From positions 1,453-65,452 of the forward strand of contig JAZSHW010000132.1 of NCBI GenBank assembly GCA_045533495.1: a stretch of DNA of 64,000 bases. Reading direction: 5' to 3'. The notes beneath the pieces are model-generated. The model did not search any database and was not told where the DNA came from. It saw nothing but the letters and a program-made list of their open reading frames with translations. This document shows positions 1 through 64,000 of this stretch, piece after piece (position 1 is the stretch's first letter; each line of letters begins with the position of its first letter). Source of the DNA: Ruminiclostridium sp. (GTDB lineage Bacteria; Bacillota; Clostridia; Oscillospirales; Ruminococcaceae). The translations under genes were made by a program, and so were the position numbers.

Positions 1-19
1 ACCGAAAGGAAGTGAGCCT

Positions 20-916
20 TTGACACTGCAACAGCTTAAATATGTAGTGACAATTGCAGAAAAGGGAAATATAAGCCGTGCGGCACAGGAGCTTTTCGTA
101 TCCCAGCCCAGTCTTACAAATTCAGTAAAGGAGCTTGAAAATGAGCTTTCCTTTGCAATCTTTGAGCGTACCAACAAAGGTGTTATAGTATCTGCAAAGG
201 GCAGTGAATTTTTAGGCTACGCAAGGCAGGTATTACAGCAATACGGGCTGCTTGAAGAAAGGTTTTTGAAATCCAGCGGTACAAGCCCTCACTTTTCGGT
301 ATCTACCCAGCATTATCCCTTTGCGGTAAAGGCGTTTGTTGAGGTTATAAAAAAATTCGACTCTGCCCGTTATGATTTTATGCTGAGAGAAACTCAGACC
401 TACGAAATTATAGATGACGTGAGCCGTATGAAGAGCGAAGTGGGTATACTCTATAAATCAAAGGCAAACGAGGCTATCATTGATAAGCTGTTAAGGCAGT
501 ACTCCTTGTCCTTTGAGGAGCTTTTCACCTTAAGTCCCAAGGTGTTTATAAGCTCTATGCATCCCCTTGCAAAAAAGGACGTTCTCTCTCTCGAAGAGCT
601 GTCCGAATATCCTTATCTCTCCTTTGAGCAGGGAGACTACAATTCCTTTTATTATTCAGAAGAAATTCTAAGCGAATATATAAGACCTAAAAATATCAAG
701 ATAAGCGACAGAGCGACTTTATCAAATCTGCTTATCGGTCTTAACGGCTATACAGTCGGTACGGGCATAATAAACGAGGACTTAAACGGCAAGGATATTA
801 TTTCAAAGCCGCTTATCAGTGATGAAGAAATAAAGATAGGCATAATAAAAAGAAATAATGTGCGACTTTCCATCTATGCCGAAACATACACTGAAATTCT
901 CAAGAGTTTGATATAG
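20..916 (+). CDS. LysR-family transcriptional regulator
   Basis: 298-aa ORF with TTG start. N-terminal winged HTH typical of LysR (LQQLKYVVTIAEKGNISRAAQELFVSQPSLTNSVKELE) followed by a co-inducer domain of normal length. Lies directly upstream of metY. Confidence 0.9.
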   Translation: MTLQQLKYVVTIAEKGNISRAAQELFVSQPSLTNSVKELENELSFAIFERTNKGVIVSAKGSEFLGYARQVLQQYGLLEERFLKSSGTSPHFSVSTQHYPFAVKAFVEVIKKFDSARYDFMLRETQTYEIIDDVSRMKSEVGILYKSKANEAIIDKLLRQYSLSFEELFTLSPKVFISSMHPLAKKDVLSLEELSEYPYLSFEQGDYNSFYYSEEILSEYIRPKNIKISDRATLSNLLIGLNGYTVGTGIINEDLNGKDIISKPLISDEEIKIGIIKRNNVRLSIYAETYTEILKSLI

Positions 917-945
917 CCAAAAGCTATATCAAACTTTATTTTTAT
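905..945 (+). terminator. Intrinsic terminator of the LysR gene
   Basis: Perfect 13-bp inverted repeat agtttgatatagc / gctatatcaaact (905-917, 923-935), loop caaaa, followed by ttattttt. Overlaps the stop codon. Confidence 0.6.
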
Positions 946-950
946 ATATT

Positions 951-978
951 TTACATATATGCGACGATGTGCTATCAT
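951..978 (+). promoter_or_regulatory. Candidate sigma-A promoter for metY
   Basis: TTACAT (951-956), 16-nt spacer, TATCAT (973-978) preceded by TGc (extended -10). Confidence 0.35.
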
Positions 979-1045
979 TAGCTTAAAGAAACTGCACAGC
1001 AGTAAAAATAAGAAAGGACGCTGAACCTCAGCGAGAGTGAGAAAA

Positions 1046-2323
1046 ATGGATACACATATCGACACCAAATGCCTGCACACAGGCTGGACACCAAAACAAG
1101 GCGAACCAAGACAGCTCCCTATCTATCAGAGCACAACCTTCAAGTATGATACAAGCGATGCAATGGGCAAGCTTTTCGACCTTGAAGCAAGCGGATATTT
1201 CTATACCCGCCTTCAGAACCCCACAAACGACAGTGCAGCTGCAAGAATCTGTGCTTTAGAGGGCGGCTATGCTGCTATGCTGACTTCTTCAGGTCAGGCG
1301 GCAAACTTCTTTGCTATCTTCAACATCTGCGAGGCCGGAGATCACTTCATTTCCTCCTCCGCAATCTATGGCGGCACATACAACCTTTTCGGTGTTACAA
1401 TGAAGAAGATGGGTATTGAATGTACTTTCGTTGATCAGAATATTTCTGAAGAAGAGCTTTTAAAGCTTGTTCGCCCCAATACAAAGGCTATCTTCGGTGA
1501 AACAATCACAAACCCCACAGTAACAGTATTCGACTTTGAAAAGTTTGCAAGAGTTGCTCACAAGGTGGGCGTTCCCCTTATCATCGACAACACTTTTGCA
1601 ACACCTATAAACTGCCGTCCTTTCGAGTGGGGTGCAGATATCGTTACACACTCCACAACAAAGTACATCGACGGTCATGGTATAAGCGTAGGCGGATGCA
1701 TCGTAGACAGTGGTAACTTCGACTGGGATAAGTACGCTGATAAGTTCCCCGGACTTACAACTCCCGATGAATCCTATCACGGCATTACTTATACAACAAA
1801 GTTCGGCAAGGCGGCATATATCACAAAGGCTACCTCCCAGCTTATGAGAGATTTCGGTTGCATACAGTCACCTCAGAACGCCTTCTATATCAATATCGGT
1901 CTTGAAACTCTGCACCTGAGAATGAAGAGACATTGCGAAAATGCATTAAAGGTAGCAACATATTTAAAGGACAACGAAAAGGTTGCCTGGGTACACTACC
2001 CTGATTTAGAAAGCGATGATTACAACGCACTCGCAAAGAAGTATCTCCCTAAGGGCTCCTGCGGTGTAATGTGCTTTGGTATCAAGGGCGGCAGAGAGCA
2101 GTCGATAAAGTTTATGGATAGCTTAAAGCTCTGCACAATTGCAACCCACGTTGCAGACAGCCAGACCTGTCTTTTACACCCTGCAAGCCACACTCACAGA
2201 CAGATGACAGATGAACAGTTAAGAGAAGCAGGTGTAGCTCCTGATCTTATCAGACTTTCAATCGGTCTTGAAGACGCTGACGATATCATAAAGGATATTG
2301 AACAGGCACTTGCACTTATATAA
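1046..2323 (+). CDS. metY: O-acetylhomoserine sulfhydrylase, PLP-dependent Cys/Met metabolism family
   Basis: The 428-aa ORF aligns by eye to the MetY/CysD family (IYQSTTFKYD, YTRLQNPT, HSTTKYIDGHG with the PLP lysine). ATG at 1046 preferred over GTG at 1037 because of the purine-rich RBS. Confidence 0.92.
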   Translation: MDTHIDTKCLHTGWTPKQGEPRQLPIYQSTTFKYDTSDAMGKLFDLEASGYFYTRLQNPTNDSAAARICALEGGYAAMLTSSGQAANFFAIFNICEAGDHFISSSAIYGGTYNLFGVTMKKMGIECTFVDQNISEEELLKLVRPNTKAIFGETITNPTVTVFDFEKFARVAHKVGVPLIIDNTFATPINCRPFEWGADIVTHSTTKYIDGHGISVGGCIVDSGNFDWDKYADKFPGLTTPDESYHGITYTTKFGKAAYITKATSQLMRDFGCIQSPQNAFYINIGLETLHLRMKRHCENALKVATYLKDNEKVAWVHYPDLESDDYNALAKKYLPKGSCGVMCFGIKGGREQSIKFMDSLKLCTIATHVADSQTCLLHPASHTHRQMTDEQLREAGVAPDLIRLSIGLEDADDIIKDIEQALALI

Positions 2324-2376
2324 AACAAAAACGTTTAACCCCGTAGTTTAACGCTGAATAGTACTAAAGAAGTATA

Positions 2377-2402
2377 ACCCGTGAAGATAATTCTTCACGG
2401 GT
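2377..2402. repeat. Left copy of a 26-bp direct duplication (whole terminator hairpin)
   Basis: acccgtgaagataattcttcacgggt is identical to 2712-2737. It is itself a 10-bp-stem hairpin. Confidence 0.9.
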
Positions 2403-2711
2403 CAGACTGAAGACAAACTCACGCACCGCAAAAATGCACAAAATTTTGCAGTAAAATTACAGATATACAAAAATAGCAATAAAAAAGTTTAGGGGAGCCG
2501 AAAACGGCTCCCCTAAAGCATTTTGCTTAGTTTGTCACCCGCCCCTCGACTGTACCTTATGCGAACACTTTGCTGTGCGTCGTCCTGACGCACTTTGTGT
2601 GTTCACTTTACGGCATCCTTGCCGTTTGTACGCCTATCGGGGCGGTTTCCTCCTCTGCGTGCGTTTTTCTTCGTCTGCTCTCGTGTAGCCAAAGTCTTTG
2701 TTTACACGCTG
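2403..2711. mobile_element. 309-bp ORF-less repeat element, copy A (putative non-autonomous insertion)
   Basis: About 92% identical to 7755-8064 by manual alignment. No ORF of 60 aa or more. Bracketed by a target-derived 26-bp duplication. Internal 13-bp stem-loop (2488-2517) and an 87-nt core identical between copies. Confidence 0.6.
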
Positions 2712-2744
2712 ACCCGTGAAGATAATTCTTCACGGGTTATTTTG
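2712..2744 (+). terminator. metY intrinsic terminator (right copy of the duplicated hairpin plus T-run)
   Basis: 10-bp stem acccgtgaag / cttcacgggt, loop ataatt, followed by ttatttt. Only this copy retains the T-run. Confidence 0.7.
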
Positions 2745-3106
2745 AAATCAGACGTATAAATTGAAATTTAACGCTCCGCTAGGTTATTGTAGCCCCCAAC
2801 CCCCTTTCCCCCTTCCCCCTGAGGAAAGGGGGGAAATACGGGGGCTGCCGCCCCTGCGACCTTGCTTGGGGCCACGCCCCAAACCCCTTTTATATCGGCG
2901 TTTGTGGGCTATTTAGCATCCTGTTTTAATTAAACCGTTTCCGTAGGGGCGTCTATCAGACGCCCGCCGCCGTAGGCGGAATTTGGTGAACGCCACGCGT
3001 TCAAACAACAATTCAACTCTCACAATGGTGTACTCCTGCCGTTTCACCTGCTACGGCTAAGCAGAGTATTGTAAAAGGCAGGAATCGCCAGCGGTGGCAC
3101 ACCGCC
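2738..3106. repeat. Mosaic of GC-rich REP-like hairpin modules (BIME-like region A)
   Basis: Shares modules with 7376-7724: ataaattgaaattt (2756-2769), ccgtaggggcgtctatcagacgcccgc (2941-2967), ccgcc-gta-ggcgg, gaacgccacgcgttc (2988-3002), gccagcggtggc. No ORF. Confidence 0.55.
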
Positions 3107-4084
3107 TCAGCAGAATTCGTGCAATGTGCTATGAACCTTTTCTCCATTCTTTTCGGCTAAGGCTCTTTCTATATTCCATCTTATATGCTCTTTAAGATCA
3201 TCCCAGCCATCAAAGGACAGACCGAAAACTCTTTCCATTTTTGAAACATTGTAATAATAATGCTCGCCCTCTTCATCAGTGGCTATGATATTGCTTTTTG
3301 ACAGAGGCATCATTTCCTTTGCCGCTAAAGCTATATCGTACCAGGAAATAAAGTTTCTGCCCAGTGCAAAGAACACTTCTTCGTTAAGATCACTTTCCAC
3401 AAGGTTTACATAAAGCTGTGCAATCTGTGCTGATGATAAGAACTGAGTACCGTCATTTCTTGAAAATGATAAATCTCTGTCATTTACAATTGCCTCAGCA
3501 ATGTTCTTAAATCTTGTATCCGACTGGGACGCACCGTCAGGTACGGCAGGGTTTGAAAAAGTATATCCCGGGCGGATGATGTTGCGGTGCATTCTGACCT
3601 TCTCTCCGTATCCTCCCTGCTTGCTGTAATACTGGCGGAAGCCTAAAATATACATCTCGCTTGACGCCTTTGTAGAGCCGTAAAGATCTGTGGGTACACG
3701 AAGAGCCGTTTCCTCATCCATTCCGTTTCTGAGATTGCCTGTTGCCGCTGTTGAGCTGGTGTAGATAAAATTCTTTACCCCTGCTTTTTCTGATACGTCG
3801 AGTAAAAATGCTGTTACCTTTGTATCGTTTTCCATCATAGAAACGGGATCGTTACCCCAGCCGAGTGCTATATGAATTACCGCATCACAGCCCTTTACTG
3901 CTTCTTCGAGTACATTGAAGTCAAGAATACTTCCCTTTATAAGAGTTACATTCTTCATATTCTTGTATGCGGGAATACGATCGGGTGTACGGGTGAGAAG
4001 CTTTAAGCTATGCCCCTTTTCAAGCAACGCCTTTGTTACATACTGTCCGATATTGCCTGTGCCGCCTGTTAAAAAAATCTTCAT
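3107..4084 (-). CDS. NAD(P)-dependent epimerase/dehydratase-family SDR
   Basis: 325 aa. N-terminal Rossmann motif TGGTGNIG and catalytic YGSTK (YxxxK). Confidence 0.8.
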   Translation of the reverse strand: MKIFLTGGTGNIGQYVTKALLEKGHSLKLLTRTPDRIPAYKNMKNVTLIKGSILDFNVLEEAVKGCDAVIHIALGWGNDPVSMMENDTKVTAFLLDVSEKAGVKNFIYTSSTAATGNLRNGMDEETALRVPTDLYGSTKASSEMYILGFRQYYSKQGGYGEKVRMHRNIIRPGYTFSNPAVPDGASQSDTRFKNIAEAIVNDRDLSFSRNDGTQFLSSAQIAQLYVNLVESDLNEEVFFALGRNFISWYDIALAAKEMMPLSKSNIIATDEEGEHYYYNVSKMERVFGLSFDGWDDLKEHIRWNIERALAEKNGEKVHSTLHEFC

Positions 4085-4251
4085 ATCAGTTAGTCCTTTC
4101 AGAATATTATAAATGTGTTGTTAAAATGCTTTAATAATCAATTTGCGAAAAATTCTGTTTCGTCGTTGTTACGGCATTTTCCTTTTCTGATTTTATCATA
4201 CAAAATAGGATAATTCAATAATCAGGGCAAATTTCGGCATTATAATCCTAT

Positions 4252-4280
4252 AAAAAAGAAGAGTCGCAAAGCAACTCTTC
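4252..4280 (-). terminator. Intrinsic terminator downstream of the CaCA antiporter gene
   Basis: Minus-strand hairpin gaagagt / actcttc followed by a T6 run (A-run 4252-4257 on the plus strand). Confidence 0.5.
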
Positions 4281-4301
4281 CAATTTACTATTCTATTTAG
4301 A

Positions 4302-5276
4302 TTACGCCACTGCAACCGCCTGGCCTGAGAAACAAATCAGATATACCGTATATCCCACATATAATGCAAGGAAGCTTGCACCGACAACTCTGTTTATCTT
4401 CTTTGTGGTAACACATACGATAAAGAGATACACAGTTATACCAAGCAGAACAAACATATCTATTATGCTGTTTGACGCAACATTTATAGGCTTTATAATG
4501 GATGTTGTACCTAAAATAAGCAGAACATTGAATATATTTGAACCTACAATATTACCGAGTGCTATATCACTGCTACCCTTCTTTGCGGCTACAACTGAGG
4601 TTACAAGCTCAGGGAGTGATGTACCGAGTGCAACGACTGTAAGACCGATTATCGCTTCGCTTATACCAAATGCTGTAGCGATCTTCTTTGCAGCTTCTAC
4701 AGACATATTACCACCAAGAACAATGACTGCCGCACCGCCTATAGTATACAGAATACTCTGCCACCAGGGGAGAATTTTTATCTTGCTTTCGCCTTCTGCC
4801 ACACCTGATTTTCTATAGGCTATCGCCGCTCTTACTGTAAGGAAGATGTATAAAGCGAAAATTGCTATAAATATAAGTCCGGCGGCAAGCCCTATCTGAT
4901 TACCGAAAACAACCGCAATAACGGGTAATAATACTGCCGTAAGCAAAAGTGCAGGAAAATCTCTTTTGAACATTGATTTGTCAACTATTATAGGAACGAT
5001 AACTGCACTAAGACCAAGTATAACTAAGATATTTATAATATTCGAACCTACTGCATTACCTACAGCAATATCACTTGAACCGCCAAGTGCCGCCGATATA
5101 CTTACCGCAAGCTCAGGGGCACTTGTACCCATCGCAACTATTGTAAGGCCAACGATAATATCGGGTATCTTAAGCTTTCTTGCTATAGAGCCGCTACCTT
5201 CAACAAAGAAATCCGCACCCTTTATGAGTAACGCAAAGCCGAGTACAAGAAGTAATACTTGTAACAGAATATCCAT
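4302..5276 (-). CDS. Ca2+/Na+ antiporter, CaCA (YrbG-like) family
   Basis: 324 aa, polytopic, with the two alpha-repeat signatures GTSAPELAVS and GTSLPELVTS. Confidence 0.88.
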   Translation of the reverse strand: MDILLQVLLLVLGFALLIKGADFFVEGSGSIARKLKIPDIIVGLTIVAMGTSAPELAVSISAALGGSSDIAVGNAVGSNIINILVILGLSAVIVPIIVDKSMFKRDFPALLLTAVLLPVIAVVFGNQIGLAAGLIFIAIFALYIFLTVRAAIAYRKSGVAEGESKIKILPWWQSILYTIGGAAVIVLGGNMSVEAAKKIATAFGISEAIIGLTVVALGTSLPELVTSVVAAKKGSSDIALGNIVGSNIFNVLLILGTTSIIKPINVASNSIIDMFVLLGITVYLFIVCVTTKKINRVVGASFLALYVGYTVYLICFSGQAVAVA

Positions 5277-5491
5277 AAAATTTCTCCTTTTCCGATTGTT
5301 GTGAAATAAATTTCAAAATACATAGGATATTATAACACAGGAGAGAAAAATTTACAAGCATTTTATTCTGATTTGCAGGAATTTAAAAAGATTTCTCACA
5401 ATAAAAGTATACAAAAGATATCGCCTTGATTTGTTAAAATTGTTCACCCAAACAAAAATTTCAAATATCCCGTTTTTTGCCTTATTTCCGC

Positions 5492-5520
5492 TTGAAACAA
5501 TGTTTTTTGTGTGCTAATAT
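5492..5520 (+). promoter_or_regulatory. Candidate sigma-A promoter for the CPA2 antiporter gene
   Basis: TTGAAA (5492-5497), 17-nt spacer, TAATAT (5515-5520) preceded by TGc. Confidence 0.4.
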
Positions 5521-5554
5521 ATGTATTCGGAAAGAAATTAATGAAGGTGAAACT

Positions 5555-6928
5555 ATGGAATTCAATGTAATGATAATACTATACGACTGTGCAGTGATAC
5601 TCCTTATGACAAAGCTGCTGGGTATGTTCACAAGAAAATTAGGACTTCCTCAGGTCGTGGGTATGATTATAGCGGGTATACTTATAGGCCCTGCAATATT
5701 CAGCCAGCTTGACTTAGGCAGCTTCAAGGGACTTATAAATCCGGGTGAAATTGAAAAAGAGGTACTCCACAGCTTTTCACAGATAGGTGTTATATTTATT
5801 CTCTTTTCAAGCGGTCTTGAAACGGATTTCAGAGAGCTTAAGAAAAGCGGTGCGGCGGCAACAGCGATAGCGGCGGCAGGCGTTATTGTTCCTATCGCAT
5901 TAGGCACTTTGGGTGCTCTTATGTTTATGGGCGGTATCGGAGAAATAACAAATCCTGACAAGCTGATGAACGCTATTTTCGTGGGCTGTATCCTTTCGGC
6001 AACCAGCGTCGGTATAACGGTAGAAACACTAAGAGAACTCGGCAAGCTCAACACAAGAATAGGTACTGTTATTTTAAGTGCCGCAATCATTGACGATGTA
6101 CTGGGTATCATCGCACTCAGTGTTGTTACAGGTATCAGCGGCGGCGGAAATGTCGGTATCACGCTTTTAAAGGCTTTAGGCTTCTTTGTATTTACAATAG
6201 GTGTGGGACTGCTTATGAGAATACTTTTCAAAAACCTCGTAAGACATTACCCCCACAAGAGAAGAACAGGTATATTTGCCCTTGTTATGTGCTTTACCTT
6301 TGCCTTCTGTGCAGAAGAGCTGTTCGGCATCGCCGCAATCACAGGCGCATTTATGGCAGGTCTTATGCTGAGCGGTATGGACGAAGCTCCCATCCTTGAC
6401 CGTAAGGTAGTAGTCAGCGGCTATATGATATTCACCCCTATCTTCTTTGCGTATATAGGAATAAGTGCAGATTTTTCAAGCTTCAACATGGCAGGACTTA
6501 TGTTCGCTATAGCCTTTGTGGTAATAGGAATAGTAGGAAAGATAGCAGGCTGTTCACTTACTGCAAGAGCCTTTAAATATAAGGGTAAGGAAAGCCTTGC
6601 GGCAGGCTTTGGTATGATAGCACGAGGCGAAGTTGCTTTAGCTGTCTATGCAGCGGGTAAGGGTCTTATATACTACGATGAAAGCGGAGCACTTGCAGGT
6701 ATTGATCCTCTTGTTGCTACTATCTTCCTTATCATAATCACTTCTATCCTCTGCCCTGTTTTCTTAAAGCTTACCTTCAAATCACATCACAGCGAGGAAT
6801 TACCTCACACCCACAGACTTAAACCCAAAACCTTCTCTCTTGAAGCTATGGAAGCACACCTTGACGCCCATCAGCTTGTAACAGAAAGCGAATGTAAAGG
6901 ATGCGGAAAATGCTCAGAAGAACAGTAA
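5555..6928 (+). CDS. Cation:proton antiporter (CPA2 / Kef-NapA type)
   Basis: Polytopic membrane protein with Na+/H+ exchanger family features. ATG at 5555 has the RBS gaaggtga, and the 26 upstream codons of the ORF look non-native. C-terminal tail carries CKGCGKC. Confidence 0.82.
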   Translation: MEFNVMIILYDCAVILLMTKLLGMFTRKLGLPQVVGMIIAGILIGPAIFSQLDLGSFKGLINPGEIEKEVLHSFSQIGVIFILFSSGLETDFRELKKSGAAATAIAAAGVIVPIALGTLGALMFMGGIGEITNPDKLMNAIFVGCILSATSVGITVETLRELGKLNTRIGTVILSAAIIDDVLGIIALSVVTGISGGGNVGITLLKALGFFVFTIGVGLLMRILFKNLVRHYPHKRRTGIFALVMCFTFAFCAEELFGIAAITGAFMAGLMLSGMDEAPILDRKVVVSGYMIFTPIFFAYIGISADFSSFNMAGLMFAIAFVVIGIVGKIAGCSLTARAFKYKGKESLAAGFGMIARGEVALAVYAAGKGLIYYDESGALAGIDPLVATIFLIIITSILCPVFLKLTFKSHHSEELPHTHRLKPKTFSLEAMEAHLDAHQLVTESECKGCGKCSEEQ

Positions 6929-7338
6929 CTGCAATACTGATAACGGTATTATCTATCCTTCTCTTTTGCTCTTGTAACAGCAACAATATTCCTTCCGATA
7001 CTGAAAGTAAAATCGGAAAATTTGTTGACGGCTATTATCAGATAGATCAGATAAAAGGCAAGGAGCTTATGGATACCGAAGAGAATTACATCATCCTTGA
7101 TGTAAGAACTGAGGAAGAATATAAGGAACAGCATATCAAAAATGCTATCCTTATCCCCCATACCGAAATAGAGCAAAGAGCCGAAAAAGAGCTTACCGAT
7201 AAAAATCAGCTTATTTTAGTCTACTGCCGCAGCGGCAACAGAAGCAAGACTGCCTCGAAAATACTTGCTGAGCTTGGCTATACCAATGTAATGGAATTCG
7301 GCGGAATAAACAGCTGGGCGTACGGTACAATAAAATAA
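6901..7338 (+). CDS. Rhodanese-domain lipoprotein
   Basis: Signal peptide with lipobox LLFCSC. Rhodanese fold with active-site loop CRSGNRS. Overlaps the antiporter gene by 28 nt. Confidence 0.85.
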   Translation: MRKMLRRTVTAILITVLSILLFCSCNSNNIPSDTESKIGKFVDGYYQIDQIKGKELMDTEENYIILDVRTEEEYKEQHIKNAILIPHTEIEQRAEKELTDKNQLILVYCRSGNRSKTASKILAELGYTNVMEFGGINSWAYGTIK

Positions 7339-7341
7339 AAA

Positions 7342-7376
7342 AATCGCAGGAGGCAAAGTCTTCTGCGATTTTTTTG
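7342..7376 (+). terminator. Intrinsic terminator after the rhodanese gene
   Basis: Stem aatcgcag / ctgcgatt followed by T7. Confidence 0.65.
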
Positions 7377-7724
7377 AACGCGTGGCGTTCAATCCAAATT
7401 CCGCCTTTGATAATACTTGTGGATCACAAAGGTTTGCGAACGGCGGTTACATACGATAATTGTAAAATAAATTGAAATTTGACAGCGGGTTGTACCATTA
7501 AAAATTGCGATGACTTATGCGGGCGACTAAGTAGTCGTTGGTCTAAAGACCACGACTTTTACGATATTTAATTTGTTGGATTTTGTTGATTGTATCGGTA
7601 TTTGCGGGCGTTGTCTATCCCCGTTTTAATTGCTCTATTCCGTAGGGGCGTCTACCAGACGCCCGCTTAATTCTGCACAAACCCAACCGCCGAAGGCGGA
7701 AATGCCAGCGGCGGCTCACCGTAA
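7376..7724. repeat. Mosaic of GC-rich REP-like hairpin modules (BIME-like region B)
   Basis: Shares modules with 2738-3106: gaacgcgtggcgttc (7376-7390, inverted relative to A), ataaattgaaattt (7467-7480), ccgtaggggcgtctaccagacgcccgc (7640-7666), ccgcc-gaa-ggcgg, gccagcggcggc. No ORF. Confidence 0.55.
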
Positions 7725-7754
7725 AAATCCCACATCCTTTCGGATGTGGAATTT
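7725..7754. repeat. Left copy of a 30-bp direct duplication (whole terminator hairpin)
   Basis: aaatcccacatcctttcggatgtggaattt versus 8065-8094; 29 of 30 positions identical. Confidence 0.88.
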
Positions 7755-8064
7755 TAAACTGAAGACAAACTCACGCACCGCAAAAATACACAAAATTTTG
7801 CAGTAAAATTACAGATATACAAAAGTATCAATACAAAAGTTTAGGGGAGCCGTTTTCGGCTCCCCTAAAACATTTTTGCTTACTTCGTCAACCGCCCCTC
7901 AACTGTACCTTATGCGAACACTTTGCTGTGCGTCGTCCTGACGCACTTTGTGTGTTCACTTTACGGCATCCTTGCCGTTTGTACGCCTGTCGGGGCGGTT
8001 TCCTCGTCTGCATGCGTTTTTCTTCGTCTGCCAGCGTGCAGACAAAGACTTTGTCTACACGCTG
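7755..8064. mobile_element. 310-bp ORF-less repeat element, copy B
   Basis: Same orientation as copy A, about 92% identical, with an 87-nt identical core (7902-7988). The near-perfect 16-bp terminal hairpin lies at 8032-8064. Confidence 0.6.
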
Positions 8065-8104
8065 AAATCCCACATCCTTTCGGATGTGGGATTTATCTTT
8101 TTTT
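8065..8104. terminator. Hairpin plus T-run between the rhodanese side and the flotillin operon (right copy of the duplication)
   Basis: 13-bp stem aaatcccacatcc / ggatgtgggattt, then atcttttttt on the plus strand. The matching minus-strand U-run now lies left of the other copy (7723-7727). Confidence 0.6.
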
Positions 8105-8112
8105 ATTTAGAA

Positions 8113-9495
8113 TTACTTATCAAGAGATGCAGGAGCGTCAATCTTTTCGCCTAAAAACTTAGGTAATTCCATACCTGCCTGATTGAACATTTCTGCCATA
8201 GGAGGTACTGACTTCATCATACCGCTGATAAAATCTGCTGTAGCAGTCTTACCTTCACCGTTAGAACCGCCGTCCCATACAGTAACCTTGTCGATCTTGA
8301 TGTTCTTGATAGCTTCAACCTGAATACGCATAAGCTCTTCCATATTGTTTGCAAGGATAAGCTTGATTGCACTGTCTGCGTTGCCGCCGGCAGCAGTAAC
8401 GAGTTCTCTCATACCGTTTGCCTGCTTCATTAAGATTTCCTGAGCACCGAGAGCCTGAGCTTCCATCTTTGCATATAAAGCGTCAGCTTCACCCTTTGCG
8501 GTACGGCGAGCAACTTCAGCCTGTGCTTCCGCTTCGATGACTGCCTGTTCCTTAGCAATGTTAGCCTTAACGATAACGTCAGCCTGCTGAGTTGCAGTTT
8601 CGAGCTGTGCACGGGTTTCTTCTGCCATTTTCTGAGCTATGTAAGCTTCTTCCTTAGCCTTAGCCGCCTGAACAGCTTCTGCAGCTGTAGCGATACGCAT
8701 AGCTTCCGCTTCTTTTTCTCTTCTTAAAGCTTCTGACTGAGCAACTTCGATCTTGGATTCGTTTTCACCACGGATAGCAAGAGCGTTTGCAGCAGCAACC
8801 TGGATACGCTGGTCACGCTGAGCGTTAGCCTGACCGATTTCACCGTCTCTGTCCTGTTCAGCAACAGATTTCTTCGCATCGTTGATAGCCTTAGCAGCAG
8901 CTTCCTTACCAAGAGCCTCGATATATCCTGATTCATCGTTGATGTCGGTTACGTTTACGTTGATAAGTCTTAAACCGATCTTCTTAAGTTCGATTTCTAC
9001 GTTGTTGGAAACTGCAAGAAGGAACTTATCACGGTCGTTGTTGATTTCTTCGATTTCCATTGTAGCAACTACAAGACGGAGCTGACCGAATACGATATCC
9101 TTAGCAAGTTCCTGAATCTCGTTCATACGAAGACCTAAAAGTCTTTCTGCCGCATTCTGCATAACACCGGGTTCTGTTGAGATACCTACTGTAAATCTTG
9201 AAGGTACGTCAATACGGATGTTCTGCTTTGAAAGTGCGTTCTTAAGGTCAACGTTGATTGACATAGGTGTAAGGTCCATAAACTGATAGGACTGGATGAT
9301 AGGCATAATGAATGCCGCACCACCGTGGATACACTTAGCACTTCTTGCCTGACCGCTGGAGTCACTACCAACCTTACCGTAGATAACGAGTATCTTATCG
9401 GAAGGACACTTGCGGTAGCGGGAAAGAATTCCCATGAATAATGCGAAGAGTATGATTACACCTACGCAAATTCCAACTAAAATTTCTGGTGCCAT
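8113..9495 (-). CDS. Flotillin-like SPFH domain protein (FloT/YuaG type)
   Basis: 460 aa. N-terminal TM segment, SPFH/band-7 region, and a long Ala/Glu-rich coiled coil (AEAQAEVARR...). Confidence 0.88.
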   Translation of the reverse strand: MAPEILVGICVGVIILFALFMGILSRYRKCPSDKILVIYGKVGSDSSGQARSAKCIHGGAAFIMPIIQSYQFMDLTPMSINVDLKNALSKQNIRIDVPSRFTVGISTEPGVMQNAAERLLGLRMNEIQELAKDIVFGQLRLVVATMEIEEINNDRDKFLLAVSNNVEIELKKIGLRLINVNVTDINDESGYIEALGKEAAAKAINDAKKSVAEQDRDGEIGQANAQRDQRIQVAAANALAIRGENESKIEVAQSEALRREKEAEAMRIATAAEAVQAAKAKEEAYIAQKMAEETRAQLETATQQADVIVKANIAKEQAVIEAEAQAEVARRTAKGEADALYAKMEAQALGAQEILMKQANGMRELVTAAGGNADSAIKLILANNMEELMRIQVEAIKNIKIDKVTVWDGGSNGEGKTATADFISGMMKSVPPMAEMFNQAGMELPKFLGEKIDAPASLDK

Positions 9496-9525
9496 TTGTT
9501 ATTTCCTCCTGAAGAAAAAAGTTTG

Positions 9526-10179
9526 TTAATCATCTATTTCAACCACCACAGCATCGCCTCTGACGTCAATAATGCGTACAGAAGTATTTGTGGGGATTGT
9601 TTCTGCTTCGTCTGTTATTGCTGTAAATTCCTTGAATATTTCTCCTACAGCAACATTTACCTTACCCTGACCCTTGCCCTTGGCAGGAACAGGAATATAT
9701 ACAGTAGCCTTTGCACCTAAAAGGTTTCTGATATCAACAGTACCATTCTGTGCAAGTCTTCCTGTAAGCTGAATTATCTTTGCTACACCGACCATTGCAC
9801 CAAAGCCGAGTACAAGCGAAATAAGTATAGCAATAGCTATATGTAAGCCAAGAACTGTACATATAATGCCGCTCCAGCCAAATACACAAAGGAAGGTCAT
9901 AATTCCCTGTAACGTGAATATCTGCATTGCCCCCACGTCGTGAGCACAGCTGCCATCCATCATCTCACCATGAGATGCGTCAGGAAGGTCTGTTATATCA
10001 CCATCCATACCGGAAAGACCGCTTGTATCGCTGGGGTTCATATCTGCACCACCGCTGCAGTCATCGCCCATACCTACCATTATAAGTATAGTCTGGATGA
10101 TTATTACCAGTGTTGCAGGGATAGCAATACAATAAAATATCTGGAGTACAATTCCTAAAGAGTCCCACCATTCAAACAT
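9526..10179 (-). CDS. NfeD-like membrane protein (short form, C-terminal OB fold)
   Basis: 217 aa. TM helices plus a C-terminal beta-rich domain (GKVNVAVGEIFKEFTAITDE...VRIIDVRGDAVVVEIDD). Immediately upstream of flotillin, as in yuaF-yuaG. Confidence 0.75.
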   Translation of the reverse strand: MFEWWDSLGIVLQIFYCIAIPATLVIIIQTILIMVGMGDDCSGGADMNPSDTSGLSGMDGDITDLPDASHGEMMDGSCAHDVGAMQIFTLQGIMTFLCVFGWSGIICTVLGLHIAIAILISLVLGFGAMVGVAKIIQLTGRLAQNGTVDIRNLLGAKATVYIPVPAKGKGQGKVNVAVGEIFKEFTAITDEAETIPTNTSVRIIDVRGDAVVVEIDD

Positions 10180-10226
10180 AATAATTTTCCTTTCTTTTTT
10201 TAAGTGTTTAGTTAAAGTTTTTTAAA

Positions 10227-10823
10227 CTATCTTGCGTAATAACCCATTGTCAGCAGTATCAGGAAGTTTTCATCATCAAAGCTCCAGTTTTTATTTGTAT
10301 ATCTGAACTTGATCTCAAATCTGAAGGGTACTGATTTAAGTTCCCCCTGCTCTATTACCGAGTCGATATAATCCATCTGCTTTGTGAAGTCGTCCTTCAG
10401 CTCGCTGTTGACCTTGTATTCAATCGTCTGATTGAGCTTTTCAAGATTTACTGATGTAAATATACCTGAAACTGTTGCAATTCTGTTTTCCTCGTCTACC
10501 TGCTCCTCTATGCTGTCAAAGGTTACATATTCCTTAAAAAGCTTGTAAAGCGTTTCGGAATATCTTTCTGTCCACTCCATCTGAAACTCGGTATCGGTTT
10601 CAGAAAAGTATCTTTCTACACTATATGCTGAAAAACTTCTGCAATATGAAGCAACCTCGTCATATTCCTTATCTTCTACCAGATCCATAACCTTATAGAA
10701 GATCTCCTTGGGACTGAGCTTCTCTACGATTTCTTCTTCCTTATTGCATCCGATGAGCATAAGCGTGGTAAGAAGAAGCGTAACCGATAGCACCGTGCTT
10801 ATTATTCTTTTTATAATAGTCAA
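10227..10823 (-). CDS. Lipoprotein of unknown function
   Basis: 198 aa with signal peptide and lipobox (LMLIGCNKEE). First gene of the apparent lipoprotein-NfeD-flotillin operon. Confidence 0.6.
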   Translation of the reverse strand: MTIIKRIISTVLSVTLLLTTLMLIGCNKEEEIVEKLSPKEIFYKVMDLVEDKEYDEVASYCRSFSAYSVERYFSETDTEFQMEWTERYSETLYKLFKEYVTFDSIEEQVDEENRIATVSGIFTSVNLEKLNQTIEYKVNSELKDDFTKQMDYIDSVIEQGELKSVPFRFEIKFRYTNKNWSFDDENFLILLTMGYYAR

Positions 10824-10906
10824 TGTGACTTTCCTTTCGATTAAGGTTTGCTTAATATATTCTGCAAACCTGTGTGAAATTTAGATTGTAAATTTAATTT
10901 ACCTTA

Positions 10907-10934
10907 ATTATACCACTTTTGAACGAAATGTCAA
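10907..10934 (-). promoter_or_regulatory. Candidate sigma-A promoter for the lipoprotein-NfeD-flotillin operon
   Basis: Minus strand reads TTGACA, 16-nt spacer, TGgTATAAT (extended -10). Confidence 0.5.
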
Positions 10935-11053
10935 TACATAAAACCATAAAATCACAAATTCGTCACAATGCATAAATTTCAGATATTTTTTTGTGCATAA
11001 GGTAGAAAACAAGGGCTTTTATAGCATTTTAGCGTATTTTTTTAAAAAACATC

Positions 11054-11082
11054 TTGATTTTTAAATTACTTTCTGCTACACT
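11054..11082 (+). promoter_or_regulatory. Candidate sigma-A promoter for the XRE regulator gene
   Basis: TTGATT (11054-11059), 17-nt spacer, TACACT (11077-11082). Confidence 0.35.
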
Positions 11083-11212
11083 AAAATAACAAAAGGTAAT
11101 TATTATTTACCGATATGTAATTAACCTTAACGGAATTTAAATTTACTATTTCTATAACATTGTAACTTACATCCGCATGCAAAAACTATTAAATAATGAA
11201 AGGAAGAGTATT

Positions 11213-11731
11213 ATGAATTCAATCGAACTGGGAAAAAGAATAAAAGAAGCAAGAATAGCCCGTAAGATGACCCAGTCAGAGCTGGTGGGAGATTTCATTA
11301 CAAGAAATATGCTCAGCCGTATAGAAAGCGGTAATGCCTGCCCTTCTGTAAAGACGCTTGAGTATTTAGCGAACCGCCTCGAGCTTCCACCCGGCAGTCT
11401 TATGGACAATATGGACGAAGTACCACAGACAGATGGCAAGGATTACGAAACACTTATAATATGTAAGAAAAAGTACTTAGAAAAATCCTATAGCGAAGCC
11501 GGCGAGTTTGCAAAACAGCTCATTGACAGCGATTTTTCTGATGAAGGCTCAGCAATTCTTGCAAAGTGCTTTATGAATATGGCAAAATCCGCTGCCGAAA
11601 AGGGTGATAATTCAAATGCTGCAAAATATGCAAAATCAGCAATGGAATTCTCTGACGATGGCATTTACAAGTCAAGAGAAATAAGTATGGAGGCTATGCT
11701 TCTTTTAAAGGAGCTTGCAGATAAAAATTAA
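11213..11731 (+). CDS. XRE-family HTH regulator with helical (TPR-like) C-terminal domain
   Basis: HTH_3 signature (LGKRIKEARIARKMTQSELVGDFITRNMLSRIESG). ATG at 11213 with RBS aggaag. About 100-aa helical tail. Confidence 0.82.
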   Translation: MNSIELGKRIKEARIARKMTQSELVGDFITRNMLSRIESGNACPSVKTLEYLANRLELPPGSLMDNMDEVPQTDGKDYETLIICKKKYLEKSYSEAGEFAKQLIDSDFSDEGSAILAKCFMNMAKSAAEKGDNSNAAKYAKSAMEFSDDGIYKSREISMEAMLLLKELADKN

Positions 11732-11777
11732 AAAGCAAAACACCAAAACAGACATCTTAACAAACAAGGAGAAAATC

Positions 11778-12482
11778 ATGACAAAAAAGACAGATCTTAT
11801 AGTAAACCTCGCACTTATCCTACTTTTCTCGCTTATAACACTTATACCAGGTAATTTAGCCCGTATACCCGGAGTTATACCCGGGTACATAGCGTCTTTT
11901 CTGATTATTTCCACCCTTGCTGTTGCGATTTCTTCAGGTAAAAGCCTGTTATCCGTAATCACAGGAACGGGACGCACCGATAAAAGCCAGCAGTCCGAAT
12001 TTGCATCCGACAGGATTATACACAGGATATTCCTCGTTATAAAGGGCTTATCACCGATAAGATTTATAATTGCAGCGATTGTATTTTTCATTATAGAGTT
12101 TAGTATGGCCGTTCTGCTGAAGCAGACCTTGATTTCCTTCTCAGGTGCCCCATTCCTGCATTTCGGCATTTTTGTTGTCTGCAAGGGTATACAGTGGCTC
12201 ACGATTTATTTTATTCTTTCCTTCAAGAAGAAAACCGCTTCGGTTATCGGATATATCACAGCCTTTACCGCACCCGTTGTTGTCGAACTTATTACGTTAC
12301 TTCTTCAAAGGATTGCTATGGAAGCATATGACCCAATGACCCCATCTATTCTGGATATCCTCGCCTACGGCGGACTCTCAACAAATCATATTGTTTCAGC
12401 TGTACTGCATTGCTTACTAATCTTTGCCGTACCTGCTGCAATTGTTATTGCTGCTCATTTTGGAAGAAAAGATAAAAATTAA
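11778..12482 (+). CDS. Polytopic membrane protein, unknown function
   Basis: About 234 aa from ATG 11778 (RBS aaggag), with 6-7 hydrophobic segments. No recognisable motif. Confidence 0.6.
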   Translation: MTKKTDLIVNLALILLFSLITLIPGNLARIPGVIPGYIASFLIISTLAVAISSGKSLLSVITGTGRTDKSQQSEFASDRIIHRIFLVIKGLSPIRFIIAAIVFFIIEFSMAVLLKQTLISFSGAPFLHFGIFVVCKGIQWLTIYFILSFKKKTASVIGYITAFTAPVVVELITLLLQRIAMEAYDPMTPSILDILAYGGLSTNHIVSAVLHCLLIFAVPAAIVIAAHFGRKDKN

Positions 12483-12605
12483 AAATTTCAGAAAAAAACG
12501 GAACGAAATCATTTTTTTGTTGTTATATATAGTGTAGGACAGAACTTTTTAAGGCTCTGTTTTATAAAATATATTGATACTTAGGTAAACAGCAAAGGAG
12601 AAATT

Positions 12606-13257
12606 ATGAACGACACCACAACAAATGAAACAATAAGGTTATCCGAAAACAAGAAAAAAATCACCAAAAACCAAAATCGCCGTTGTAGCAGTAGCCTTAG
12701 CACTTGCCGCAACAGTCGCTACATTGCTATTTGTATTCTTAATGCCACCGCAGAAAACCAATGAGGAAAAGTATAATGATGCGAAATCTGCTTTATCATC
12801 CGGAGATTACGGAAAGGCATATAATCTTTTCAGAGAGACCAAGAGTTATGCCGACTCTTCCGATTTTCTTGAGGATTTTGAAGTAATCTGTGAAAAGAAA
12901 ATTACCACTCTTGATAATTTCAAAACCACAGAAACCTTCAACAAGGACGGTAAGCCTCTTGAAGTAATAACTGAAAAAGACAAGGAAATTACAAAAAAGG
13001 TTTACACCTATGATGAAAACAGCAATCCGCTGTCATATACAGTAACAAAAGACGGTATAGAGCTTGCAGGGTTTGAATGTAGTTACGATAAAGAGAGTGA
13101 TGGTTCAGTAAGTGATGAAGCGGATATCAGCACCGACACCTATACATACGACAGCTACGGCAATCTACTGTCCGAAACCTCTGAATATTCAGACAAAAAA
13201 ACAACGGCACGATACGAATATACAGGAATCACCGTTGTATATAACCCAAAAAAATAA
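12606..13257 (+). pseudogene. Membrane-anchored YD-repeat-like protein, reading frame broken at an A7 tract
   Basis: ATG 12606 (RBS aaggag) reads 18 codons into the A7 run at 12654-12660 and then stops at 12762. A +1 shift gives a TM anchor (KIAVVAVALALAATVATLLFVFL) continuous with the 12724-13257 ORF, which has YTYDxxxN / YTYDSYGNLL motifs. Confidence 0.6.
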
Positions 13258-13280
13258 TCAATATCAAAGGAGAAACAGAA

Positions 13281-13865
13281 ATGTCACAATACAATACATA
13301 CGGAGTCAAAAATAAAGGATTCGGAGATATTCTCCTGTCAGCAAAGCACAAAAGAGCCCATTGCAGAAGCTCACTTTTATGGTACTGGATATATATGATT
13401 ATCCTTGGCGGACTTCTCGTTCGTGCCATCGTGATGTTTACAGAATGGAATACCGTATCACAGCAGGCATGGGAATTAGCAAACACGTTTGGCGAAGGTA
13501 GTATATATTATGATACCATCTTGGGCTTTCTTGTGCCGACAGATGTGTTTATGTACACACAGCTTATAATTGCAATCCTATCTTCATTATTATGCTTCTT
13601 ATCACTGATAACATTAACCGAGCTTGGCTACAAGTACATACGCTTCTACCAGTATTTCTACCTTGGTTTTATAGTTATCGGACATATAATTGAAGTAGTC
13701 CTCAAATCAAACCTGACAGGATTGCCTGTAGCATCAGTATTTGGTGCTTTACTTTTCGGAATTGTGGTGGACTGCGCTATAGCTATTGCTCTTCTGATAT
13801 GGAACAAAAAATATTTTGAAGACAGAGAAACATTATTCGATGATGATGTAATGATCGTTCAGTAG
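13281..13865 (+). CDS. Membrane protein, unknown function
   Basis: 194 aa, RBS aaggag, about 4 TM segments. Confidence 0.6.
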   Translation: MSQYNTYGVKNKGFGDILLSAKHKRAHCRSSLLWYWIYMIILGGLLVRAIVMFTEWNTVSQQAWELANTFGEGSIYYDTILGFLVPTDVFMYTQLIIAILSSLLCFLSLITLTELGYKYIRFYQYFYLGFIVIGHIIEVVLKSNLTGLPVASVFGALLFGIVVDCAIAIALLIWNKKYFEDRETLFDDDVMIVQ

Positions 13866-13932
13866 GTGTGTTTACCACAGATACGGATAGATACAGCATC
13901 TACAACACAAACAGCATCAAAGGAGAAAGGAA

Positions 13933-14297
13933 ATGTATAACGCAATTATCAATTTGGTGATAATTACATTATACAAGAATACACGACGAAAAACCACTTA
14001 TCAAAAAGAAAAATTATAATCATATCAGTAATAGTAATTGCTGTAATATCCGTTATAATATCACTTGTTTTTTTACTACCGCTGACAAAAACCGATGAGG
14101 ATAAGTATAATGATGCGAAAACTGCTTTAACATCGGGCGACGATGCAAAAACAACAATCATCACTACCATGTACACCTATGACAGCTATGGTAATATGCT
14201 GTCCTCAAAAGATGTATATAATAATGGTGATATAACAGAATGCATCTTCGAATATATCGGTGTAAAAGTAATCTATCATTCTGATACAAAGGAATAA
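13933..14297 (+). pseudogene. Truncated, frameshifted paralog of 12606-13257
   Basis: ATG 13933 (RBS aaggagaaagg) stops at 14017. The frame entered after a -1 shift in a5-g-a5 (14003-14013) encodes a TM anchor plus TDEDKYNDAKTALTSGD...YTYDSYGNML. This matches both ends of the upstream paralog but lacks roughly 110 internal codons. Confidence 0.55.
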
Positions 14298-14315
14298 TCT
14301 ATTTAAACAACATAT

Positions 14316-14343
14316 AGCCCCCTCCGAGTAATCGGAGGGGGCT
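14316..14343. terminator. GC-rich hairpin between convergent genes (bidirectional terminator candidate)
   Basis: Perfect 12-bp stem agccccctccga / tcggagggggct with loop gtaa. Confidence 0.6.
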
Positions 14344-14358
14344 TAATCATATTCAATA

Positions 14359-15279
14359 TTACCAGGGCTTTACCGTACCCACGATATCAGAAAGCTTTTC
14401 GATCTTGTTTTCGATAAGGAACTTTTCGATACCCTCGCATACCTTGATAGGTGCGTAAGGATCACCGAAGATAGCAGTACCCATCTGAAGTGCAGATGCA
14501 CCTGCCATCATCATTTCGATAGCGTCCTCGGCTGTTGCGATACCACCCATACCGATTACGGGAATTTTAACGGCATTTGATACCTGCCATACCATTCTTA
14601 CTGCAACAGGGAAAATAGCAGGACCTGAAAGACCGCCTACATTGTTGTGGAGAATAGGTCTTCTTGTACGGATATCAATTCTCATACCAAGCAGAGTGTT
14701 TATCACGGATACGCTGTCTGCACCCTCTGCTTCTACCGCTCTTGCTATTTCTGTTATATCTGTTACATTGGGAGTAAGCTTTACGATAACAGGCTTCTTT
14801 GTGGCATTTCTTACTGCCTTTGTTACAGAAGCCGCACCCTCGCAGGTAACACCCCAGGTAGCACCGCCCTTCTTTACATTGGGACAGGAAATGTTAAGCT
14901 CTATCATATCAACATCTGTAGCGTCAAGCTTTTCTGCTACCTCTCTGTAATCGTCAATAGAAGCACCTGCAATATTGGCGATAACTACTGTATCCTGCTT
15001 TTTAAGCCTGGGGAGATAGTAGTTTATAAATCTGTCAATACCCGGATTCTGAAGTCCTACGGAATTAAGTATACCGCTGGGAGTTTCTGCAATTCGGGGA
15101 GGAATATTACCGTCCTTCGGGTTAAGTGTCGTACCCTTGCAGGAGATACCGCCAAGTGCAGATAAGGGATAGAGGTCTGTATAGTCTTCACCAAAACCAT
15201 AAGCACCTGATGCGGCAATTATGGGGTTTTTAAAAGTCTGTCCGCAGACATTTACCGAGATATCAGGCTTAAAACTCAT
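14359..15279 (-). CDS. pyrD: Dihydroorotate dehydrogenase B, catalytic subunit
   Basis: 306 aa. Class 1B DHODH signatures (GASGAYGFG-like N-terminus, NISCPN, GGI..AEDA). Confidence 0.93.
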   Translation of the reverse strand: MSFKPDISVNVCGQTFKNPIIAASGAYGFGEDYTDLYPLSALGGISCKGTTLNPKDGNIPPRIAETPSGILNSVGLQNPGIDRFINYYLPRLKKQDTVVIANIAGASIDDYREVAEKLDATDVDMIELNISCPNVKKGGATWGVTCEGAASVTKAVRNATKKPVIVKLTPNVTDITEIARAVEAEGADSVSVINTLLGMRIDIRTRRPILHNNVGGLSGPAIFPVAVRMVWQVSNAVKIPVIGMGGIATAEDAIEMMMAGASALQMGTAIFGDPYAPIKVCEGIEKFLIENKIEKLSDIVGTVKPW

Positions 15280-16049
15280 AATACTACCTCCTCACCCTTA
15301 AATACGGGGCCGTCCTTACATACTCTTAAAACAAATTCCTTGCCGCCTCTTACAACTGTGCAGGCACAAACAACACAGGCACCGACGCCACAGCCCATTC
15401 TCTGTTCAAGAGAAACCTCGCTTGCTACCCCTGCAGCCTTTGCAGCCTCAACAACTGCCTTTAACATAGGAGTAGGTCCGCAGGCATAAACCTGAGCTAT
15501 ATCGCCTTTTGCAAGCTCTTCTGTAAGGGGAGCAATTACTGTACCCTTTATACCTGTTGAGCCGTCATCTGTGCAAACGATAGTCTTTGCACCGGTAGAA
15601 GCATAATCCTTATCTAAAATCACTCTGTCAAAACTGCGGAAGCCTAAAATAGCTGTGCAGTTTTCTCCGTACTGCTTTGCAATATCAAGCATAGGAGGTG
15701 TACCTATGCCGCCACCGATCACGATTACTCTGCCTTCCTTCTTTGCAGGTACTGTAAAGCCCTTGCCAAGAGGAGCGATGACATCCATAAGATCTCCCTT
15801 GTTAAGCTCGGTTATCTTATCTGTACCCTTACCTCTCACCTCAAATACAAGGCGGATAGTTCCCTTTTCTTTATCTGTGCTGCAGATAGAAATAGGTCGG
15901 CGGAGAGTGTAGCCCTCTGCCTTTATCTGTACAAACTGACCGATACTTGCATTTTCGGCAACCTCAGGACAAAGGATGGTATAGGAATAAATATCCTCTG
16001 CCAGTGCTTTTTTCTCGATTATCGGGTATGAATTGCAAAAAAAGCTCAT
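15276..16049 (-). CDS. pyrK: Dihydroorotate dehydrogenase B, electron-transfer subunit
   Basis: 257 aa. FAD/NAD-binding fold (RRPISI) and C-terminal 2Fe-2S cysteines (CGVGACVVCAC). 4-nt overlap with pyrD. Confidence 0.9.
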   Translation of the reverse strand: MSFFCNSYPIIEKKALAEDIYSYTILCPEVAENASIGQFVQIKAEGYTLRRPISICSTDKEKGTIRLVFEVRGKGTDKITELNKGDLMDVIAPLGKGFTVPAKKEGRVIVIGGGIGTPPMLDIAKQYGENCTAILGFRSFDRVILDKDYASTGAKTIVCTDDGSTGIKGTVIAPLTEELAKGDIAQVYACGPTPMLKAVVEAAKAAGVASEVSLEQRMGCGVGACVVCACTVVRGGKEFVLRVCKDGPVFKGEEVVL

Positions 16050-16120
16050 TGTGATTTTCCTTTCATTTAAAGCATAAGCTACCGTAAGTATTCCCTGCGG
16101 CAGCTCTGTTATTACAGGAT

Positions 16121-16750
16121 TCAGCCACGCATTATAATATCGTCGTTGCTGTCTTCCTTTTTCTTTATTTTTACTTTTCCCTCTTCCTTGGAAGAAGACT
16201 CTGTCTGTTTCTTTGCATCCTCTGCCGTTCTTTCCTTTGCAAAGGCTTTTATACGGCAGTAAGTAATGTATATAACCAGTCCTGCTACCAATACGTCAAG
16301 AATTAACTGAAGACTGAACCAGGATGTTCCCTGAAGGAGTATGTTATTCTGGCATATATATGTGTAATCCCATAAAGCAAGGAGTGCTAAAATACGAAGC
16401 AGACTGTTTGTTATCATTATGGTATCATAATACTTCTGTGCATTGTCTTCTGTGATGATAAATCTCTTCGGCTCTTTATGTGCTTTAAACATAAACCATA
16501 TAGTGAAGACTACAACACCAAGTGCTACTGCAGGAAAAGCAAAGCCCTGAATCCATACGTTTAATGGAATACCGTTTGGATATATCAGTTCTATTATTCT
16601 TTTAAGTGCAGTATTTGAGGGATATAAAAGATTTGATACAAAAGCGAAGGTCGTCTGATAGATGAGGTATGCCAAAAGCAACCCCATCACATCAACAAAC
16701 CCCTTTAATATACCATAATTTAATCTTACCTTAAATTTACCTATCTTCAA
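16121..16750 (-). CDS. Membrane protein of unknown function embedded in the pyr operon
   Basis: 209 aa, 4-5 TM segments, Lys/Glu-rich C-terminal tail. Lies between carB and pyrK with short gaps. Confidence 0.55.
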   Translation of the reverse strand: MKIGKFKVRLNYGILKGFVDVMGLLLAYLIYQTTFAFVSNLLYPSNTALKRIIELIYPNGIPLNVWIQGFAFPAVALGVVVFTIWFMFKAHKEPKRFIITEDNAQKYYDTIMITNSLLRILALLALWDYTYICQNNILLQGTSWFSLQLILDVLVAGLVIYITYCRIKAFAKERTAEDAKKQTESSSKEEGKVKIKKKEDSNDDIIMRG

Positions 16751-16759
16751 TTCGTCACC

Positions 16760-19700
16760 TTAAATTTTTGTGATGTCGATCATTTCAATATCATCAACTG
16801 TCTTATCCATAGCAATACACTTTACAAGAGCATTTGCTGTATCAACTGAAGTAAGGCAGGCGATAGAACGCTCAACCGACTTACGACGGATCTTAACGCT
16901 GTCACGGGCAGGCTTTCTGCCTGTTTCAGAGGTTGAGATAACGTAGTTTATCTTTCCGCTTTCAAGCAGGCTGATTACGTTAGGTTCCTTATCCTCATTT
17001 ATACGATAGGTGAAGTTTGTGGCTATCATATTTCTGTTGAGCATTGAAGCTGTACCGCTTGTAGCATAAAGCTCAAAGCCAAGCTTTTCAAACTTTTCAG
17101 CAAGAGGAATGATTTCAGGCTTATCACTGTTCTTTACAGAGAACATTACGCCGCCCTCTTTGAACATCTTGAAGCCTGCCGCCATAAGTCCCTTGAATAA
17201 TGCTTCTTCAAAGGTCTTTGCAATACCAAGTGCTTCACCTGTAGACTTCATTTCAGGACCGAGCTGTGTATCCACATCGTGGAGCTTTTCAAAGCTGAAT
17301 ACAGGAACCTTTACAGCCACATAATCGCCTACGGGGTAAAGACCGCTCTGATATCCCTGATCCTTTAAAGTCTGGCCGAACATTATCTTTGTTGCGATAT
17401 CAACCATCTGTACGCCTGTAACCTTACTGATATAAGGAACAGTTCTTGAAGAACGGGGGTTTACTTCGATTACATAAACCTCGTTGTCATATACAACATA
17501 CTGGATATTTACAAGACCGATAACGTTAAGTGACTTTGCAAGTCTTTCTGTATAAGTGATGATAGTATCCTTGATCTTATCGGAAAGTGTCTGTGCAGGG
17601 TATACTGAAATACTGTCGCCTGAGTGAACGCCTGCACGCTCAATGTGTTCCATAATACCCGGGATGAGGAAGTCTGTACCGTCACAGATAGCATCAACCT
17701 CAACCTCTGTACCCATAAGGTACTTATCTATAAGAACGGGGTTTTCAAGCTCTGTTGCAGTGATGATAGTCATATATTCATCAACATCGCTGTCGCAGTG
17801 TGCAATGATCATATTCTGACCGCCAAGTACGTAGGAAGGACGGAGCAGAACAGGATAGCCAAGCTCGTTTGCAACCCTGAGTGCTTCTTCAGTTGTGAAT
17901 ACTGTGTGACCTGCAGGTCTGGGTATTCCGCACTTTTCAAGAAGCTCGTCAAACTTTTCTCTGTCCTCTGCATCGTCAATGCTCTGTGCAGAAGTACCTA
18001 AGATTCTTACTCCTGTCTCCTGAAGGTGCTTTGTCAGCTTAATAGCTGTCTGACCGCCGAACTGAACAACAACGCCGTAGGGCTGTTCTGTTGCAATGAG
18101 GGAGTCAACATCTTCAAAGGTTAAAGGATCGAAATAAAGTCTGTCGCCTGTATCAAAGTCTGTAGAAACTGTTTCAGGATTATTGTTGCAGATGATTGCT
18201 TCGTAACCAAGCTCCTTAAGTGCCCATACACAGTGAACTGAGCAGTAGTCGAATTCGATACCCTGACCGATACGGATAGGACCTGAACCGAATACTATTA
18301 CCTTCTTCTTGTCTGTGGGGTGCTGCTTGATAAACTCAGCCGCTTCATTTTCATCATCATAGGTGCTGTAGAAGTAGGGAGTTTCTGCCGCAAATTCTGC
18401 CGCACAGGTATCAACCATCTTATAAACGGCATGGCGGGTCTTTATACCCTTATCAGAAAGACTCTGACCTGAAAGCTTTTCAATGGACTTATCAAGATAG
18501 CAGTACTTCTTTGCAAGGTCGTACTTTTCCTGAGTAAGCTCGCCATCTGCAAGCCACTTTTCAAGTTCAACAAGGTTAAGAAGCTTTGATATAAACCACT
18601 TGTCGATCTGTGTGATTGCATTTATTTCATCAACGCTGACGCCTCTCTTAAGAGCTTCGAAAATGCAGAAGCATCTGTCAACGTCAACATTGTGAAGGTT
18701 TGCTCTTATTTCTTCATCAGAAAGCTCTGCAAAAGCCTTTTTAGAGAGTGTGTCCATACCAAGCTCGATTGAACGTACAGCCTTCATCATAGCCGCTTCA
18801 AAGCTGGGAGCAATGGACATGATCTCACCTGTCGCCTTCATCTGTGTACCAAGGGTCTTCTTTGCATAAACGAACTTATCAAAGGGCCACTTGGGGAACT
18901 TTACTACAATGTAGTCGATGGAAGGCTCAAAGCAAGCGTAGGTCTTGCCTGTTACCTGATTTAAGATTTCATCAAGGCAGTAGCCGATAGCAATCTTTGC
19001 CGCTACCTTAGCGATAGGATAACCTGTAGCCTTTGATGCAAGTGCAGAAGAACGGGAAACTCTGGGGTTTACTTCAATTACTGCATATTCAAAGCTGTCG
19101 GGCTTTAATGCAAACTGACAGTTACAGCCACCCTCAACCTCAAGTGCCTGAACGATATTCAGTGCAGCTGTACGGAGCATCTGATATTCCTTATCTGTAA
19201 GAGATACCGCAGGAGCAACTACTATACTGTCACCTGTGTGTACGCCGACAGGATCGAAGTTTTCCATTGAGCATACCGTGATTGCATTTCCCTTAGCGTC
19301 ACGGATAACCTCAAATTCGATTTCTTTCCAACCTGAGATACACTTTTCAACAAGTATCTGTGTGATAGGAGATAAACGAAGACCGTTTGTAGCAATTTCG
19401 TGAAGTTCCTTTTCATCGTATGCGATACCGCCGCCTGTACCACCAAGGGTAAAAGCAGGTCTTACGATTACGGGATAGTCGATAACCTTTGCAAAGTCCA
19501 TTGCATCTTCAACAGTTTCAACAACCTTTGAGGGAATGCAAGGCTCGCCGATTTCTTCCATTGTATCCTTGAACGCCTGTCTGTCCTCTGCCTTGTGGAT
19601 AGTGTCAGGGTTAGAACCCAGCAGCTTTACATTGTTTTCTGCAAGGAAGCCCTCTTCTGCAAGCTGCATTGAAAGGGTAAGACCTGTCTGACCGCCAAGG

Positions 19701-19966
19701 TTTGACAGAATACTGTCGGGCTTTTCAATCTTTATAATCTTCTTGATTACATCAAGTGTTAAAGGCTCGATATAAATTTTATCAGCCATGTGCTTGTCCG
19801 TCATAATTGTAGCAGGGTTTGAGTTTACAAGGACAACCTCAAGTCCTTCCTGCTTTAATGCACGGCAAGCCTGTGTGCCTGCATAGTCAAACTCTGCAGC
19901 CTGACCGATTACGATAGGTCCTGAACCGATTACGAGAACCTTTTTGATATCACTTCTTAATGGCAT
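16760..19966 (-). CDS. carB: Carbamoyl-phosphate synthase large subunit
   Basis: 1068 aa with duplicated ATP-grasp halves and full-length family resemblance. Confidence 0.97.
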   Translation of the reverse strand: MPLRSDIKKVLVIGSGPIVIGQAAEFDYAGTQACRALKQEGLEVVLVNSNPATIMTDKHMADKIYIEPLTLDVIKKIIKIEKPDSILSNLGGQTGLTLSMQLAEEGFLAENNVKLLGSNPDTIHKAEDRQAFKDTMEEIGEPCIPSKVVETVEDAMDFAKVIDYPVIVRPAFTLGGTGGGIAYDEKELHEIATNGLRLSPITQILVEKCISGWKEIEFEVIRDAKGNAITVCSMENFDPVGVHTGDSIVVAPAVSLTDKEYQMLRTAALNIVQALEVEGGCNCQFALKPDSFEYAVIEVNPRVSRSSALASKATGYPIAKVAAKIAIGYCLDEILNQVTGKTYACFEPSIDYIVVKFPKWPFDKFVYAKKTLGTQMKATGEIMSIAPSFEAAMMKAVRSIELGMDTLSKKAFAELSDEEIRANLHNVDVDRCFCIFEALKRGVSVDEINAITQIDKWFISKLLNLVELEKWLADGELTQEKYDLAKKYCYLDKSIEKLSGQSLSDKGIKTRHAVYKMVDTCAAEFAAETPYFYSTYDDENEAAEFIKQHPTDKKKVIVFGSGPIRIGQGIEFDYCSVHCVWALKELGYEAIICNNNPETVSTDFDTGDRLYFDPLTFEDVDSLIATEQPYGVVVQFGGQTAIKLTKHLQETGVRILGTSAQSIDDAEDREKFDELLEKCGIPRPAGHTVFTTEEALRVANELGYPVLLRPSYVLGGQNMIIAHCDSDVDEYMTIITATELENPVLIDKYLMGTEVEVDAICDGTDFLIPGIMEHIERAGVHSGDSISVYPAQTLSDKIKDTIITYTERLAKSLNVIGLVNIQYVVYDNEVYVIEVNPRSSRTVPYISKVTGVQMVDIATKIMFGQTLKDQGYQSGLYPVGDYVAVKVPVFSFEKLHDVDTQLGPEMKSTGEALGIAKTFEEALFKGLMAAGFKMFKEGGVMFSVKNSDKPEIIPLAEKFEKLGFELYATSGTASMLNRNMIATNFTYRINEDKEPNVISLLESGKINYVISTSETGRKPARDSVKIRRKSVERSIACLTSVDTANALVKCIAMDKTVDDIEMIDITKI

Positions 19967-19967
19967 A

Positions 19968-21074
19968 TTACTTATTTCCCTCCATCAGACCGATAAATTT
20001 ATCATAAAGATAAGATGTTGTACTCTTCTGTTCTCCTGTTTCAGGATGGAACTGTACCGAGAATGCGGGAGTATTCTTATACTCGATACCCTCGCAGGTC
20101 TTATCGTTGGCATTTATGTGGCTTATTTCAGCCTTTGCAGTATCAACGCTGTCGTTTACTACCGCATAGCCGTGATTTTGTGAAGTTACATAAGTTGTAC
20201 CGAAATTCTTGTCTGTAACAGGCTGGCTTGCACCTCTGTGTCCGTATGTCAGCTTTTCTGTATCAAAGCCGTTTGCTAAAGCTAAAAGCTGATGTCCAAG
20301 TCTGATTGCAAAGGTGGGGATATTTTCTGCGATGAGTTCCTTTAATGTGTTTATAGCAACCTCGTTATCCTTAGGATCTCCGGGGCCGTTTGAAAGAACG
20401 ATACCATCGGGAGCAAATTCCTTTATCTCTGCCGCTGATACATTGTAAGGGAATACTGTAACATCACAGCCTCTCCTTGTAAGAGAATTTACTATATTCT
20501 TTGTAAAGCCGTAATCAATAAGTGCAACCTTGTACTTGCCGTTTTCAGCCGCAAAGGTCTTCTTTTCGCCGCTTACCTTTTCTACTGCATTTACTACTTT
20601 GTATTCCTTGATTTCGGGCATTGCCTTTGCAAGAAATTCCTCAGTAGGCTCTTCGGTTGTGATCATACCGTTCATAACGCCCTTTTCACGAAGAATTCTT
20701 GTAAGTCTTCTTGTATCTATATCGAAAAGACCGATAATGCCGTGCTTTTTAAGAAAGCTGTCGATATCTCCTTCACAGCGGAAATTTGAAGGTGCTTCGC
20801 AATATTCACGAACAATATATCCGCTTATTGCTATCTTTTCTGAGGAATAATCCTCGTCGTTCACACCGTAGTTACCGATAAGAGGGAAGGTCTGAACCAT
20901 AAGCTGTCCGCAGTAGGAAGGATCTGTTATTGCCTCCTGATAACCAACCATAGATGTGCTGAACACAACCTCGCCGATTACCTTGCCTTCACTACCGAAG
21001 CTCTTTCCCTTGAAAACTGTGCCATCCGCTAAAATGAGATATGCGGTCTTTGCTTTAATCAGGTTTAAAGTCAT
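19968..21074 (-). CDS. carA: Carbamoyl-phosphate synthase small (glutaminase) subunit
   Basis: 368 aa. GATase1 domain with a GHQ segment (RLGHQLLA) and C-terminal QFHPE; the usual catalytic Cys in the GICLGHQ nucleophile-elbow motif was not located in this translation. Confidence 0.95.
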   Translation of the reverse strand: MTLNLIKAKTAYLILADGTVFKGKSFGSEGKVIGEVVFSTSMVGYQEAITDPSYCGQLMVQTFPLIGNYGVNDEDYSSEKIAISGYIVREYCEAPSNFRCEGDIDSFLKKHGIIGLFDIDTRRLTRILREKGVMNGMITTEEPTEEFLAKAMPEIKEYKVVNAVEKVSGEKKTFAAENGKYKVALIDYGFTKNIVNSLTRRGCDVTVFPYNVSAAEIKEFAPDGIVLSNGPGDPKDNEVAINTLKELIAENIPTFAIRLGHQLLALANGFDTEKLTYGHRGASQPVTDKNFGTTYVTSQNHGYAVVNDSVDTAKAEISHINANDKTCEGIEYKNTPAFSVQFHPETGEQKSTTSYLYDKFIGLMEGNK

Positions 21075-21117
21075 TTAAGTTTGTTCCTTTCGAATAAAAT
21101 ATATAGAAAAGCTTTTA

Positions 21118-22050
21118 TCAGGAGAGTTTGATTTCTCCTACAAAGCCCATAATTTCATCTCTCATACGCATTGCTTCTCTGAATGCCGCACCTGCGTAAT
21201 CATGCTCGTCACAGCCTTCCTTCTTATATGCACACATAATTCCTCTTGAGCTGTTTACGATACCGCCAAGACCGTTCTTATCAAATGCTGTCGCAATATC
21301 CTTTGCAGAAGCACCCTGGGCACCGTAACCGGGGATGAGGAAGAAGGTGTGAGGAAGCTTTTCACGAAGCTCTGCGATCTGTTCGGGGTATGTCGCACCT
21401 ACTACAGCACCCACACCTGAATAGCCGTACTTGCCCATAAGCTCCTGACCCCACTTTTCGCACATATTACCCATGTGTTCATATACTGTGATGTCGCCTA
21501 TCTTAAGATCCTGAAGCTCACCGCTTGAAGGATTTGATGTCTTTACTAAAACAAAGATACCCTTGTCGTTTTCCTTACATACCTTAAGTAAGGGGTTGAT
21601 ACCGTCACTGCCGAGGTAGCCGTTTACTGTAAGAGCATCGCCCATGAAAGGAGTGTATTCTTCCTTGCCTACCTTGATCTTGCCTAAGTGAGCAGCCGCA
21701 TAAGCTTCCATTGTTGTACCGATATCGTTTCTCTTACCGTCGGTAATTACATACATACCTCTGTTTCTTGCATATTCCTGTGTCTTGTACAGAGTTTTCA
21801 TACCTGCTGTACCGTACATTTCGTAATAAGCCGCCTGAGGCTTTACCGCAGGAACGATCTCGTGCAGAGCGTCAATAAGTCCCTTATTGTATTCTAAAAT
21901 CGCCTTTGCCGCACCCTTAAGAGTTTCGCCGTACTTGTTGAACGCCTTCTCCTTAATGTATTCGGGCACGAAGTCAAGCTTAGGGTCAAGACCTGCAACC
22001 GTAGGGTTCTGTGTACGCTCAATAGCCTCCATAAGTAAATCAAGTGACAT
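21118..22050 (-). CDS. pyrF: Orotidine 5'-phosphate decarboxylase (long, type 2)
   Basis: 310 aa, OMPdecase family (VAGLDP, DGKRNDIG). Confidence 0.9.
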   Translation of the reverse strand: MSLDLLMEAIERTQNPTVAGLDPKLDFVPEYIKEKAFNKYGETLKGAAKAILEYNKGLIDALHEIVPAVKPQAAYYEMYGTAGMKTLYKTQEYARNRGMYVITDGKRNDIGTTMEAYAAAHLGKIKVGKEEYTPFMGDALTVNGYLGSDGINPLLKVCKENDKGIFVLVKTSNPSSGELQDLKIGDITVYEHMGNMCEKWGQELMGKYGYSGVGAVVGATYPEQIAELREKLPHTFFLIPGYGAQGASAKDIATAFDKNGLGGIVNSSRGIMCAYKKEGCDEHDYAGAAFREAMRMRDEIMGFVGEIKLS

Positions 22051-22085
22051 AAATTTTACCTTTCCTTTCTTTTTTTGTTTTATAT

Positions 22086-23357
22086 TTAATTATCTTTATA
22101 TACAACCTGTCCATTAACTAAAGTGTATTTCACTCTGCCTTTAAGCTTCATACCCTTAAAGCAGGTATTCTTTGATTTTGAGCGGAGCTTTTCAGGTTCA
22201 ACCACCCAGGCTTCGTCAGGATCGAATATTGCGATATCCGCAACATCGCCTACACCTAATGAGCCACCCTCTATACCGAGAATTCTTCTCGGATTTATAC
22301 ACATAAGTCTTACTATCTGTGCAAGATCAATCGTATCTGTATGATAAAGCTCTGTAAGTGTCGCCGCAAGGGAGGTTTCCATTCCGACTACGCCGTTGGG
22401 TGCCTTTTCAAAATCAGCCTTTTCTTCTGCTGTGTGGGGAGCGTGATCTGTTACGATACAGTCTATCGTACCGTCTGTTATTGCGGCTCTTACCGCCATA
22501 ACATCGTCATCCTCACGAAGAGGAGGGTTCATTCTGTAATCAGCGTCACGGGAAAGCAGTGCCTTATCGGTGAGCATAAAGTAGTGAGGTGCTGTTTCGC
22601 AGGTGCACATTACACCGATGTGGGTATTACCTCTGATTATGTTGATACTGCCCTTTGTGCTTACATGGGCAATGTGGATAGGCATCTGGCTTGCCTGAGC
22701 AATTGCAAGCTCTCTTGCTGTAATGGTGTCCTCACTGAGTCGGCTCATTCCCTTTACGCCGAGTTCTCTTGATACCTTGCCCTTGTTTATGATACCGCCG
22801 TCTATAACATCAAGATCTTCACAGTGGGAGATTACCTTAAGTCCCGCATAATGAGCCTTAACCATAGCCTGAGCCATCATAGTGGTAGATTTTACAGGTC
22901 GTCCGTCATCGGATACCGCTACACAGCCCGCCTTACGCAGTGCTTCGTAATCGCACAGCTCCTTGCCCTCAAGACCTTTTGTTATACAGCCTACGGGATA
23001 AACCTTAGCCTTGGCATGTTTTGCTTTTTCTAAAATGTAGGAGATGACTTCGGGACAGTCTGCCGCAGGAGTGGTGTTGGGCATACAGGCAACCGCAGTG
23101 ATACCACCTGCTACCGCCGCTTCGCAACCTGTAAGGATATCTTCCTTATGAGTCTGACCGGGGTCTCTGAGATGCACGTGCATATCGCAAAGTCCGGGGA
23201 ACACTGTAAGTCCTTCGCAGTCGATGACTTCTGCTCCTTCACAGCTTAAGTTTGCACCAAGCTCAGAAATATAGCCGTCCTTTACAAGTATGTCCGTTTT
23301 ACCCTGAAATCTATTCATTGGGTCTACGACAAAACCGTTTTTCAATAAAATTGCCAT
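22086..23357 (-). CDS. pyrC: Dihydroorotase
   Basis: 423 aa amidohydrolase with metal ligands (DMHVHLRDPG ... TDHAPH). Confidence 0.93.
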   Translation of the reverse strand: MAILLKNGFVVDPMNRFQGKTDILVKDGYISELGANLSCEGAEVIDCEGLTVFPGLCDMHVHLRDPGQTHKEDILTGCEAAVAGGITAVACMPNTTPAADCPEVISYILEKAKHAKAKVYPVGCITKGLEGKELCDYEALRKAGCVAVSDDGRPVKSTTMMAQAMVKAHYAGLKVISHCEDLDVIDGGIINKGKVSRELGVKGMSRLSEDTITARELAIAQASQMPIHIAHVSTKGSINIIRGNTHIGVMCTCETAPHYFMLTDKALLSRDADYRMNPPLREDDDVMAVRAAITDGTIDCIVTDHAPHTAEEKADFEKAPNGVVGMETSLAATLTELYHTDTIDLAQIVRLMCINPRRILGIEGGSLGVGDVADIAIFDPDEAWVVEPEKLRSKSKNTCFKGMKLKGRVKYTLVNGQVVYKDN

Positions 23358-23383
23358 TTTACACCTCCAACTTATATTACTGC

Positions 23384-23427
23384 AAAAAAAACCACGATTT
23401 TCTCATTTGACAAGGAAAAAATCATGG
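23384..23427 (-). promoter_or_regulatory. Terminator-type attenuator in the pyr operon leader
   Basis: Minus-strand RNA forms ccaugauuuu / aaaaucgugg (one U-G wobble that would be a C-A mismatch on the other strand) followed by U8, located 25 nt before the pyrC RBS. Confidence 0.6.
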
Positions 23428-23523
23428 TAAATGGGGATTTTTAAAATTCAAGGAAAACAGAATTTGTATTCCTTATTTTTACAAATCCTCCGTGTTTATT
23501 CAGCGTATTTCCATAGTCATTTT

Positions 23524-23552
23524 ATTATACAATATTTTTTTCAATTTGTCTA
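23524..23552 (-). promoter_or_regulatory. Candidate sigma-A promoter of the pyr operon
   Basis: Minus strand reads TAGACA, 17-nt spacer, TATAAT. Confidence 0.45.
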
Positions 23553-23616
23553 TAAAAAACACAAAAAAAGTTACTTATTTTTTTCACAAAAATGAGTCAA
23601 AAAAACAGCAGATTTT

Positions 23617-23868
23617 TTATCCCTTAGTTTTTACCACAAAAATATCTTTTACATCATCACATCTGATGGCAATCACAGCACCTCTTATAAGATATGCGGA
23701 GATATCTCCCTTGTAGGATTTTAAAAGACAGGTTACCTTTGTATCAGTAATAAGTCCCATATCCATAAAGCGTCTTCTCATTTCTCCCTTTGTATATATT
23801 GCCGTCACTCTGCCCGACTCTCCCGCTTCAAGCTTACAAAGAGTGCAGACGGTTACATTTCCATCCAT
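23617..23868 (-). CDS. feoA: FeoA-domain protein
   Basis: 83 aa SH3-like FeoA pattern (GESGRVTAI...RRRFMDMGLITDTKV...GAVIAIR). Confidence 0.8.
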   Translation of the reverse strand: MDGNVTVCTLCKLEAGESGRVTAIYTKGEMRRRFMDMGLITDTKVTCLLKSYKGDISAYLIRGAVIAIRCDDVKDIFVVKTKG

Positions 23869-23928
23869 TATAAAGCACCTTCCGATTTAAAGTTTCTCTA
23901 TAATTTATGAAAATTCCCCGTATCCGTG

Positions 23929-23955
23929 AAAAAAGCCACCGCAAAAGCGGTGGCT
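23929..23955 (-). terminator. Intrinsic terminator after the transketolase genes
   Basis: Minus-strand stem agccaccgc / gcggtggct followed by T6. Confidence 0.7.
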
Positions 23956-23960
23956 AAAAA

Positions 23961-24905
23961 TTATTTACCTAAAAACTGCTCTGTAACAGCAACAATATTA
24001 GATGCACAAAGACCAAATTCCTTAAGAAGATCAACTGCAGGGCCTGAATGACCAAATGTATCATTAACACCAATCTTCTTAACGGGAACGGGACAAAGCT
24101 CGCTTACAACATCGCAGACAGCACTGCCAAGACCACCGATAACACTGTGTTCTTCAACAGTAACAATCTTGCCTGTTTCCTTTGCGGCCTTTAAGATAAT
24201 ATCCCTGTCAATGGGCTTGATTGTGTGGATATTGATAACACGGGCATTTATACCCTTTTCACGGAGTTCATCTGATGCCTGCATAGCTTCTGCTACCATA
24301 AGACCTGTAGCGATAATTGTAACATCATCACCGTCACGAAGCTGGATACCCTTACCAAGCTCAAACTTATAGGTATCCTTATCATTGAATACGGGAGCGG
24401 CAAGTCTGCCGAATCTCATATAGGTAGGACCTTCAAAATCAGCCATAGCAAGTACTGCCGCCTTTGCTTCAACGTCGTCAGCGGGGTTGATAACTGTCAT
24501 ACCGGGGATTGTGCACATAAGGGCAATATCCTCATTGCACTGGTGTGTAGCACCATCTTCACCTACAGAGATGCCTGCATGAGTCGCACCTATCTTTACA
24601 TTGAGGTGGGGATAGCCGATGCTGTTTCTGATTATTTCATAAGCTCTGCCTGCGGCAAACATAGCAAAGGTACTTGCAAATACAAGCTTGCCTGTTGTTG
24701 CGATACCTGCGGCAACGCCCATCATATTAGCTTCTGCAATACCGCAATCGAAAAAGCGGTCAGGATAAGCCTTCTTGAAAGTGCCTGTCTTTGTTGCTGC
24801 CGCTAAGTCAGCGTCAAGCACTACTAAATCTTCTCTCTTCTGAGCAAGCTCTACAAGAGCTTCGCCATAGCTTTCACGGGTTGCTTTCTTTTCCATTCGT
24901 TCCAT
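23961..24905 (-). CDS. Transketolase, C-terminal (pyrimidine-binding) subunit
   Basis: 314 aa matching the split-transketolase C-terminal half. Confidence 0.92.
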   Translation of the reverse strand: MERMEKKATRESYGEALVELAQKREDLVVLDADLAAATKTGTFKKAYPDRFFDCGIAEANMMGVAAGIATTGKLVFASTFAMFAAGRAYEIIRNSIGYPHLNVKIGATHAGISVGEDGATHQCNEDIALMCTIPGMTVINPADDVEAKAAVLAMADFEGPTYMRFGRLAAPVFNDKDTYKFELGKGIQLRDGDDVTIIATGLMVAEAMQASDELREKGINARVINIHTIKPIDRDIILKAAKETGKIVTVEEHSVIGGLGSAVCDVVSELCPVPVKKIGVNDTFGHSGPAVDLLKEFGLCASNIVAVTEQFLGK

Positions 24906-24914
24906 TCCTTTCGA

Positions 24915-25757
24915 TTACTTTTCGAGTTCTTCGAGGTGAGCCTTAAGCTCTTCCATAGCCTTGTTGTACTGCTCTTCATTAGGAGCTGCACCATGCCATG
25001 ATACGTTATCCTCCATAAAGGAAACGCCCTTGCCCTTGATACTCTTCTGAATGATAACAACAGGCTGGTTTACAACTCTTTCAGCCTCTTCAAACGCCTT
25101 TTCGATCTGGTTGAAATCGTGTGCGTCAATTGTAATTACATACCAGCCAAAAGCTCTGAACTTTTCATCTATAGGATAGGGTGACATAACTTCGCTTACT
25201 CTGCCGTCAATCTGAAGGCCGTTGTTGTCAACGATTGCGATAAGATTATCAAGCTGATAATGAGCCGCAAACATAGCAGCCTCCCATACCTGACCTTCCT
25301 GAATTTCGCCGTCGCCAAGTACAGCGTATACCTTGTAGTAATCGTCTGAGATCTTACCTGACAGAGCCATACCGCAAGCGGCAGAAATGCCCTGACCAAG
25401 AGAACCTGTACTCATATCAACACCGGGAATCTTCTTATAAACAGGGTGTCCCTGAAGTCTTGAGCCTATATGACGGAGTGTTTTAAGCTCGTCGGGTGAG
25501 AAAAATCCACGCTGGGCAAGTACAGAGTAAAGTGCAGGAGCTGTGTGGCCCTTTGAAAGCACTAATCTGTCTCTTTCAGCCATAAGAGGATTTTCGGGGT
25601 CTACATTCATCTTTGCGAAATAAAGATAAGTCAGCATATCAGCCACTGAAAGTGAGCCGCCGGGATGTCCGGATTTAGCGTTGTAAACGCCTTCGATAAT
25701 TCCCATTCTGACCTTAGTCGCAGTTATTTCCATCTGCTTTTTTAATGTTGCATCCAT
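24915..25757 (-). CDS. Transketolase, N-terminal (TPP-binding) subunit
   Basis: 280 aa with SGHPGGSLS and the GDG..EG TPP motif. Confidence 0.92.
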   Translation of the reverse strand: MDATLKKQMEITATKVRMGIIEGVYNAKSGHPGGSLSVADMLTYLYFAKMNVDPENPLMAERDRLVLSKGHTAPALYSVLAQRGFFSPDELKTLRHIGSRLQGHPVYKKIPGVDMSTGSLGQGISAACGMALSGKISDDYYKVYAVLGDGEIQEGQVWEAAMFAAHYQLDNLIAIVDNNGLQIDGRVSEVMSPYPIDEKFRAFGWYVITIDAHDFNQIEKAFEEAERVVNQPVVIIQKSIKGKGVSFMEDNVSWHGAAPNEEQYNKAMEELKAHLEELEK

Positions 25758-25836
25758 TTTTAAAATATCCTTTCTGTGATATTTCTGTTAAATTCGCCTT
25801 TAATATTATATTACATTAACGCCGATAAGTCAAGAG

Positions 25837-26640
25837 TCAAAGTGAAGCTATATGCTTTATTATCTGTGTCATCGGATCTTCGTTATTACTGCCGATAATA
25901 AGCTTTGCCGCTTTCTTTACATCCTCGTGGGCATTAGATACCGCAACGCCTAAATCTGCATAAGCTACCATTTCAGCGTCATTGGGATAATCACCTGCCG
26001 CTACGGTAAATCTGCCTTCATTTCCTGTAACCTCTAAAAGCTTCTGATATCCGTAAGCCTTGCTTACTCCTGTCGGGAGCAATTCATAGAATATAGGTGC
26101 TGATAAAACGCAGTTTGTGTCCTCACTGCAATGCTCATCCACAAATTTTCTGAGTGCATCCATCTTTTCGGGCCAGTAGGCAAAAAGCACCTTAAGCCAA
26201 CCGTCTTCGGGGATATCCTCTAATTTGCATTCCTCTACCTTTGTATTCTCAAGGGACATGTGAAAACGCTCCACATCGTTCATTGCGGGAACGTATACAG
26301 TCTGGCTGTGCAGTACCTCGATACCGATATCAGGAAATGCTTCCATAACCTTTTTTATATACCCTCTTGCCTTTTTTGTAACTGAACTCTGCCATAAAAA
26401 TTTATCTGCTTTAAAATCATAAACCGCCGCTCCATTAAATATAACAGCAGGAATACGCAGTCCTATCTTTCCCGCCACAGGCTTCGCCATAGAATAGCCT
26501 CTGCCTGTCGCTATCGTAAAAAGTCCTCCCTTATCACAGAAATCGTTTATCGACTCCATATCTCTTTCGGAGATATTCTTTTCATCGTTTAAAAGAGTTC
26601 CGTCAAGGTCGGTCATTATAATTGCATTTTTAAAATCCAA
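25837..26640 (-). CDS. Cof-type HAD-IIB phosphatase
   Basis: DLDGTLL motif I and GDYPND motif IV. TTG start at 26640 (RBS aggaaaggga) preferred, because the longer ORF overlaps rluD. Confidence 0.8.
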   Translation of the reverse strand: MDFKNAIIMTDLDGTLLNDEKNISERDMESINDFCDKGGLFTIATGRGYSMAKPVAGKIGLRIPAVIFNGAAVYDFKADKFLWQSSVTKKARGYIKKVMEAFPDIGIEVLHSQTVYVPAMNDVERFHMSLENTKVEECKLEDIPEDGWLKVLFAYWPEKMDALRKFVDEHCSEDTNCVLSAPIFYELLPTGVSKAYGYQKLLEVTGNEGRFTVAAGDYPNDAEMVAYADLGVAVSNAHEDVKKAAKLIIGSNNEDPMTQIIKHIASL

Positions 26641-26656
26641 ATTTCTGTCCCTTTCC

Positions 26657-27586
26657 TTATTCTGTCCTTTGTGCTTCAAGATTACGGAGCAGCCTTGTAA
26701 AATATTCAGGCAGTTCGCTGTCAAATTCAAGATATCTGCCGTCAGGATGTACAAAACCTATCTTCTTTGCGTGCAGACATTGTCCGCATAGCCACTTGGG
26801 GCTGCCATTTCCATAGACCTCGTCACCGACTACAGAATGTCCTATATAGGACATGTGTACCCTTATCTGATGAGTTCTGCCTGTTTCAAGTCTAAGCCTG
26901 AGCAGAGTGTTCTGTCTGTATTTCTGCTCTACAAAGTAATGAGTCACCGCTTCTCTTGAATTTTCCGCAGTAACACACATTTTCTTACGGTCATATTTAT
27001 GTCTGCCTATGGGAGCGTCAACGGTACCGTTTTCTTTTATAACACCCTGAACTACCGCCATATATTCTCTTGTAAAGCTGTGTTCCTTTATCTGCTCACT
27101 TAAGACATTGTGGGCGTTGTCATTCTTCGCAACGATAAGCAGTCCGCTGGTATCTCTGTCAATTCTGTGGACGATACCCGGTCTTATAACACCGTTTATA
27201 CCTGACAAACTGTCACCGCAGTGGTACATAAGGGCGTTGACCAGAGTTCCGCTGTAATGTCCCGGAGCAGGATGCACAACCATCCCCTTTGGCTTGTTCA
27301 CCACCAGCAGATCATCGTCCTCATATACGATATCAAGAGGGATGTTTTCGGGCAATATATCCGCTTCCTTAGGCTCAGGAATTTCGAGTTCTACCGCATC
27401 GCCGCTTTTAAGCTTTGCGTTCTTCTTTGCCGCTTTCCCGTTTACAAGACAATCGCCCTGCTCTATCAGCAAGGCGGCGGCAGAACGGGATAAGCCCGTT
27501 TCACTATCAGCTATGAACTTGTCAAGTCTTATATCATTTTCTTCACAGATTAAGCTGTAATGCGTAATATCAGTCCTTTCGGTCAT
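26657..27586 (-). CDS. rluD: RluA/RluD-family 23S rRNA pseudouridine synthase
   Basis: 309 aa with N-terminal S4 domain, HRIDRDTSGL catalytic motif and GRTHQIR. Confidence 0.9.
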   Translation of the reverse strand: MTERTDITHYSLICEENDIRLDKFIADSETGLSRSAAALLIEQGDCLVNGKAAKKNAKLKSGDAVELEIPEPKEADILPENIPLDIVYEDDDLLVVNKPKGMVVHPAPGHYSGTLVNALMYHCGDSLSGINGVIRPGIVHRIDRDTSGLLIVAKNDNAHNVLSEQIKEHSFTREYMAVVQGVIKENGTVDAPIGRHKYDRKKMCVTAENSREAVTHYFVEQKYRQNTLLRLRLETGRTHQIRVHMSYIGHSVVGDEVYGNGSPKWLCGQCLHAKKIGFVHPDGRYLEFDSELPEYFTRLLRNLEAQRTE

Positions 27587-28104
27587 TCTGCCGTTTTGGT
27601 TTCGGTCATTTCTGACTTTTTCTTTTCCTTTTCTTTTTTTGCGTCCTTTATCTCATCTATCATCACAAAGATAAACAGTCCTATTGCACCGACCACCGCA
27701 CAGATGTCCGCCACATTGAATACCGCAAAATTTATTATCTTAAGGTCAATAAAGTCTACTACAAAGCCTCTTAAAATTCTGTCTATAAGGTTTCCTATAC
27801 CGCCTGACAGAATAAGAGCCATACACCACAAATAAGGAGTTTTCTTGACTCTCTTTGAGAGCATCAGATAGAGAATTCCGAGCATTATAAGTGATGTTAT
27901 AATTATGAGAAATATCTGCTTGCCTTCGAGTATGCTGAAGGCAGCACCTGTATTACGCTCATAAGTGATATTCAGTATATGAGTATCACCAAAAGCGATT
28001 ACAGGGAAAGAATCATGCAGCTGCATATTGGTATCTACTATTATTTTTGTTATCTGATCTATTATAAGTAGTACCACCGCTACCGCAAGAGAAATATAAA
28101 GCAT
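27583..28104 (-). CDS. lspA: Lipoprotein signal peptidase II
   Basis: 173 aa, 4 TM segments, motifs NTGAAFS and FNVADI. 4-nt overlap with rluD. Confidence 0.9.
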   Translation of the reverse strand: MLYISLAVAVVLLIIDQITKIIVDTNMQLHDSFPVIAFGDTHILNITYERNTGAAFSILEGKQIFLIIITSLIMLGILYLMLSKRVKKTPYLWCMALILSGGIGNLIDRILRGFVVDFIDLKIINFAVFNVADICAVVGAIGLFIFVMIDEIKDAKKEKEKKKSEMTETKTAE

Positions 28105-28191
28105 GGCTATACCTTTCTTTTTCTACACTTTTAAAAGATTAATATAAACAACTCAGCACCGCTGAATTTTCATCAGCGGTGGTGAAGATTT

Positions 28192-29280
28192 TTAGTTTTT
28201 CTGGCCAAATTCAAGATTCTCGTGAGAGTCATCCTTCTTTTCGCTCTTTCCTCCGCCTAACTTAAAGAGGATGGAATCGCCAAGGGACTTCTTGGGTTCA
28301 GCAGGCTTTGCTTCTTCCTTCTTAGGTTCTTCAGCAGGCTTTGCCTCTTCCTTCTTAGGTTCAGCAGGCTTTACTTCTTCTTTCTTAGGCTCAGCAGGCT
28401 TTACTTCTTCCTTCTTGGCTTCAGCAGGCTTTGCCTCTTCCTTCTTAGGTTCTTCAGCAGGCTTTGCCTCTTCCTTCTTAGGTTCTGCGGGCTTTGCTTC
28501 TTCCTTCTTAGGTTCTGCGGGCTTTGCTTCTTCCTTCTTAGGTTCTGCGGGCTTTGCTTCTTCCTTCTTGGCTTCAGCAGGCTTCGCTTCTTCCTTCTTA
28601 GCTTCAGCAGGCTTTGCTTCTTCCTTCTTAGGTTCAGCAGGCTTTGCAAAAGCACTGTCCTCAGGCTTTCTCTTTTCAACTTCCTTTACTGTATTTATAA
28701 CGAATTCGTTTTCACACTGTGCAGGGATACCCTTGATATATTCAATATGTGCATTATATGCCGCAAGGATCTTTGCTGTATAATCAGCAACTTCCTTCTT
28801 CGTTCTCTGTAATGCAATCTGTTCTCTTTCTGTACGCTGCTGCATTATAAGATGGATTTCATCAGACTTTGCATTAGCGTCAGCAATGATACCCTTCGCC
28901 TTTTCCTGAGCCGCAGCAACATCCTTGTCGGACTGTTCCTTTTTCTTAGCCGCATCTTCTTTAGCATTATTTATAAGCTTTTCTGCCTTTTCCTTAGCTT
29001 CCTTAAGAAGCTTTTCAGCTTCTTCCTTTGCTTCGTTTTCAATTGCAATAGCCTGTCTTTTTGCAATAAGAAGTGCGTCACGGAGAGCATCCTCATCATT
29101 GCGGTATTCCTTGATCTTTTCAGCTAATATTTCAAGCTTCTTTTCAAGCTCTTCATTTTCATTCTGAAGACCAAGATATTCAACAGATACATCTCTTAAA
29201 AATCTGTCTACCTCTTCTACACTGTAGCCGCCCTTCTTGACGGTGTCAAATCTTTTTCCGACAATATCATTTGCGTTCAC
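28192..29280 (-). CDS. divIVA: DivIVA-domain protein with long Lys/Pro/Ala/Glu decapeptide repeat tail
   Basis: N-terminus (DIVGKRFDTVKKGGYSVEEVDRFL) is the DivIVA lipid-binding motif, followed by a coiled coil and about 11.5 copies of KPAE(P/A)KKEEA. Confidence 0.88.
   Translation of the reverse strand: MNANDIVGKRFDTVKKGGYSVEEVDRFLRDVSVEYLGLQNENEELEKKLEILAEKIKEYRNDEDALRDALLIAKRQAIAIENEAKEEAEKLLKEAKEKAEKLINNAKEDAAKKKEQSDKDVAAAQEKAKGIIADANAKSDEIHLIMQQRTEREQIALQRTKKEVADYTAKILAAYNAHIEYIKGIPAQCENEFVINTVKEVEKRKPEDSAFAKPAEPKKEEAKPAEAKKEEAKPAEAKKEEAKPAEPKKEEAKPAEPKKEEAKPAEPKKEEAKPAEEPKKEEAKPAEAKKEEVKPAEPKKEEVKPAEPKKEEAKPAEEPKKEEAKPAEPKKSLGDSILFKLGGGKSEKKDDSHENLEFGQKN
28288..28644 (-). repeat. In-frame 30/33-bp tandem repeat array inside divIVA
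   Basis: Unit gcaggctttgcttcttccttcttaggttc repeated about 12 times with point variants. Encodes KPAEPKKEEA. Confidence 0.95.
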
Positions 29281-29303
29281 GGATTAACCCTCCTGAAAAT
29301 CTT

Positions 29304-30065
29304 TTATTTATATTTTTTTACTATTATATGTGTATTGCCTTTTCTGCCCACATCTCCGATTTCGGATAACAGAAACTTGCCCTTGCCCCTTATGGTAATA
29401 ATCTCTCCCTGCTTTATAATTCTTGAGGGATTATCGCACACCTCTGCGTTTATCTGAACAAGCTGCGGCTTTAAATATCTGTCGCAGGCTACTGTTCTTG
29501 AGCAGGACGCCATATTCTTGACAAGGTTGTCAAGACGCAGTGATGCAACCGAGAAGCTAAGCTCCTCATACTGTTGCTTCGGCAATTCAAAGTCTACTCC
29601 GTAGGAGCAGCTTACTCCCACCTTGCCGATCTTAAGCACCGAATCCATAATAAGCTCAGCAGGTTTTTCGGTAACGAAAACCGCCGTCTTGCCTTCGGAT
29701 ATAAAGATATCTCCCACGGTATCCCTTTCGATACCGAGTCCCATAAGTGTACCAAGCACCTCTCTGTGCGTTATCTCGTCACACTTACGATAGGTAAAGG
29801 TTATAGCTTTCACAGGGAAAAGTGCATTAAAGCTACCCTCATCCGTTACATAGAATGACGGCACAATGCCAAAGCACCTTCTCACCGCATCACTGTTACC
29901 CTCTCCGCCGTAAAAGCCTGTTACAAGCTCGTCGGAGAATTTAAGTGCAGATATTTTCATCTGCTCAGCTTCTGTCAGAAAGCGGGTAAAATAAGGGCGT
30001 GATTTATTTAAAGCATCCCTCGCCGCACTTTGTATACGGGAGATCAGCTGATCATTCGCTGTCAT
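29304..30065 (-). CDS. ylmH: YlmH-like S4-domain RNA-binding protein
   Basis: 253 aa. Position between sepF and divIVA and a C-terminal S4-like segment. Confidence 0.75.
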   Translation of the reverse strand: MTANDQLISRIQSAARDALNKSRPYFTRFLTEAEQMKISALKFSDELVTGFYGGEGNSDAVRRCFGIVPSFYVTDEGSFNALFPVKAITFTYRKCDEITHREVLGTLMGLGIERDTVGDIFISEGKTAVFVTEKPAELIMDSVLKIGKVGVSCSYGVDFELPKQQYEELSFSVASLRLDNLVKNMASCSRTVACDRYLKPQLVQINAEVCDNPSRIIKQGEIITIRGKGKFLLSEIGDVGRKGNTHIIVKKYK

Positions 30066-30066
30066 A

Positions 30067-30504
30067 TCAGTCTAAAGAATCGAAAATATCCTCGCTACCT
30101 GAGATGTTGTTGATTTCTTCGATAAAGTCACCGGAAATATCAACATTGTAGGGAGCAAGAACATAGGTTGTATCTCCTATTCTCTTAAGCTCGCCATCTG
30201 TGATGTAGCTTACACCGCCTAAAAAGTCAATAAGGCGGTTTGCGATATCCTTATTTGTATTGTTGAACATAAGGATAACTGTTGTTTTATTCTTATAAAG
30301 CTCTGCAATTTCTGCAGCATCACTGTACTTCTTAGGTCTGTTTACTACAAGGTGAAGTGTTGTGCTTGCATTGAATGTAAACACCTTTGAGCCTGCCTGT
30401 GCACCCTTTGAATCAGCTCTTGCAGTTGCTACATCTGCTTCGTCGTATGTGTCGTATTCTTCGTCCTCGTTGTTTTTATTGAGAAATATGTCCTTAAATC
30501 CCAT
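30067..30504 (-). CDS. sepF: Cell division protein SepF
   Basis: 145 aa with the SepF C-terminal domain (VVNRPKKYSDAAEIAE...ANRLIDFLGG). Confidence 0.88.
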   Translation of the reverse strand: MGFKDIFLNKNNEDEEYDTYDEADVATARADSKGAQAGSKVFTFNASTTLHLVVNRPKKYSDAAEIAELYKNKTTVILMFNNTNKDIANRLIDFLGGVSYITDGELKRIGDTTYVLAPYNVDISGDFIEEINNISGSEDIFDSLD

Positions 30505-30523
30505 TGCTTTTTACCTCCAAAAA

Positions 30524-31249
30524 TTATTTTGTATAATTTCTATAGCCGAAAAGGCCGCTACCGATTCTGACTATATTTGATCCGTATTTTACCGCCAGGG
30601 CATAATCTCCTGACATCCCCATAGAAAGCGTGTCCATACCGTTTAAAAAGCTTTCTCTCGCACGAAGTTCTTCGTAAAGCTCCTGCATACGAGGAAAATA
30701 TTTTTCGCTCTCAAAGGGTGGTGGTATAGTCATAAGACCTCTAATTCTTACACCCTGAAGCTCTGATATCATCTTTGCCGTTTCAAGTAACTGTCCTGTT
30801 GCAAGTCCGCCCTTTGAAAGCTCCTCGCCTATATTCACTTCGAGCAGTATATCCATGAAAAGATTTTTCGATAAGGCTCTGCGACTGATCTCTTCAGCAA
30901 GCTTTAAGCTATCCACTGAATGAATCATACTCACCTTATCAATTATATACTTAACTTTGTTATTTTGCAAGCCCCCGATGAAATGAATTTCCGATTTTTC
31001 CGAATAATTTTCGTGCTTTTCAAGAAATTCCTGTACTCTGTTTTCACCAAGCAGATCAATTCCGAGAGACTCCGCATAATTTATCTTTTCGCAGTCCACC
31101 GTTTTTGTGACTGCCATTATGCGTACCTCGTCCTTTCTGCCCGCTGAGTACTTCGCCTCATCCACCTGCTCTTTTATAAATTCATAATTTGCTTTTATAT
31201 CCTGCAGTACTGTATCAGCCGCGGATTTAATATCAGGTACTTTGTTCAT
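30524..31249 (-). CDS. yggS: YggS/YlmE-family PLP-binding protein
   Basis: 241 aa with the PLP lysine context (MAVTKTV) and HFIGGLQ.NK. Confidence 0.88.
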   Translation of the reverse strand: MNKVPDIKSAADTVLQDIKANYEFIKEQVDEAKYSAGRKDEVRIMAVTKTVDCEKINYAESLGIDLLGENRVQEFLEKHENYSEKSEIHFIGGLQNNKVKYIIDKVSMIHSVDSLKLAEEISRRALSKNLFMDILLEVNIGEELSKGGLATGQLLETAKMISELQGVRIRGLMTIPPPFESEKYFPRMQELYEELRARESFLNGMDTLSMGMSGDYALAVKYGSNIVRIGSGLFGYRNYTK

Positions 31250-32480
31250 CCCGGCTCTCCTCCTGCGGTTTATAAATCTCGAATTTACCCTCGACTATTA
31301 CGTTATCATATAAATCAAGATAGTTCGTCTGATTATTCGGGATATGCTTTATAATAACGAAATCCTCGCCTGAATAAAGCTCCTCGATGGTTCTGAAATA
31401 GCCAAGATTACCATAAAGGATGTATACACCCTTTTCGCCATTTTCGTTAAATCGGATAGCACTTGATGGTAATCTGATACCACTGTATCTGCTTACCACA
31501 AGCTCAAATCTGCCTGTACGGGAAGATGCAAGCTCTGCATTAAGGGTATCGCCTGCAAATACTACTACAGTTCCTTCGCCGTCATAATTCTGTATATATT
31601 CTACAGTGACCTCAATAGTTGAATTATCAGCACTGAAAAGCAGTCTTACTGTTTCTCCGGTTGACAGGAGTGCCGCTCTGTGATCATCAAGTACAGCCGC
31701 TAACTTCCACTTGTAGTTATCTATCATCTTGCCGATAACATTACCGCCGCCATCTGATTTTTTCGGTGTATTTACTATATTCTCTATATCAGAGGGGGTA
31801 AGGCTATGGGACATAGAAACGGAAAGCTCACCTTCATAGCCGTCTGTCCTGCTTACAAAATATCCTGTCTCGCCCGAAATAAGCGTTTCAGGTGTGCTGC
31901 TTATTCTTGCAGAAAGACTGTTCACTTCGCTTTTAAGCTCGTTTATAACCGACTGGTAGCCCTCTGCTCTGCCCTTTGCAATATCTCTCTTGCTCTGAAG
32001 TCCAAGCAGCTCATACTTAAGGCTTTCCGCCTTTTTATAGTCCTTATCATTAAGGGCGGTTACTATTTCGCTGTGCTTTTCTGTGATAAGCTTACCAAAG
32101 GCCTCAGCCTGAGAACCATCTGTACCCGCAAGCTTCTGTGCATCTTCAAGGGTTTTTATTCTTTCATTCAGTTTATCTATTTTCTGACAAACATCTATAT
32201 CGGAGGAGGATGCATAAACGCTTGCCATAACGCTGTTTTTTGCAAGTCGTGAGCCATCCTCATGCTCATACTGTAAAACGCCGCTGTAGGAACGTTCTAC
32301 CGTATGCTCATCCCTTATAAGAACTCCATCAAACTTTATTGTATCAGTAAGCTCATACAGTCTTGCTACTTCTGTTTTGCAGGCATTCTGCGGTATCACT
32401 ATCACCTGTCCGATGATGGTAGCCACAAGAAAAACTGCAAGTATTATCGCAAGTACTGTTGTGGTTTTTGATTTATCCAT
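31233..32480 (-). CDS. Membrane-anchored coiled-coil protein (HlyD / membrane-fusion-like), function unclear
   Basis: 415 aa with N-terminal TM segment, central coiled coil and beta-rich C-terminus. The assignment is a weak impression only. Confidence 0.4.
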   Translation of the reverse strand: MDKSKTTTVLAIILAVFLVATIIGQVIVIPQNACKTEVARLYELTDTIKFDGVLIRDEHTVERSYSGVLQYEHEDGSRLAKNSVMASVYASSSDIDVCQKIDKLNERIKTLEDAQKLAGTDGSQAEAFGKLITEKHSEIVTALNDKDYKKAESLKYELLGLQSKRDIAKGRAEGYQSVINELKSEVNSLSARISSTPETLISGETGYFVSRTDGYEGELSVSMSHSLTPSDIENIVNTPKKSDGGGNVIGKMIDNYKWKLAAVLDDHRAALLSTGETVRLLFSADNSTIEVTVEYIQNYDGEGTVVVFAGDTLNAELASSRTGRFELVVSRYSGIRLPSSAIRFNENGEKGVYILYGNLGYFRTIEELYSGEDFVIIKHIPNNQTNYLDLYDNVIVEGKFEIYKPQEESRDEQST

Positions 32481-32490
32481 TCAGTTTATT

Positions 32491-32736
32491 TTAATTTTCC
32501 TCGTTCTTTTCAAATGCGTCAAGGATAGAAATTGTGCGAAGAGGTGCAATTGTAGAGATAGCGTGCTTGTAGATAAGGTTCTGCTTACCGTCTGTGTCAA
32601 GTATAACGGTGTAATTGTCAAAGCCTCTTACCATACCCTTGAACTGAAATCCGTTGGTGATGTAAATTGTTACCGGTATTTTCTCTTTTCTTGCCTGATT
32701 TAAAAATACATCCTGTAAATTGAGTTCTTTTGCCAT
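32491..32736 (-). CDS. hfq: RNA chaperone Hfq
   Basis: 81 aa with Sm1/Sm2 motifs ([40 protein letters not shown]...IYKHAISTI). Confidence 0.95.
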
Positions 32737-32869
32737 AAAAAATTCCTTTCTTTTGAGGGTTATAAGCTTCCCCCATAAATAAAATAATGTAATTTAAAAG
32801 TCGTGGCAATATATCTGTCTGCGTTCTGTAACGAAGCGTGCCACGCCTATTTATATATTGTAACACATT

Positions 32870-33811
32870 TTAACGGAAATTTCCACATATTTTTATATAT
32901 TTTTTTGCGTTTTCAAAAATTTCCCTAAAAGGCACTGTATCACTTGCCTTTATCCAGTGAATGCGATCATCCTTTCTGAACCAGGTAAGCTGTCTTTTGG
33001 CGTACTTTCTTGTTTCCTGCTTCAGATGGTCTATACATTCAGCAAGCTCTTTTTCTCCCTTGAAATAAGGCGACAGCTCCTTATAGCCTATTGCCTGTGC
33101 GGCTGTGGGCAGGTTTCCTTTTGAAAAGAAGTTCTTCGCTTCATCAATAAGCCCCATTTCCATCATTACGTCAACTCTTCTGTTTATTCTGTCGTAGAGC
33201 TGTTCTCTGTCATAATCGAGGGCTATCATACAAGGCTCATAGGGAGAAGGCTCGGTGCGGCTTTCCTCCTGAGTCTGCGACATTGTTTTTCCTGTCACCT
33301 TATATACTTCAAGTGCTCTTATAACACGGGACTGATTATTCTCGTGGAGAGCAGCGGCTGTCACAGGGTCTATCTCTCTTAACATATCAAGAAGATAGCC
33401 ATTACCCTTCTCTTCAGCTAAAAGTCTGAGCTCCTCACGATATGCATAGTCACATTCGCTTTCTTCAAAACGGATATTGTTTATGAGCGAGCTTATATAA
33501 AGTCCCGTACCGCCTACTATCATAGGAACTTTTCCACGGGAGGCTATATCCTTTATCCTTTCATGGCCAAGCCGTACATAATCAGCCACAGAAAAACTCT
33601 CGGAGGGGTCAAGAAAATCCATAAGATAGTGAGGGATTCCCTGTCTTTCTTCTAAAGACGGCTTTGCAGTCGCAATATCCATACCCTTATATATCTGCAT
33701 GGAGTCTGCCGAAATTATTTCAGCGTCAAATTCCTTTGCAAGCTCTACCGAAAGTGCGGTCTTGCCGCTGGCAGTAGGGCCGCATATTACTATCACAAAC
33801 TGCTTTTCCAT
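32870..33811 (-). CDS. miaA: tRNA dimethylallyltransferase
   Basis: P-loop GPTASGKT and MiaA family pattern. ATG 33811 with RBS aaagggggat. The longer ORF overlaps mutL. Confidence 0.92.
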   Translation of the reverse strand: MEKQFVIVICGPTASGKTALSVELAKEFDAEIISADSMQIYKGMDIATAKPSLEERQGIPHYLMDFLDPSESFSVADYVRLGHERIKDIASRGKVPMIVGGTGLYISSLINNIRFEESECDYAYREELRLLAEEKGNGYLLDMLREIDPVTAAALHENNQSRVIRALEVYKVTGKTMSQTQEESRTEPSPYEPCMIALDYDREQLYDRINRRVDVMMEMGLIDEAKNFFSKGNLPTAAQAIGYKELSPYFKGEKELAECIDHLKQETRKYAKRQLTWFRKDDRIHWIKASDTVPFREIFENAKKYIKICGNFR

Positions 33812-33834
33812 AAAATCCCCCTTTCTTTTTACTA

Positions 33835-35856
33835 TCAGCTTCTGCCGAAGAAATGTTCGAGTTTTGCTTTTGATAATTCTATCATAACAGGTCTGCCGTG
33901 AGGACAAAATCTTATCTTTTCATCATTGTAGACCCTTCTTGCCAGTGCATCAAGCTGAACTATATCTGTTCGGTCGTTTGCCTTTATAGCAGACTTACAC
34001 GCCATAGAGTGAAGTATATCGTCATACATTGCACCGCTTTGCTCGGTGTTACCCTGCATCAGTCTTTCGGCTATAAGCGTTACCAGCTCCTGAGGGGTGC
34101 ATCTTACTACCGTTGGCATTGCAGTGACTGATACAGTAAGATCATCCTCAAACATAAGCTCAAGTCCTGTCTGCTCCACAAAGCTGTAATATTCCTGCAA
34201 AGCGTTATATTCTTCAGCGGAAAGTCTTATCTCCGTTCTGTCGATAAGCAGCTGTGAGCTGTCAAAAAACTCTTCTTTCAGCTTTTCAAAGCGTATTCTT
34301 TCGTGAGCGGCGTGCTTATCAATAAGAATGAGCTTTTCTTCTGCTTCACAAATGATATAGGTAGCAGAAAATTCTCCTATCACCCTTATTTCCTTTTCAG
34401 GCTCAGGCTGTTCGGTCTTAATTACGGTATGTGGAATATATTTTGGCGTACTGTCAGAGCTTATAGCGGTATTTATATATTTAAAACCGCCGTTCTCTTC
34501 TCTTTCCCGCTCTGATTTTTCTGTATTGTCTTCAATTTTCTTTTCAGGAAAATCGGGTGTGGATTTCTGTTCCTGAACGGAAATCTGAATATTTTCCTGC
34601 CTTACTTCCTCTTTTAAAGGCTTGTTCACATTATACTCTGCTCTTGTACTGTGAAAAGCAGGAGTCACAGAAATGTTCTTAGGATATACCGTCTGTACGC
34701 TTACTTCTTCTGTCTTTTTTTCTGTAACAGATTCTATGATTTTTTCTGTCAACGTCTGCTGAACTGCAGGCTTTATTTCAGGATTTTTCGCAAAATAATC
34801 TGCTCTGTTTTCATACTTTGGTTTTGCAGGCTGAGATGGTTTTAAATCTATCTGCTTTTTGTCATTGGCACAGTTTACAAGTGCGTTTTTTGTTGCAAGG
34901 TAGACCGCATCAAAAACAGGTTTTTCGTAAGCAAAGCGGATTTCTGTCTTTGCAGGGTGTACGTTTACATCCACCGTTTCGGGTCGTATCTTTATAAAAA
35001 GCACACAAGCAGGGAATTTTCCCACCATTATGCTGTTGCGATATGCTTCTTCAAGTGCCGCCATACAGGTAGTGCTTTTTATGTATCTGTTATTTACGAA
35101 AAAGGTCTGCATACTGCGGCTTGCTCTGCAGAAAAGCGGAGAGGACACAAAGCCCGTCACTTCTATATCGTTGATAGAAAAATCAACAGGCACAAAGCTT
35201 TCAGCCAGCTGTCTGCCGAAAACCGCCTTTATAGTGCTGATAAGTGAGCCGTCACCTGATGTCAGTCTTACACTTTTGTTGTCTCTTATAAAGCGGAAGC
35301 TGATATCAGGATGAGCAAGAGCCAGCTTATCAACGACCGACGCTATAAAGTTTCCCTCGGACACATCCTTTTTTAAGAATTTAAGTCTTGCAGGGGTGTT
35401 ATAAAATAAATCCCTTATAATGATTGTCGTACCATTAGGACAGCCGCAGGATTCGTATTCTGTCTGCTCGCCGCCCTCGATTTTATATCTGCCGCCAAGC
35501 TCGTCACATTCTCTTTTGGTCATCATTTCGACTTTTGCCACAGCCGCAACCGATGCTAACGCTTCACCACGGAAGCCCATAGTGCCGATACAGTCAAGGT
35601 CATCCGCCTTGCTTATCTTACTTGTGGCATGACGAAGGAAAGCCGTCGGTATTTCAGAAAATGCTATACCGCAGCCGTCATCGGTGATACGCATATAGCT
35701 TATACCACCGCTTTTTATTTCAATTGTAATGTGCTTTGCACCTGCGTCAACGGAGTTTTCTATAAGCTCCTTTATAACAGAGGAGGGTCTTTCGATTACC
35801 TCGCCTGCCGCTATAAGCTCCGCTACGCTCTTATCAAGTAATTTTATTGTCGGCAT
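33835..35856 (-). CDS. mutL: DNA mismatch repair protein MutL
   Basis: 673 aa. GHKL ATPase N-terminus (AAGEVIERPSSVIKELIENSVDAG) and C-terminal dimerisation domain. Confidence 0.95.
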   Translation of the reverse strand: MPTIKLLDKSVAELIAAGEVIERPSSVIKELIENSVDAGAKHITIEIKSGGISYMRITDDGCGIAFSEIPTAFLRHATSKISKADDLDCIGTMGFRGEALASVAAVAKVEMMTKRECDELGGRYKIEGGEQTEYESCGCPNGTTIIIRDLFYNTPARLKFLKKDVSEGNFIASVVDKLALAHPDISFRFIRDNKSVRLTSGDGSLISTIKAVFGRQLAESFVPVDFSINDIEVTGFVSSPLFCRASRSMQTFFVNNRYIKSTTCMAALEEAYRNSIMVGKFPACVLFIKIRPETVDVNVHPAKTEIRFAYEKPVFDAVYLATKNALVNCANDKKQIDLKPSQPAKPKYENRADYFAKNPEIKPAVQQTLTEKIIESVTEKKTEEVSVQTVYPKNISVTPAFHSTRAEYNVNKPLKEEVRQENIQISVQEQKSTPDFPEKKIEDNTEKSEREREENGGFKYINTAISSDSTPKYIPHTVIKTEQPEPEKEIRVIGEFSATYIICEAEEKLILIDKHAAHERIRFEKLKEEFFDSSQLLIDRTEIRLSAEEYNALQEYYSFVEQTGLELMFEDDLTVSVTAMPTVVRCTPQELVTLIAERLMQGNTEQSGAMYDDILHSMACKSAIKANDRTDIVQLDALARRVYNDEKIRFCPHGRPVMIELSKAKLEHFFGRS

Positions 35857-35877
35857 TGGTTTTCCCTTAAGTATTTT

Positions 35878-38487
35878 TTATCCCAGCATATCCTTTAATT
35901 CTTCAAGCTTTGCATAAGCCTCTCTCGGAGTCATATCGTCAAGGTCAAGGGATTTTATCTCGTTTATGACATTCTGTCTGCCGATGGCTTCAAAATCTAT
36001 CTGAGTTTCTTCCTCTTCCTTTGCCCTCAGCTCCAGCTCTCTCTGGATTTTCGGTGCTTTTTCCATTCCTGACAGAAGCTCCTTTGCTCTGTCAATCACC
36101 TTCTGGGGCAGTCCTGCAAGCTTTGCTACCTGAATACCGTAGCTTTCATCTGTACCACCCTCAACTATCTTGTGAAGGAATTTTATATCATCACCGTTAC
36201 GCTTTACCTTTACGCTGAAGTTGCGGACACCGCTCTGCTCATTTTCAAGGGAGATAAGCTCGTGATAATGAGTTGCAAACAGGGTCTTGCAACCGATGGC
36301 CTTTGAATTTATATGCTCTGCTACCGCCTTTGCGATAGAGATACCGTCAAAGGTGGATGTACCTCTGCCGATTTCGTCTAATATTACAAGGCTCTTTGAA
36401 GTAGCTTCATTCAGTATTTCTGCCACCTCAGTCATTTCTACCATAAAGGTGGATTGTCCTGCACTGAGATCGTCACTTGCACCTACTCGGGTGAATATCT
36501 TATCCACAACGCCAAGCTTAGCATAAGATGCAGGCACAAAGCAGCCTATCTGTGCCATAAGCACTATTACCGCCACCTGTCGCATAAAGGTGGATTTACC
36601 TGACATATTAGGGCCTGTTATTATCATCAGCCTGTTCTGTTTTAAATCAAGGTAAACATCATTCGGGGTAAACAGTACATCGTTTACCATTTTTTCAACT
36701 ACAGGGTGTCTGCCGTCCTTTATGTCGATTATGCTGTCCTGTGCCATAAAGGGTCTTGTGTAGTTGTTTTCTATTGATGTATCGGCAAAGCTGCAAAGCA
36801 CATCGAGTGCCGCTACCGATTCTGCGGTCTGCTGTATCTCATCAAGGTGGGCTGTGATAAATTCTCTGATCTCGGAGAAAATCTCCGCTTCAAGAGCGAG
36901 TATCTTATCATTTGCACCGAGTATTTCTGTTTCTATCTTTTTAAGCTCGTCTGTGATATAACGTTCGCCGTTGGTTAGAGTCTGGCGTCTTACATATCTG
37001 TCAGGCACGAGGGAAATATTTCCCTTTGATACCTCGATATAATAGCCGAATACTCTGTTATAGCCCACACGGAGATTTTTTATACCCGTAAGCTCTTTTT
37101 CCTTCTGCTCAATTTCAGCAAGCAGTTCTTTACCGCCGCCTGTTATATTACGGAGTCTGTCAAGCTCCTCGTTAAAGCCGTCAGCAATATAGCCGCCATC
37201 CTTTGTGAGTGCGGGGGGATTTTCCGTTATCGCACGAAGGACTAAATCTGCTATATCCTGAAGGGGACTTATCTTCTTATTCAAACTGTTTGTGAGCTGT
37301 GTGCTTATTTGCTCTAAGTCGATTTTAAGCTGAGGCAATGCCGCACAGGTCACACCAAGGGCATATACATCCTTGGGGTTTGCACTCTTATAGACAATTC
37401 TTGTCATAAGTCGTTCAAGGTCGTATATTCTGTCAAGGTCTGATTTCAGATCATAAAGCACCGCAGAATTATTTATAAGTGCCTCTACCGCATCGTGTCT
37501 GCGGATAATTCCTGCGGTATCTGTAAGAGGCTGTTCTATTGTCTGTCGGAGTTTTCTTCTGCCCATTGAGGTAGAAGTCTTATCCAGCACCCATAAAAGA
37601 GAACCCTTCTTCTCACCGTTTCTCATAGTTTCGGTAAGCTCTAAGTTTCTTCTTGCGGTAAGCCCAAGCTCCATATACTCTCTACCTGAGTGTACGCTGA
37701 GCTTTACAAAGCGTTTTGCACCGCTTCTCTGGGCACGATAAAGATAACGCAGTAAGGCACATAATGCCCTGAAAGCGTTTTCTTTTCCTGAAAGCCCGAT
37801 ATCATCGGCATTTTTACCGCCGAACTGGGTAGTGATCTCACTTGTATCGCTATCGGAAAATTCTTCATCCGATAAAAGCTCTGCTGAGCATTTTGCAAAT
37901 CTTGTCTTTATAAATTTATGTACCTGAGGAAGTTCTAAAAAATCCGCATTGAACAAAAGCTCAACAGGTGTATATCTTGAAAATTCGCTTATAATTTCGT
38001 CATCTGACTTTTTGCCCTTTGTTATTTCAAAGGCGTGTACTTCACCCGTGGAGATATCCGCAAAAACAAGGCCATAGCCTGTCTTTCCTGCAAAAATACA
38101 GGAGATGTAATTATTCACACCCTCTTCAAGCATAGAGGCCTCGATAACAGTGCCTGCACTGACAAGACGGACAATGTCTCTTTCAACAAGTCCCTTTGAT
38201 GATGCAGGGTCGGTGGTCTGCTCACAGATAGCCACCTTAAAGCCCTTATCAATAAGCTTTTTGATATAACCCTCGCAGGAATGATGAGGCACGCCGCACA
38301 TAGGAGTACCTGCCCTTGCCGTAAGAGTAAGCTCCAGTTCCTTTGACGCCACAAGAGCATCCTCATTGAACATCTCGTAGAAATCTCCGAGACGATAAAA
38401 GAGGATGTAATCCTTGTAATTTTTCTTGATGTCAACATACTGCTGCATCATAGGGGTAAGCTTTTCTCCCTTTTTTTCTTCTGACAA
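35878..38487 (-). CDS. mutS: DNA mismatch repair protein MutS
   Basis: 869 aa, TPMMQQY N-terminus, Walker A GPNMSGKST. TTG start. Confidence 0.96.
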   Translation of the reverse strand: MSEEKKGEKLTPMMQQYVDIKKNYKDYILFYRLGDFYEMFNEDALVASKELELTLTARAGTPMCGVPHHSCEGYIKKLIDKGFKVAICEQTTDPASSKGLVERDIVRLVSAGTVIEASMLEEGVNNYISCIFAGKTGYGLVFADISTGEVHAFEITKGKKSDDEIISEFSRYTPVELLFNADFLELPQVHKFIKTRFAKCSAELLSDEEFSDSDTSEITTQFGGKNADDIGLSGKENAFRALCALLRYLYRAQRSGAKRFVKLSVHSGREYMELGLTARRNLELTETMRNGEKKGSLLWVLDKTSTSMGRRKLRQTIEQPLTDTAGIIRRHDAVEALINNSAVLYDLKSDLDRIYDLERLMTRIVYKSANPKDVYALGVTCAALPQLKIDLEQISTQLTNSLNKKISPLQDIADLVLRAITENPPALTKDGGYIADGFNEELDRLRNITGGGKELLAEIEQKEKELTGIKNLRVGYNRVFGYYIEVSKGNISLVPDRYVRRQTLTNGERYITDELKKIETEILGANDKILALEAEIFSEIREFITAHLDEIQQTAESVAALDVLCSFADTSIENNYTRPFMAQDSIIDIKDGRHPVVEKMVNDVLFTPNDVYLDLKQNRLMIITGPNMSGKSTFMRQVAVIVLMAQIGCFVPASYAKLGVVDKIFTRVGASDDLSAGQSTFMVEMTEVAEILNEATSKSLVILDEIGRGTSTFDGISIAKAVAEHINSKAIGCKTLFATHYHELISLENEQSGVRNFSVKVKRNGDDIKFLHKIVEGGTDESYGIQVAKLAGLPQKVIDRAKELLSGMEKAPKIQRELELRAKEEEETQIDFEAIGRQNVINEIKSLDLDDMTPREAYAKLEELKDMLG

Positions 38488-38516
38488 GTTATCTCATTCC
38501 TTTCGGGTAAATCTGT

Positions 38517-38547
38517 GTTATTAGTTATTAGTTATTAGTTATTAGTT
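38517..38547. repeat. Heptanucleotide tandem repeat (gttatta x about 4.4) upstream of mutS
   Basis: gttattagttattagttattagttattagtt, located 30-60 nt upstream of the mutS start. Confidence 0.9.
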
Positions 38548-38579
38548 TAAATTTTAAAGCCCAAGGCTTTAAAATTTAA
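38547..38579 (-). terminator. AT-rich palindrome at the end of the ylbF-like gene (weak terminator candidate)
   Basis: 13-bp arms aaattttaaagcc / ggctttaaaattt. Overlaps the stop codon. No clean U-run. Confidence 0.3.
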
Positions 38580-38983
38580 TGACAACCTCCGCAGGTTGCA
38601 CATGAACCTGAGCAAGCACTGATTTCGCAGGTATCGGGATCTTCACCGTCACAGCACATACCAATGATCATATTGATATCGCCTACAAGCTTATCCATAC
38701 CCTGCTTTGCCATTGTGAAATCAGCCATGTGTTCGTTCTGCATAATAAGAGTGTAGAGCTTCTGCATTTCCTTGTTAGCTTCTTCGATCTTTGCTTCGTC
38801 CTTTTCTTCGGCACTCTTGCTCATTTCAAGACCTAACTGCTGTCTCTTTAAGTTGAATTCGCCGATGAGCTTCTGAAGCTCTTCATCGTTGTCGTTGGCA
38901 AGCTTTGCTTCGTTGTATGCGATATAACGCTCGTCTGCCTGAATTGCCTTACCAAGTTCTCTTGCTGCTTTAATTGCGTCCAT
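38576..38983 (-). CDS. YlbF/YmcA-family protein with Cys-rich C-terminal tail
   Basis: 135 aa, helical YlbF-like body (ERYIAYNEAK...LQKLIGEFN). Tail is CCDGEDPDTCEISACSGSCATCGGCH. Confidence 0.7.
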   Translation of the reverse strand: MDAIKAARELGKAIQADERYIAYNEAKLANDNDEELQKLIGEFNLKRQQLGLEMSKSAEEKDEAKIEEANKEMQKLYTLIMQNEHMADFTMAKQGMDKLVGDINMIIGMCCDGEDPDTCEISACSGSCATCGGCH

Positions 38984-39030
38984 TTTTCTGTTCTCCTTTA
39001 AATTGAATTTGATTTGAATAATTTATATAA

Positions 39031-40440
39031 TCAATCGGTTTCTCCGACCAATTCTCCTACAATCGCCCAGGGACATGACTTTGTAATCTTAACATTTACA
39101 TACTGCCCTATCATATCCTTTGTACCGTTGAAATCAACGATGACTCCATGTCTTGAATGACCTGTCATAAGCCCGTCGGCAGTTCTGCCGATACCCTCGC
39201 ACAGCACTCTTACTGTCTGTCCTATAAAACGTTCATAGGCTTTTTCGCCTATGGCGTTCTGTACTTCGAGCAGTTCTCTGAACCAGATACCCTTTTCTTC
39301 GTCAGAAATGGGATCGGGCATTTCTGCCGCCTTTGTTCCCTCTCTCTTACTGTAGATAAAAGTGAAGGCACTGTCGTATTTTACAGTTTTCATAAGCTCT
39401 AAGGTTTCTTTGAAGTCCTCGTAGGTCTCACCCGGGAAGCCTACTATGATATCGGTAGTAAGTGCCACATCGGGTATACGCTTTTTAGCATATTCTACAA
39501 GCTTTAAATAATGCTCTTTATTATAATGCCTGTTCATTTCCTTTAATATTCTGTCACTGCCTGACTGTACAGGTAAATGCAGATGATAAGAAATGTGCTT
39601 GCTGTCAGCTATTGTGTCTATAAGCTCCTCTGTACAGTCTTTAGGATGAGAGGTCATAAAGCTTATCTTGAAATCTCCCTCTATACCGTCAAGCCTTCTT
39701 AAAAGCTCGGAAAAGCTGACGCCGTATTCCTTTCCGTAGGAATTGACATTCTGCCCTAAAAGAAGTATTTCCTTATAGCCGTCATTTACAAGCCCGCTTA
39801 CTTCATTAAATACATCTTCGGGCTTTCTTGAACGCTCTCTTCCTCTTACATAAGGCACTATGCAATAGGTACAGAAATTGTTACAGCCGTACATTATAGG
39901 CACGCTTGCCTTTACCTTGCTTTCACGAAGGACGGGGAGTCCCTCTGCTATAACTCCGTCACAGTCGGGAATAGAAAGAGTTCTCTTTTTATCGGTTAAT
40001 TTTTCGTATATCATCCGGGGGAGCGTATGCATTACGTGAGTGCCGAAAATGATATCCACCTGAGGAAAGGATTTTCTCATCTTTGCCGCAATATGCTCCT
40101 GCTGTACCATACAGCCGCCTACCGCTATTATAAGATTTCGGTTATTTTCCTTGAGCTTTTTCAAAGCTCCCACATTGCCGAAAACTCTGTCCTCTGCATT
40201 TTCTCTTACCGCACAGGTGTTGAATAAAATAAGATCGGCATTATCTGTTTCTCTTGTAAAGCCATAGCCCATAAGAGCAAGCATTCCCTTTATCTTTTCG
40301 CCGTCGCTGACATTCTGCTGACAGCCAAAGCTGTGAACGTGAGCTAAGGGTATATCAGTGAGCCTGCTGTTTATTTCTTTTATTTTTTCTATATATTCAC
40401 GCTGGAGCATAAGCTCCTTTTCAGAAACCTCTGTTATCAT
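39031..40440 (-). CDS. miaB: tRNA-i6A37 methylthiotransferase (radical SAM, MiaB type)
   Basis: 469 aa with UPF0004 cysteines, CNNFCTYC radical-SAM motif and a TRAM domain. Confidence 0.9.
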   Translation of the reverse strand: MITEVSEKELMLQREYIEKIKEINSRLTDIPLAHVHSFGCQQNVSDGEKIKGMLALMGYGFTRETDNADLILFNTCAVRENAEDRVFGNVGALKKLKENNRNLIIAVGGCMVQQEHIAAKMRKSFPQVDIIFGTHVMHTLPRMIYEKLTDKKRTLSIPDCDGVIAEGLPVLRESKVKASVPIMYGCNNFCTYCIVPYVRGRERSRKPEDVFNEVSGLVNDGYKEILLLGQNVNSYGKEYGVSFSELLRRLDGIEGDFKISFMTSHPKDCTEELIDTIADSKHISYHLHLPVQSGSDRILKEMNRHYNKEHYLKLVEYAKKRIPDVALTTDIIVGFPGETYEDFKETLELMKTVKYDSAFTFIYSKREGTKAAEMPDPISDEEKGIWFRELLEVQNAIGEKAYERFIGQTVRVLCEGIGRTADGLMTGHSRHGVIVDFNGTKDMIGQYVNVKITKSCPWAIVGELVGETD

Positions 40441-40539
40441 TTTCTATCCGCCTTTTAGCTTTTAATTTCTATCTTTCTACATAGTACACCAAATTATATT
40501 GTAGCATATTCTTGTGATTTTATCAAGCGGTTTCTTGAC

Positions 40540-40568
40540 AAAAAAATGTCCCGATTTTCATCGGGACA
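40540..40568 (-). terminator. Intrinsic terminator after the fdtA-like gene
   Basis: Minus-strand stem tgtcccgat / atcgggaca followed by T7. Confidence 0.7.
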
Positions 40569-40594
40569 AGAAAATTTAATATACAATATGACGT

Positions 40595-40990
40595 TCACTT
40601 GGTTGACGCCACAAAATCCTCATAATTTCTGATATAGTCATCCTCGCTGTAATGCTCTGACGCCGCAACAAGCAGTACTGCATCGGGTGAGAAATCGAAG
40701 ATCTTTCTCCATACGCCGTGACCTATATAAAGCCCCTCGGCAGGATTGTCAAGAGTTACCGTTTTGCTTTCCTTACCATCGTCAAGAGTAACCTTCATAC
40801 TACCGTGAATAGCAATATATACCTGCTGAAGATTTTTATGGGAATGGAATCCTCTCTCTATCCCCTCTCCGACTCCGTAGATATAGTAAAGTCTCTTTAT
40901 CTCAAAGGGAATTTCCGCCATAGTTTCTGCTACTACGAGTTGTCCTCTGCTATCACCGTGAAGCTGAAATTTCATCATTTTTGTATCCAT
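40595..40990 (-). CDS. WxcM/FdtA-like cupin, probable dTDP-4-keto-6-deoxyhexose 3,4-ketoisomerase
   Basis: 131 aa (HGDSRGQL...FEIKRLYYIYGV...RGFHSHK). Confidence 0.75.
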   Translation of the reverse strand: MDTKMMKFQLHGDSRGQLVVAETMAEIPFEIKRLYYIYGVGEGIERGFHSHKNLQQVYIAIHGSMKVTLDDGKESKTVTLDNPAEGLYIGHGVWRKIFDFSPDAVLLVAASEHYSEDDYIRNYEDFVASTK

Positions 40991-41019
40991 TTTACTTATT
41001 TCCTTTCCATATACTTAAT

Positions 41020-41937
41020 TTATTTTTTTATAAGCTTTCTTACAAACATTACGGGATGAGTAATGTAGTAGGAAATCTTTATCAATGCGGTTTTAAAGGG
41101 CTTATTCTTATTTTTAAGCAGCTTTACCGAGTATTTGTACTGCTTTATTGAGGTGAGCTTGTACTTTTTAAATTCCTCATATTTTTGTTTTGCCTTTTCC
41201 ACATCATCAACATAAGGATATACTTCGTATTCCTGAACTCTGTCTGCATCCTCTTCAAATGCTTTATTGAGTTTTTTATAAGAGCTTATCCCACCTGTAT
41301 TGTATCTTACGACCACTCTGTCAAAAAAATAAATTTTTTCTCCCATCCTGAGAAGTCTTAAATTCATCGAATGATCCTCTATATACTTTATCTTCTCGTT
41401 AAAATAGCCGTATTTTTCTATACATTCTCTTGAACGTGCCGTACAGCAACCGAATATATAATTGACTGTAGATAAAGACATAAAAAGCTCTTTTGGTGTA
41501 AGACAGGTTATATTCTTTATCTGTTCCTCGGTAGGCTGTATTCCCACAGGCTCATTTTCTGTGTATACCGACATTTTTGCCGTGGAAACCAGTGCTCCTG
41601 TTCTGTCAAAAAAATCGACCCAATCGGATATGACATTGCTGTCGTAGAAAAAATCATCACAGCCAAGATTAAAGATATACCTGCCTGTTGATTCTTTTAT
41701 TGCACGGTTTATCGAAAATACAGTTCCTTTATTTTCCTTGTTTACAAGAATACTGACCTTTTTTATGTTGTCATTCTTATTACGATGTATATATTCAGTT
41801 ACCTCTGTTTCATCAAAATTATCAGAGCCGTCATCTATAAGGATATATTCGATATCGGGATAAGTCTGACACAACACCGAGTCAATCGACCTGAACAAAG
41901 CATCTGAATTATACGACATTGATATAATGCTGATCAT
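41020..41937 (-). CDS. Family 2 glycosyltransferase
   Basis: 305 aa, GT-A N-terminus (ISIISMSYNS...YILIDDGSDN). Confidence 0.85.
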   Translation of the reverse strand: MISIISMSYNSDALFRSIDSVLCQTYPDIEYILIDDGSDNFDETEVTEYIHRNKNDNIKKVSILVNKENKGTVFSINRAIKESTGRYIFNLGCDDFFYDSNVISDWVDFFDRTGALVSTAKMSVYTENEPVGIQPTEEQIKNITCLTPKELFMSLSTVNYIFGCCTARSRECIEKYGYFNEKIKYIEDHSMNLRLLRMGEKIYFFDRVVVRYNTGGISSYKKLNKAFEEDADRVQEYEVYPYVDDVEKAKQKYEEFKKYKLTSIKQYKYSVKLLKNKNKPFKTALIKISYYITHPVMFVRKLIKK

Positions 41938-42130
41938 ATTTCAGTCCTGTCTCACTGCCACAAATTAGCGTAGCAATGTTTGTATTATATATTCAGAAGT
42001 ATATCACAATTCTCCCCGACTTGTCAACAAGGCAGTTTTTTCATTTATTGGTAATTCCGGTTGAAAATAAGCTTTGTTTATGGTATAATTATTTAGGTAC
42101 AGACTTTACTTTTTTACTGGCGGTGAAAAA

Positions 42131-43738
42131 ATGGAACTTTTCTTTGATATAGCTTTTTCCCACGATATAGAAAATTCAGAAAATCTTTTTTTCAGATCTG
42201 AAACCTTCTTTACAGAAAACGATATACTTATAACCGATACAGCAGGAGAAGTGTCCTTTGACACCTTCTTCAATATCATCCCTGTGGACAAGATCATCAG
42301 ATATACCGGTATCAGAAAGCTTTTCTTTGATATTGACGCAATCGGTGAATATTCCTGCTCAGTATGGCAAAACAGCGGAAACGAAAACAGAATGATAAGC
42401 GACAAAAACTCTGTCTGCGTAGATGATTTAAAGGAAAAATCGGGCTTTATCTATCTTAAAGTAACTGCAAAATCAAAGCTCAAAATAAACAGAATATCTG
42501 TTTTATGTGAGAGCGAAGATATAAGGAATGTAGAGCTTTGTGTAGTTATGTGCACCTATAAAAGAGAGGCATTCGCCATCAGAAACGCAAACTATATTGC
42601 ACAAAGCAGACTTTTTGATGTCATTATCGTAGATAACGGAAAAACTCTCTCAAAAAAATTGCTCCCACACGATAACATCTGCCTTATCCCTAACGAAAAC
42701 ACCGGCGGCAGCGGTGGCTTCGGAAAGGGAATGATGACTGTTGCAGAAAAAAGCAAATACACTCATTTCGTTCTTATGGACGATGATGTTGAAATCAGCA
42801 TCAACTCGCTGAAAAAAGCTGCCGGCTTTCTCAGATTTACTAAAAAAGAATATGAAGATATCTGCATAAGTGGTACTATGTTCTTTTTAGATACACCTTG
42901 TATCGTGTATGAATCAGGAGGAAAGTTTAATTCTGATGGCGTGCAGAAGGGCTATAACTTTCTTACCGACACCTCAGCAACAGAAGGGTTGCTTGATATA
43001 GAACAGCCCAAGGATATAAATTACGGCGGCTGGTGGCTTATGTGTATGCCTGTAAAATATGTAAAGGAGGGCAATCTCCCGTTGCCGTTCTTTATAAAAT
43101 ACGACGACGTTGAGTACGCACTACGCTGTAAGCTTCAGGTAATAACTATAAGCGGGTTTTGCGTATGGCACGAAAGATTTGAAAATAAATACAATTCCGC
43201 TGTAGAATATTACAATACAAGAAATTATTTTTATTTACGGCAGATTACAGACAGTTCCTTTTCAAAAAAGCAGGCAAAAAAAATCGCCATGATCCGTGTG
43301 ATTGCAAAATGCTGTCGTCAGCAGTACAATATGGCAAAGGCGGTTATAAAGGGATATAAGGACTATCTTAAAGGTATGGACTATCTTTATCAGCTTGACG
43401 GAGCGAAAAACAATCAGGATATCAGCAGTCTGAACTACAAAATGCTAAACGAAGACGAACTTAAGAAAAACCACAGCATTTCGTATTGCAAGGAAAAGGA
43501 AGAGCAGACCCTTAATGCAAAGGACAGCCTTCTGAAAAAGCTGACGCTTTACGGACACCTGCTACCGCCTTTTTTACGCTCTGACGATTACGCTGTAACC
43601 GATTGCTTTTTAGATAAAAAGGAAATGTATTTCAGAAAGAAAAGAGCACTGCATTATAACAAGTATACTAAAACGGGATACGTTACAAAGGCAAGCTTTA
43701 TAAGCTTTGTAAAATGTCTTTTATTCAAAACAAAATAA
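42131..43738 (+). CDS. GT2-like glycosyltransferase (galactofuranosyltransferase-like) with about 130-aa N-terminal extension
   Basis: 535 aa (CVVMCTYKRE, LMDDDVEI, GGWWLMCMP). Confidence 0.7.
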   Translation: MELFFDIAFSHDIENSENLFFRSETFFTENDILITDTAGEVSFDTFFNIIPVDKIIRYTGIRKLFFDIDAIGEYSCSVWQNSGNENRMISDKNSVCVDDLKEKSGFIYLKVTAKSKLKINRISVLCESEDIRNVELCVVMCTYKREAFAIRNANYIAQSRLFDVIIVDNGKTLSKKLLPHDNICLIPNENTGGSGGFGKGMMTVAEKSKYTHFVLMDDDVEISINSLKKAAGFLRFTKKEYEDICISGTMFFLDTPCIVYESGGKFNSDGVQKGYNFLTDTSATEGLLDIEQPKDINYGGWWLMCMPVKYVKEGNLPLPFFIKYDDVEYALRCKLQVITISGFCVWHERFENKYNSAVEYYNTRNYFYLRQITDSSFSKKQAKKIAMIRVIAKCCRQQYNMAKAVIKGYKDYLKGMDYLYQLDGAKNNQDISSLNYKMLNEDELKKNHSISYCKEKEEQTLNAKDSLLKKLTLYGHLLPPFLRSDDYAVTDCFLDKKEMYFRKKRALHYNKYTKTGYVTKASFISFVKCLLFKTK

Positions 43739-43746
43739 TATAAGAA

Positions 43747-43772
43747 AAGCACCGGTTCAACCAGTGCTTTTT
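43747..43772 (+). terminator. Hairpin plus T-run after the GT2 gene, overlapping the convergent gene end
   Basis: Stem aagcaccgg / ccagtgctt (one mismatch) followed by ttttt. Confidence 0.35.
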
Positions 43773-45214
43773 AATTCTTTTATGTACTTTTCGTTTTCAA
43801 AAGCGGACTTAAAGGGGGCATACACATCTGATGCCTGTAATTCTTTTAGCAGGTCGAATTTTCTGCACATCATAACATAATCACTTATAAAGGCTTTAAC
43901 CCCCTGCAAAACTCTGTCGTTACCGCAAAGCATTTGTGATACAAATTCTGAAACATCACCGATATTGTCAGCTTCTATATAATTTTTATGAGTTGAAGTT
44001 TTACCGAACAAAGACAGGGTATCGGCATCTGCTGTTTCACAAAGAGAAACCTTAAGCAAGGATTTTTCACTGTTTTCTCTCCCGCTATTGTCAGAATTTC
44101 CAAAATATCCTTCGTATATATTTTTTATGATTTCGCATTTTTCGCCGCAGAAAATGACCTCGCTCCTGTTATCTGCTGATAACCTCTCGACGTAGCTTAA
44201 AAATCCGAACATGAGTATGCCAAGATAGTTATAACCCAGTCCGAAATATTTGTCATACTGCAAGATATCTCCATACATTTTTTTATTGACCAGTCCTGCC
44301 CATACACTTTGCACAAACGGCGACATATCTTTCGTGCGGTATATATTCCCCTTGCTATCAGGATTGTCGCATCTGAATGCTTTTATCTGTGCCTTCTCTG
44401 CATTTTTAATATCAGAATATCCGTTGTCTCCGACATGAGCAAAGGTACAGCAGTCTTTTTTCAGCTTTTTAAGGAGCTTATACATTTTGCCATCATATTT
44501 TGATTTCTGTATATCACAGGAGACGATAATCTCTGTATCCGACACATCATAACCGCAGGATCCGAGTAGTTCTCGTATCCTTTCTTCTCCAAGATACATA
44601 TCACTTAAAATCATCGGTTTCTTCCCGTTTTCAAGCAGGATATTCCAGACCTTTTTCATATAAGGGGTGGCAAAGCAGAATTTCTTTTCCGCCTCAAATT
44701 CATTTTGTATAAGTGTTTGTTTATCTATCCCTGAGATCTTTTCAAGCATCTCTGATATTTCCTCAAGGGTAACTTCTGTACTACCGCTAAGTCTTTTCTT
44801 TTCTGTTCTCGCTACGCTTTCAGCTTCTATTCTTTGTTTTCTGAAAGTCTGACGGTCAGTTGCATCGTGAGTAAAATAAAACACATCTGTAGGTCTTGCC
44901 ACATATCTGTATATCAATGTGTCAAAAACATCAAAGGTTATAAGATCAAATTCCATAAGCTCGTGAGCGAATTCCTCAGGAGTCTGCGAAGGGATACAGC
45001 TTTCATTCACAGGAATAACGCCCGGAATATAAGCACCACAGGCACTTCTATCTCTCATAACGTAATAGGAGAAATTGAGTCCCAGAAGATGAGAGAACTT
45101 TCCTACGGCACCCGACTTCTGTCCTTTTTCGCTACCGAGATAATTTTCAAATTTTTGTTTTATCTGAGGTTTTCTGTCGGAAAGGACATTATAAACCTTT
45201 TGCTTTATTCCCAT
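43757..45214 (-). CDS. HAD-superfamily hydrolase-like protein (large, polysaccharide-locus type)
   Basis: 485 aa with motif I FDVFDTLI, ILSDMYL, and motif IV VGDNGYSD. Confidence 0.6.
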   Translation of the reverse strand: MGIKQKVYNVLSDRKPQIKQKFENYLGSEKGQKSGAVGKFSHLLGLNFSYYVMRDRSACGAYIPGVIPVNESCIPSQTPEEFAHELMEFDLITFDVFDTLIYRYVARPTDVFYFTHDATDRQTFRKQRIEAESVARTEKKRLSGSTEVTLEEISEMLEKISGIDKQTLIQNEFEAEKKFCFATPYMKKVWNILLENGKKPMILSDMYLGEERIRELLGSCGYDVSDTEIIVSCDIQKSKYDGKMYKLLKKLKKDCCTFAHVGDNGYSDIKNAEKAQIKAFRCDNPDSKGNIYRTKDMSPFVQSVWAGLVNKKMYGDILQYDKYFGLGYNYLGILMFGFLSYVERLSADNRSEVIFCGEKCEIIKNIYEGYFGNSDNSGRENSEKSLLKVSLCETADADTLSLFGKTSTHKNYIEADNIGDVSEFVSQMLCGNDRVLQGVKAFISDYVMMCRKFDLLKELQASDVYAPFKSAFENEKYIKELKSTG

Positions 45215-45306
45215 TTTTATGCCCCCGATTTTACTTTTTTAATATTATATCATTTATTTTTTAAAAACTCAATACATTCAAAAGCAAAACCGCCAGAGAT
45301 CCATCT

Positions 45307-47589
45307 TTATTTTCCCAACCTCATCGCAATTACCGATATATCATCATTCATTTTATTTCCGCTGTAGAACTTTGCGGTTTCTGCCACATTCTTTACAAGC
45401 TCCTTTAATTCGGTATCAGACTTTGACATCTCTCTGAAAAGCCATTTATCATTAAGCTCAGCTCCGTCGCTGGTCATTATTATCATATCCTTTTGCGATA
45501 GTGTGAAGCTTTGTTTTTCATAGCTTGGCTGATCGTTTATTCCTATCGGCAGTCCCTTGCAGGAAAGCTTACTGTTTACATTTCCGCACTTTATATAGGT
45601 GCTTGCTCCTCCTGCTTTGTAAATAGTCACCTTGCCGCTGTAAAGATCCACCTTGCAAAGCTCTAAGGTCGCAAAACTCTCATCAGCACTTTTAAGCATC
45701 ACTGACGCATTCACTATTTCAATTGCAGATTCTTCTCCTGTGCCTGCTGATAAGAGTTTTATAAGCATATCGCAGACAAAGACAGAATCTATCCTCGCCC
45801 TTGCTCCGCTTCCCATTCCGTCTGAAAGCACTATATAGGCGTTACCCTTGTTATCAATAAAGCTGTCATAATAGTCGCCGCAGGGGGCATCCTCGTTCTT
45901 GCTTATCTGATAGATTTCCACATCAAGATAATAGGTAGTTTTTGTAAACATACTGAGCTTGTAGCTGTCCCCTACCCTTGCAACTACGGGCAGGTCAAAC
46001 TTTTTATGAAAAGCAAGGGACATAGCTCCCGCCATATCCTGCTTTGACGTGCCAAAGGCCTTATCCGAATAGGCTTCAAGAAACATCCTGCCGTTATCAC
46101 CGACTTTGACATTCACCGCTCTTGCCCCTTCGCATCCAAGACCTTTTAACGCTCCCTTTGCGATACGGTTATATTCGCTTTTTATATCCTCATCCGAGGT
46201 GGTTTCTTCTGATAATCTTGTAAGTAATTTTTCTGTAGCTGATAACTGGGCGGTCAGCACATTTCTCATCTGTGCAATTCTTCTTTTATGGGAAAGAGAT
46301 GAAACAAAGGAATTATAAAGCCTTGTCATTTCCTCGCACAGCTCTGCTTTTTTACCGCATCTGTCGCTTATAGGAGCTTTAAACATATCTTCGCTTATAG
46401 TTTCGCCGTTTTTCAATTTTTTAGTAAGGTCGGCAAATTGCTTTACACTGTCGCCGTATTCGTTACCCCAGCATTGCATATTGTATCTGCACTTGCGACA
46501 AAGCTTATCACAGGCGGTGTTATAAACAAAGCTGATATCCCTTTTACTGTCGCTTTCAAGCTTTTCAGCAGTCATATCTATGGTGTTCCTGACCTCGTTT
46601 ATAGCACTTTTCGCAAAGAGCAGACGATGTCCGAAAAGCTCTTTTATATTGTTATCGCTGTTATCACGGCTGTATATTTTTTCGCTGCAGATAAGCATTT
46701 TTTCAGGCACTGTCATAAAAAGAGCACAACCCATGAATATATTTGCCACAAGAGCAATATTACTGTTATCCATAGTAAAAAGTATCGTGCAAAGAGTTGA
46801 AGTAAGTAAAAGCACTGATACGGCATTTATTTTTCTGCCATCCTTTATGAGTCCCGTTACTGCCGCCGAAACCGATAGCACCGCCGCTAAATGTGGATAA
46901 CCACCTGCACCCATAAATACACCGATTGCGGTTATACTTCCTGCTATCGCTCCTGCACCGCTGCCGTATCTGAGAGCTACAAAGCAGGATGATGCAACAG
47001 AAAAAATGATGCCGAAATTAAAGATATTTATACTGTAGGCTGACAGTATGCTTATCGCAATAACTCCGCCTGTCATAACTGATAACAATCCTACAGGGTT
47101 ATTCTTTATAGTGACCTCAGACAGCTCCTTTGCTTTCCATAGCTTTTTAAGGTGCATAAAGACGGGTGTTGCTCCACCTGATAACAGTCCTAAGGCAAAG
47201 CAACTCATAAACTCGCTGACACTACCTGAGGTTACGGCGTTTGCGGTAAACACCGCACCTGCACAGGTTATCGCCATAACTATACCTTCACTTCTGCCGC
47301 TTTCCTTTTTAAGCATCAGCCTTACCGCCATTACCGATAAAAGCGAAGAACAGATTATAACTGCATTGCCGTAATCTCCGCTTAAAAAAAAGCCTATCAC
47401 ACTGCCTACAAAGGCTGACACAGAATGTATACCTGTAAGAGTCGCCACAAAGGAGGCTGAAAAGGGTGATGGTCTGCCAAGTATGGTACTCATTGAAATG
47501 ACCGCAGACGCTATTATAACTATAGCGTTTGTTATCGCCAAATAACCGCTTACGCTGATTTTTCGTTTTCCTGCCGCATATTTTTGCAT
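45307..47589 (-). CDS. spoIIE: Stage II sporulation protein E (PP2C phosphatase with polytopic N-terminus)
   Basis: 760 aa with about 10 N-terminal TM segments, a central regulatory region and a C-terminal PP2C domain (LSDGMGSG...MTSDG). Confidence 0.9.
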   Translation of the reverse strand: MQKYAAGKRKISVSGYLAITNAIVIIASAVISMSTILGRPSPFSASFVATLTGIHSVSAFVGSVIGFFLSGDYGNAVIICSSLLSVMAVRLMLKKESGRSEGIVMAITCAGAVFTANAVTSGSVSEFMSCFALGLLSGGATPVFMHLKKLWKAKELSEVTIKNNPVGLLSVMTGGVIAISILSAYSINIFNFGIIFSVASSCFVALRYGSGAGAIAGSITAIGVFMGAGGYPHLAAVLSVSAAVTGLIKDGRKINAVSVLLLTSTLCTILFTMDNSNIALVANIFMGCALFMTVPEKMLICSEKIYSRDNSDNNIKELFGHRLLFAKSAINEVRNTIDMTAEKLESDSKRDISFVYNTACDKLCRKCRYNMQCWGNEYGDSVKQFADLTKKLKNGETISEDMFKAPISDRCGKKAELCEEMTRLYNSFVSSLSHKRRIAQMRNVLTAQLSATEKLLTRLSEETTSDEDIKSEYNRIAKGALKGLGCEGARAVNVKVGDNGRMFLEAYSDKAFGTSKQDMAGAMSLAFHKKFDLPVVARVGDSYKLSMFTKTTYYLDVEIYQISKNEDAPCGDYYDSFIDNKGNAYIVLSDGMGSGARARIDSVFVCDMLIKLLSAGTGEESAIEIVNASVMLKSADESFATLELCKVDLYSGKVTIYKAGGASTYIKCGNVNSKLSCKGLPIGINDQPSYEKQSFTLSQKDMIIMTSDGAELNDKWLFREMSKSDTELKELVKNVAETAKFYSGNKMNDDISVIAMRLGK

Positions 47590-47610
47590 TTTTAACCTTT
47601 CCTTTCAACA

Positions 47611-47682
47611 TAAAAAGACACAAGCGGTCAGTGAGCGTTTTAGCCGCCATCAAAGGCGGCTCGCCTTTTAACCGTTTGTGTC
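47611..47682 (-). other. Branched hairpin plus U-run between the candidate spoIIE promoter and the spoIIE RBS
   Basis: 12-bp outer stem (47617-47628 / 47671-47682) enclosing the perfect hairpin agccgcc-atcaaa-ggcggct, with a U5 run on the minus strand. Confidence 0.5.
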
Positions 47683-47684
47683 CT

Positions 47685-47747
47685 ATTCTACACTATCTGT
47701 TGTGTGAATTTTGTCAAAAGAAAGAAGCGGAAAAACCGATTTCGTCA
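47685..47747 (-). promoter_or_regulatory. Candidate Spo0A-dependent sigma-A promoter of spoIIE
   Basis: Minus strand reads TGACGAA (0A-box-like, 47747-47741), TTGACA (47717-47712), 21-nt spacer, TAGAAT (47690-47685). Confidence 0.4.
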
Positions 47748-48608
47748 TCAGCCTTTAAGTTTTTCTATAATACGATAAAGAGATACAAAATCATCCATAG
47801 AAAGCTCTTCTGCTCTTGTGGTAGGCTTTAAACCTGCCTGTTCCATCTGTGCCGAAAGCTCCGCCTTAGGAATTTTAAAATATGATGACAGGGGATTTAT
47901 AAGCTGCTTTCTTCTCTGAGAAAAGCTCTGCTTTATAACTTCAAAGAACAGCTTTTCATCATCTGCTTTATAGGGTGGCTCTTCGTGTATCCTTATGCTT
48001 ATTACTGCACTGTCAACATTGGGGGCCGGCATAAAGGAGCCTCTGTTTACTCTGAAAAGCTTTTCGGGCTTTGCATAATAGTTTACTGCCGCCGTGATAG
48101 CACCGCATTCACGACTGCCAACCTTTGCACATATTCTGTCAGCCGCTTCAAGCTGTACCATAACTGTCACAGCCTTTATCGGCAGCTTTTCTTCAAGCAG
48201 CTTCATAATAACGGGTGAGGTTATATAATAGGGCAGATTTGCACAGACGATAACCTCCATACCGGGAAATTTCTCTGCAATAAGGGCATTGAGATCTGTT
48301 TCCAGCACATCCGCAAAGACTACCTCTACGTTATCGTAATCAGCAAGGGTTTCTTCAAGAATAGGCTTTAAGGATGTGTCAATTTCTACCGCAACCACCT
48401 TTTTGCATCTTTCAGCAAGCTCTCTTGTGAGTACGCCTATACCTGTGCCTATTTCTATCGCACCGACCTCTTTACCTGCACCGCCCATTTCCGCAATTTT
48501 AGGGCAGACGGATGGGTTTATAAGAAAGTTCTGTCCTAAGGATTTTGTAAAGGAAAAGCCGTGTTTTTCAAATAAATTTTTTATTGTTCCTATATCAGTT
48601 AATTTCAT
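47748..48608 (-). CDS. rsmA: 16S rRNA (adenine1518/1519-N6)-dimethyltransferase
   Basis: 286 aa with KSLGQNFL and the SAM motif EIGTGIG. Confidence 0.95.
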   Translation of the reverse strand: MKLTDIGTIKNLFEKHGFSFTKSLGQNFLINPSVCPKIAEMGGAGKEVGAIEIGTGIGVLTRELAERCKKVVAVEIDTSLKPILEETLADYDNVEVVFADVLETDLNALIAEKFPGMEVIVCANLPYYITSPVIMKLLEEKLPIKAVTVMVQLEAADRICAKVGSRECGAITAAVNYYAKPEKLFRVNRGSFMPAPNVDSAVISIRIHEEPPYKADDEKLFFEVIKQSFSQRRKQLINPLSSYFKIPKAELSAQMEQAGLKPTTRAEELSMDDFVSLYRIIEKLKG

Positions 48609-48611
48609 TTA

Positions 48612-49997
48612 TTATTCCTTTTTTTCTTCCGCTTTTGAAATAGCTTCTATTACGCTGAAAGCCTGCTTTATGTTAGCCGCACCGTAGATGCTGATACCAT
48701 AATTTTCGCTCTTATCAAGATCCTTTAAAGAGGATTTCGGCACTATGCACTTTTCAAAGCCCATTCTTGCCGCTTCTCTCACCCTTTGTCTTATATGGGA
48801 TACCGCTCTTATCTCACCGCCAAGACCCAACTCTCCGAATACTGCCACATCGTCGCCGATATCCTTATCCTGCAGTCCCGAATATAAGGCAAGTGCTATC
48901 GCAAGGTCGCTTGCAGGCTCGTCAATTTTAAGTCCGCCGATGATATTTATATACACATCGTATGCCCCGAATAAAAGTCCTGCTCTTTTTTCAAGTACCG
49001 CTAACAGTACGCAGAGTCTGTTATAATCAAAGCCTGCGGAAACTCTTCGTGGTGCTGAAAATCCAGTCTTGCTGACAAGTGCCTGAACCTCTGCTAAAAT
49101 AGGACGACTGCCCTCCATCGTACAAAGGACTGTAATTCCGCTGACGCCTGCAGGTCTGCCTGATAGAAGCATTGCCGAAGGGTTTTCTACTTCGAAAAGT
49201 CCCTTGTCACGCATTTCAAATACGCCTATTTCGTTGGTAGAACCGAAACGGTTCTTGACAGCTCTTAATATGCGATAACTGAGCTGTTTGTCGCCCTCAA
49301 AATAAAGAACTGTATCTACTATATGCTCCAGCACCTTAGGGCCTGCAATACCACCGTCCTTATTGACGTGACCTACTAAAAATACCGATATATCAAGGCT
49401 CTTTGCCATCTGCATAAAGGCGTTTGTACATTCTCTTACCTGAACCAGACTGCCCGGAACTGACTGTATCTCCGACATCTGCATTGTCTGTATGGAATCT
49501 ATAATAACCACGTCAGGCTTTTCTGCCCTTACGCTCTCTATTATCGTATCACAGTCGGTACAGGCACTGATATAAAGCCCCTGGGCCGAAACTCCCAGTC
49601 TGTCGGCTCTGAGCTTAATCTGTCTTTCGCTTTCCTCACCTGAGATATAAAGCACCTTTTTATCATCGGCAAGCGAGCTGCAAATCTGTAGTAAAAGGGT
49701 AGATTTACCAATACCGGGGTCACCGCTGAGCAGTACCAGAGAGCCTTTTACAAGACCGCCGCCCAGCACTCTGTCAAGCTCTCCCATACCTGTGGGATAT
49801 CTTGTTTCGTCCTTGAAGCTCATAGAATTTATACTGCTGAGCTTTAAGCTGCCCGCCTTTACGACAGTACCGCTTTGCTTTACAACCACCTCTTCTTCGA
49901 GGGTATTCCACGCTCCGCAGGCGTTACATCGGCCTGCCCATTTGGGATACTGCTGTCCACATTCATTACAGATATATACAGTTTTCGCCTTTGCCAT
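48612..49997 (-). CDS. radA: DNA repair protein RadA/Sms
   Basis: 461 aa with zinc finger CNECG...CNACG, Walker A GDPGIGKST, KNRFG and a Lon-like C-terminus. Confidence 0.95.
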   Translation of the reverse strand: MAKAKTVYICNECGQQYPKWAGRCNACGAWNTLEEEVVVKQSGTVVKAGSLKLSSINSMSFKDETRYPTGMGELDRVLGGGLVKGSLVLLSGDPGIGKSTLLLQICSSLADDKKVLYISGEESERQIKLRADRLGVSAQGLYISACTDCDTIIESVRAEKPDVVIIDSIQTMQMSEIQSVPGSLVQVRECTNAFMQMAKSLDISVFLVGHVNKDGGIAGPKVLEHIVDTVLYFEGDKQLSYRILRAVKNRFGSTNEIGVFEMRDKGLFEVENPSAMLLSGRPAGVSGITVLCTMEGSRPILAEVQALVSKTGFSAPRRVSAGFDYNRLCVLLAVLEKRAGLLFGAYDVYINIIGGLKIDEPASDLAIALALYSGLQDKDIGDDVAVFGELGLGGEIRAVSHIRQRVREAARMGFEKCIVPKSSLKDLDKSENYGISIYGAANIKQAFSVIEAISKAEEKKE

Positions 49998-50012
49998 TTT
50001 TATCAGTCCTTT

Positions 50013-50819
50013 TTATTTAAGTGTGTCGTATATTTTAAGAGAATTATCGTAATTCATTACACCGATATTATCGCCATTATCATTTTCCGTTCTTCCGTTT
50101 ATCGTCTGAAGATATCTTATAATGCCGTTGTACACCATAAATGCTACCTTGTGCTGATATTCCTCACTGCTTAAATTTGCGGCGTCCTGCTCATTGGATA
50201 AAAATCCACATTCAATAAGCACCGCAGGAGTCATTGTATCCTTGAAAAGATAAAGCTCATCTCCTGACAGCTTTATTTCTCTGTTGTTATTCGGTTGTAT
50301 CACCTTGAAATTATCCTGCATTATCTGTGCCAAAAGCATATTGTCGGGGTTATTTTCGTTATAGAATATCTGTGCTCCAAAGTACTCGGAATCGGTAAAT
50401 TTATTCTGATGAATAGACAGAAAAATACTGTCCTTATAGCTTTTGATTATCTCAAGACGGTTTTCCATATCCGATATCTTCTGATTTCTTATCCCCGTTA
50501 CTCCGCTGTCGTGGATAGATTTATCCGCATTTCTTGTAAGCACCACGTTAAAGCCCGAAATGGTCAGCATATCCCTTAAATCTCTTACGATTTCAAGATT
50601 TATATTCTTTTCAAGCTCTCCGTTTATGCCGACAGCACCGCTGTCAAGTCCTCCGTGACCCGCATCAAGCACGATGGTCTTTTTTTCGGTTACCCTGCCG
50701 CCTGAAGTTCTTACTGAAAGCTGGGAAAAATCTGCACTCACGGCTATTACTGTAAAGCAGCCAAGCAGTAAAAGTACGGCAGGAATACGGCTTTTAAGCT
50801 TTTTTATGTACTTGTTCAT
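50013..50819 (-). CDS. cwlD: N-acetylmuramoyl-L-alanine amidase, CwlD-like (germination-specific)
   Basis: Amidase_3 motifs (VLDAGHGGLDSGAVG, SIHQN). ATG 50819 with RBS gaaagga. The longer ORF adds an implausible extension. Confidence 0.82.
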   Translation of the reverse strand: MNKYIKKLKSRIPAVLLLLGCFTVIAVSADFSQLSVRTSGGRVTEKKTIVLDAGHGGLDSGAVGINGELEKNINLEIVRDLRDMLTISGFNVVLTRNADKSIHDSGVTGIRNQKISDMENRLEIIKSYKDSIFLSIHQNKFTDSEYFGAQIFYNENNPDNMLLAQIMQDNFKVIQPNNNREIKLSGDELYLFKDTMTPAVLIECGFLSNEQDAANLSSEEYQHKVAFMVYNGIIRYLQTINGRTENDNGDNIGVMNYDNSLKIYDTLK

Positions 50820-50964
50820 AACATTTGTCCTTTCGGTTTTTGTACAATATATGAAACAAGCAGTCGTATTATGCACCCATCTGACAGAATAAGTATAGCA
50901 TATTTGACACCATTTAGCAAGCACACTTTCTGTAGTGCCAAACGGTAAAAAACAACAATTCTCC

Positions 50965-50993
50965 TTGACAAATACTTATAATCGGTATATAAT
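50965..50993 (+). promoter_or_regulatory. Consensus sigma-A promoter upstream of the rfb / glycopolymer operon
   Basis: Exact TTGACA (50965-50970), 17-nt spacer, exact TATAAT (50988-50993). Leaves a leader of about 195 nt before rfbA. Confidence 0.6.
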
Positions 50994-51192
50994 TAATATT
51001 GTGTGTGGATTTCTCGGTCTTTTTGACGAAAAATGAAATTCCATACATGCAATATCAGACTATCTGACATCAGATATCAAATACCATCTGTCCGGCTTAT
51101 AATTCCGACATTTGTATTTGTAAAACAATTTGTCGGCTATGTCTGAGCTTTAATTATGCTTTTATCTAATTTTGAAAGAGGTGCAACACTAA

Positions 51193-52071
51193 ATGAAGGG
51201 CATTATATTAGCCGGTGGCAAAGGAACTCGTTTGTATCCCAATACAATAGCTGTTTCAAAGCAATTATTACCAATATACGACAAACCACTTGTTTATTAT
51301 CCTTTATCTGTCTTGCTTTTAGCTGGTATAAAGGATGTTTTATTGATATCAACCCCAGAGGATACTCCCAACTACGAAAAGCTTCTCGGTGACGGAAGCA
51401 GAATAGGTATTAACATACAGTACGCTGTTCAGGATAAGCCAAGAGGTCTCGCTGATGCTTTTATACTCGGTGCAGACTTTATCGGTAATGACAGCGTTTG
51501 TCTTGTTCTTGGAGATAACGTTTTCTACGGAAAAGGCTTCAGTGCTATTCTTAAAAACGCACAGGAAACTATCGCTAACGGTGGTGCGGCAGTATTCGGC
51601 TATCCTGTAAAGAATCCGAAGGAATTCGGTGTTGTAGAGTTTGATGAAAATCACAAGGTTATCTCTATAGAAGAAAAACCTGACAAGCCCAAATCGAACT
51701 ACGCTGTTCCCGGTTTATACTTCTATGACAATCAGGTTGTAGATATTGCCAAAAATGTAAAGCCCTCCGCTCGCGGAGAAATTGAAATAACTTCTATCAA
51801 TAATTACTATCTTGAACAGGGAAATCTTAACGTAACCCTTATGGGAAGAGGTATGTCCTGGCTGGATACAGGCTCTCCTAAGGGTATGCACAAAGCAAGC
51901 GGATTTGTAAAGACAGTACAGGAGATGCAGGGCTTTTACATATCCTGTATAGAAGAAATTGCATGGAGAAGAGGCTTTATCTCAACCAAGCAGCTTCATA
52001 AGCTCGGCGAAGAGCTCTCGATGACTGAATACGGAAAATACTTACTTTCATTATCGGAGGAATTACTATGA
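51193..52071 (+). CDS. rfbA: Glucose-1-phosphate thymidylyltransferase
   Basis: 292 aa ([16 protein letters not shown]...) resembling RmlA over the full length. Confidence 0.96.
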
Positions 52072-53087
52072 CAATTATCGTAACAGGCGGTGCCGGCTTT
52101 ATCGGCGGTAACTTTGTACACTATATGCTTAAGGCTCATCCTGAATATCGTATTGTATGTCTTGACTGTCTGACTTATGCAGGAAATATGGAAACTCTTG
52201 CTCCTGTAATGGACAACCCCAATTTCCGTTTCTGCAAGGTTGATATCACAGACAGAGAAGCTGTAAACAAGGTGTTTGAGGAAGAACACCCTGATATCGT
52301 AGTAAACTTTGCGGCAGAAAGCCACGTTGACCGCTCCATCGAAAATCCCGGAGTATTCCTTAACACAAATATCATGGGCACACAGGTAATGATGGACGCT
52401 TGCCGTAAATACGGCATACAACGTTATCATCAGGTTTCTACTGATGAGGTTTATGGAGATCTGCCTCTTGACAGACCCGACCTTTTCTTCACAGAAGAAA
52501 CACCTATCCACACATCAAGCCCCTACTCTGCTTCCAAGGCAAGTGCAGATTTACTTGTTCAGGCTTATCACAGAACCTTTGGTCTGCCTGTAACAATTTC
52601 CCGTTGCTCCAACAACTACGGACCGTATCACTTCCCTGAAAAGCTTATCCCCTTAATGATTGCGAACGCCCTTAACGACAAGCCTCTGCCCGTATACGGT
52701 GAGGGCTTGAATGTCCGTGACTGGCTTTATGTAGAGGATCACTGCAGAGCGATTGATCTTATCATTCACAAGGGTACCGTCGGCGAAGTATATAACATCG
52801 GCGGACATAACGAAATGAAGAATATAGACATTGTTAAAATAATCTGCAAGGCTCTTGACAAGCCTGAAAGCCTTATCACTTATGTAGCTGACCGCAAGGG
52901 TCACGATATGCGTTATGCTATTGATCCTACAAAGATCCATAACGAGCTTGGCTGGTTACCCGAAACAAAATTTGCAGACGGTATACAGAAGACAATAGAG
53001 TGGTATCTTAATAACCGTGAATGGTGGGAACACATTATCAACGGAGAATACCAGGAATATTACGAAAGAATGTACAGCAACAGATAA
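52068..53087 (+). CDS. rfbB: dTDP-glucose 4,6-dehydratase
   Basis: 339 aa with [14 protein letters not shown] (YxxxK) and the RmlB pattern. ATGA overlap with rfbA. Confidence 0.96.
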
Positions 53088-53162
53088 AATTTGCTAAAAA
53101 ACAGAGAAATAAATTCAAGATAACAAAATTCCTATTGAAACAAAAAAAGGAGAAATCATATA

Positions 53163-54266
53163 ATGAACATCCCATATTGCTCATTTGAAGCCATGCACAA
53201 TGATTTAAACGCACAGCTTCATGAAAGCTTTGACAGAGTTCTTTCAAACAACTACTTCATCACAGGTCCTGAGCTTTCCGCTTTTGAAAAGGAATTTGCT
53301 GAATATTGCGGAGTAAAGCACGCTATCGGCTGCGGTACAGGTCTTGACGCATTATACCTTGTGCTTAAAGCACTCGGCATAGGTGCAGGTGATGAGGTCA
53401 TCGTACCCTCAAACACATTTATTGCTACAGCACTGGCAGTTTCTTATGCAGGCGCAACGCCTGTCTTTGTAGAACCTGATATGCAGTCCTACAACATTGA
53501 TACAAACAGAATAGAAGAAAAGATAAACGAAAAGACAAAGGCAATCATTGCGGTACATCTTTACGGTCGTGCAAGCGATATGGATGTGATCTGCGAGCTT
53601 GCCAAAAAGCATAACCTTTACCTGCTTGAAGACGCTGCTCAGGCACACGGGGCACAGTTTAAGGGTAAACGTGTAGGCGGCTTTGGCATAGCGGCAGGCT
53701 TTAGCTTCTATCCCGGCAAAAACCTCGGCGCTTTAGGCGATGGCGGTGCGATAGTAACAAACGATGACGAGCTTGCCGAAAAGGTAAGAATGCTCCGCAA
53801 CTATGGCTCAAGCCGCAAGTATCATCACGATTATCTTGGTACAAACTCAAGACTTGACGAATTACAGGCTTCTTTCTTAAGGGTAAAGCTTACTCAGCTT
53901 GACAAGTGGAATGTAGAAAGAAACCGTATTGCTGATATTTATATCAAAAAGATAAACAACCCTCTCATCAAGCTGCCATTACCTACAGATAACGACCACT
54001 ATACTGTATGGCACATCTTCCCTGTTCTTTGCGAGCAGAGAGATAAGCTTCAGGCTTATCTTGATGAAAAGGGAATCGGTACACTGTGCCACTACCCTGT
54101 TCCTATGCATCTGCAGAAGGCTTATGCATCTCTTGGTATTGCCGAAGGCGAATTACCTAATGCAGAAAAGATCTCTTCCTGCGAGCTTAGTATTCCGCTT
54201 TATTACGGACTGAGTGATGAGGGAATTGAATATATTGTTGAAGCCTTAAACAGCTTCAAGGGTTAA
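53163..54266 (+). CDS. DegT/DnrJ/EryC1-family sugar aminotransferase (FdtB/QdtB-like)
   Basis: 367 aa, PLP-dependent. [14 protein letters not shown] contains the Schiff-base lysine region. Confidence 0.88.
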
Positions 54267-54280
54267 TCACGGAGGAAAAT

Positions 54281-54712
54281 ATGATACATCAATTATCAGA
54301 TGTCCAAAGCAAAAATATAGGTGAAGGTACAAACATCTGGCAGTTTGTTGTTGTACTCCCGGGTGCTGTTATCGGAAAGGGCTGTAACATCTGTGCACAG
54401 TGCTTTATAGAAAATGACGTAACGGTAGGAGACAATGTTACTGTAAAATGCGGAGTTCAGCTCTGGGATGGTGTAGTTCTGGAGGATAATGTTTTTGTCG
54501 GACCAAACGCTACCTTCTGCAATGATAAATATCCCCACTCCAAAAACAAGGATTTCAATGTCCTTAAGACAGTGGTTAAAGAAGGTGCATCCATCGGTGC
54601 AAATGCCACCATTCTTCCCGGTGTAACTATCGGAAAAAACGCAATGATAGGTGCCGGTGCAATTGTTACAAAGGATGTTCCTGATGGTTTAGTAGTGAAG
54701 GGAGTGTATTAG
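54281..54712 (+). CDS. Left-handed beta-helix N-acetyltransferase (FdtC/QdtC/WxcM C-terminal-like)
   Basis: 143 aa with hexapeptide repeats throughout. Confidence 0.8.
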
Positions 54713-54714
54713 TT

Positions 54715-56028
54715 TTGAAGAAAAAAATTGTTTTTTTCGTTCAAACAAAAAAGCCTATAGGTGGAAGTCAGATACTGTTTCTGGATATGGCAGCATATGT
54801 AGCTGAACATTATGATTGTGAAACATACTATATAAACTACAGACATCCTATCGTCGAAGAACGATATATGGATTCTAAAATAAAATTTTTAGATGTAGAT
54901 GAATGTGATTATTCTCAGTTGGAAGACGCTATCTTCTTTACTCCGATAAACTATATTTTCTATTTGCTCGCTAAGATTTCTAAATATCCTAAAACAAAGA
55001 TATGCACTTATTTTTATCATCCTCATGTATTTTCGTGGTTACAAAACCAGCTGTTTAACAGAAAAAAACCGATGAAGGATCTGCTTGATGTACTTGTTGC
55101 AACAAATTCATGCTGCTTTATGGATAAAAGTAACTATGTTGCAGCACAGAAACTTAAAAAAGGCATATCATTCAAGGAACAGTATTTCCCTGTTTCTCTC
55201 CATGACGAAACTTTTTCTGTACCCACCTTTTCAAACGAACTGATCAAGCCCGGAGAAATTAACATCGGATGGTTAGGCCGTCTTGACAGAGATAAAATAT
55301 ACTCTATCATCAACATGGCTGATAATCTGTTGGCAAACAATTTTGAACAGCATATAAGAATTCATCTTCTGGGCGATGGAAACTCAAGAAATCTCATACG
55401 TCTGAATAAATATGCTCCCAACATCTCTTTTGTCTTTACTTCGTATATGTACGGCGAAGAGCGAGATAAGTACATGCTGGAACATGTGGATTTAGTAATG
55501 GCAATGGGTATTTCCGCAATAGATGCCGCAATATTAGGTATTCCTACAGTAGTTCCGATTGTATCTCCCTCTCCGTTCAGAGATGACAAATTTGTTTACG
55601 TTCATGACGTACTGGGTTATTCACTGGGTTGGGACAGGGAAAACATTAAAGATACTTGTCGTGAATATTATGATATCGAATCTGTAATTAATGATATTTA
55701 CGTCAATAACAAAAAGGGTGAATTAGGAAAAATCGGCTATGAATTCTGTATTGAAAACTTCTCTTTAGATAATGCCGCTAAACTGATTTTAGAATCTATA
55801 GACAGCACAGAACTTACGGTAGCAAAGTGTAAAAGATGTGGTACAATTAAAACATTTATGTCACAATATAATTTATACAAGGCAATCAGACCAAACAGAG
55901 ATTTCTTGTTCTTCCATGAGTTCACGGCACGATATAATGGCATAAATCGCTATAAAGGCCTGAAAAAGTTAAGTTTTATAAAGCAGGAAATCAAAAAAAC
56001 ATTTAAGAAAGACAGGTCAGGTAAATAA
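54715..56028 (+). CDS. Divergent GT-B-like protein, paralog 1 of 3
   Basis: 437 aa, TTG start after RBS aagggag. Paralogous to 56028-57278 and to the N-terminal half of 57343-59928. INIGWLGRLDRDK and MGISAIDAAILGIPTVV resemble GT4 motifs but lack the EX7E glutamates. Confidence 0.55.
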   Translation: MKKKIVFFVQTKKPIGGSQILFLDMAAYVAEHYDCETYYINYRHPIVEERYMDSKIKFLDVDECDYSQLEDAIFFTPINYIFYLLAKISKYPKTKICTYFYHPHVFSWLQNQLFNRKKPMKDLLDVLVATNSCCFMDKSNYVAAQKLKKGISFKEQYFPVSLHDETFSVPTFSNELIKPGEINIGWLGRLDRDKIYSIINMADNLLANNFEQHIRIHLLGDGNSRNLIRLNKYAPNISFVFTSYMYGEERDKYMLEHVDLVMAMGISAIDAAILGIPTVVPIVSPSPFRDDKFVYVHDVLGYSLGWDRENIKDTCREYYDIESVINDIYVNNKKGELGKIGYEFCIENFSLDNAAKLILESIDSTELTVAKCKRCGTIKTFMSQYNLYKAIRPNRDFLFFHEFTARYNGINRYKGLKKLSFIKQEIKKTFKKDRSGK

Positions 56029-57278
56029 TGAAAAAATTTGTTTTCTTTATAGAAACAGCCGCTCCTTTAAGTGGCGTCCAGTTATCAATATTTGATATGG
56101 CTGAAAAAATAGCAGCAGAACCACTCTGTGAGTCATATTTCATAAATAATTATTTTGAGAAAGATGAAACTATCTGTGCAGAAAAGCAGATAAATTATAT
56201 TCCCCTTGACGATGCGGATTTTTCTGCATTTTCCGACGCATTATTTGTTGTACCTGTCAATTATCTTCCTTTTGTATTGAAGTATATTCATGACTTACCT
56301 AATGTAAAGCTTTGTTGCTTATACTACGATAAAACATGTCTTAATCGTTTAATCGGTCGTTTATACAAAAAAGATACAGGCGACGAATTAATCAACTTGT
56401 TATCATCCACTGCCTCTGAAATGTTTATTAACGGCTCGATTTATTTTTCCGTTAACAAGGATGTTAAAAACATATTCAGCAATAATAACATAGTAAACTA
56501 TAATTTTATAAACGAATATGCGCTTAAAAAACAAGCAAAAGAAATTAAAAATAATAAAAGGTTTAACATTGCATATTATGGACCTGTAAATTCAAAAACA
56601 TTATGGATATTATTGAATCTTGAGATGAATCTTATCAGATCAAACTCTGATATGTTGATAGATTTGCATATAGTTAAATCGCCTTTAAGTAATTTATCTA
56701 TCAATTTTGAGCAATCATCACCGAACTTCAGATATATTTTTACTGCACCCGGTGATGTTGAAAGCTGTATTGATTATCTATGTGACAATGCAGATATTGT
56801 AATCGCTTCAGGTCAACACGCAATTGATACGGCGGCGGCAGGTAATCCGGTATATGTTCCCGTTACAGAATACACTCAATTCTATTTTGACAGATATATT
56901 CCCATTAATGATTTAAAAATGTACGGATATTCAATTAATGCTAAACAAGCACGAGATTGTGATATAGAAACATTTACAATGACCGATATATGTAACAGCT
57001 TACTCGATCTGACATCAAGAGAAGAGTTTGCATTGCTTTGTAAAAACAGCATTATTTCTGATATTGAGGGCAATAAGTATGCTGCCTTATTAGAAAGAAT
57101 ATATGATAACACTACTTTAACTGTGGAAAAATGTATGAATATTCCGGAAATAAACGACTACGTAATAGAAGATGAAGCCGAAGCAGAAGCGGAATATGAA
57201 GCAGAAGCGGAAGACGAAACAGAAGTTGAAGACGAATTAGAAGTTGAAGACGAATCAGAAGTTGAAGACGAAGAGTAA
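56028..57278 (+). CDS. Divergent GT-B-like protein, paralog 2 of 3, with poly-acidic C-terminal tail
   Basis: 416 aa with 1-nt stop/start overlap. The tail is EDEAEAEAEYEAEAEDETEVEDELEVEDESEVEDEE. Confidence 0.55.
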   Translation: MKKFVFFIETAAPLSGVQLSIFDMAEKIAAEPLCESYFINNYFEKDETICAEKQINYIPLDDADFSAFSDALFVVPVNYLPFVLKYIHDLPNVKLCCLYYDKTCLNRLIGRLYKKDTGDELINLLSSTASEMFINGSIYFSVNKDVKNIFSNNNIVNYNFINEYALKKQAKEIKNNKRFNIAYYGPVNSKTLWILLNLEMNLIRSNSDMLIDLHIVKSPLSNLSINFEQSSPNFRYIFTAPGDVESCIDYLCDNADIVIASGQHAIDTAAAGNPVYVPVTEYTQFYFDRYIPINDLKMYGYSINAKQARDCDIETFTMTDICNSLLDLTSREEFALLCKNSIISDIEGNKYAALLERIYDNTTLTVEKCMNIPEINDYVIEDEAEAEAEYEAEAEDETEVEDELEVEDESEVEDEE

Positions 57279-57342
57279 ATAATTCCAACACAAAACTTCT
57301 TATCAGTTAGAGAATTTCAATAAATATTTAGGAGGAAGATAA

Positions 57343-59928
57343 ATGGATAAAATTGTATTATATATGCAAACCGACAAGCCGTTATCAGGTGTCCATAAAA
57401 ATTATCTTGATATTTTATGCTATTTAGCAGACGAAATGGAATATGAAACCTATTATATAAACAATTTCTTTGCTGAGGATTTTGAGAATCATAAAAGTAC
57501 CAAGAACAATTTTATCGATATAAACGAATGTGATTACAGCCAGTTTGAGGATGCGATTTTCTTAGCACCTGCAAACTATGTATTTTTCCTTATGGAACAC
57601 ATTTCAGCATTGAAAAATGCCAGAATATCTTTATTATGCAGCGATGCAAGTATTGTTGAGAGATTATCCAACCAGTTAAAAAAATCCAAGTCTGACTTTG
57701 TGTCACTGATACCCACATTAAAGTATTCAGACTGTTGCATATTCGCAAACAGACTGTCTTTAATCGGTGCGTATAAAAAGGGATTAAAGAATGTAAACTG
57801 TGATTATTTGCCACAAACTATTATAAATGCAAATAATTACGATGATTCTGTTGAGTTTGCAAAAAATACCAAACCGGTCTCTGAAACAGAAATCAATATA
57901 GGATGGCTTGGCCCCATAAGCCCCGCTGCATTAAATGTGCTTAAAAAGCTTTCCAACGATCTTTTGGATAATTACAATTCAAAGGGCGAAGAAATGGAAG
58001 ATGGTACAATAAACTGCGACAATGTTCCCAAAATAAATATTCATGTTATCGGCAACGGATCAGTAATGTGGAATATGGATTTCTCGAAATATTCTCCTGC
58101 TATACGTTTCATATATACAGGAGAACTCAGATATGAGGAATATTTAGCATATCTACGCAGATATGTGGATGTGGCTTTCTGTGTAAATGAAAACGTGTTG
58201 AGCGCAGCTTCTTGTGGTATTCCTGTACTGATACCTATATATCAGAACAAAATGACAAATACAGATAAGTATGTGTATCTGTTTAATAATGACAGCTACA
58301 ACCTCAGATGGAGCGAAGACGAACTGTGGACGCTAAGTTTGAAAACCACAACTATATCAGATATAGTAGAGGATATTTACACAAAAAATCTTAAGTCAGA
58401 ATATGCATTAAGATGTCTTGAGACATACAACGAAAATTATTCACTGACATCATGCGCAAACAATCTTATAAAATCCATAACTAAAAACAGCCTGACTGTC
58501 AAAAAACTGACAAGTGTAAAGGGCGTAAAGGAACATCTTTCTAAGTTCAGATCTTTTGTGAAAAAGTATAGCAATAAAACATATCGGGATTTCCTCAATT
58601 ATCTGAACGGTCAGATTCCTGATGACAATGTTACCGAAAAGGAAGTTGTGAAAGAAGCCCCCACTAAAAAAAGTTTAAAATCCTTTATAAAAAAAAACAC
58701 TCCAAATAGGATATTAAACCATAAGTTCTACTCTGTTCAGGGAACCTTTAAAAAAAAAGAAGCTAAAATAAGAAAGCTTTACAGAAAGAACGGCAAAATA
58801 AAAGTTGCCTTTATATTGGTATTTAACAGTGTATTCCCTACACGCCCAGTTTTCGAGTATATGCTGAACACCGATGATTTTGAGCCGTACATCATTATAG
58901 CTCCGAATGTGAGTCGTACAATGAAATACCAGAAAGATACCCTGTACGAAGCATATAATAATCTTTCAGAACAGTATCCGGGACACGTTATATTGGGATA
59001 CGATGTGAAAGAAGATACTTACCTTGAATTAGACGAAGAATATAGCGTTATCTTCTTCTGCAATCCCTACAAGCACCTGGTACATAAATTCCATGAAGTT
59101 GAATACTTCCTTGACAAGAATGTTCTTACATTATATATGAATTATGGATTTGCTGCACTGAATTTCTGGGATGAAGTTCTTGGCACAGACTTCTATAATT
59201 ACATATGGAAAGCATGTATAGAAACAAAAAGCAACTATGATTATCTTTCTCAGCACCAAAAAATCAGAGCTAAAAATGCGCTGGTTACCGGGTATCTGAA
59301 AATGGACAAGCTCGCTCAATTTGAACCTTCTCCTAAGGAAAGAAAAATGATTATGATTTGTCCACATCATACAGTATGGGGTTGGGAAAAATTAAGCATC
59401 TCTAACTTCCTTGATTACTATAATTTCTTCAAGGAACTTCCCCAGTTATATCCGGATATTGATTTCGTATTCCGTCCGCATCCCTTATTGTTTGCAAACC
59501 TGATTGCTCATGGAATATGGACTCAGAAGCAAATAGATAACTATCTCAGCGATATGCTAAAACAGGAAAACATAATTTACGATACAGACGGAGATTATCT
59601 GGAAAGATTTGCGAATAGTGATGCGATGATTCATGACTGTGGTTCATTTATAGGTGAATATCTGTATACTGAAAAGCCTTGTTGCTACATGATGAAATCT
59701 GAAGAACAAACAATGAATGGTCTCTTACCATTAGGTCAGGAATGTATGAAACAATATTATTACGCCTTCAGTAAAGAAGATATTTGTAAATTTATCGACG
59801 ATGTGGTTATTAATGGTGATGATCCTATGAGAGAACAGAGAGAGGATTTTGCCAAAAATACACTGAAGGTAAATTATCCCAACTCTGCACGATTTGTTAC
59901 AGAATATATAAAAAGCAAAATTTCCTAA
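57343..59928 (+). CDS. Fusion protein: paralog-3 GT-B-like N-domain plus TagF-like CDP-alditol phosphotransferase C-domain
   Basis: 861 aa. Residues 1 to about 390 are paralogous to the two upstream genes. The C-terminal roughly 380 aa carries TagF/TarL-type motifs (MICPHHTVWGW, FRPHP, IHDCGSFIGEYLYTEKP). Confidence 0.7.
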   Translation: MDKIVLYMQTDKPLSGVHKNYLDILCYLADEMEYETYYINNFFAEDFENHKSTKNNFIDINECDYSQFEDAIFLAPANYVFFLMEHISALKNARISLLCSDASIVERLSNQLKKSKSDFVSLIPTLKYSDCCIFANRLSLIGAYKKGLKNVNCDYLPQTIINANNYDDSVEFAKNTKPVSETEINIGWLGPISPAALNVLKKLSNDLLDNYNSKGEEMEDGTINCDNVPKINIHVIGNGSVMWNMDFSKYSPAIRFIYTGELRYEEYLAYLRRYVDVAFCVNENVLSAASCGIPVLIPIYQNKMTNTDKYVYLFNNDSYNLRWSEDELWTLSLKTTTISDIVEDIYTKNLKSEYALRCLETYNENYSLTSCANNLIKSITKNSLTVKKLTSVKGVKEHLSKFRSFVKKYSNKTYRDFLNYLNGQIPDDNVTEKEVVKEAPTKKSLKSFIKKNTPNRILNHKFYSVQGTFKKKEAKIRKLYRKNGKIKVAFILVFNSVFPTRPVFEYMLNTDDFEPYIIIAPNVSRTMKYQKDTLYEAYNNLSEQYPGHVILGYDVKEDTYLELDEEYSVIFFCNPYKHLVHKFHEVEYFLDKNVLTLYMNYGFAALNFWDEVLGTDFYNYIWKACIETKSNYDYLSQHQKIRAKNALVTGYLKMDKLAQFEPSPKERKMIMICPHHTVWGWEKLSISNFLDYYNFFKELPQLYPDIDFVFRPHPLLFANLIAHGIWTQKQIDNYLSDMLKQENIIYDTDGDYLERFANSDAMIHDCGSFIGEYLYTEKPCCYMMKSEEQTMNGLLPLGQECMKQYYYAFSKEDICKFIDDVVINGDDPMREQREDFAKNTLKVNYPNSARFVTEYIKSKIS

Positions 59929-59962
59929 TAAAAACAATAAAATTATAATTGGAGGCAAAATT

Positions 59963-60667
59963 ATGAACATCGGTTTAATCATTGCCGGCGGAAGCGGCAG
60001 AAGAATGCAACAGGAGATCCCAAAGCAGTTCCTTAATGTAAACGACAAGCCCGTAATTGTTTATACTCTGGAGGCTTTTCAGAAGCACCCTGATATAGAC
60101 GAAATCGGTGTAGTATGCATTGAGGGATGGCACGAAATACTCAATGCCTATGCAAGACAGTACAAAATAGATAAGCTTAAATGGATAGTACCAGGCGGCG
60201 AAAACGGTCAGGGCTCTATCAGAAATGGCGTATATGAGGCAGAAAAGCGTTATTCAGATGATGATATTCTCCTTATCCACGACGCAATAAGACCTCTGGT
60301 ATCAACTGAAATTCTTTCCGACTGTATTATTCAGGCGAAAAAGCACGGTTCTGCAATAGTTACAGTTCCTTGCAATACCGCTATTTTAAGAAGAACTACC
60401 GATGAATATTCAAGCGAAGTAGTTCCCAGAGACAGATTAGCAATGACTCAGACACCTCAGGCGTTCCCTATCAAGCGAATTGCAGATGCTCACAGAAAGG
60501 CTCTTGAATTAGGCATTACAAACTCAGTTGCAAGCTGTACAATGATGATCGAGCTTGGAGAAGATGTTTATTTCTCTATAGGCTCCGAAACAAACATCAA
60601 GCTTACAACTACTGACGATCTGAAAATTTTCAAGGCATTATTAGCTCTTGAGGGATTGGATAAATAA
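59963..60667 (+). CDS. tarI: IspD/TarI-family cytidylyltransferase (probable CDP-ribitol synthesis)
   Basis: 234 aa (LIIAGGSGRRMQQEIPKQFL). The locus context favours TarI over IspD. Confidence 0.75.
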   Translation: MNIGLIIAGGSGRRMQQEIPKQFLNVNDKPVIVYTLEAFQKHPDIDEIGVVCIEGWHEILNAYARQYKIDKLKWIVPGGENGQGSIRNGVYEAEKRYSDDDILLIHDAIRPLVSTEILSDCIIQAKKHGSAIVTVPCNTAILRRTTDEYSSEVVPRDRLAMTQTPQAFPIKRIADAHRKALELGITNSVASCTMMIELGEDVYFSIGSETNIKLTTTDDLKIFKALLALEGLDK

Positions 60668-60713
60668 TATTCTCCATTCCTTTAAAATCGTAGTAAAAAA
60701 ACGGAGGTCTGAT

Positions 60714-61766
60714 ATGACTAATGACAGCTTATATCAAAGCGACATCAAAAATGCATCAGATATTTTAAATATCGCAAAGCTCTTTGGAAAAAGCATATTG
60801 GTAACAGGTGCTTCCGGTATGGTTTGCTCTTGTGTTATAGATATTTTGATGTATCTCAATATTCATTCTAATGCAAACATAAGAATTTATGCTTCCGGAA
60901 GAAACACAGATAAGCTGAAGGAAAAATTCAAAGCATATTCTGATGACAGCAGACTTACATTCGTTCAATATGATGTATGTGAGGATATCAAATTTGATTT
61001 TGATGTGGATTACATTATACACGGAGCCAGCAATGCCGACCCTGCTAATATGTCTAAATATCCTGTTGAAACACTAAAAGCAAATATTACAGGCGTTGAC
61101 AACCTGCTCTGCTATGCGAAAAAATGCAATGCAACAAGAGTTATCTATATCTCATCCGGTGAAATGTACGGACAGCCTGATGAAACTGTTGCTGATGGGT
61201 TTACAGAGGATTTCTGCGGTTCTCTTGATTATTCAAATCCAAGATCCTGCTATCCTTCGGGTAAGCGTGCCGCAGAGGTTATGTGCCAGAGTTATATCAG
61301 CCAGTATCAAATGGATGTAGTTATAGCAAGACCCTGCCACATTTACGGGCCTACTATGCTGAAATCCGACCCCAGAGCAATATCTGCATTTATAATGAAC
61401 GGTGTCAGAGGCGAAGATATCGTTATGAACAGCACAGGTGAGCTTGTTCGTTCACATTGCTATGTGGTAGATGCTGCTACAGGTATTCTTCATGTGCTTA
61501 TAAATGGTGAAAGCGGACAGGCATACAATGTATCAGATAGTGAATCTGTGTGCTCAATTGCACAGCTTGCTCAGTATATTGCTAAAATAGCAAATACAAA
61601 TGCTGTTTTCAAACAGCAGACAGAAGACGAAAAGAAAAGCTACCTTGTGAAAAAGCATGCTATTCTTAACGCATCCAAGCTGAGAGCAACCGGATGGTGT
61701 CCTCGTACACATATTGAAGACGGTTTAGCTAAGACCATCAAAATACTCTCTGAAACAAATGCATAA
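60714..61766 (+). CDS. Extended SDR (epimerase/dehydratase family), possible alditol-phosphate reductase partner of TarI
   Basis: About 350 aa from ATG 60714 (RBS ggagg), with TGASGMVCS and YPSGKRAAE (YxxxK). Confidence 0.7.
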   Translation: MTNDSLYQSDIKNASDILNIAKLFGKSILVTGASGMVCSCVIDILMYLNIHSNANIRIYASGRNTDKLKEKFKAYSDDSRLTFVQYDVCEDIKFDFDVDYIIHGASNADPANMSKYPVETLKANITGVDNLLCYAKKCNATRVIYISSGEMYGQPDETVADGFTEDFCGSLDYSNPRSCYPSGKRAAEVMCQSYISQYQMDVVIARPCHIYGPTMLKSDPRAISAFIMNGVRGEDIVMNSTGELVRSHCYVVDAATGILHVLINGESGQAYNVSDSESVCSIAQLAQYIAKIANTNAVFKQQTEDEKKSYLVKKHAILNASKLRATGWCPRTHIEDGLAKTIKILSETNA

Positions 61767-61771
61767 AAATT

Positions 61772-61802
61772 CCCCGACATTTTAGTGATGTCGGGGTTTT
61801 GT
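61772..61802 (+). terminator. Intrinsic terminator ending the glycopolymer operon
   Basis: 9-bp stem ccccgacat / atgtcgggg followed by ttttgtt. Confidence 0.75.
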
Positions 61803-62215
61803 TATCGGAATTTATCCTTATTAAGCTTTACGTGCTCCAAAATATGCCCTATATTCCCTTCTCCCGCATACTTTGACATATCGAAAAAGTTATCCTCCAT
61901 ATCAGTCTGCCAGAAGAGTGTGTTTTCATCTCCGCTGATAATAACATCTTCTTTAAGCCTGCCAACATAGACCTCCACATAGCAAGGGTCTAAAGGATAG
62001 GAAAAGTCCATAAGGTGAATAAGATCAATGCTTTTTCTCTCAATTGCGGTTTCCTCAAACAGCTCACGATAGGCGGCGTCTATACCACTTTCGTTTTGCT
62101 CTATCTTACCGCCTACAAAGTTCATAAGTCCGAGATACGGCTCTTTTAAACGCTTGCACATAAGCATTTTTGAAAAGCTCTTATCAAAGACAACAATAAG
62201 ATTATAGCCCTGCAT
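61802..62215 (-). CDS. NUDIX hydrolase
   Basis: 137 aa with the Nudix box GGKIEQNESGIDAAYRELFEETAI. Confidence 0.85.
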   Translation of the reverse strand: MQGYNLIVVFDKSFSKMLMCKRLKEPYLGLMNFVGGKIEQNESGIDAAYRELFEETAIERKSIDLIHLMDFSYPLDPCYVEVYVGRLKEDVIISGDENTLFWQTDMEDNFFDMSKYAGEGNIGHILEHVKLNKDKFR

Positions 62216-63324
62216 TACATTTCCTTTATAATATCTGCGATTTCTTCTTCGGTTATCTCCTTGCCGTAGCAGTTATCACCAAAGCACATCATCTCGCCTA
62301 TTTCTTTCTGGAACACAAATCGTAACTTTCCGTCCCTTACCTTTTTATCGGTGTAAAGCTTTTTAACAAGGGCGGTTTTATCTATATAATCGGGGATTGA
62401 CACAGGGAGATTGGCTCTCTTGTAAAGCTCTGTCACTCTTTTTACATTGTCGCTGTTTATATAGCCTAACTTTTCTCCAAGCTTTGCCTGTGCTATCATA
62501 CCTATTGCCAGTGCTTCGCCGTGGAGCAGTTCATAACCGCTTACTGTTTCTATCGCTCTGCCGACGGTATGACCGAGGTTTAAAACCTCTCTGAGTCCCG
62601 ATTCCTTTTCGTCCTTCATAACTACCTTGTATTTTACGGCACAGTTATGCTCTGCTATATATTCGCAGGCAGGTACGTCAAGTGCCATTACCTTTTCGAT
62701 ATTCTCTTCAAGGAAGGTGAAAAGTTCACTGTCGCCCAGGCAGGCGTGCTTTATAGTTTCAGAAAGTCCACTTGATATCTGTCTTTCGGGGAGAGTCTTC
62801 CAGGTATCAATATCAATATATACCTTTAAGGGCTGATTGAAAAGCCCAATAAGATTTGTTGCAAGAGGGGTGTCTACCGCTGTTTTGCCGCCAACTGACG
62901 CATCAGCCGCTGAAAGAAGTGTGGTGGAATAATTTATAAAGGGTACGCCTCTGCCGAAGGTTCCTGCCACAAAGCCTGCAAGATCGCTTACAACACCACC
63001 GCCTACTGCAATGACACAGCAGTCTCTTCTGTATTGCTTTTCGAGCATAGAATCTTCAACAAATTCCTTCATTGCTCTGGTCTTAGACTTTTCACCTTCG
63101 GGGATAACAAAGATATCTGCGGTATATCCTTTGGTAATAAGCTTTTTGATAATCTTATCTGCATAAAGTTTATCTACTATAGAATCTGTCACTACAGCAA
63201 ATTTTCTGCATTTGCCACACAGACCCTTTTCTATATCATTTATAAGTGTATCAGAAAGATCGTGTCCTATCTCGATATCGTAAGAGTCGTCCACTACCTT
63301 TTTAAGCTCGCAATAAAATTTCAT
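62215..63324 (-). CDS. aroB: 3-dehydroquinate synthase
   Basis: 369 aa with GGGVVSDLAGF and the metal-binding HGEALA pattern. Confidence 0.9.
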   Translation of the reverse strand: MKFYCELKKVVDDSYDIEIGHDLSDTLINDIEKGLCGKCRKFAVVTDSIVDKLYADKIIKKLITKGYTADIFVIPEGEKSKTRAMKEFVEDSMLEKQYRRDCCVIAVGGGVVSDLAGFVAGTFGRGVPFINYSTTLLSAADASVGGKTAVDTPLATNLIGLFNQPLKVYIDIDTWKTLPERQISSGLSETIKHACLGDSELFTFLEENIEKVMALDVPACEYIAEHNCAVKYKVVMKDEKESGLREVLNLGHTVGRAIETVSGYELLHGEALAIGMIAQAKLGEKLGYINSDNVKRVTELYKRANLPVSIPDYIDKTALVKKLYTDKKVRDGKLRFVFQKEIGEMMCFGDNCYGKEITEEEIADIIKEM

Positions 63325-63325
63325 T

Positions 63326-64000
63326 TTATTCTCCGTCCTTTTTTATTCTGTCACTTCTCAGCTGTCCGCAGGCGGCGTTTAAATCTCCGCCGAACTCTCT
63401 GCGTCTTGTAACACCGATATTATGCTTTTTTAAACAATCGTAAAAATCTCTTATACTGTCCTCGTTACTTCTTTTGAAATCGTCCTCCCTTGACGAATTA
63501 TAGGGTATCAGATTTACAAAAAGCCACGCTTCTCCTATAAGCTCTGAAAGCTTTTCCGCCTGCTCCCTGCTGTCGTTTACACCTTCAAGCATAATGTATT
63601 CAAGCAGTACTTTACGATTACATTTTTCGCTGAAATGCCTTGCCGCTTTAATAAGCTCCTCAATAGGATATTTTTTATTAACAGGCATAAGAGAATTTCT
63701 TGTTATATTATCAGGTGCATGAAGGCTTATCGCCAAATTGCAGGGATTTTTCCTCTGTGCAAATTCATATATTTTCGGTACAATTCCGCAGGTGGAAACA
63801 GTAATATGCTTTGTACCGATACCGAGTCCGTAGCCGTAGGAAGCAATATCAAGAAAGCCGCATAAATTATCGTAATTATCAAAGGGCTCGCCTATACCCA
63901 TAACCGTTATATTGGATATTTTTATATTCCGTGCTCTTTCGATATAAAGCACCTGCATTATCATTTCGGATATCGAAAGATCACGGAGTTTTTTCAGCTT
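63326..64000 (-). CDS. rlmN: Radical-SAM 23S rRNA/tRNA A2503 methyltransferase RlmN (C-terminal part; 5' end outside the window)
   Basis: The frame stays open to the window edge. GIGEP, STCG and ACGQL motifs are typical of RlmN/Cfr. Confidence 0.85.
   Translation of the reverse strand, partial: KLKKLRDLSISEMIMQVLYIERARNIKISNITVMGIGEPFDNYDNLCGFLDIASYGYGLGIGTKHITVSTCGIVPKIYEFAQRKNPCNLAISLHAPDNITRNSLMPVNKKYPIEELIKAARHFSEKCNRKVLLEYIMLEGVNDSREQAEKLSELIGEAWLFVNLIPYNSSREDDFKRSNEDSIRDFYDCLKKHNIGVTRRREFGGDLNAACGQLRSDRIKKDGE

Follow-up and report, generated by a model that had tools for sequence, protein, structure and literature searches.

We analysed a stretch of 64,000 nucleotides from Ruminiclostridium sp. 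(hereafter, the window), in which a 309-bp element interrupts the terminator of a metY-type gene. The element is very probably a transposase-less MITE that derives from the IS1182 family (ISEfa7-like subgroup), is moved in trans, finds its hairpin targets by their structure and leaves the whole hairpin duplicated. It has the anatomy of a MITE, the hairpin repeats that flank members of its family are true duplications of the entire target hairpin, and its ends are those of IS1182-family insertion sequences (ISs). The coordinates of the features are collected in Table 1.

Table 1 Features of the two window copies, of their surroundings and of the full-length reference IS (positions are those of the window, except for the last line).
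Feature	Position	Strand	Details
metY-type gene	1046..2323	+	O-acetylhomoserine aminocarboxypropyltransferase/cysteine synthase; TIGR01326
Left target hairpin, copy A	2377..2402	.	identical to 2712-2737; no T-run on the + strand
MITE copy A	2403..2711	+	309 bp; transposase-less; member of the 'type-1' family
Left TIR	2403..2420	+	CAGACTGAAGACAAACTC
Internal hairpin, 13-bp stem	2488..2517	.	terminator-like in the scan on both strands
Extra module of about 70 nt	2557..2626 (approximate)	+	three-way junction with two hairpins
Inner inverted copy of the left end	2657..2677	+	GCGTGCGTTTTTCTTCGTCTG; pairs with 2403-2426 and closes the interior (folds, pair counts)
Terminal fold-back palindrome with right TIR	2678..2711	+	right TIR as reverse complement, CAGCGTGTAAACAAAGAC
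Right target hairpin, copy A	2712..2737	.	followed by the T-rich tail 2738-2744
Left target hairpin, copy B	7725..7754	.	30 bp; one mismatch (A/G) against 8065-8094
MITE copy B	7755..8064	+	310 bp; 91.6% identical to copy A
Right target hairpin, copy B	8065..8094	.	30 bp; T-run after it; downstream of the flotillin-like gene
Flotillin-like gene	8113-9495	-	copy B located behind the gene
pB8 full-length IS	L319 1308-2786		Macrococcoides canis plasmid pB8, NZ_CP091282.1

Both window copies point the same way. Aligned globally, they agree in 284 of 310 columns and differ by 25 mismatches and one indel (91.6% identity), in agreement with an earlier note on this DNA, which had counted about 24 differences by hand and put the identity at about 92%. 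Copy B begins with TAA in place of CAG. The ORF list over both copies holds just ORFs of 41–61 aa, none of which is conserved, and the IS1182 profile, run against all ORFs, finds no transposase of that family in the 64-kb window. The hairpin that copy A has used as its target is the terminator of the metY-type gene, with convergent genes on either side of the insertion; the product, an O-acetylhomoserine sulfhydrylase, scores 590 bits with the NCBIfam model TIGR01326 (cutoff 495). Exact-protein lookups of MetY and of the flotillin-like protein returned no record.

The hairpins on either side of copy A are identical 26-mers, ACCCGTGAAGATAATTCTTCACGGGT, each with a stem of 11 bp and the loop TAAT. 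The description of an ORF-less insert bracketed by identical 26-bp hairpins is therefore confirmed, with a stem one base pair longer than the 10 bp first given. By our own estimate, about 5e-7 exact 26-mer repeats at a distance of 335 bp are expected by chance in 64 kb, and the pair at copy A is not a chance occurrence. Within each pair of hairpins, at copy A as at copy B, the loops have the same orientation, and the repeats are thus direct rather than inverted; the 30-bp hairpin of copy B differs in sequence from the 26-bp hairpin of copy A. At copy A the T-rich tail TATTTTG (2738-2744) follows the right hairpin only, as had been noticed before, and the left hairpin is also terminator-like in the minus-strand scan. 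By analogy with five filled and empty pairs of sites found elsewhere, removal of the element and of one hairpin copy would restore an ordinary metY terminator.

These five pairs are insertion sites for which orthologous empty contigs exist: comparison of reconstructed empty sites with the fetched loci shows exactly one hairpin and no element in each, and one of the pairs concerns a type-1 copy (L047, filled, against L092, empty). Since the empty sites have a single hairpin, the repeats that flank the elements are true target-site duplications. At 28 distinct sites of insertions bounded by terminal inverted repeats (TIRs), the direct repeats measure 17–36 bp, and the foot of the stem lies 0–2 nt from both junctions at all 28. 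Targets are unrelated in sequence between near-identical copies. Both orientations of the insert relative to the T-run occur, and no bias between them is demonstrable.

Tandem terminators do occur in bacteria, and one could suppose that the paired hairpins arose beforehand by local duplication of a terminator, the element having inserted between them or having been captured there by recombination. We consider this extremely improbable: the five orthologous empty sites, with exactly one hairpin each, refute it for the family, and each locus has flanking repeats of its own, which in every case stop at the element junctions. The earlier note had held the flanking duplications to be derived from the target, had proposed cuts at both bases of the hairpin and had suggested looking for empty sites. 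Each of these points is borne out, by a duplication length that follows the size of the hairpin, by the position of the junctions at the stem feet and by the single hairpin at the empty sites. The hairpin-sized duplication itself, known to the earlier note from the window only, recurs at these 28 sites, but about one third of the type-1 copies lack both the terminal palindrome and the right repeat. Right ends that stop at ...CGTCTG(CAG) are found at L004, L009, L010, L014, L016, L017, L034, L065 and L070, and at L009 a fragment of another MITE type comes directly after the short right end.

Individual hairpins have been used more than once. Two different MITEs were inserted independently at one and the same hairpin (L014 3412-3627 and L095 4945-5221), which is empty in L041, L105, L062 and L090, and two MITEs in tandem at one hairpin leave three hairpin copies (L036 2985-3211 and L066); L010 is listed with the latter two for repeated use of one hairpin. 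A separate observation concerns differences between the left and right hairpins of single insertions: at L007 (4624-4648 and 4891-4915), L005 and L099 these are compensatory, palindrome-symmetric changes, and at L099 (1365-1386 and 1561-1582) the left stem is perfected, while the right copy and the empty sites retain a mismatch. Such palindrome-symmetric differences may be the trace of a fold-back intermediate.

The ends of the element are terminal inverted repeats of about 18 bp, which the earlier account of the ends had overlooked. Read as its reverse complement, the right end is CAGCGTGTAGACAAAGTC; within the element, the left TIR CAGACTGAAGACAAACTC matches the form CAGCGTGTA(A/G)ACAAAG(A/T)C at 12–14 of 18 positions. 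A TIR of the form CAG.CTGT.GA.AAAC is common to at least six ORF-less types of 162–602 bp, whose interiors are unrelated. Besides type 1, these comprise GC-rich elements of about 170–240 bp, elements of 162, 165–176 and 239 bp, and elements of 512–602 bp, almost all with whole-hairpin repeats on their flanks. The same ends around exchangeable interiors are the signature of MITEs mobilised in trans. The window element thus combines TIRs, a small size without a transposase ORF, a target-site duplication, established through the five filled and empty pairs at related loci outside the two window sites, and autonomous elements with the same ends, all of which come from other taxa. Two TIR-bounded elements (L009 9110-9621 and L014 9708-10309, 512–602 bp) are flanked by whole-hairpin repeats and have interiors that are structured, ORF-less and without an Rfam match.

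Pattern scans found further copies at six loci in Ruminiclostridium and Ruminococcaceae MAGs and in one viral contig, and at least 120 metagenome contigs carry copies; counted by place of insertion, these copies amount to about 56 distinct sites. With few exceptions the left end (T·CAGACTG) lies directly against a hairpin, and this hairpin is found again after the right end (CACGCTG·A) at about half of the sites. A BLAST search of the element against phages gave one partial match, in a contig of human-faecal origin whose record is labelled 'Bacteriophage sp.' and unverified; this relative is 239 bp long, and the palindrome AATAATTTGTAATTATT, 17 bp, stands as a repeat on both of its sides. Searches against plasmids gave no match, either for the element or for the end of the element at L144.

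Other repeats accompany the MITE copies in the window. Right after the right hairpin of copy A, the GC-rich stretch 2749-2926 resembles, in reverse orientation, the interior of a second MITE type (compared with L087 4122-4291 and L140 5897-6136); its ends are decayed (CAGACGTATAAATTG... and ...TTTAGCATCCTG) and no clear hairpin repeat is seen. A sister MITE that inserted long ago is the probable origin of this stretch. The palindromic module TTCCGTAGGGGCGTCTAYCAGACGCCCGC at 2939-2967 and 7638-7666 adjoins both MITE copies, and an inverted pair of 22 nt (2987-3008 and 7370-7391) likewise lies next to them; module and pair constitute another small intergenic repeat family. Further away, at 28258-28653, a repeat finder reports ten tandem copies of a 30-nt unit, 61–92% identical to the reference copy.

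A scan with the window's own TIR matched three ends, each of which abuts a hairpin. At two of the three, a 49-aa C-terminal transposase fragment (PF13751, 'IS5/IS1182 family transposase') adjoins the TIR, and these fragments are contig-end cuts of a multi-copy IS of Macrococcoides caseolyticum, for which 6/6 sites abut different hairpins. The left TIR of copy A is identical at 18/18 positions to an end of this IS; it agrees at 16/18 positions with either end of the M. canis pB8 IS, and equally with ISEfa7 at the left end of the latter. The TIRs of the pB8 IS are CAGACTGTAGACAAAGTC and CAGAATGTAGACAAACTC, each at 16/18 against the window element, and the left TIR of ISEfa7 is the same as that of the pB8 IS. 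The transposase of the pB8 IS scores 444 bits with the IS1182-family model NF033551 (cutoff 270) and also matches PF05598, PF01609 and PF13751; the IS stands between two direct copies of an entire 22-bp hairpin, AAGCGACCAATATAGGTCGCTT. Just beyond the right hairpin of this IS, two inverted TIRs (TTGAAGACAAACTTAC...GTGAGTTTGTCTTCAATCTG) make up a solo fold-back of 50 bp (L319 2809-2858), which lies against another hairpin and may represent a minimal element that consists of ends only.

Full-length relatives with the same behaviour occur in gut and rumen. In a gut contig (L324) we find an IS of 1,644 bp, flanked by a 25-bp whole-hairpin repeat, with a transposase that scores 447 bits with NF033551 (cutoff 270) and is 48% identical to the pB8 protein. 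An IS of 1,704 bp, present in metagenome contigs and MAGs, has whole-hairpin repeats of 22–24 bp at L352, L356 and L358, and its close relatives bear the names of Firmicutes from rumen and gut; for the gut IS, the close relatives have names from Lachnospiraceae, Sharpea and Pseudobutyrivibrio. The ends of the full-length ISs are fold-backs, made of the TIR and its inverted copy, and in this they are like the terminal palindrome and the long closing helix of the MITE. Among 21 full-length copies, the left end abuts a hairpin in 19 and the right end in 14, and at distinct Macrococcoides, Staphylococcus and Enterococcus sites this is true of 10/10 ends. The whole hairpin is duplicated in 5/21 copies only; most of the others have two different hairpins, and one ISEfa7 copy has a hairpin on a single side. 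At L342-L361 the 1,704-bp IS lies mostly between two different hairpins, with the same hairpins re-paired across contigs, an arrangement consistent with chimeric assembly across the repeat as well as with IS copies having recombined. We take ISfinder to list direct repeats of 0–60 bp for the IS1182 family.

The window element thus has ends homologous to those of the IS1182 family and palindromic, hairpin targets, but neither NF033551 nor the combination of PF05598, PF01609 and PF13751 is found in it; because it encodes no protein, we file it as a derivative of IS1182 and not as an IS. The ISEfa7-like subgroup (for example ISEfa7 of Enterococcus, the pB8 IS and gut and rumen ISs of 1.6–1.7 kb such as L324 and P0247/P0249) has TIRs of the CAGACTGTAGACAAAGTC form, at 16-18/18, and shares with the window element the fold-back ends, insertion against hairpins and whole-hairpin duplication (22–25 bp, five copies). 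The window element differs in that it has no transposase gene and in its interior of nested palindromes, which is unrelated to that of the ISs. The longer autonomous relative with a recombinase that the earlier note had proposed to search for has accordingly been found, as full-length IS1182-family ISs in other taxa, and its statement that the duplication fits no known family has to be withdrawn: the TIRs match IS1182-family ends at 16-18/18 positions, full-length members duplicate whole hairpins, and hairpin targeting by the IS1182-family element IS1272 is in print (PMC4923244, PMC5678879), together with a predicted doubling of the entire stem-loop (PMC5678879).

Several other IS1182-type candidates were set aside. 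The 37 IS1182-family loci in viral contigs have GGGGCTGT-type TIRs and no evident whole-hairpin direct repeats in their flanks, and belong to a different subgroup; in a protein search from one of them, the relatives were all at least 79% identical. IS1272 and other IS1182 elements in plasmids and viral contigs have TIRs that are related but different, GAGTCTGGGACATAAA and GGGGCTGTAAAAAAAC, and no such duplication. Plasmid pRUM has no annotated IS1182, and the IS1182 profile matches an unannotated 229-aa ORF in it. The ends of ISAs1 (E. coli H-repeat), which we also compared, are unrelated.

The nearest full-length ISs come from other Firmicutes (Macrococcoides, Enterococcus) or from gut or rumen contigs. 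No TIR pairs 0.7–5 kb apart, as expected for an autonomous copy, were found in any of the loci, and neither phmmer with IS5 (InsH) nor the IS1182 profile found a transposase among all ORFs of the window and of about 130 MITE-bearing loci. Among the matches listed, no full-length IS with the exact TIR of the Oscillospiraceae copies came from that clade. The lack of a transposase in the MITE-bearing genomes sampled would be expected if a different enzyme were at work on ends that are similar by convergence, be it another IS5-superfamily or ISAs1-like DDE transposase or an integrase of the Cas1 or casposase type; the product of Cas1 integration is a second copy of an entire palindromic repeat, and casposases leave duplications of 14–15 bp. 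We regard this as improbable, since 16-18/18 end positions are common to bona fide IS1182 ISs with the same kind of target and the same duplication, ISAs1-type ends are unrelated, and no cas1 gene was seen in any locus.

Nested DNA palindromes are the best reading of the interior of the element. Each strand folds much more stably than its shuffled controls (z = -10 and -12), and compensatory changes are numerous in the interior helices of 28 unique type-1 copies; the stem of the hairpin at 2488-2517 covaries across them. The paired cells comprise 1739 Watson-Crick, 21 G-U, 15 A-C and 15 other combinations, and the same 28 copies show no wobble excess or strand asymmetry in these helices. Since G-U pairs are about as frequent as A-C and the helices are 97% Watson-Crick, they point to palindromes at the DNA level and not to an RNA gene; the reading as an RNA gene was dropped upon this negative test of G-U against A-C asymmetry. 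In the internal hairpin the loop faces opposite ways in the window copies, GAAAAC in A (2501-2506) and GTTTTC in B (7854-7859), and is also flipped among gut copies, a sign of palindrome dynamics in DNA. The module of about 70 nt is present in the window copies and missing from the human-gut copies of 235–241 bp in the alignments. The central 24-mer gave 0 matches in a first scan of metagenomes, and this module is specific to the window subfamily.

The folding of both strands, the many compensatory changes and the well-known insertion of class C group II introns after terminators might also suggest a mobile structured RNA, whether a retroelement or something of the ribozyme or intron kind, such as a class C group II intron without an ORF, that would reach terminators by way of an RNA intermediate; the flanking hairpins would then be due to recognition of RNA 3' ends or of terminators. 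This is most unlikely on several grounds. Rfam gives no match, whether at its gathering cutoffs or by E-value, and the helices are almost purely Watson-Crick (G-U 21 vs A-C 15). The same TIRs bound unrelated interiors, which means that the interior is not the determinant of mobility, and identical ends are found on DDE insertion sequences. The duplication of the target is absent from group II introns, and inserts stand in both orientations relative to the T-run.

Strict maintenance of Watson-Crick pairs would also suit a single-stranded DNA intermediate, and an element that is built of hairpins, has a fold-back at its end and targets hairpins could in principle be a non-autonomous IS200/IS605 PATE (palindrome-associated transposable element) or another HUH-mobilised element, for which subterminal hairpins are read as folded single-stranded DNA at the replication fork. 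IS200/IS605 elements, however, have no TIRs, make no target duplication and insert 3' of a short fixed motif, whereas the window element has both TIRs and a duplication; its TIRs match those of ISs that encode IS1182-family DDE transposases, and no Y1 or TnpB gene was seen beside any copy. We give this reading very little credence. An IS110-type, bridge-RNA-guided element, which has no TIRs and whose own RNA reads a specific target sequence, does not agree with targets that are unrelated in sequence or with the presence of TIRs.

Derivation from an ISEfa7-like IS1182 element is thus the reading that we retain, and the duplication is best explained by a staggered cut, guided by structure, at the two bases of the hairpin. 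An ISEfa7-like transposase would act in trans and recognise the TIRs of about 18 bp, which are themselves parts of the terminal fold-back hairpins. The target would be chosen by its structure, as a palindrome that can fold into a hairpin or cruciform; an intrinsic terminator would be the typical case. Both 3' ends of the element would then be joined at the opposite feet of the palindrome, one per strand, so that the stagger equals the length of the palindrome, and gap repair would leave one full hairpin copy on each side of the insert. We infer that the attack falls at the 5' feet of an extruded cruciform, and that such a transposase acts in the window organism. A terminator may be a harmless landing site: the left hairpin would lose its T-run, while the right copy and the internal hairpin remain. 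The mobility model does not need the read-through transcription of the element from the host gene that the earlier note had envisaged. The main reading has against it that a transposase was found neither in the window nor in any of the approximately 130 MITE-bearing loci, that the nearest full-length ISs come from other taxa, that only 5/21 full-length copies show the duplication, that about one third of the type-1 copies lack the terminal palindrome and the right repeat, and that IS1272, the best-studied member of the family, deletes the hairpin.

IS1272 and TnSha1, IS1182-family elements of staphylococci, target hairpins and terminators without sequence specificity, and delete the stem-loop (PMC4923244, PMC5678879). 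The window element resembles them in its structure-dependent choice of hairpins and terminators without primary-sequence specificity. The 16-bp TIRs of IS1272, GAGTCTGGGACATAAACC, are related in pattern, at 8/18 positions identical to the window element, and the left-end TIR is tandemly duplicated in some copies (PMC4923244, PMC5678879). The outcome differs: IS1272 deletes or replaces the stem-loop, and the window element duplicates it whole, a result seen at each of the window copies and, overall, at 28 sites. This outcome corresponds to pathway b of Fig. 13 of the published model, in which the element's 3' ends are joined to the 5' feet of the cruciform, with doubling of the entire stem-loop as the predicted result (PMC5678879). 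In the literature we found no explicit description of whole-hairpin duplication or of such MITEs; hairpin targeting by the IS1182 family has already been published, doubling of the entire stem-loop has already been predicted, and a new class of mobile element is not established.

Classical bacterial MITEs such as Correia, RUP and bcr1 are likewise short, ORF-less, bounded by TIRs, multi-copy, intergenic and mobilised in trans by DDE transposases, but they make short duplications of fixed length, 2–9 bp, against the 17–36 bp set by the target palindrome here. Elements of the IS1202 group make long target duplications, which fall into fixed-length classes, and have TGT ends; IS1397 and ISKpn1 insert in REP palindromes, IS1397 in the loop and with a duplication of 3–4 bp. 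Unlike the window element, neither the IS1202 group nor IS1397 duplicates a whole hairpin of variable length.

A broader suggestion is that the IS1182 subgroup and its MITEs transpose by reading structure throughout, with the end fold-backs and the extruded target cruciform read as equivalent four-way or hairpin junctions and with an intermediate in which the flank is a single-stranded fold-back. This would explain a stagger set by the hairpin, the strict Watson-Crick interior and the palindrome-symmetric differences at L005, L007 and L099; we hold it tentatively and think it rather unlikely. If true, a DDE transposase would behave like a junction-specific integrase, and these elements would be a natural reporter of cruciform or hairpin formation in vivo.

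At the strength of the main reading, the vague remark in databases that some IS1182 members target palindromes becomes a clear case with proof from empty sites, and a large superfamily of MITEs in gut and rumen Firmicutes, with its autonomous relatives, inserts at the feet of hairpins and duplicates the hairpin whole. For annotation, this means that tandem identical terminator hairpins mark such insertions. For gene expression, an insertion parts a terminator hairpin from its T-run and adds an internal hairpin that is terminator-like on both strands. For the mechanism, the stagger would be set by the structure of the target and not by the geometry of the transpososome, which is unusual for a DDE transposase.

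Follow-up and report, generated by a model that had tools for sequence, protein, structure and literature searches.

IS1630 of Mycoplasma fermentans, a member of the IS30 family, is reported to have target duplications that are inverted repeats of 16-26 bp, with lengths and sequences specific to each site (PMC2853133, PMC3317919); the former publication and the title of Calcutt 1999, as cited in the latter, put the variable length of these inverted-repeat duplications at 19-26 bp (PMC2853133; Calcutt 1999 via PMC3317919). For IS1272, an IS1182-family element from Staphylococcus, the targets are stem-loops of 21-85 bp that are recognised as structures and often lie directly downstream of genes; in the cruciform model proposed for it, the whole stem-loop becomes duplicated when joining takes place at the 5' feet, whereas IS1272 itself replaces the stem-loop (PMC5678879). 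IS1272L and TnSha1 carry extra tandem copies of a terminal inverted repeat (PMC5678879). Bacterial MITEs, such as Correia, RUP, BOX/SPRITE and ERIC, are small, non-coding, multicopy and intergenic, are bounded by terminal inverted repeats (TIRs), form stable stem-loops and cluster or nest with other repeats (PMC10969869, PMC3049150). A 2024 review of MITEs mentions neither IS30 nor IS1182 and does not describe stem-loop duplication, and literature searches turned up no MITE with a stem-loop target duplication. Here, we describe a family of short elements from gut Clostridia that probably belongs to a superfamily of non-autonomous DNA transposons (MITEs) inserting at stem-loops with duplication of the whole hairpin.

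The window, that is the whole 64-kb stretch of DNA that was analysed, is ordinary chromosome with housekeeping genes (LysR, CarB, MutS and DivIVA) and contains two copies of the element only, both long forms on the plus strand: copy A (2403-2711, 309 nt), of the alpha subfamily, and copy B (7755-8064, 310 nt), which lie in the same direct orientation 5.35 kb apart. The flotillin encoded in the window shares 100% identity with the flotillin from a Ruminococcaceae MAG and 91% with the [Eubacterium] siraeum protein, which places the host in the [Eubacterium] siraeum / 'Ruminiclostridium' group. Each copy sits between convergent genes, A between those for a Cys/Met PLP enzyme and an epimerase, B between those for a rhodanese and the flotillin, and the only open reading frames that overlap the copies, short ones of 41-79 aa, differ between A and B. 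Alignment of A and B gives 284 identical positions of 310 (91.6%), and the 26 differences involve all four bases. A diversity-generating retroelement repeat pair was considered and rejected, as the differences are not adenine-specific and no reverse transcriptase gene is found nearby.

Copy A is bordered by a perfect 26-nt direct repeat that folds as a hairpin (ACCCGTGAAGATAATTCTTCACGGGT at 2377-2402, repeated at 2712-2737), and copy B by a 30-nt repeat with one mismatch (AAATCCCACATCCTTTCGGATGTGGAATTT at 7725-7754, repeated at 8065-8094 and followed there by a terminator T-run), which can be written AAATCCCACATCCTTTCGGATGTGG(A/G)ATTT for the two positions; a repeat search showed that the flanking hairpin sequences of A and B differ from each other. 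A degenerate relative of another MITE family adjoins copy A at approximately 2760-2900. Copy A begins with CAGACTGAAGACAAAC, and its left TIR (CAGACTGAAGACAAACTCACGCA, 2403-2425) pairs with 2656-2677 in folds and co-varies by subfamily with the right-end arms. Proceeding along the plus strand, the interior comprises the 5' half of P1, a near-invariant 10-bp inverted repeat (GCAAAAATGC at 2428-2437, partner GCATTTTGC at 2518-2526); H1, a 13-bp hairpin (2488-2517) flanked by an A-run and a T-run that scores as a bidirectional intrinsic terminator; P2 (2539-2645, ccgcccc at 2539-2545 with ggggcgg at 2639-2645), which encloses P3 (gtac at 2552-2555 with gtac at 2628-2631); an optional 69-nt two-hairpin module, hereafter the core, in the apical loop of P3 (2557-2625 in A, 7910-7978 in B); an inverted, degenerate version of the left end (TGCGTGCGTTTTTCTTCGTCTG at 2656-2677, the reverse complement of which, CAGACGAAGAAAAACGCACGCA, resembles the left end); and a right-end palindrome (2678-2711), composed of two TIR-like arms in inverted orientation, which is degenerate in A.

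Much of this anatomy had been described in an earlier note made from the sequence of this DNA, although its unit (2488-2711) turns out to be only part of an element and it missed the mobile nature of the whole, which has TIRs and a hairpin-sized target duplication. The 87-nt identity that it reported between the copies (2549-2635 = 7902-7988) is exact, with 88% identity elsewhere, and so is that of the 13-bp stem (2488-2517 and 7840-7869) around a loop that reads AAAA in A (2501-2504) and TTTT in B (7853-7856). The hairpin that it placed at the right end of B (8032-8064) is indeed a palindrome of 16+16 with one mismatch, its counterpart in A (2678-2711) being degenerate. The nested helices that it drew are real, except that ccgcccc was placed one position too far left, at 2538-2544: minimum free energy folds recover its pairing with ggggcgg as well as gaacac (2563-2568) with gtgttc (2599-2604) around gtgcgtc-gtcct-gacgcac (2575-2593), followed by acggca-tcct-tgccgt (2610-2625), with z = -10.4 for plus-strand RNA, -10.8 for minus-strand RNA and -8.6 for DNA. 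The motif AGACAAA[CG]TC, said to lie near both ends in inverted orientation, occurs at 2411 and 7763 on the plus strand, but its inverted copy is found in B alone, at 8047.

At 21 independent sites, the element is bordered by a direct repeat of 17-35 nt (up to 37 nt in looser scoring) that in each case coincides with a stem-loop, runs from foot to foot of that stem-loop within one base and has a different sequence at every site, whereas the A-run before the left hairpin and the T-run after the right hairpin are not duplicated. Given that a T-rich tail and/or an A-rich lead accompanies the hairpin at 17 of the 21 sites, we infer that the targets are mostly intrinsic, often bidirectional, terminators, located between genes. 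Two sites are available in both the empty and the filled state: L100 carries a single hairpin (TGACCCCTCCGTTTTCACGGAGGGGTC) in the place where L062 has hairpin, element and hairpin, and behind the same flotillin gene L231 and L232 carry one hairpin where L233 and L234 have a short-form copy joined at the hairpin foot. We conclude from these filled and empty alleles that the element is mobile and that the duplicated hairpin is its target-site duplication. A flanking duplication specific to each copy is what is expected of a MITE, yet this one is atypical because the target hairpin sets its length; a duplicated target inverted repeat of variable length and sequence is also a trait of IS1630. The IS1182 family (IS1272-like), which has 16-bp IRs, targets stem-loops too, but IS1272 replaces the stem-loop, whereas it is duplicated here.

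Some copies depart from this arrangement. About one third of those among the matches listed lack the right-end palindrome and a matching right hairpin, or have flanks that do not match, as in L130 and in L233, the two flanks of which come from different loci; in L229 the hairpin of copy B is cut within its loop and a methyltransferase gene follows. Truncation, recombination between copies or chimeric assembly are plausible causes for the missing or non-matching right sides. Compensatory changes distinguish the left hairpin from the right one in L023 and L025, a difference that a simple staggered cut does not predict and that may reflect correction of the palindrome after insertion or a fold-back step during insertion.

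The family is large and dispersed. Most copies are of a short form of about 238 nt (236-241 nt), compared with the 309-310 nt of the copies in the window. Size (<500 bp), lack of coding capacity, copy number (>100, dispersed) and presence/absence polymorphism, with empty and filled alleles, are all those of a MITE. A motif scan of species genomes returned six loci in Ruminococcaceae / 'Ruminiclostridium' MAGs, several of them within one MAG, and a metagenome scan returned at least 120 loci, with human gut as the majority source among the matches listed; the conserved left end is present in at least 108 copies. Overall, the copies come from gut metagenomes of humans and ruminants and from [Eubacterium] siraeum / 'Ruminiclostridium' group MAGs, and one with a third, different flanking hairpin lies on a fecal 'Bacteriophage sp.' contig. 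A phage origin was considered, since the first matches were fecal contigs labelled 'Bacteriophage sp.', and rejected, as the window encodes housekeeping genes and matches chromosomes of the [E.] siraeum group. Further MITE families, about 160-440 nt in length and GC-rich in their unrelated interiors, are bounded by the same TIRs and likewise duplicate hairpins.

The left end has the consensus 5'-CAGNNTG(T/A)(C/A)GA(T/C)AAAC, and the right end is built from the same motif. As in MITEs, the two ends are inverted copies of each other, albeit imperfect ones: CAGACTG(TC/AA)GA(T/C)AAAC matches the outer arm of the right palindrome at 12 of 16 positions, as seen when the left end CAGACTGTCGATAAAC is compared with the reverse complement of the right end CAGCGTGTCGAAAAAG. 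The ends co-vary by subfamily, AAGACAAAC occurring with TAGACAAAG in alpha and TCGATAAAC with TCGAAAAAT in beta. Three TIR-like copies are thus carried at the right end, namely the two arms of the palindrome and, just before them, the degenerate inverted copy at 2656-2677 that pairs with the left end in folds. An origin as a palindrome-associated element derived from IS200/IS605 was considered and rejected: TIRs and a long duplication are present, and the flanks show no constant oligonucleotide, only a frequent T before CAG, whereas elements of that kind have subterminal hairpins and insert 3' of a fixed tetra- or pentanucleotide.

The interior is organised by helices whose two arms change in concert. 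In an alignment of 41 non-redundant short-form copies, in which five helices were scored, 98.2% of the cells in the helices are paired and 13 pairs are changed on both sides, compared to 5.3±1.3 in shuffles; none of 500 shuffles reaches 13, and controls with slid helices give 2-5. The covarying pairs fall in H1 (6), P2 (5) and the TIR-proximal helix P0 (2, both from one sequence). P1 (GCAAAAATGC:GCATTTTTGC) and P3 (CGTAC:GTACG) are near-invariant, 99.8% of the P1 cells being paired in the 41 representatives. P2 occurs as CCGCTCC/GGAGCGG, AAAGCCTCC/GGAGGCTTT and CTGACGCC/GGCGTCAG, and H1 has 23 stem variants with compensatory changes among all collected copies; the orientation of its loop flips repeatedly (A-rich to T-rich approximately 85:19), and the difference between A and B is one instance of this. 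Cells with G·U number only 8 of 1763 in the 41-copy alignment, and mismatches of the GT/TG type (8) are no commoner than those of the AC/CA type (16), and therefore neither strand is favoured; reading the transcribed strand from G·U versus A·C mismatches was tried and given up, as they are too few and show no significant bias. A promoter scan found no conserved sigma-70-type promoter inside the element.

Template switching in palindromes (quasipalindrome mutagenesis) is expected to yield two-sided changes that bypass wobble intermediates, as well as loop inversion, and co-varying inverted protein-binding sites would give the same pattern. Because G·U is near-absent, strand bias is absent and loop inversions recur, the covariation fits DNA-level palindromes better than an RNA gene; these observations, with the lack of an internal promoter, also count against the RNA side of the earlier note's reading, that the conserved interior is under selection as an RNA. 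Strong internal covariation, including that of a helix with arms 25-95 nt apart, could nonetheless be equally compatible with selection on RNA. Read in either direction, H1 and its A-run and T-run score as a terminator, and each flanking hairpin retains a U-tract on one side only after insertion; on this basis, H1 probably restores termination for both neighbouring genes.

The core is a different matter. The earlier note had seen in the 87-nt identity of A and B a sign of purifying selection on a structured core, and the nested helices are indeed conserved, with compensatory changes in many copies, but the 69-nt core itself is missing from most copies, and the 87-nt identity does not hold across the family. 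Outside the window, L021 has two copies of the core and L118 has it as well, compensatory changes being seen there (gcgtc/gacgc to gcatc/gatgc and gaacac/gtgttc to gagcac/gtgctc), and in the other long forms identity to copy B is 0.90 in the core versus 0.85 outside, 0.88 versus 0.85 and 0.81 versus 0.73, so that the core is only slightly better conserved than its surroundings, an outcome close to the one that the earlier note had itself named as speaking against its reading. An identical run of 87 nt has P ~5e-4 under uniform divergence and P ~0.02 when one event each is allowed for the loop flip and for a 3-nt cluster. As the core is elsewhere only slightly better conserved, the identical block is more likely a conversion tract or chance than the product of general purifying selection. 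Gene conversion may be the source of the block also if the element is a MITE. By contrast, the reading in which the two copies are nothing but a local segmental duplication, or a conserved regulatory cassette with recent gene conversion, is hardly credible: their spacing of 5.35 kb in direct orientation and an 87-nt run set against 88% identity elsewhere are compatible with it, but more than 100 copies, every one beside a flanking hairpin of its own, lie in unrelated contexts and hosts, and filled and empty alleles exist.

Modules of the same type, with different stems and in either orientation, are inserted in other MITE families. In such a module, a small hairpin (NGGCAAGGATGCCN) precedes a two-level one, whose junctions are of the CAAAG type and whose apex is GC-AGGAC-GC. 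A census over 1.12 Mb of related loci yielded 71 distinct hairpins with 35 different stems, almost always perfectly Watson-Crick, and with loops restricted to A[ACT]GGA[TC], AGGAC and ACGA[TC]. The core is one instance of a recurrent class of hairpins in which the stems vary and A(N)GGAY loops are conserved, and these hairpins nest within each other as well as within several MITE families. The GGA motif, taken with a weak CsrC-like match in cmscan, suggests that these loops may be recognised by a CsrA-type protein. That match is the best of the sub-threshold Rfam matches (CsrC on the minus strand, with 20.4 bits and E = 5e-4 where the gathering score is 61), the rest of the sub-threshold list being noise; over the whole window Rfam returned no match at gathering score, in agreement with the earlier note, which could not assign the structure to an ncRNA family, and no tRNA was found.

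Several readings of these hairpins compete with one in which they are parts of a transposon. The conserved interior, and especially the core, could be a structured small RNA carried by a mobile element, either a minus-strand RNA that ends at H1 and whose GGA loops (CAAGGAUG, CAGGACG) sponge a CsrA-like protein, or a plus-strand RNA whose UCCU loops pair with ribosome-binding sites. Folding of both strands far beyond shuffles and covariation of the helices would be accounted for in this way, as would the retention of A[ACT]GGA[TC], AGGAC or ACGA[TC] loops by 71 hairpins on 35 stems across the 1.12 Mb and, for the minus-strand version, the T-run directly after H1, the GGA in both core loops and the sub-threshold CsrC match. 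We nevertheless consider a small RNA unlikely: the CsrC score of 20.4 bits is far under the gathering score of 61 and the terminator supplies most of the match, no promoter was found within the element, G·U pairs are near-absent and mismatches of the wobble type are not significantly biased to one strand, single elements such as L027 hold the module both ways round and different families hold it in opposite orientation relative to the TIRs, and most copies of the family do without the core.

HUH nick sites (Rep origins) typically are hairpins that combine a variable stem with a conserved loop; this resemblance, a structure of equal stability on either strand and as DNA, and stems that are almost always perfectly Watson-Crick would suit an HUH/Y1 enzyme that moves the element as single-stranded DNA, in the manner of an IS200/IS605-type palindrome-associated element or of REP/RAYT, with hairpins and loops as recognition and cleavage sites. 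This explanation is, in our view, very improbable, as IS200/IS605 elements have neither TIRs nor a target duplication whereas the element here has co-varying TIRs and a duplication of 17-35 nt, REP units are 20-40 nt long with conserved stems, the reverse of the pattern here, and no tnpA or RAYT gene was seen near the copies. A further reading, which we regard as somewhat speculative and give a small chance, has an enzyme outside the IS30 and IS1182 families integrate the element at any intrinsic-terminator stem-loop, guided by structure and independently of sequence, and copy that stem-loop to either side of the insert; in addition, it treats the A(N)GGAY hairpins as a second layer, either a self-propagating micro-element that enters hairpin loops or a dispersed protein-binding motif (for example a CsrA-type sponge) that transposition would have carried into 3' UTRs.

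We favour the MITE as the probable explanation and propose the following mechanism. A transposase acting in trans would recognise an extruded hairpin or cruciform by its shape and not by its sequence, and would join the ends of the element at the two feet of the stem-loop, after which gap repair would duplicate the whole hairpin; such a duplication is described for IS1630 and appears as 'pathway b' in the IS1272 model. In the interior, nested inverted repeats are stacked: the TIR pair, the invariant 10-bp P1, the terminator-like H1, P2/P3 and, at the right, a palindrome in which two TIR arms abut. The perfect Watson-Crick symmetry of these repeats, their concerted changes on both sides and the inversion of loops are best explained by DNA-level palindrome dynamics, with template switching in hairpins, and by symmetric recognition by the transposition machinery.

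Searches of approximately 1.1 Mb of related loci, of IMG/VR and of phage and plasmid collections found no autonomous element or transposase with matching ends, so that the enzyme is assigned only by analogy, to a putative IS30- or IS1182-like family. TIR-based scans of IMG/VR gave more MITE variants and chance matches only, and the plasmid collection gave no match. No transposase was found beside any copy. Copies without a right end were considered as candidates for cargo or an autonomous version and were rejected, as the open reading frames that follow them are housekeeping genes (FtsW/RodA-, galactokinase-, HflX-, FeoB- and Upp-like by sequence) or spurious antisense frames. L021, a 3.6-kb contig bounded by inverted copies, was likewise set aside, since it encodes a MarR regulator, a YhhN protein and a 577-aa protein and no transposase.

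If the proposed reading holds, abundant Clostridia of the human gut carry many miniature transposons that choose their sites by DNA shape, that of a terminator stem-loop, and that would be tolerated because they insert between genes, duplicate the terminator and bring a spare bidirectional terminator of their own. Such insertions would also be markers of rearrangement hot spots, since every close strain examined differs in the stretch behind the flotillin gene, and the copies probably break or mis-join metagenome assemblies at the points of insertion. Dozens of natural filled and empty substrates would become available for the study of structure-dependent transposition, so far known only from IS1630 and IS1272, and the GGA-loop hairpin modules would pose a puzzle separate from the transposition mechanism.

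Among the systems that resemble parts of this element, the CsrB/CsrC/RsmZ RNAs share with it GGA-loop hairpins and an end at an intrinsic terminator, along with the weak cmscan match to CsrC, but they belong to another phylum and have a tandem architecture, whereas the hairpins here are nested, the orientation of the module is not fixed and no promoter was found. Integration of CRISPR spacers by Cas1 offers a second parallel: the attack is staggered across the two borders of a palindromic repeat, which is thereby duplicated. Casposons, which use Cas1 integrases, fall under the same comparison (PMC5137440). Cas1 systems, however, have a fixed duplication length and a sequence-specific target, and the loci described here have no cas1 gene or repeat array, so this likeness is an analogy only. 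Known MITEs have short duplications of fixed length (2-10 bp) that are set by the transposase, whereas those described here are set by the secondary structure of the target.

The closest likenesses are to two autonomous insertion sequences. IS1630 shares with the element TIRs and a duplicated target inverted repeat that differs from site to site, but it is an autonomous element of 1.2-1.4 kb with an IS30-type transposase and a mollicute host, whereas the element described here is non-coding, 238-310 nt long and resident in gut Clostridia, and its duplications reach 35-37 nt, compared with the 16-26 bp given for IS1630 in the publications cited above. IS1272, autonomous as well and encoding a 548-aa transposase where the present element is non-coding, leaves no duplication, whereas two hairpin copies are always kept here; the extra terminal repeats of IS1272L and TnSha1 recall the three TIR copies at the right end. 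What is new with respect to these precedents, both of which are autonomous, is a MITE with a target duplication defined by structure.

At related loci, the two copies of the hairpin duplicated around a miniature inverted-repeat element (MITE) differ from each other by compensatory changes, CCGG/CCGG versus CCAG/CTGG at L023 (3310-3620) and CCCC..GGGG versus CCCCC..GGGGG at L025 (4620-4925). Because the differences between left and right copy are compensatory, each flanking hairpin is a perfect palindrome, yet the flanks are unlike each other, a pattern not expected if a plain staggered cut had been made and mutations had then accumulated at random. A third locus, L133 (2860-3270), holds a tandem of two modules: the first copy lacks the right palindrome, and the left end of the second abuts it directly (…CGTCTG/CAGACTG…, the slash marking the junction).

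Downstream of the flotillin gene that neighbors copy B, the arrangement is different in every close strain (window 7339-8112; L229/L230 3884-3925; L231-L234 3890-4200). One strain carries an additional methyltransferase gene, with the breakpoint within a hairpin loop, in one the Na/H-exchanger and rhodanese genes are inverted relative to flotillin, and in one two different terminators are joined by a MITE. Terminator hairpins are thus sites of frequent rearrangement in this region, unless the differences stem from chimeric assembly, which is possible.

Several repeat families also contain, in both orientations, small hairpins in which the stems are perfect and variable and the loops are conserved (A[ACT]GGA[TC], AGGAC or ACGA[TC]); 35 stem variants are found among the 71 distinct hairpins counted in 1.12 Mb. 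These hairpins are nested one within another, with CAAAG-like junctions between them, as at L084 (1284-1597), L027 (3264-3642) and L145 (1925-2304), and also in L107, L040 and L026.

Two other repeats were seen in the window: a 30-nt unit (10 amino acids) occurs ten times in tandem (28258-28653) within a minus-strand ORF (28192-29280) whose N-terminus matches a DivIVA domain, and a pair of 118-nt direct repeats with 72% identity (12698-12815 and 14032-14149) is spaced 1.3 kb apart.

Immediately to the right of copy A lies a GC-rich block (window 2760-2900; CCCCCTTTCCCCC...GGGGGCTGCCGCCCCTGCGACC...GGGGCCACGCCCC) similar to the internal part of elements in another MITE family (~175 nt). This second family has terminal inverted repeats (TIRs) in common with the family of copies A and B and likewise duplicates hairpins at other loci. 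Since TIRs are not recognizable around the block in the window, it is probably a decayed copy. A member of the second family is present in an [Eubacterium] siraeum-type genome (L235 594-769, on a 2.25-Mb contig of GCA_964261755.1). It matches a copy on the metagenome contig L034, which is unrelated, at 98.9% identity, a closeness suggesting that within the [Eubacterium] siraeum group the family has recently been active or been transferred.

Follow-up and report, generated by a model that had tools for sequence, protein, structure and literature searches.

Copy B, a 310-bp segment of the window (by which we mean the whole 64-kb stretch of DNA analysed), is best explained as a MITE derived from an IS1182-family IS. 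We consider it very probable that such an element is mobilized by a transposase supplied in trans, takes a target chosen by its shape, is joined to that target at the 5′ foot of a hairpin, and in this way duplicates the whole palindrome. To judge from its ends, the element is a non-autonomous (MITE) derivative of the Firmicutes clade of IS1182 that includes the IS1272-like elements. The IS1182-type DDE transposase (NF033551; PF05598, PF01609, PF13751) is not encoded by the element, which is therefore filed as an IS1182-family derivative and not as an IS.

Copies B and A in the window

An earlier note on this DNA had described copy B as the second copy of one mobile element, flanked by 30-bp repeats with 29 of 30 identical positions, and both parts of this description are borne out, since a copy with 92% identity (copy A) lies in the same orientation at 2403–2711, and the direct repeats at 7725–7754 and 8065–8094, AAATCCCACATCC-TTTC-GGATGTGG[A/G]ATTT, differ solely by A 7750 versus G 8090 (Table 1). 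Both repeats fold as hairpins; the 13-bp stem that the note had assigned to them is perfect in the right copy, whereas the stem of the left copy is interrupted by the mismatch at 7750. The one-sided runs were also found where the note had placed them, with A5 at 7723–7727 only beside the left hairpin copy, serving as the U-tract for minus-strand transcripts, and T7 at 8098–8104 only 3′ of the right copy. A bidirectional terminator has thus been split, as had been claimed, into two hairpin copies that are each left with a U-tract on one strand only, and the internal 13-bp stem-loop with its minus-strand U-run is equally present at 7840–7869.

Table 1 Features of the two element copies and of the neighbouring genes (positions are those of the window)
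Feature	Position	Strand	Remarks
Copy A of the element	2403..2711	+	309 bp; 92% identity with copy B; termini intact (CAG...CTG)
Copy A, left target hairpin copy	2377..2402	.	26 bp, ACCCGTGAAGATAATTCTTCACGGGT
Copy A, right target hairpin copy	2712..2737	.	26 bp, ACCCGTGAAGATAATTCTTCACGGGT
Rhodanese gene	6901..7338	+	Neighbour of copy B
Copy B, left target hairpin copy	7725..7754	.	AAATCCCACATCC TTTC GGATGTGGAATTT; stem mismatch at 7750
Copy B, non-autonomous element assigned by its ends to the IS1182 family	7755..8064	+	310 bp, 310-bp size class
Left end of copy B	7755..7789	+	Terminal inverted repeat (family consensus CAGACTGAAGACAAACTC) and conserved 35-nt block
AT-rich segment of copy B	7790..7839	.	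Poorly conserved
Internal hairpin of copy B	7840..7869	.	Perfect 13-bp stem; terminator-like on both strands
Central folded domain of copy B, helices 3–7	7892..7998	-	Outer stems covary strongly
Sub-terminal inverted copy of the end motif	8010..8029	.	Pairs with left end 7756–7776 in the single-strand fold
Right end of copy B	8032..8064	.	33-nt terminal palindrome T (CAGCGTGCAGACAAAG A CTTTGTCTACACGCTG)
Copy B, right target hairpin copy	8065..8094	.	Perfect 13-bp stem, 4-nt loop
SPFH/Band_7 (flotillin-like) gene	8113..9495	-	3′ end toward right hairpin copy; context, outside the element

The duplicated hairpin is not the same at the two sites, being 26 bp long at copy A and 30 bp at copy B. 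The outer arm of the terminal palindrome T (8032–8064) constitutes the right terminal inverted repeat. The left tip of copy B reads TAA where the family has CAG, and copy B may therefore no longer be mobile. The genes around copy B are housekeeping genes; no transposase gene was found in its vicinity, and the 64-kb window contains no tRNA gene and no Rfam match at gathering thresholds. Directly after the rhodanese gene, at 7337–7375, stands a strong bidirectional terminator-like palindrome (AAAAAAATCGCAGGAG...CTTCTGCGATTTTTTT) that holds no element. The loop of the internal hairpin is flipped between the two copies (TTTT at 7853–7856 in copy B versus AAAA at 2500–2503 in copy A), and the hairpins flanking another copy (L051) have the loops ATAC and GTAT in an otherwise perfect palindrome; such loop flips are consistent with template-switch or hairpin flip-flop events.

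Census of the element family

A 24-nt probe of the left end, run against a collection of species-representative genomes, found 88 loci, all of them in Oscillospiraceae/'Ruminiclostridium' MAGs of ruminant guts (at least five MAGs), at about 10 to 40 copies per genome. A scan of metagenomes with an 18-nt probe, conserved even in distant copies, gave at least 120 loci, and the two censuses together comprise more than 200 relatives in ruminant and human gut Clostridia. Among the metagenome matches listed is a human-gut sub-family (CAGACTGTCGATAAAC..., about 240 bp) that obeys the same hairpin rule, and one copy lies in an unannotated faecal contig labelled phage; a search of the plasmid collection with the element returned no direct match. 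The 63 complete copies, with the termini 5′-CAGACTGAAGACAAAC...GTCTACACGCTG-3′, measure 240–338 bp and belong to three size classes (about 240, 310, and 336 bp), which differ by about 69 and 27 nt; the inner part of the central domain (7892–7998 in copy B) is missing in the 240-bp class. Terminal inverted repeats are present (left, CAGACTGAAGACAAAC; right, as the reverse complement, CAGCGTGTAGACAAAG) and co-vary between sub-families (AGACAAA versus TCGATAAA/TCGAAAAA).

With regard to coding capacity, neither a transposase gene nor a conserved ORF was detected in the element, only mechanical ORFs. In 58 of the 63 copies the longest frame without a stop is found on the plus strand, with up to 100 codons in copy B, but the excess of these frames over composition-matched shuffles is only modest (mean z of 1.2), and the element was accordingly rejected as a coding gene. 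One-ended copies are common in human-gut metagenome loci (L093, L099, L100, L126, L127, and L157), where the left end and the left hairpin are kept, the break lies 0–13 nt into palindrome T, and there is no right hairpin; this pattern suggests that they may have arisen by deletions removing two adjacent palindromes. A tandem array of units of about 165 bp (L035 200–700), which was picked up by the scan for duplicated palindromes, is unrelated to the element.

Hairpin targets, empty sites, and insertion history

The target of the element is specific in shape, and what is duplicated upon insertion is the whole palindrome. The same locus-specific hairpin stands on both sides in 49 of the 54 complete copies with both flanks readable (47 were scored automatically, and L070 and L077, rejected by the caller, were added as duplications with mismatches), 5 of the 54 lie between two different, unrelated hairpins, and a hairpin-free insertion was found in none of the 54. 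The gap between junction and palindrome is 0 bp in 38 of 47 copies and 2 bp at the maximum. Hairpin adjacency is far beyond chance; the null frequency, taken as the share of positions in related loci with a perfect hairpin (stem of 8 bp or more) ending 0–2 nt on their 5′ side, is only 0.24%. The duplications are 17–36 bp long in all scorable insertions, and their length follows that of the palindrome (r = 0.97), with a difference of at most 2 bp in 45 of 45 cases. The targets all differ in sequence, the flanks have no common sequence motif, and no bias was seen in the orientation of the element relative to the U-tract or terminator side.

The element is mobile, and two of its sites were found both empty and filled. 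The locus orthologous to the site of copy A in MAG SIG529 (L061) has a single hairpin followed by ATTTT and no element, and the hairpin orthologous to that site in MAG RGIG2157 (L076) holds another sub-family of the element; in the second pair, L084 is empty with one hairpin and L055 is filled with two. At the 3′ end of the flotillin ortholog in RGIG8806 (L032), one unrelated hairpin and no element are present. A single locus occupied in two species (L069 3343–3583 and L045 5445–5780) has the same two flanking hairpins in both, which differ slightly (by compensatory changes) from each other and enclose a 241-bp element in the former and a 336-bp element in the latter, in opposite orientations; that the same hairpin pair holds different inserts implies that the elements are replaceable exactly at their termini. 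Inversion through the inner hairpin arms was rejected for this locus, because the bases next to the junctions have kept their places and the two elements are of different size classes. The earlier note had proposed a genome-wide census, taken the flanking repeat for a target duplication of a whole terminator-like hairpin, argued for a mechanism rather than chance, and named a pre-existing hairpin tandem in genomes lacking the element as a contrary finding. In the census, every complete copy with both flanks readable abuts hairpins; the duplication and the mechanism both stand on the counts and the length correlation given above and on the two empty sites, and no such tandem was seen, L061 and L084 each carrying a single hairpin.

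Ends shared with autonomous IS1182-family elements

The left end of the element (7755–7789) is identical at 16 of 18 positions to the end which IS1182-family ISs have downstream of their transposase gene, and the right end (8032–8064) matches, again at 16 of 18, their palindromic end upstream of that gene. Two autonomous relatives, whose transposases contain PF05598, PF01609, and PF13751, behave in the same manner as the element. The IS of the Macrococcoides canis plasmid pB8 (NZ_CP091282; L236 3073–4551, 1,479 bp) encodes a 456-aa 'IS1182 family transposase'; its ends CAGAATGTAGACAAACTC and ...GACTTTGTCTACAGTCTG are 16/18 identical to the MITE left and right ends, and it is flanked by an exact 22-bp hairpin duplication. 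In the metagenomic IS encoding P0076 (L238 2929–4445, 1,517 bp), the palindromic end CAGCTTGTCGACAAAG... matches the MITE right end and the plain end (reverse complement CAGACTGTAGACAAACCC) the MITE left end, each at 16 of 18 positions; exact hairpin duplications occur at two of its four sites (25 bp in L238 and 26 bp in L241), and two different hairpins are found at the other two (L239 and L242). The direct repeats are of variable length in the element (17–36 bp) as well as in the autonomous relatives (22–26 bp), and ISfinder gives a range of 0–60 bp for the IS1182 family. The ends of ISKpn6, a proteobacterial IS1182 member, are unrelated to those of the element, and the end match is therefore limited to one IS1182 clade.

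When the viral collection was scanned with the 16-nt ends alone, further short families were found (L232/L234, 327 bp; L221, about 238 bp; and L231), which have the same ends and hairpin duplications together with unrelated interiors. A further element of this kind (L227/L235) occurs in isolate genomes, and its end matches annotated IS1182-family ISs of Firmicutes plasmids. Two structures of the flanks may be recorded here: in the left flanks of L158 and L093, the right end of another family, a shared hairpin, and the left end of the present family follow one another in tandem, and on pB8 a 50-bp solo end-palindrome (CAGATTGAAGACAAACTCAC...GTAAGTTTGTCTTC; L236 3001–3050) lies between two different hairpins immediately upstream of the IS.

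An autonomous partner was looked for in 1.69 Mb from MITE-bearing genomes, window included, but neither an IS1182-type transposase gene nor any long element bounded by the ends of the MITE was present there, and tblastn of the same 1.69 Mb with ISKpn6, the Macrococcoides transposase, and 120 Firmicutes IS1182 proteins returned nothing; a helper is therefore assumed to be present in the same cells. Several candidates for the partner were discarded: multi-copy segments among the loci are merely orthologous regions, end motifs outside the short copies are coding-sequence noise, duplicated palindromes 0.15–5 kb apart enclose only MITE-sized inserts, and inverted end pairs 0.7–4 kb apart enclose FtsW and GH95 genes and are hence chance matches.

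Folded interior

The fold of the interior was assessed on the 63-sequence alignment with 500 shuffles and slid controls. As a single strand, 98.2% of the cells are paired and 23 pairs have changed on both sides (303 cells), values reached by none of the 500 shuffles, and the slid controls give 6–9 pairs. Covariation is concentrated in palindrome T (8032–8064), the central stems (7892–7998), and the internal terminator (7841–7868), and the internal hairpin 7840–7869 has undergone compensatory changes at six pairs across the family. Folding is stronger for the minus strand (−83.6 versus −60.8 kcal/mol), which corresponds to the transposase-sense orientation of the parent IS, and G·U outnumbers A·C on it (87 versus 31). 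On this strand, the GGA-loop hairpin CGGCAAGGAUGCCG (7963–7978) is invariant in all copies of the 310- and 336-bp classes, and an Rfam match to PrrB/RsmZ covers 7836–7997, ending at the internal terminator, with 24.2 bits (E = 0.0017) against a gathering threshold of 44; the RsmZ-like match and the invariant hairpin are found only in the long forms. The covariation and the strand-biased G·U excess are not explained by simple recognition of the ends by a transposase, and the covariation may reflect an RNA function, a requirement for DNA structure, or templated quasi-palindrome correction.

Alternative explanations

The strong covariation, the better fold and G·U excess of the minus strand, the weak PrrB/RsmZ match that ends at the internal terminator, and the invariant CGGCAAGGAUGCCG hairpin of the long forms are what would be expected if the element were first of all a gene for a structured RNA (small RNA or 3′-UTR module) for which transposition is only the vehicle, one candidate being a CsrA/RsmA-binding RNA that contains GGA-loop hairpins and stops at a terminator of its own. 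We regard this as unlikely, however, because the Rfam match, at 24 bits, falls far short of the gathering score of 44, the abundant 240-bp class has no GGA hairpins and the second one is without GGA in many copies, no orientation bias relative to the terminator side exists, the interiors of other families with these ends are unrelated, and compensatory changes in palindromes can also come from templated quasi-palindrome correction at the DNA level; besides, an RNA gene adds only a function and does not compete with the identity of the element as a transposon. Similarly doubtful is the speculation that the MITE acts as a mobile '3′-end cassette', which would place a structured RNA module with its own bidirectional terminator at dozens of operon ends and in which the RNA would be under selection. 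If this were true, neighbouring genes would gain a common folded 3′ UTR, possibly protein-binding (e.g., CsrA-type) or stabilizing, and the host or the element would have selected for the interior RNA.

Terminator or attC hairpins are also the homing sites of class C group II introns and of IS1111-attC elements. The element is highly structured as a single strand, and like class C introns it inserts beside intrinsic terminator hairpins recognized largely by structure, so that one might think of a class C group II intron without an ORF, a palindrome-associated element of the IS200/IS605 type, a cassette resembling those of integrons, or a bridge-RNA IS110/IS1111 element; we hold any of these to be very improbable, because the duplication and the end homology to a DDE family contradict them. 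Such mechanisms duplicate nothing or 2 bp, whereas the element is flanked by a direct duplication of the whole palindrome; its termini are CAG/CTG and not GUGYG...AY, no Rfam match to group II introns, HEARO, or others of this kind was obtained even at E up to 5, unlike the case of class C introns, which are ribozyme retroelements with D5/D6 and no target duplication, and the RNA guidance of IS110 needs one conserved target sequence, whereas the targets of the element all differ. A palindrome-associated element derived from IS200/IS605, which would have sub-terminal hairpins, insert 3′ of a fixed tetra- or pentanucleotide, and make no duplication, was rejected on the grounds that the element duplicates the palindrome and that the flanks are without a motif. 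Even less credence, and in effect almost none, is given to the notion that the hairpin pairs pre-existed as tandem terminators, or came from local duplication or recombination, and that the element merely lies between them: the 5 of 54 copies between unrelated hairpins and the one diverged hairpin pair with different inserts in L069/L045 would agree with it, but the two orthologous empty sites, having one hairpin where the filled site has two, refute it as a general explanation, and in 49 of the 54 cases the two flanking hairpins are nearly the same, down to loops that are non-palindromic and directly oriented. As for other IS families, duplications of similar size, unusually long at 16–28 bp, are documented for the IS1202 subgroup of the IS1202 family (PMC10132070), and a MITE of that family would share this property. 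That the element belongs there is nevertheless highly unlikely, since the IS1202-family termini are 5′-TGT...ACA-3′ (PMC10132070) against CAG...CTG in the element, the transposase of the group is TnsB-like, a hairpin target is not reported for it, and the ends of the element match those of IS1182-family ISs at 16 of 18 positions.

Proposed transposition mechanism

As an IS1182-derived MITE, the element would descend from a parent IS that lost its transposase gene while keeping both of its different ends, with about 200 bp of folded non-coding sequence in place of the gene; this interior includes the bidirectional terminator hairpin. It is assumed that an IS1182-type DDE transposase, supplied in trans, binds the element ends. 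The target is picked by shape and not by sequence, namely as a palindrome, in most cases an intrinsic terminator, from which each strand can extrude a hairpin. The extruded form may be a cruciform or, on single-stranded intermediates of replication, hairpins. In established DDE chemistry, 3′-OH ends attack both target strands, and the stagger between the two points of attack becomes the duplication. On the basis of this chemistry, we infer that the 3′-OH ends of the element join the target, on either strand, where the hairpin has its 5′ foot. Each element end would thereby carry the whole palindrome as a single strand, and repair of the gaps would then yield the arrangement hairpin–element–hairpin.

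The duplication would in this mechanism equal the palindrome (17–36 bp), because the two feet of an extruded hairpin adjoin each other whatever the length of the stem. Duplications that vary from 17 to 36 bp and yet end within 2 bp of the palindrome edge are hard to fit to a ruler along B-form DNA but follow readily from an extruded palindrome. Where two different hairpins are adjacent, joining between them would lead to an insertion without duplication, as would apply to 5 of the 54 MITE copies and to two of the four sites of the P0076 IS, and the re-use of such a double-hairpin site would account for L069/L045. A hairpin-capped break followed by fold-back synthesis (P-nucleotide-like) was rejected, the loops of the flanking hairpins being non-palindromic and in direct orientation.

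Possible consequences for transcription

Minus-strand transcripts that have passed the right hairpin copy (8094–8065) of copy B continue with CAGCGUG... and meet no U-tract there. The next hairpin with a U-run on this strand is the internal one, with the tail CUUUUGUAUU, and the left target copy keeps its U5. Since a minus-strand U-run is absent at the right copy and CUUUUGUAUU follows the internal stem, it is plausible that flotillin transcripts read through 8094–8065 and stop at the internal hairpin. More generally, a bidirectional terminator is turned by such an insertion into two that act on one side each, and a further terminator is brought in by the element itself, so that the 3′ ends of dozens of operons could be rewired. 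The elements can also break short-read assemblies and mislead the predictors of terminators and small RNAs.

Comparison with known systems

Hairpin targeting by the IS1182 family is already documented, in that IS1272 and TnSha1 of staphylococci insert into terminator stem-loops of varying size and sequence (PMC5678879, PMC4923244). The element is accordingly of limited novelty and adds an abundant new MITE to an IS family that was already known. Like these staphylococcal elements, it takes stem-loops as targets (there often experimentally confirmed terminators), without primary-sequence specificity and in both orientations, and the 16-bp terminal repeats of IS1272/TnSha1, sometimes with extra copies of one end (PMC5678879, PMC4923244), may be counted as a further likeness. 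[quoted passage not shown] 13b). As IS1272 deletes the stem-loop without duplication, the chemistry at the hairpin feet is not uniform within the family. Duplication of the whole hairpin is thus well illustrated by the element family but is not a new principle.

With the ISs of pB8 and P0076, the element shares 16 of 18 terminal positions, the same left/right asymmetry with one palindromic end, the duplication of the whole hairpin (22, 25, and 26 bp), and the occasional location between two different hairpins; unlike these ISs, which encode the DDE transposase, it is gene-less, has a conserved folded interior with an internal bidirectional terminator, and reaches about 10 to 40 copies per genome. 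It resembles bacterial MITEs such as Correia, RUP, and ERIC in being short, gene-less, multi-copy, and intergenic, with terminal inverted repeats, target duplication, and the potential to alter transcript ends. However, typical MITEs make a fixed duplication of 2–10 bp at a short motif, whereas the element duplicates a shape-chosen palindrome of variable length. In spacer integration by Cas1–Cas2 and in casposons, staggered attack at both borders of an often palindromic repeat duplicates the repeat; the analogy is one of geometry only, as the enzyme family and the ends are different and no cas genes are involved.

Autonomous IS1182-family elements have the whole-palindrome mode in common with several MITE families that live in Clostridia of the ruminant and human gut. 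With over 60 independent insertions and with empty sites, the element provides a large natural data set for a poorly documented type of transposition that targets shape and duplicates whole palindromes, of interest chiefly to specialists in mobile DNA and genome annotation.

Another repeat family next to the element

A second, GC-rich repeat family adjoins both copies of the element in the window (2760–3110 and 7560–7724). Its core reads ccgtaggggcgtcta[c/t]cagacgcccgc, with odd C/G runs at 2795–2860, and it also occurs in L077, L076, L031, L036, L005, L030, and L061; it could be another mobile repeat or an ncRNA.
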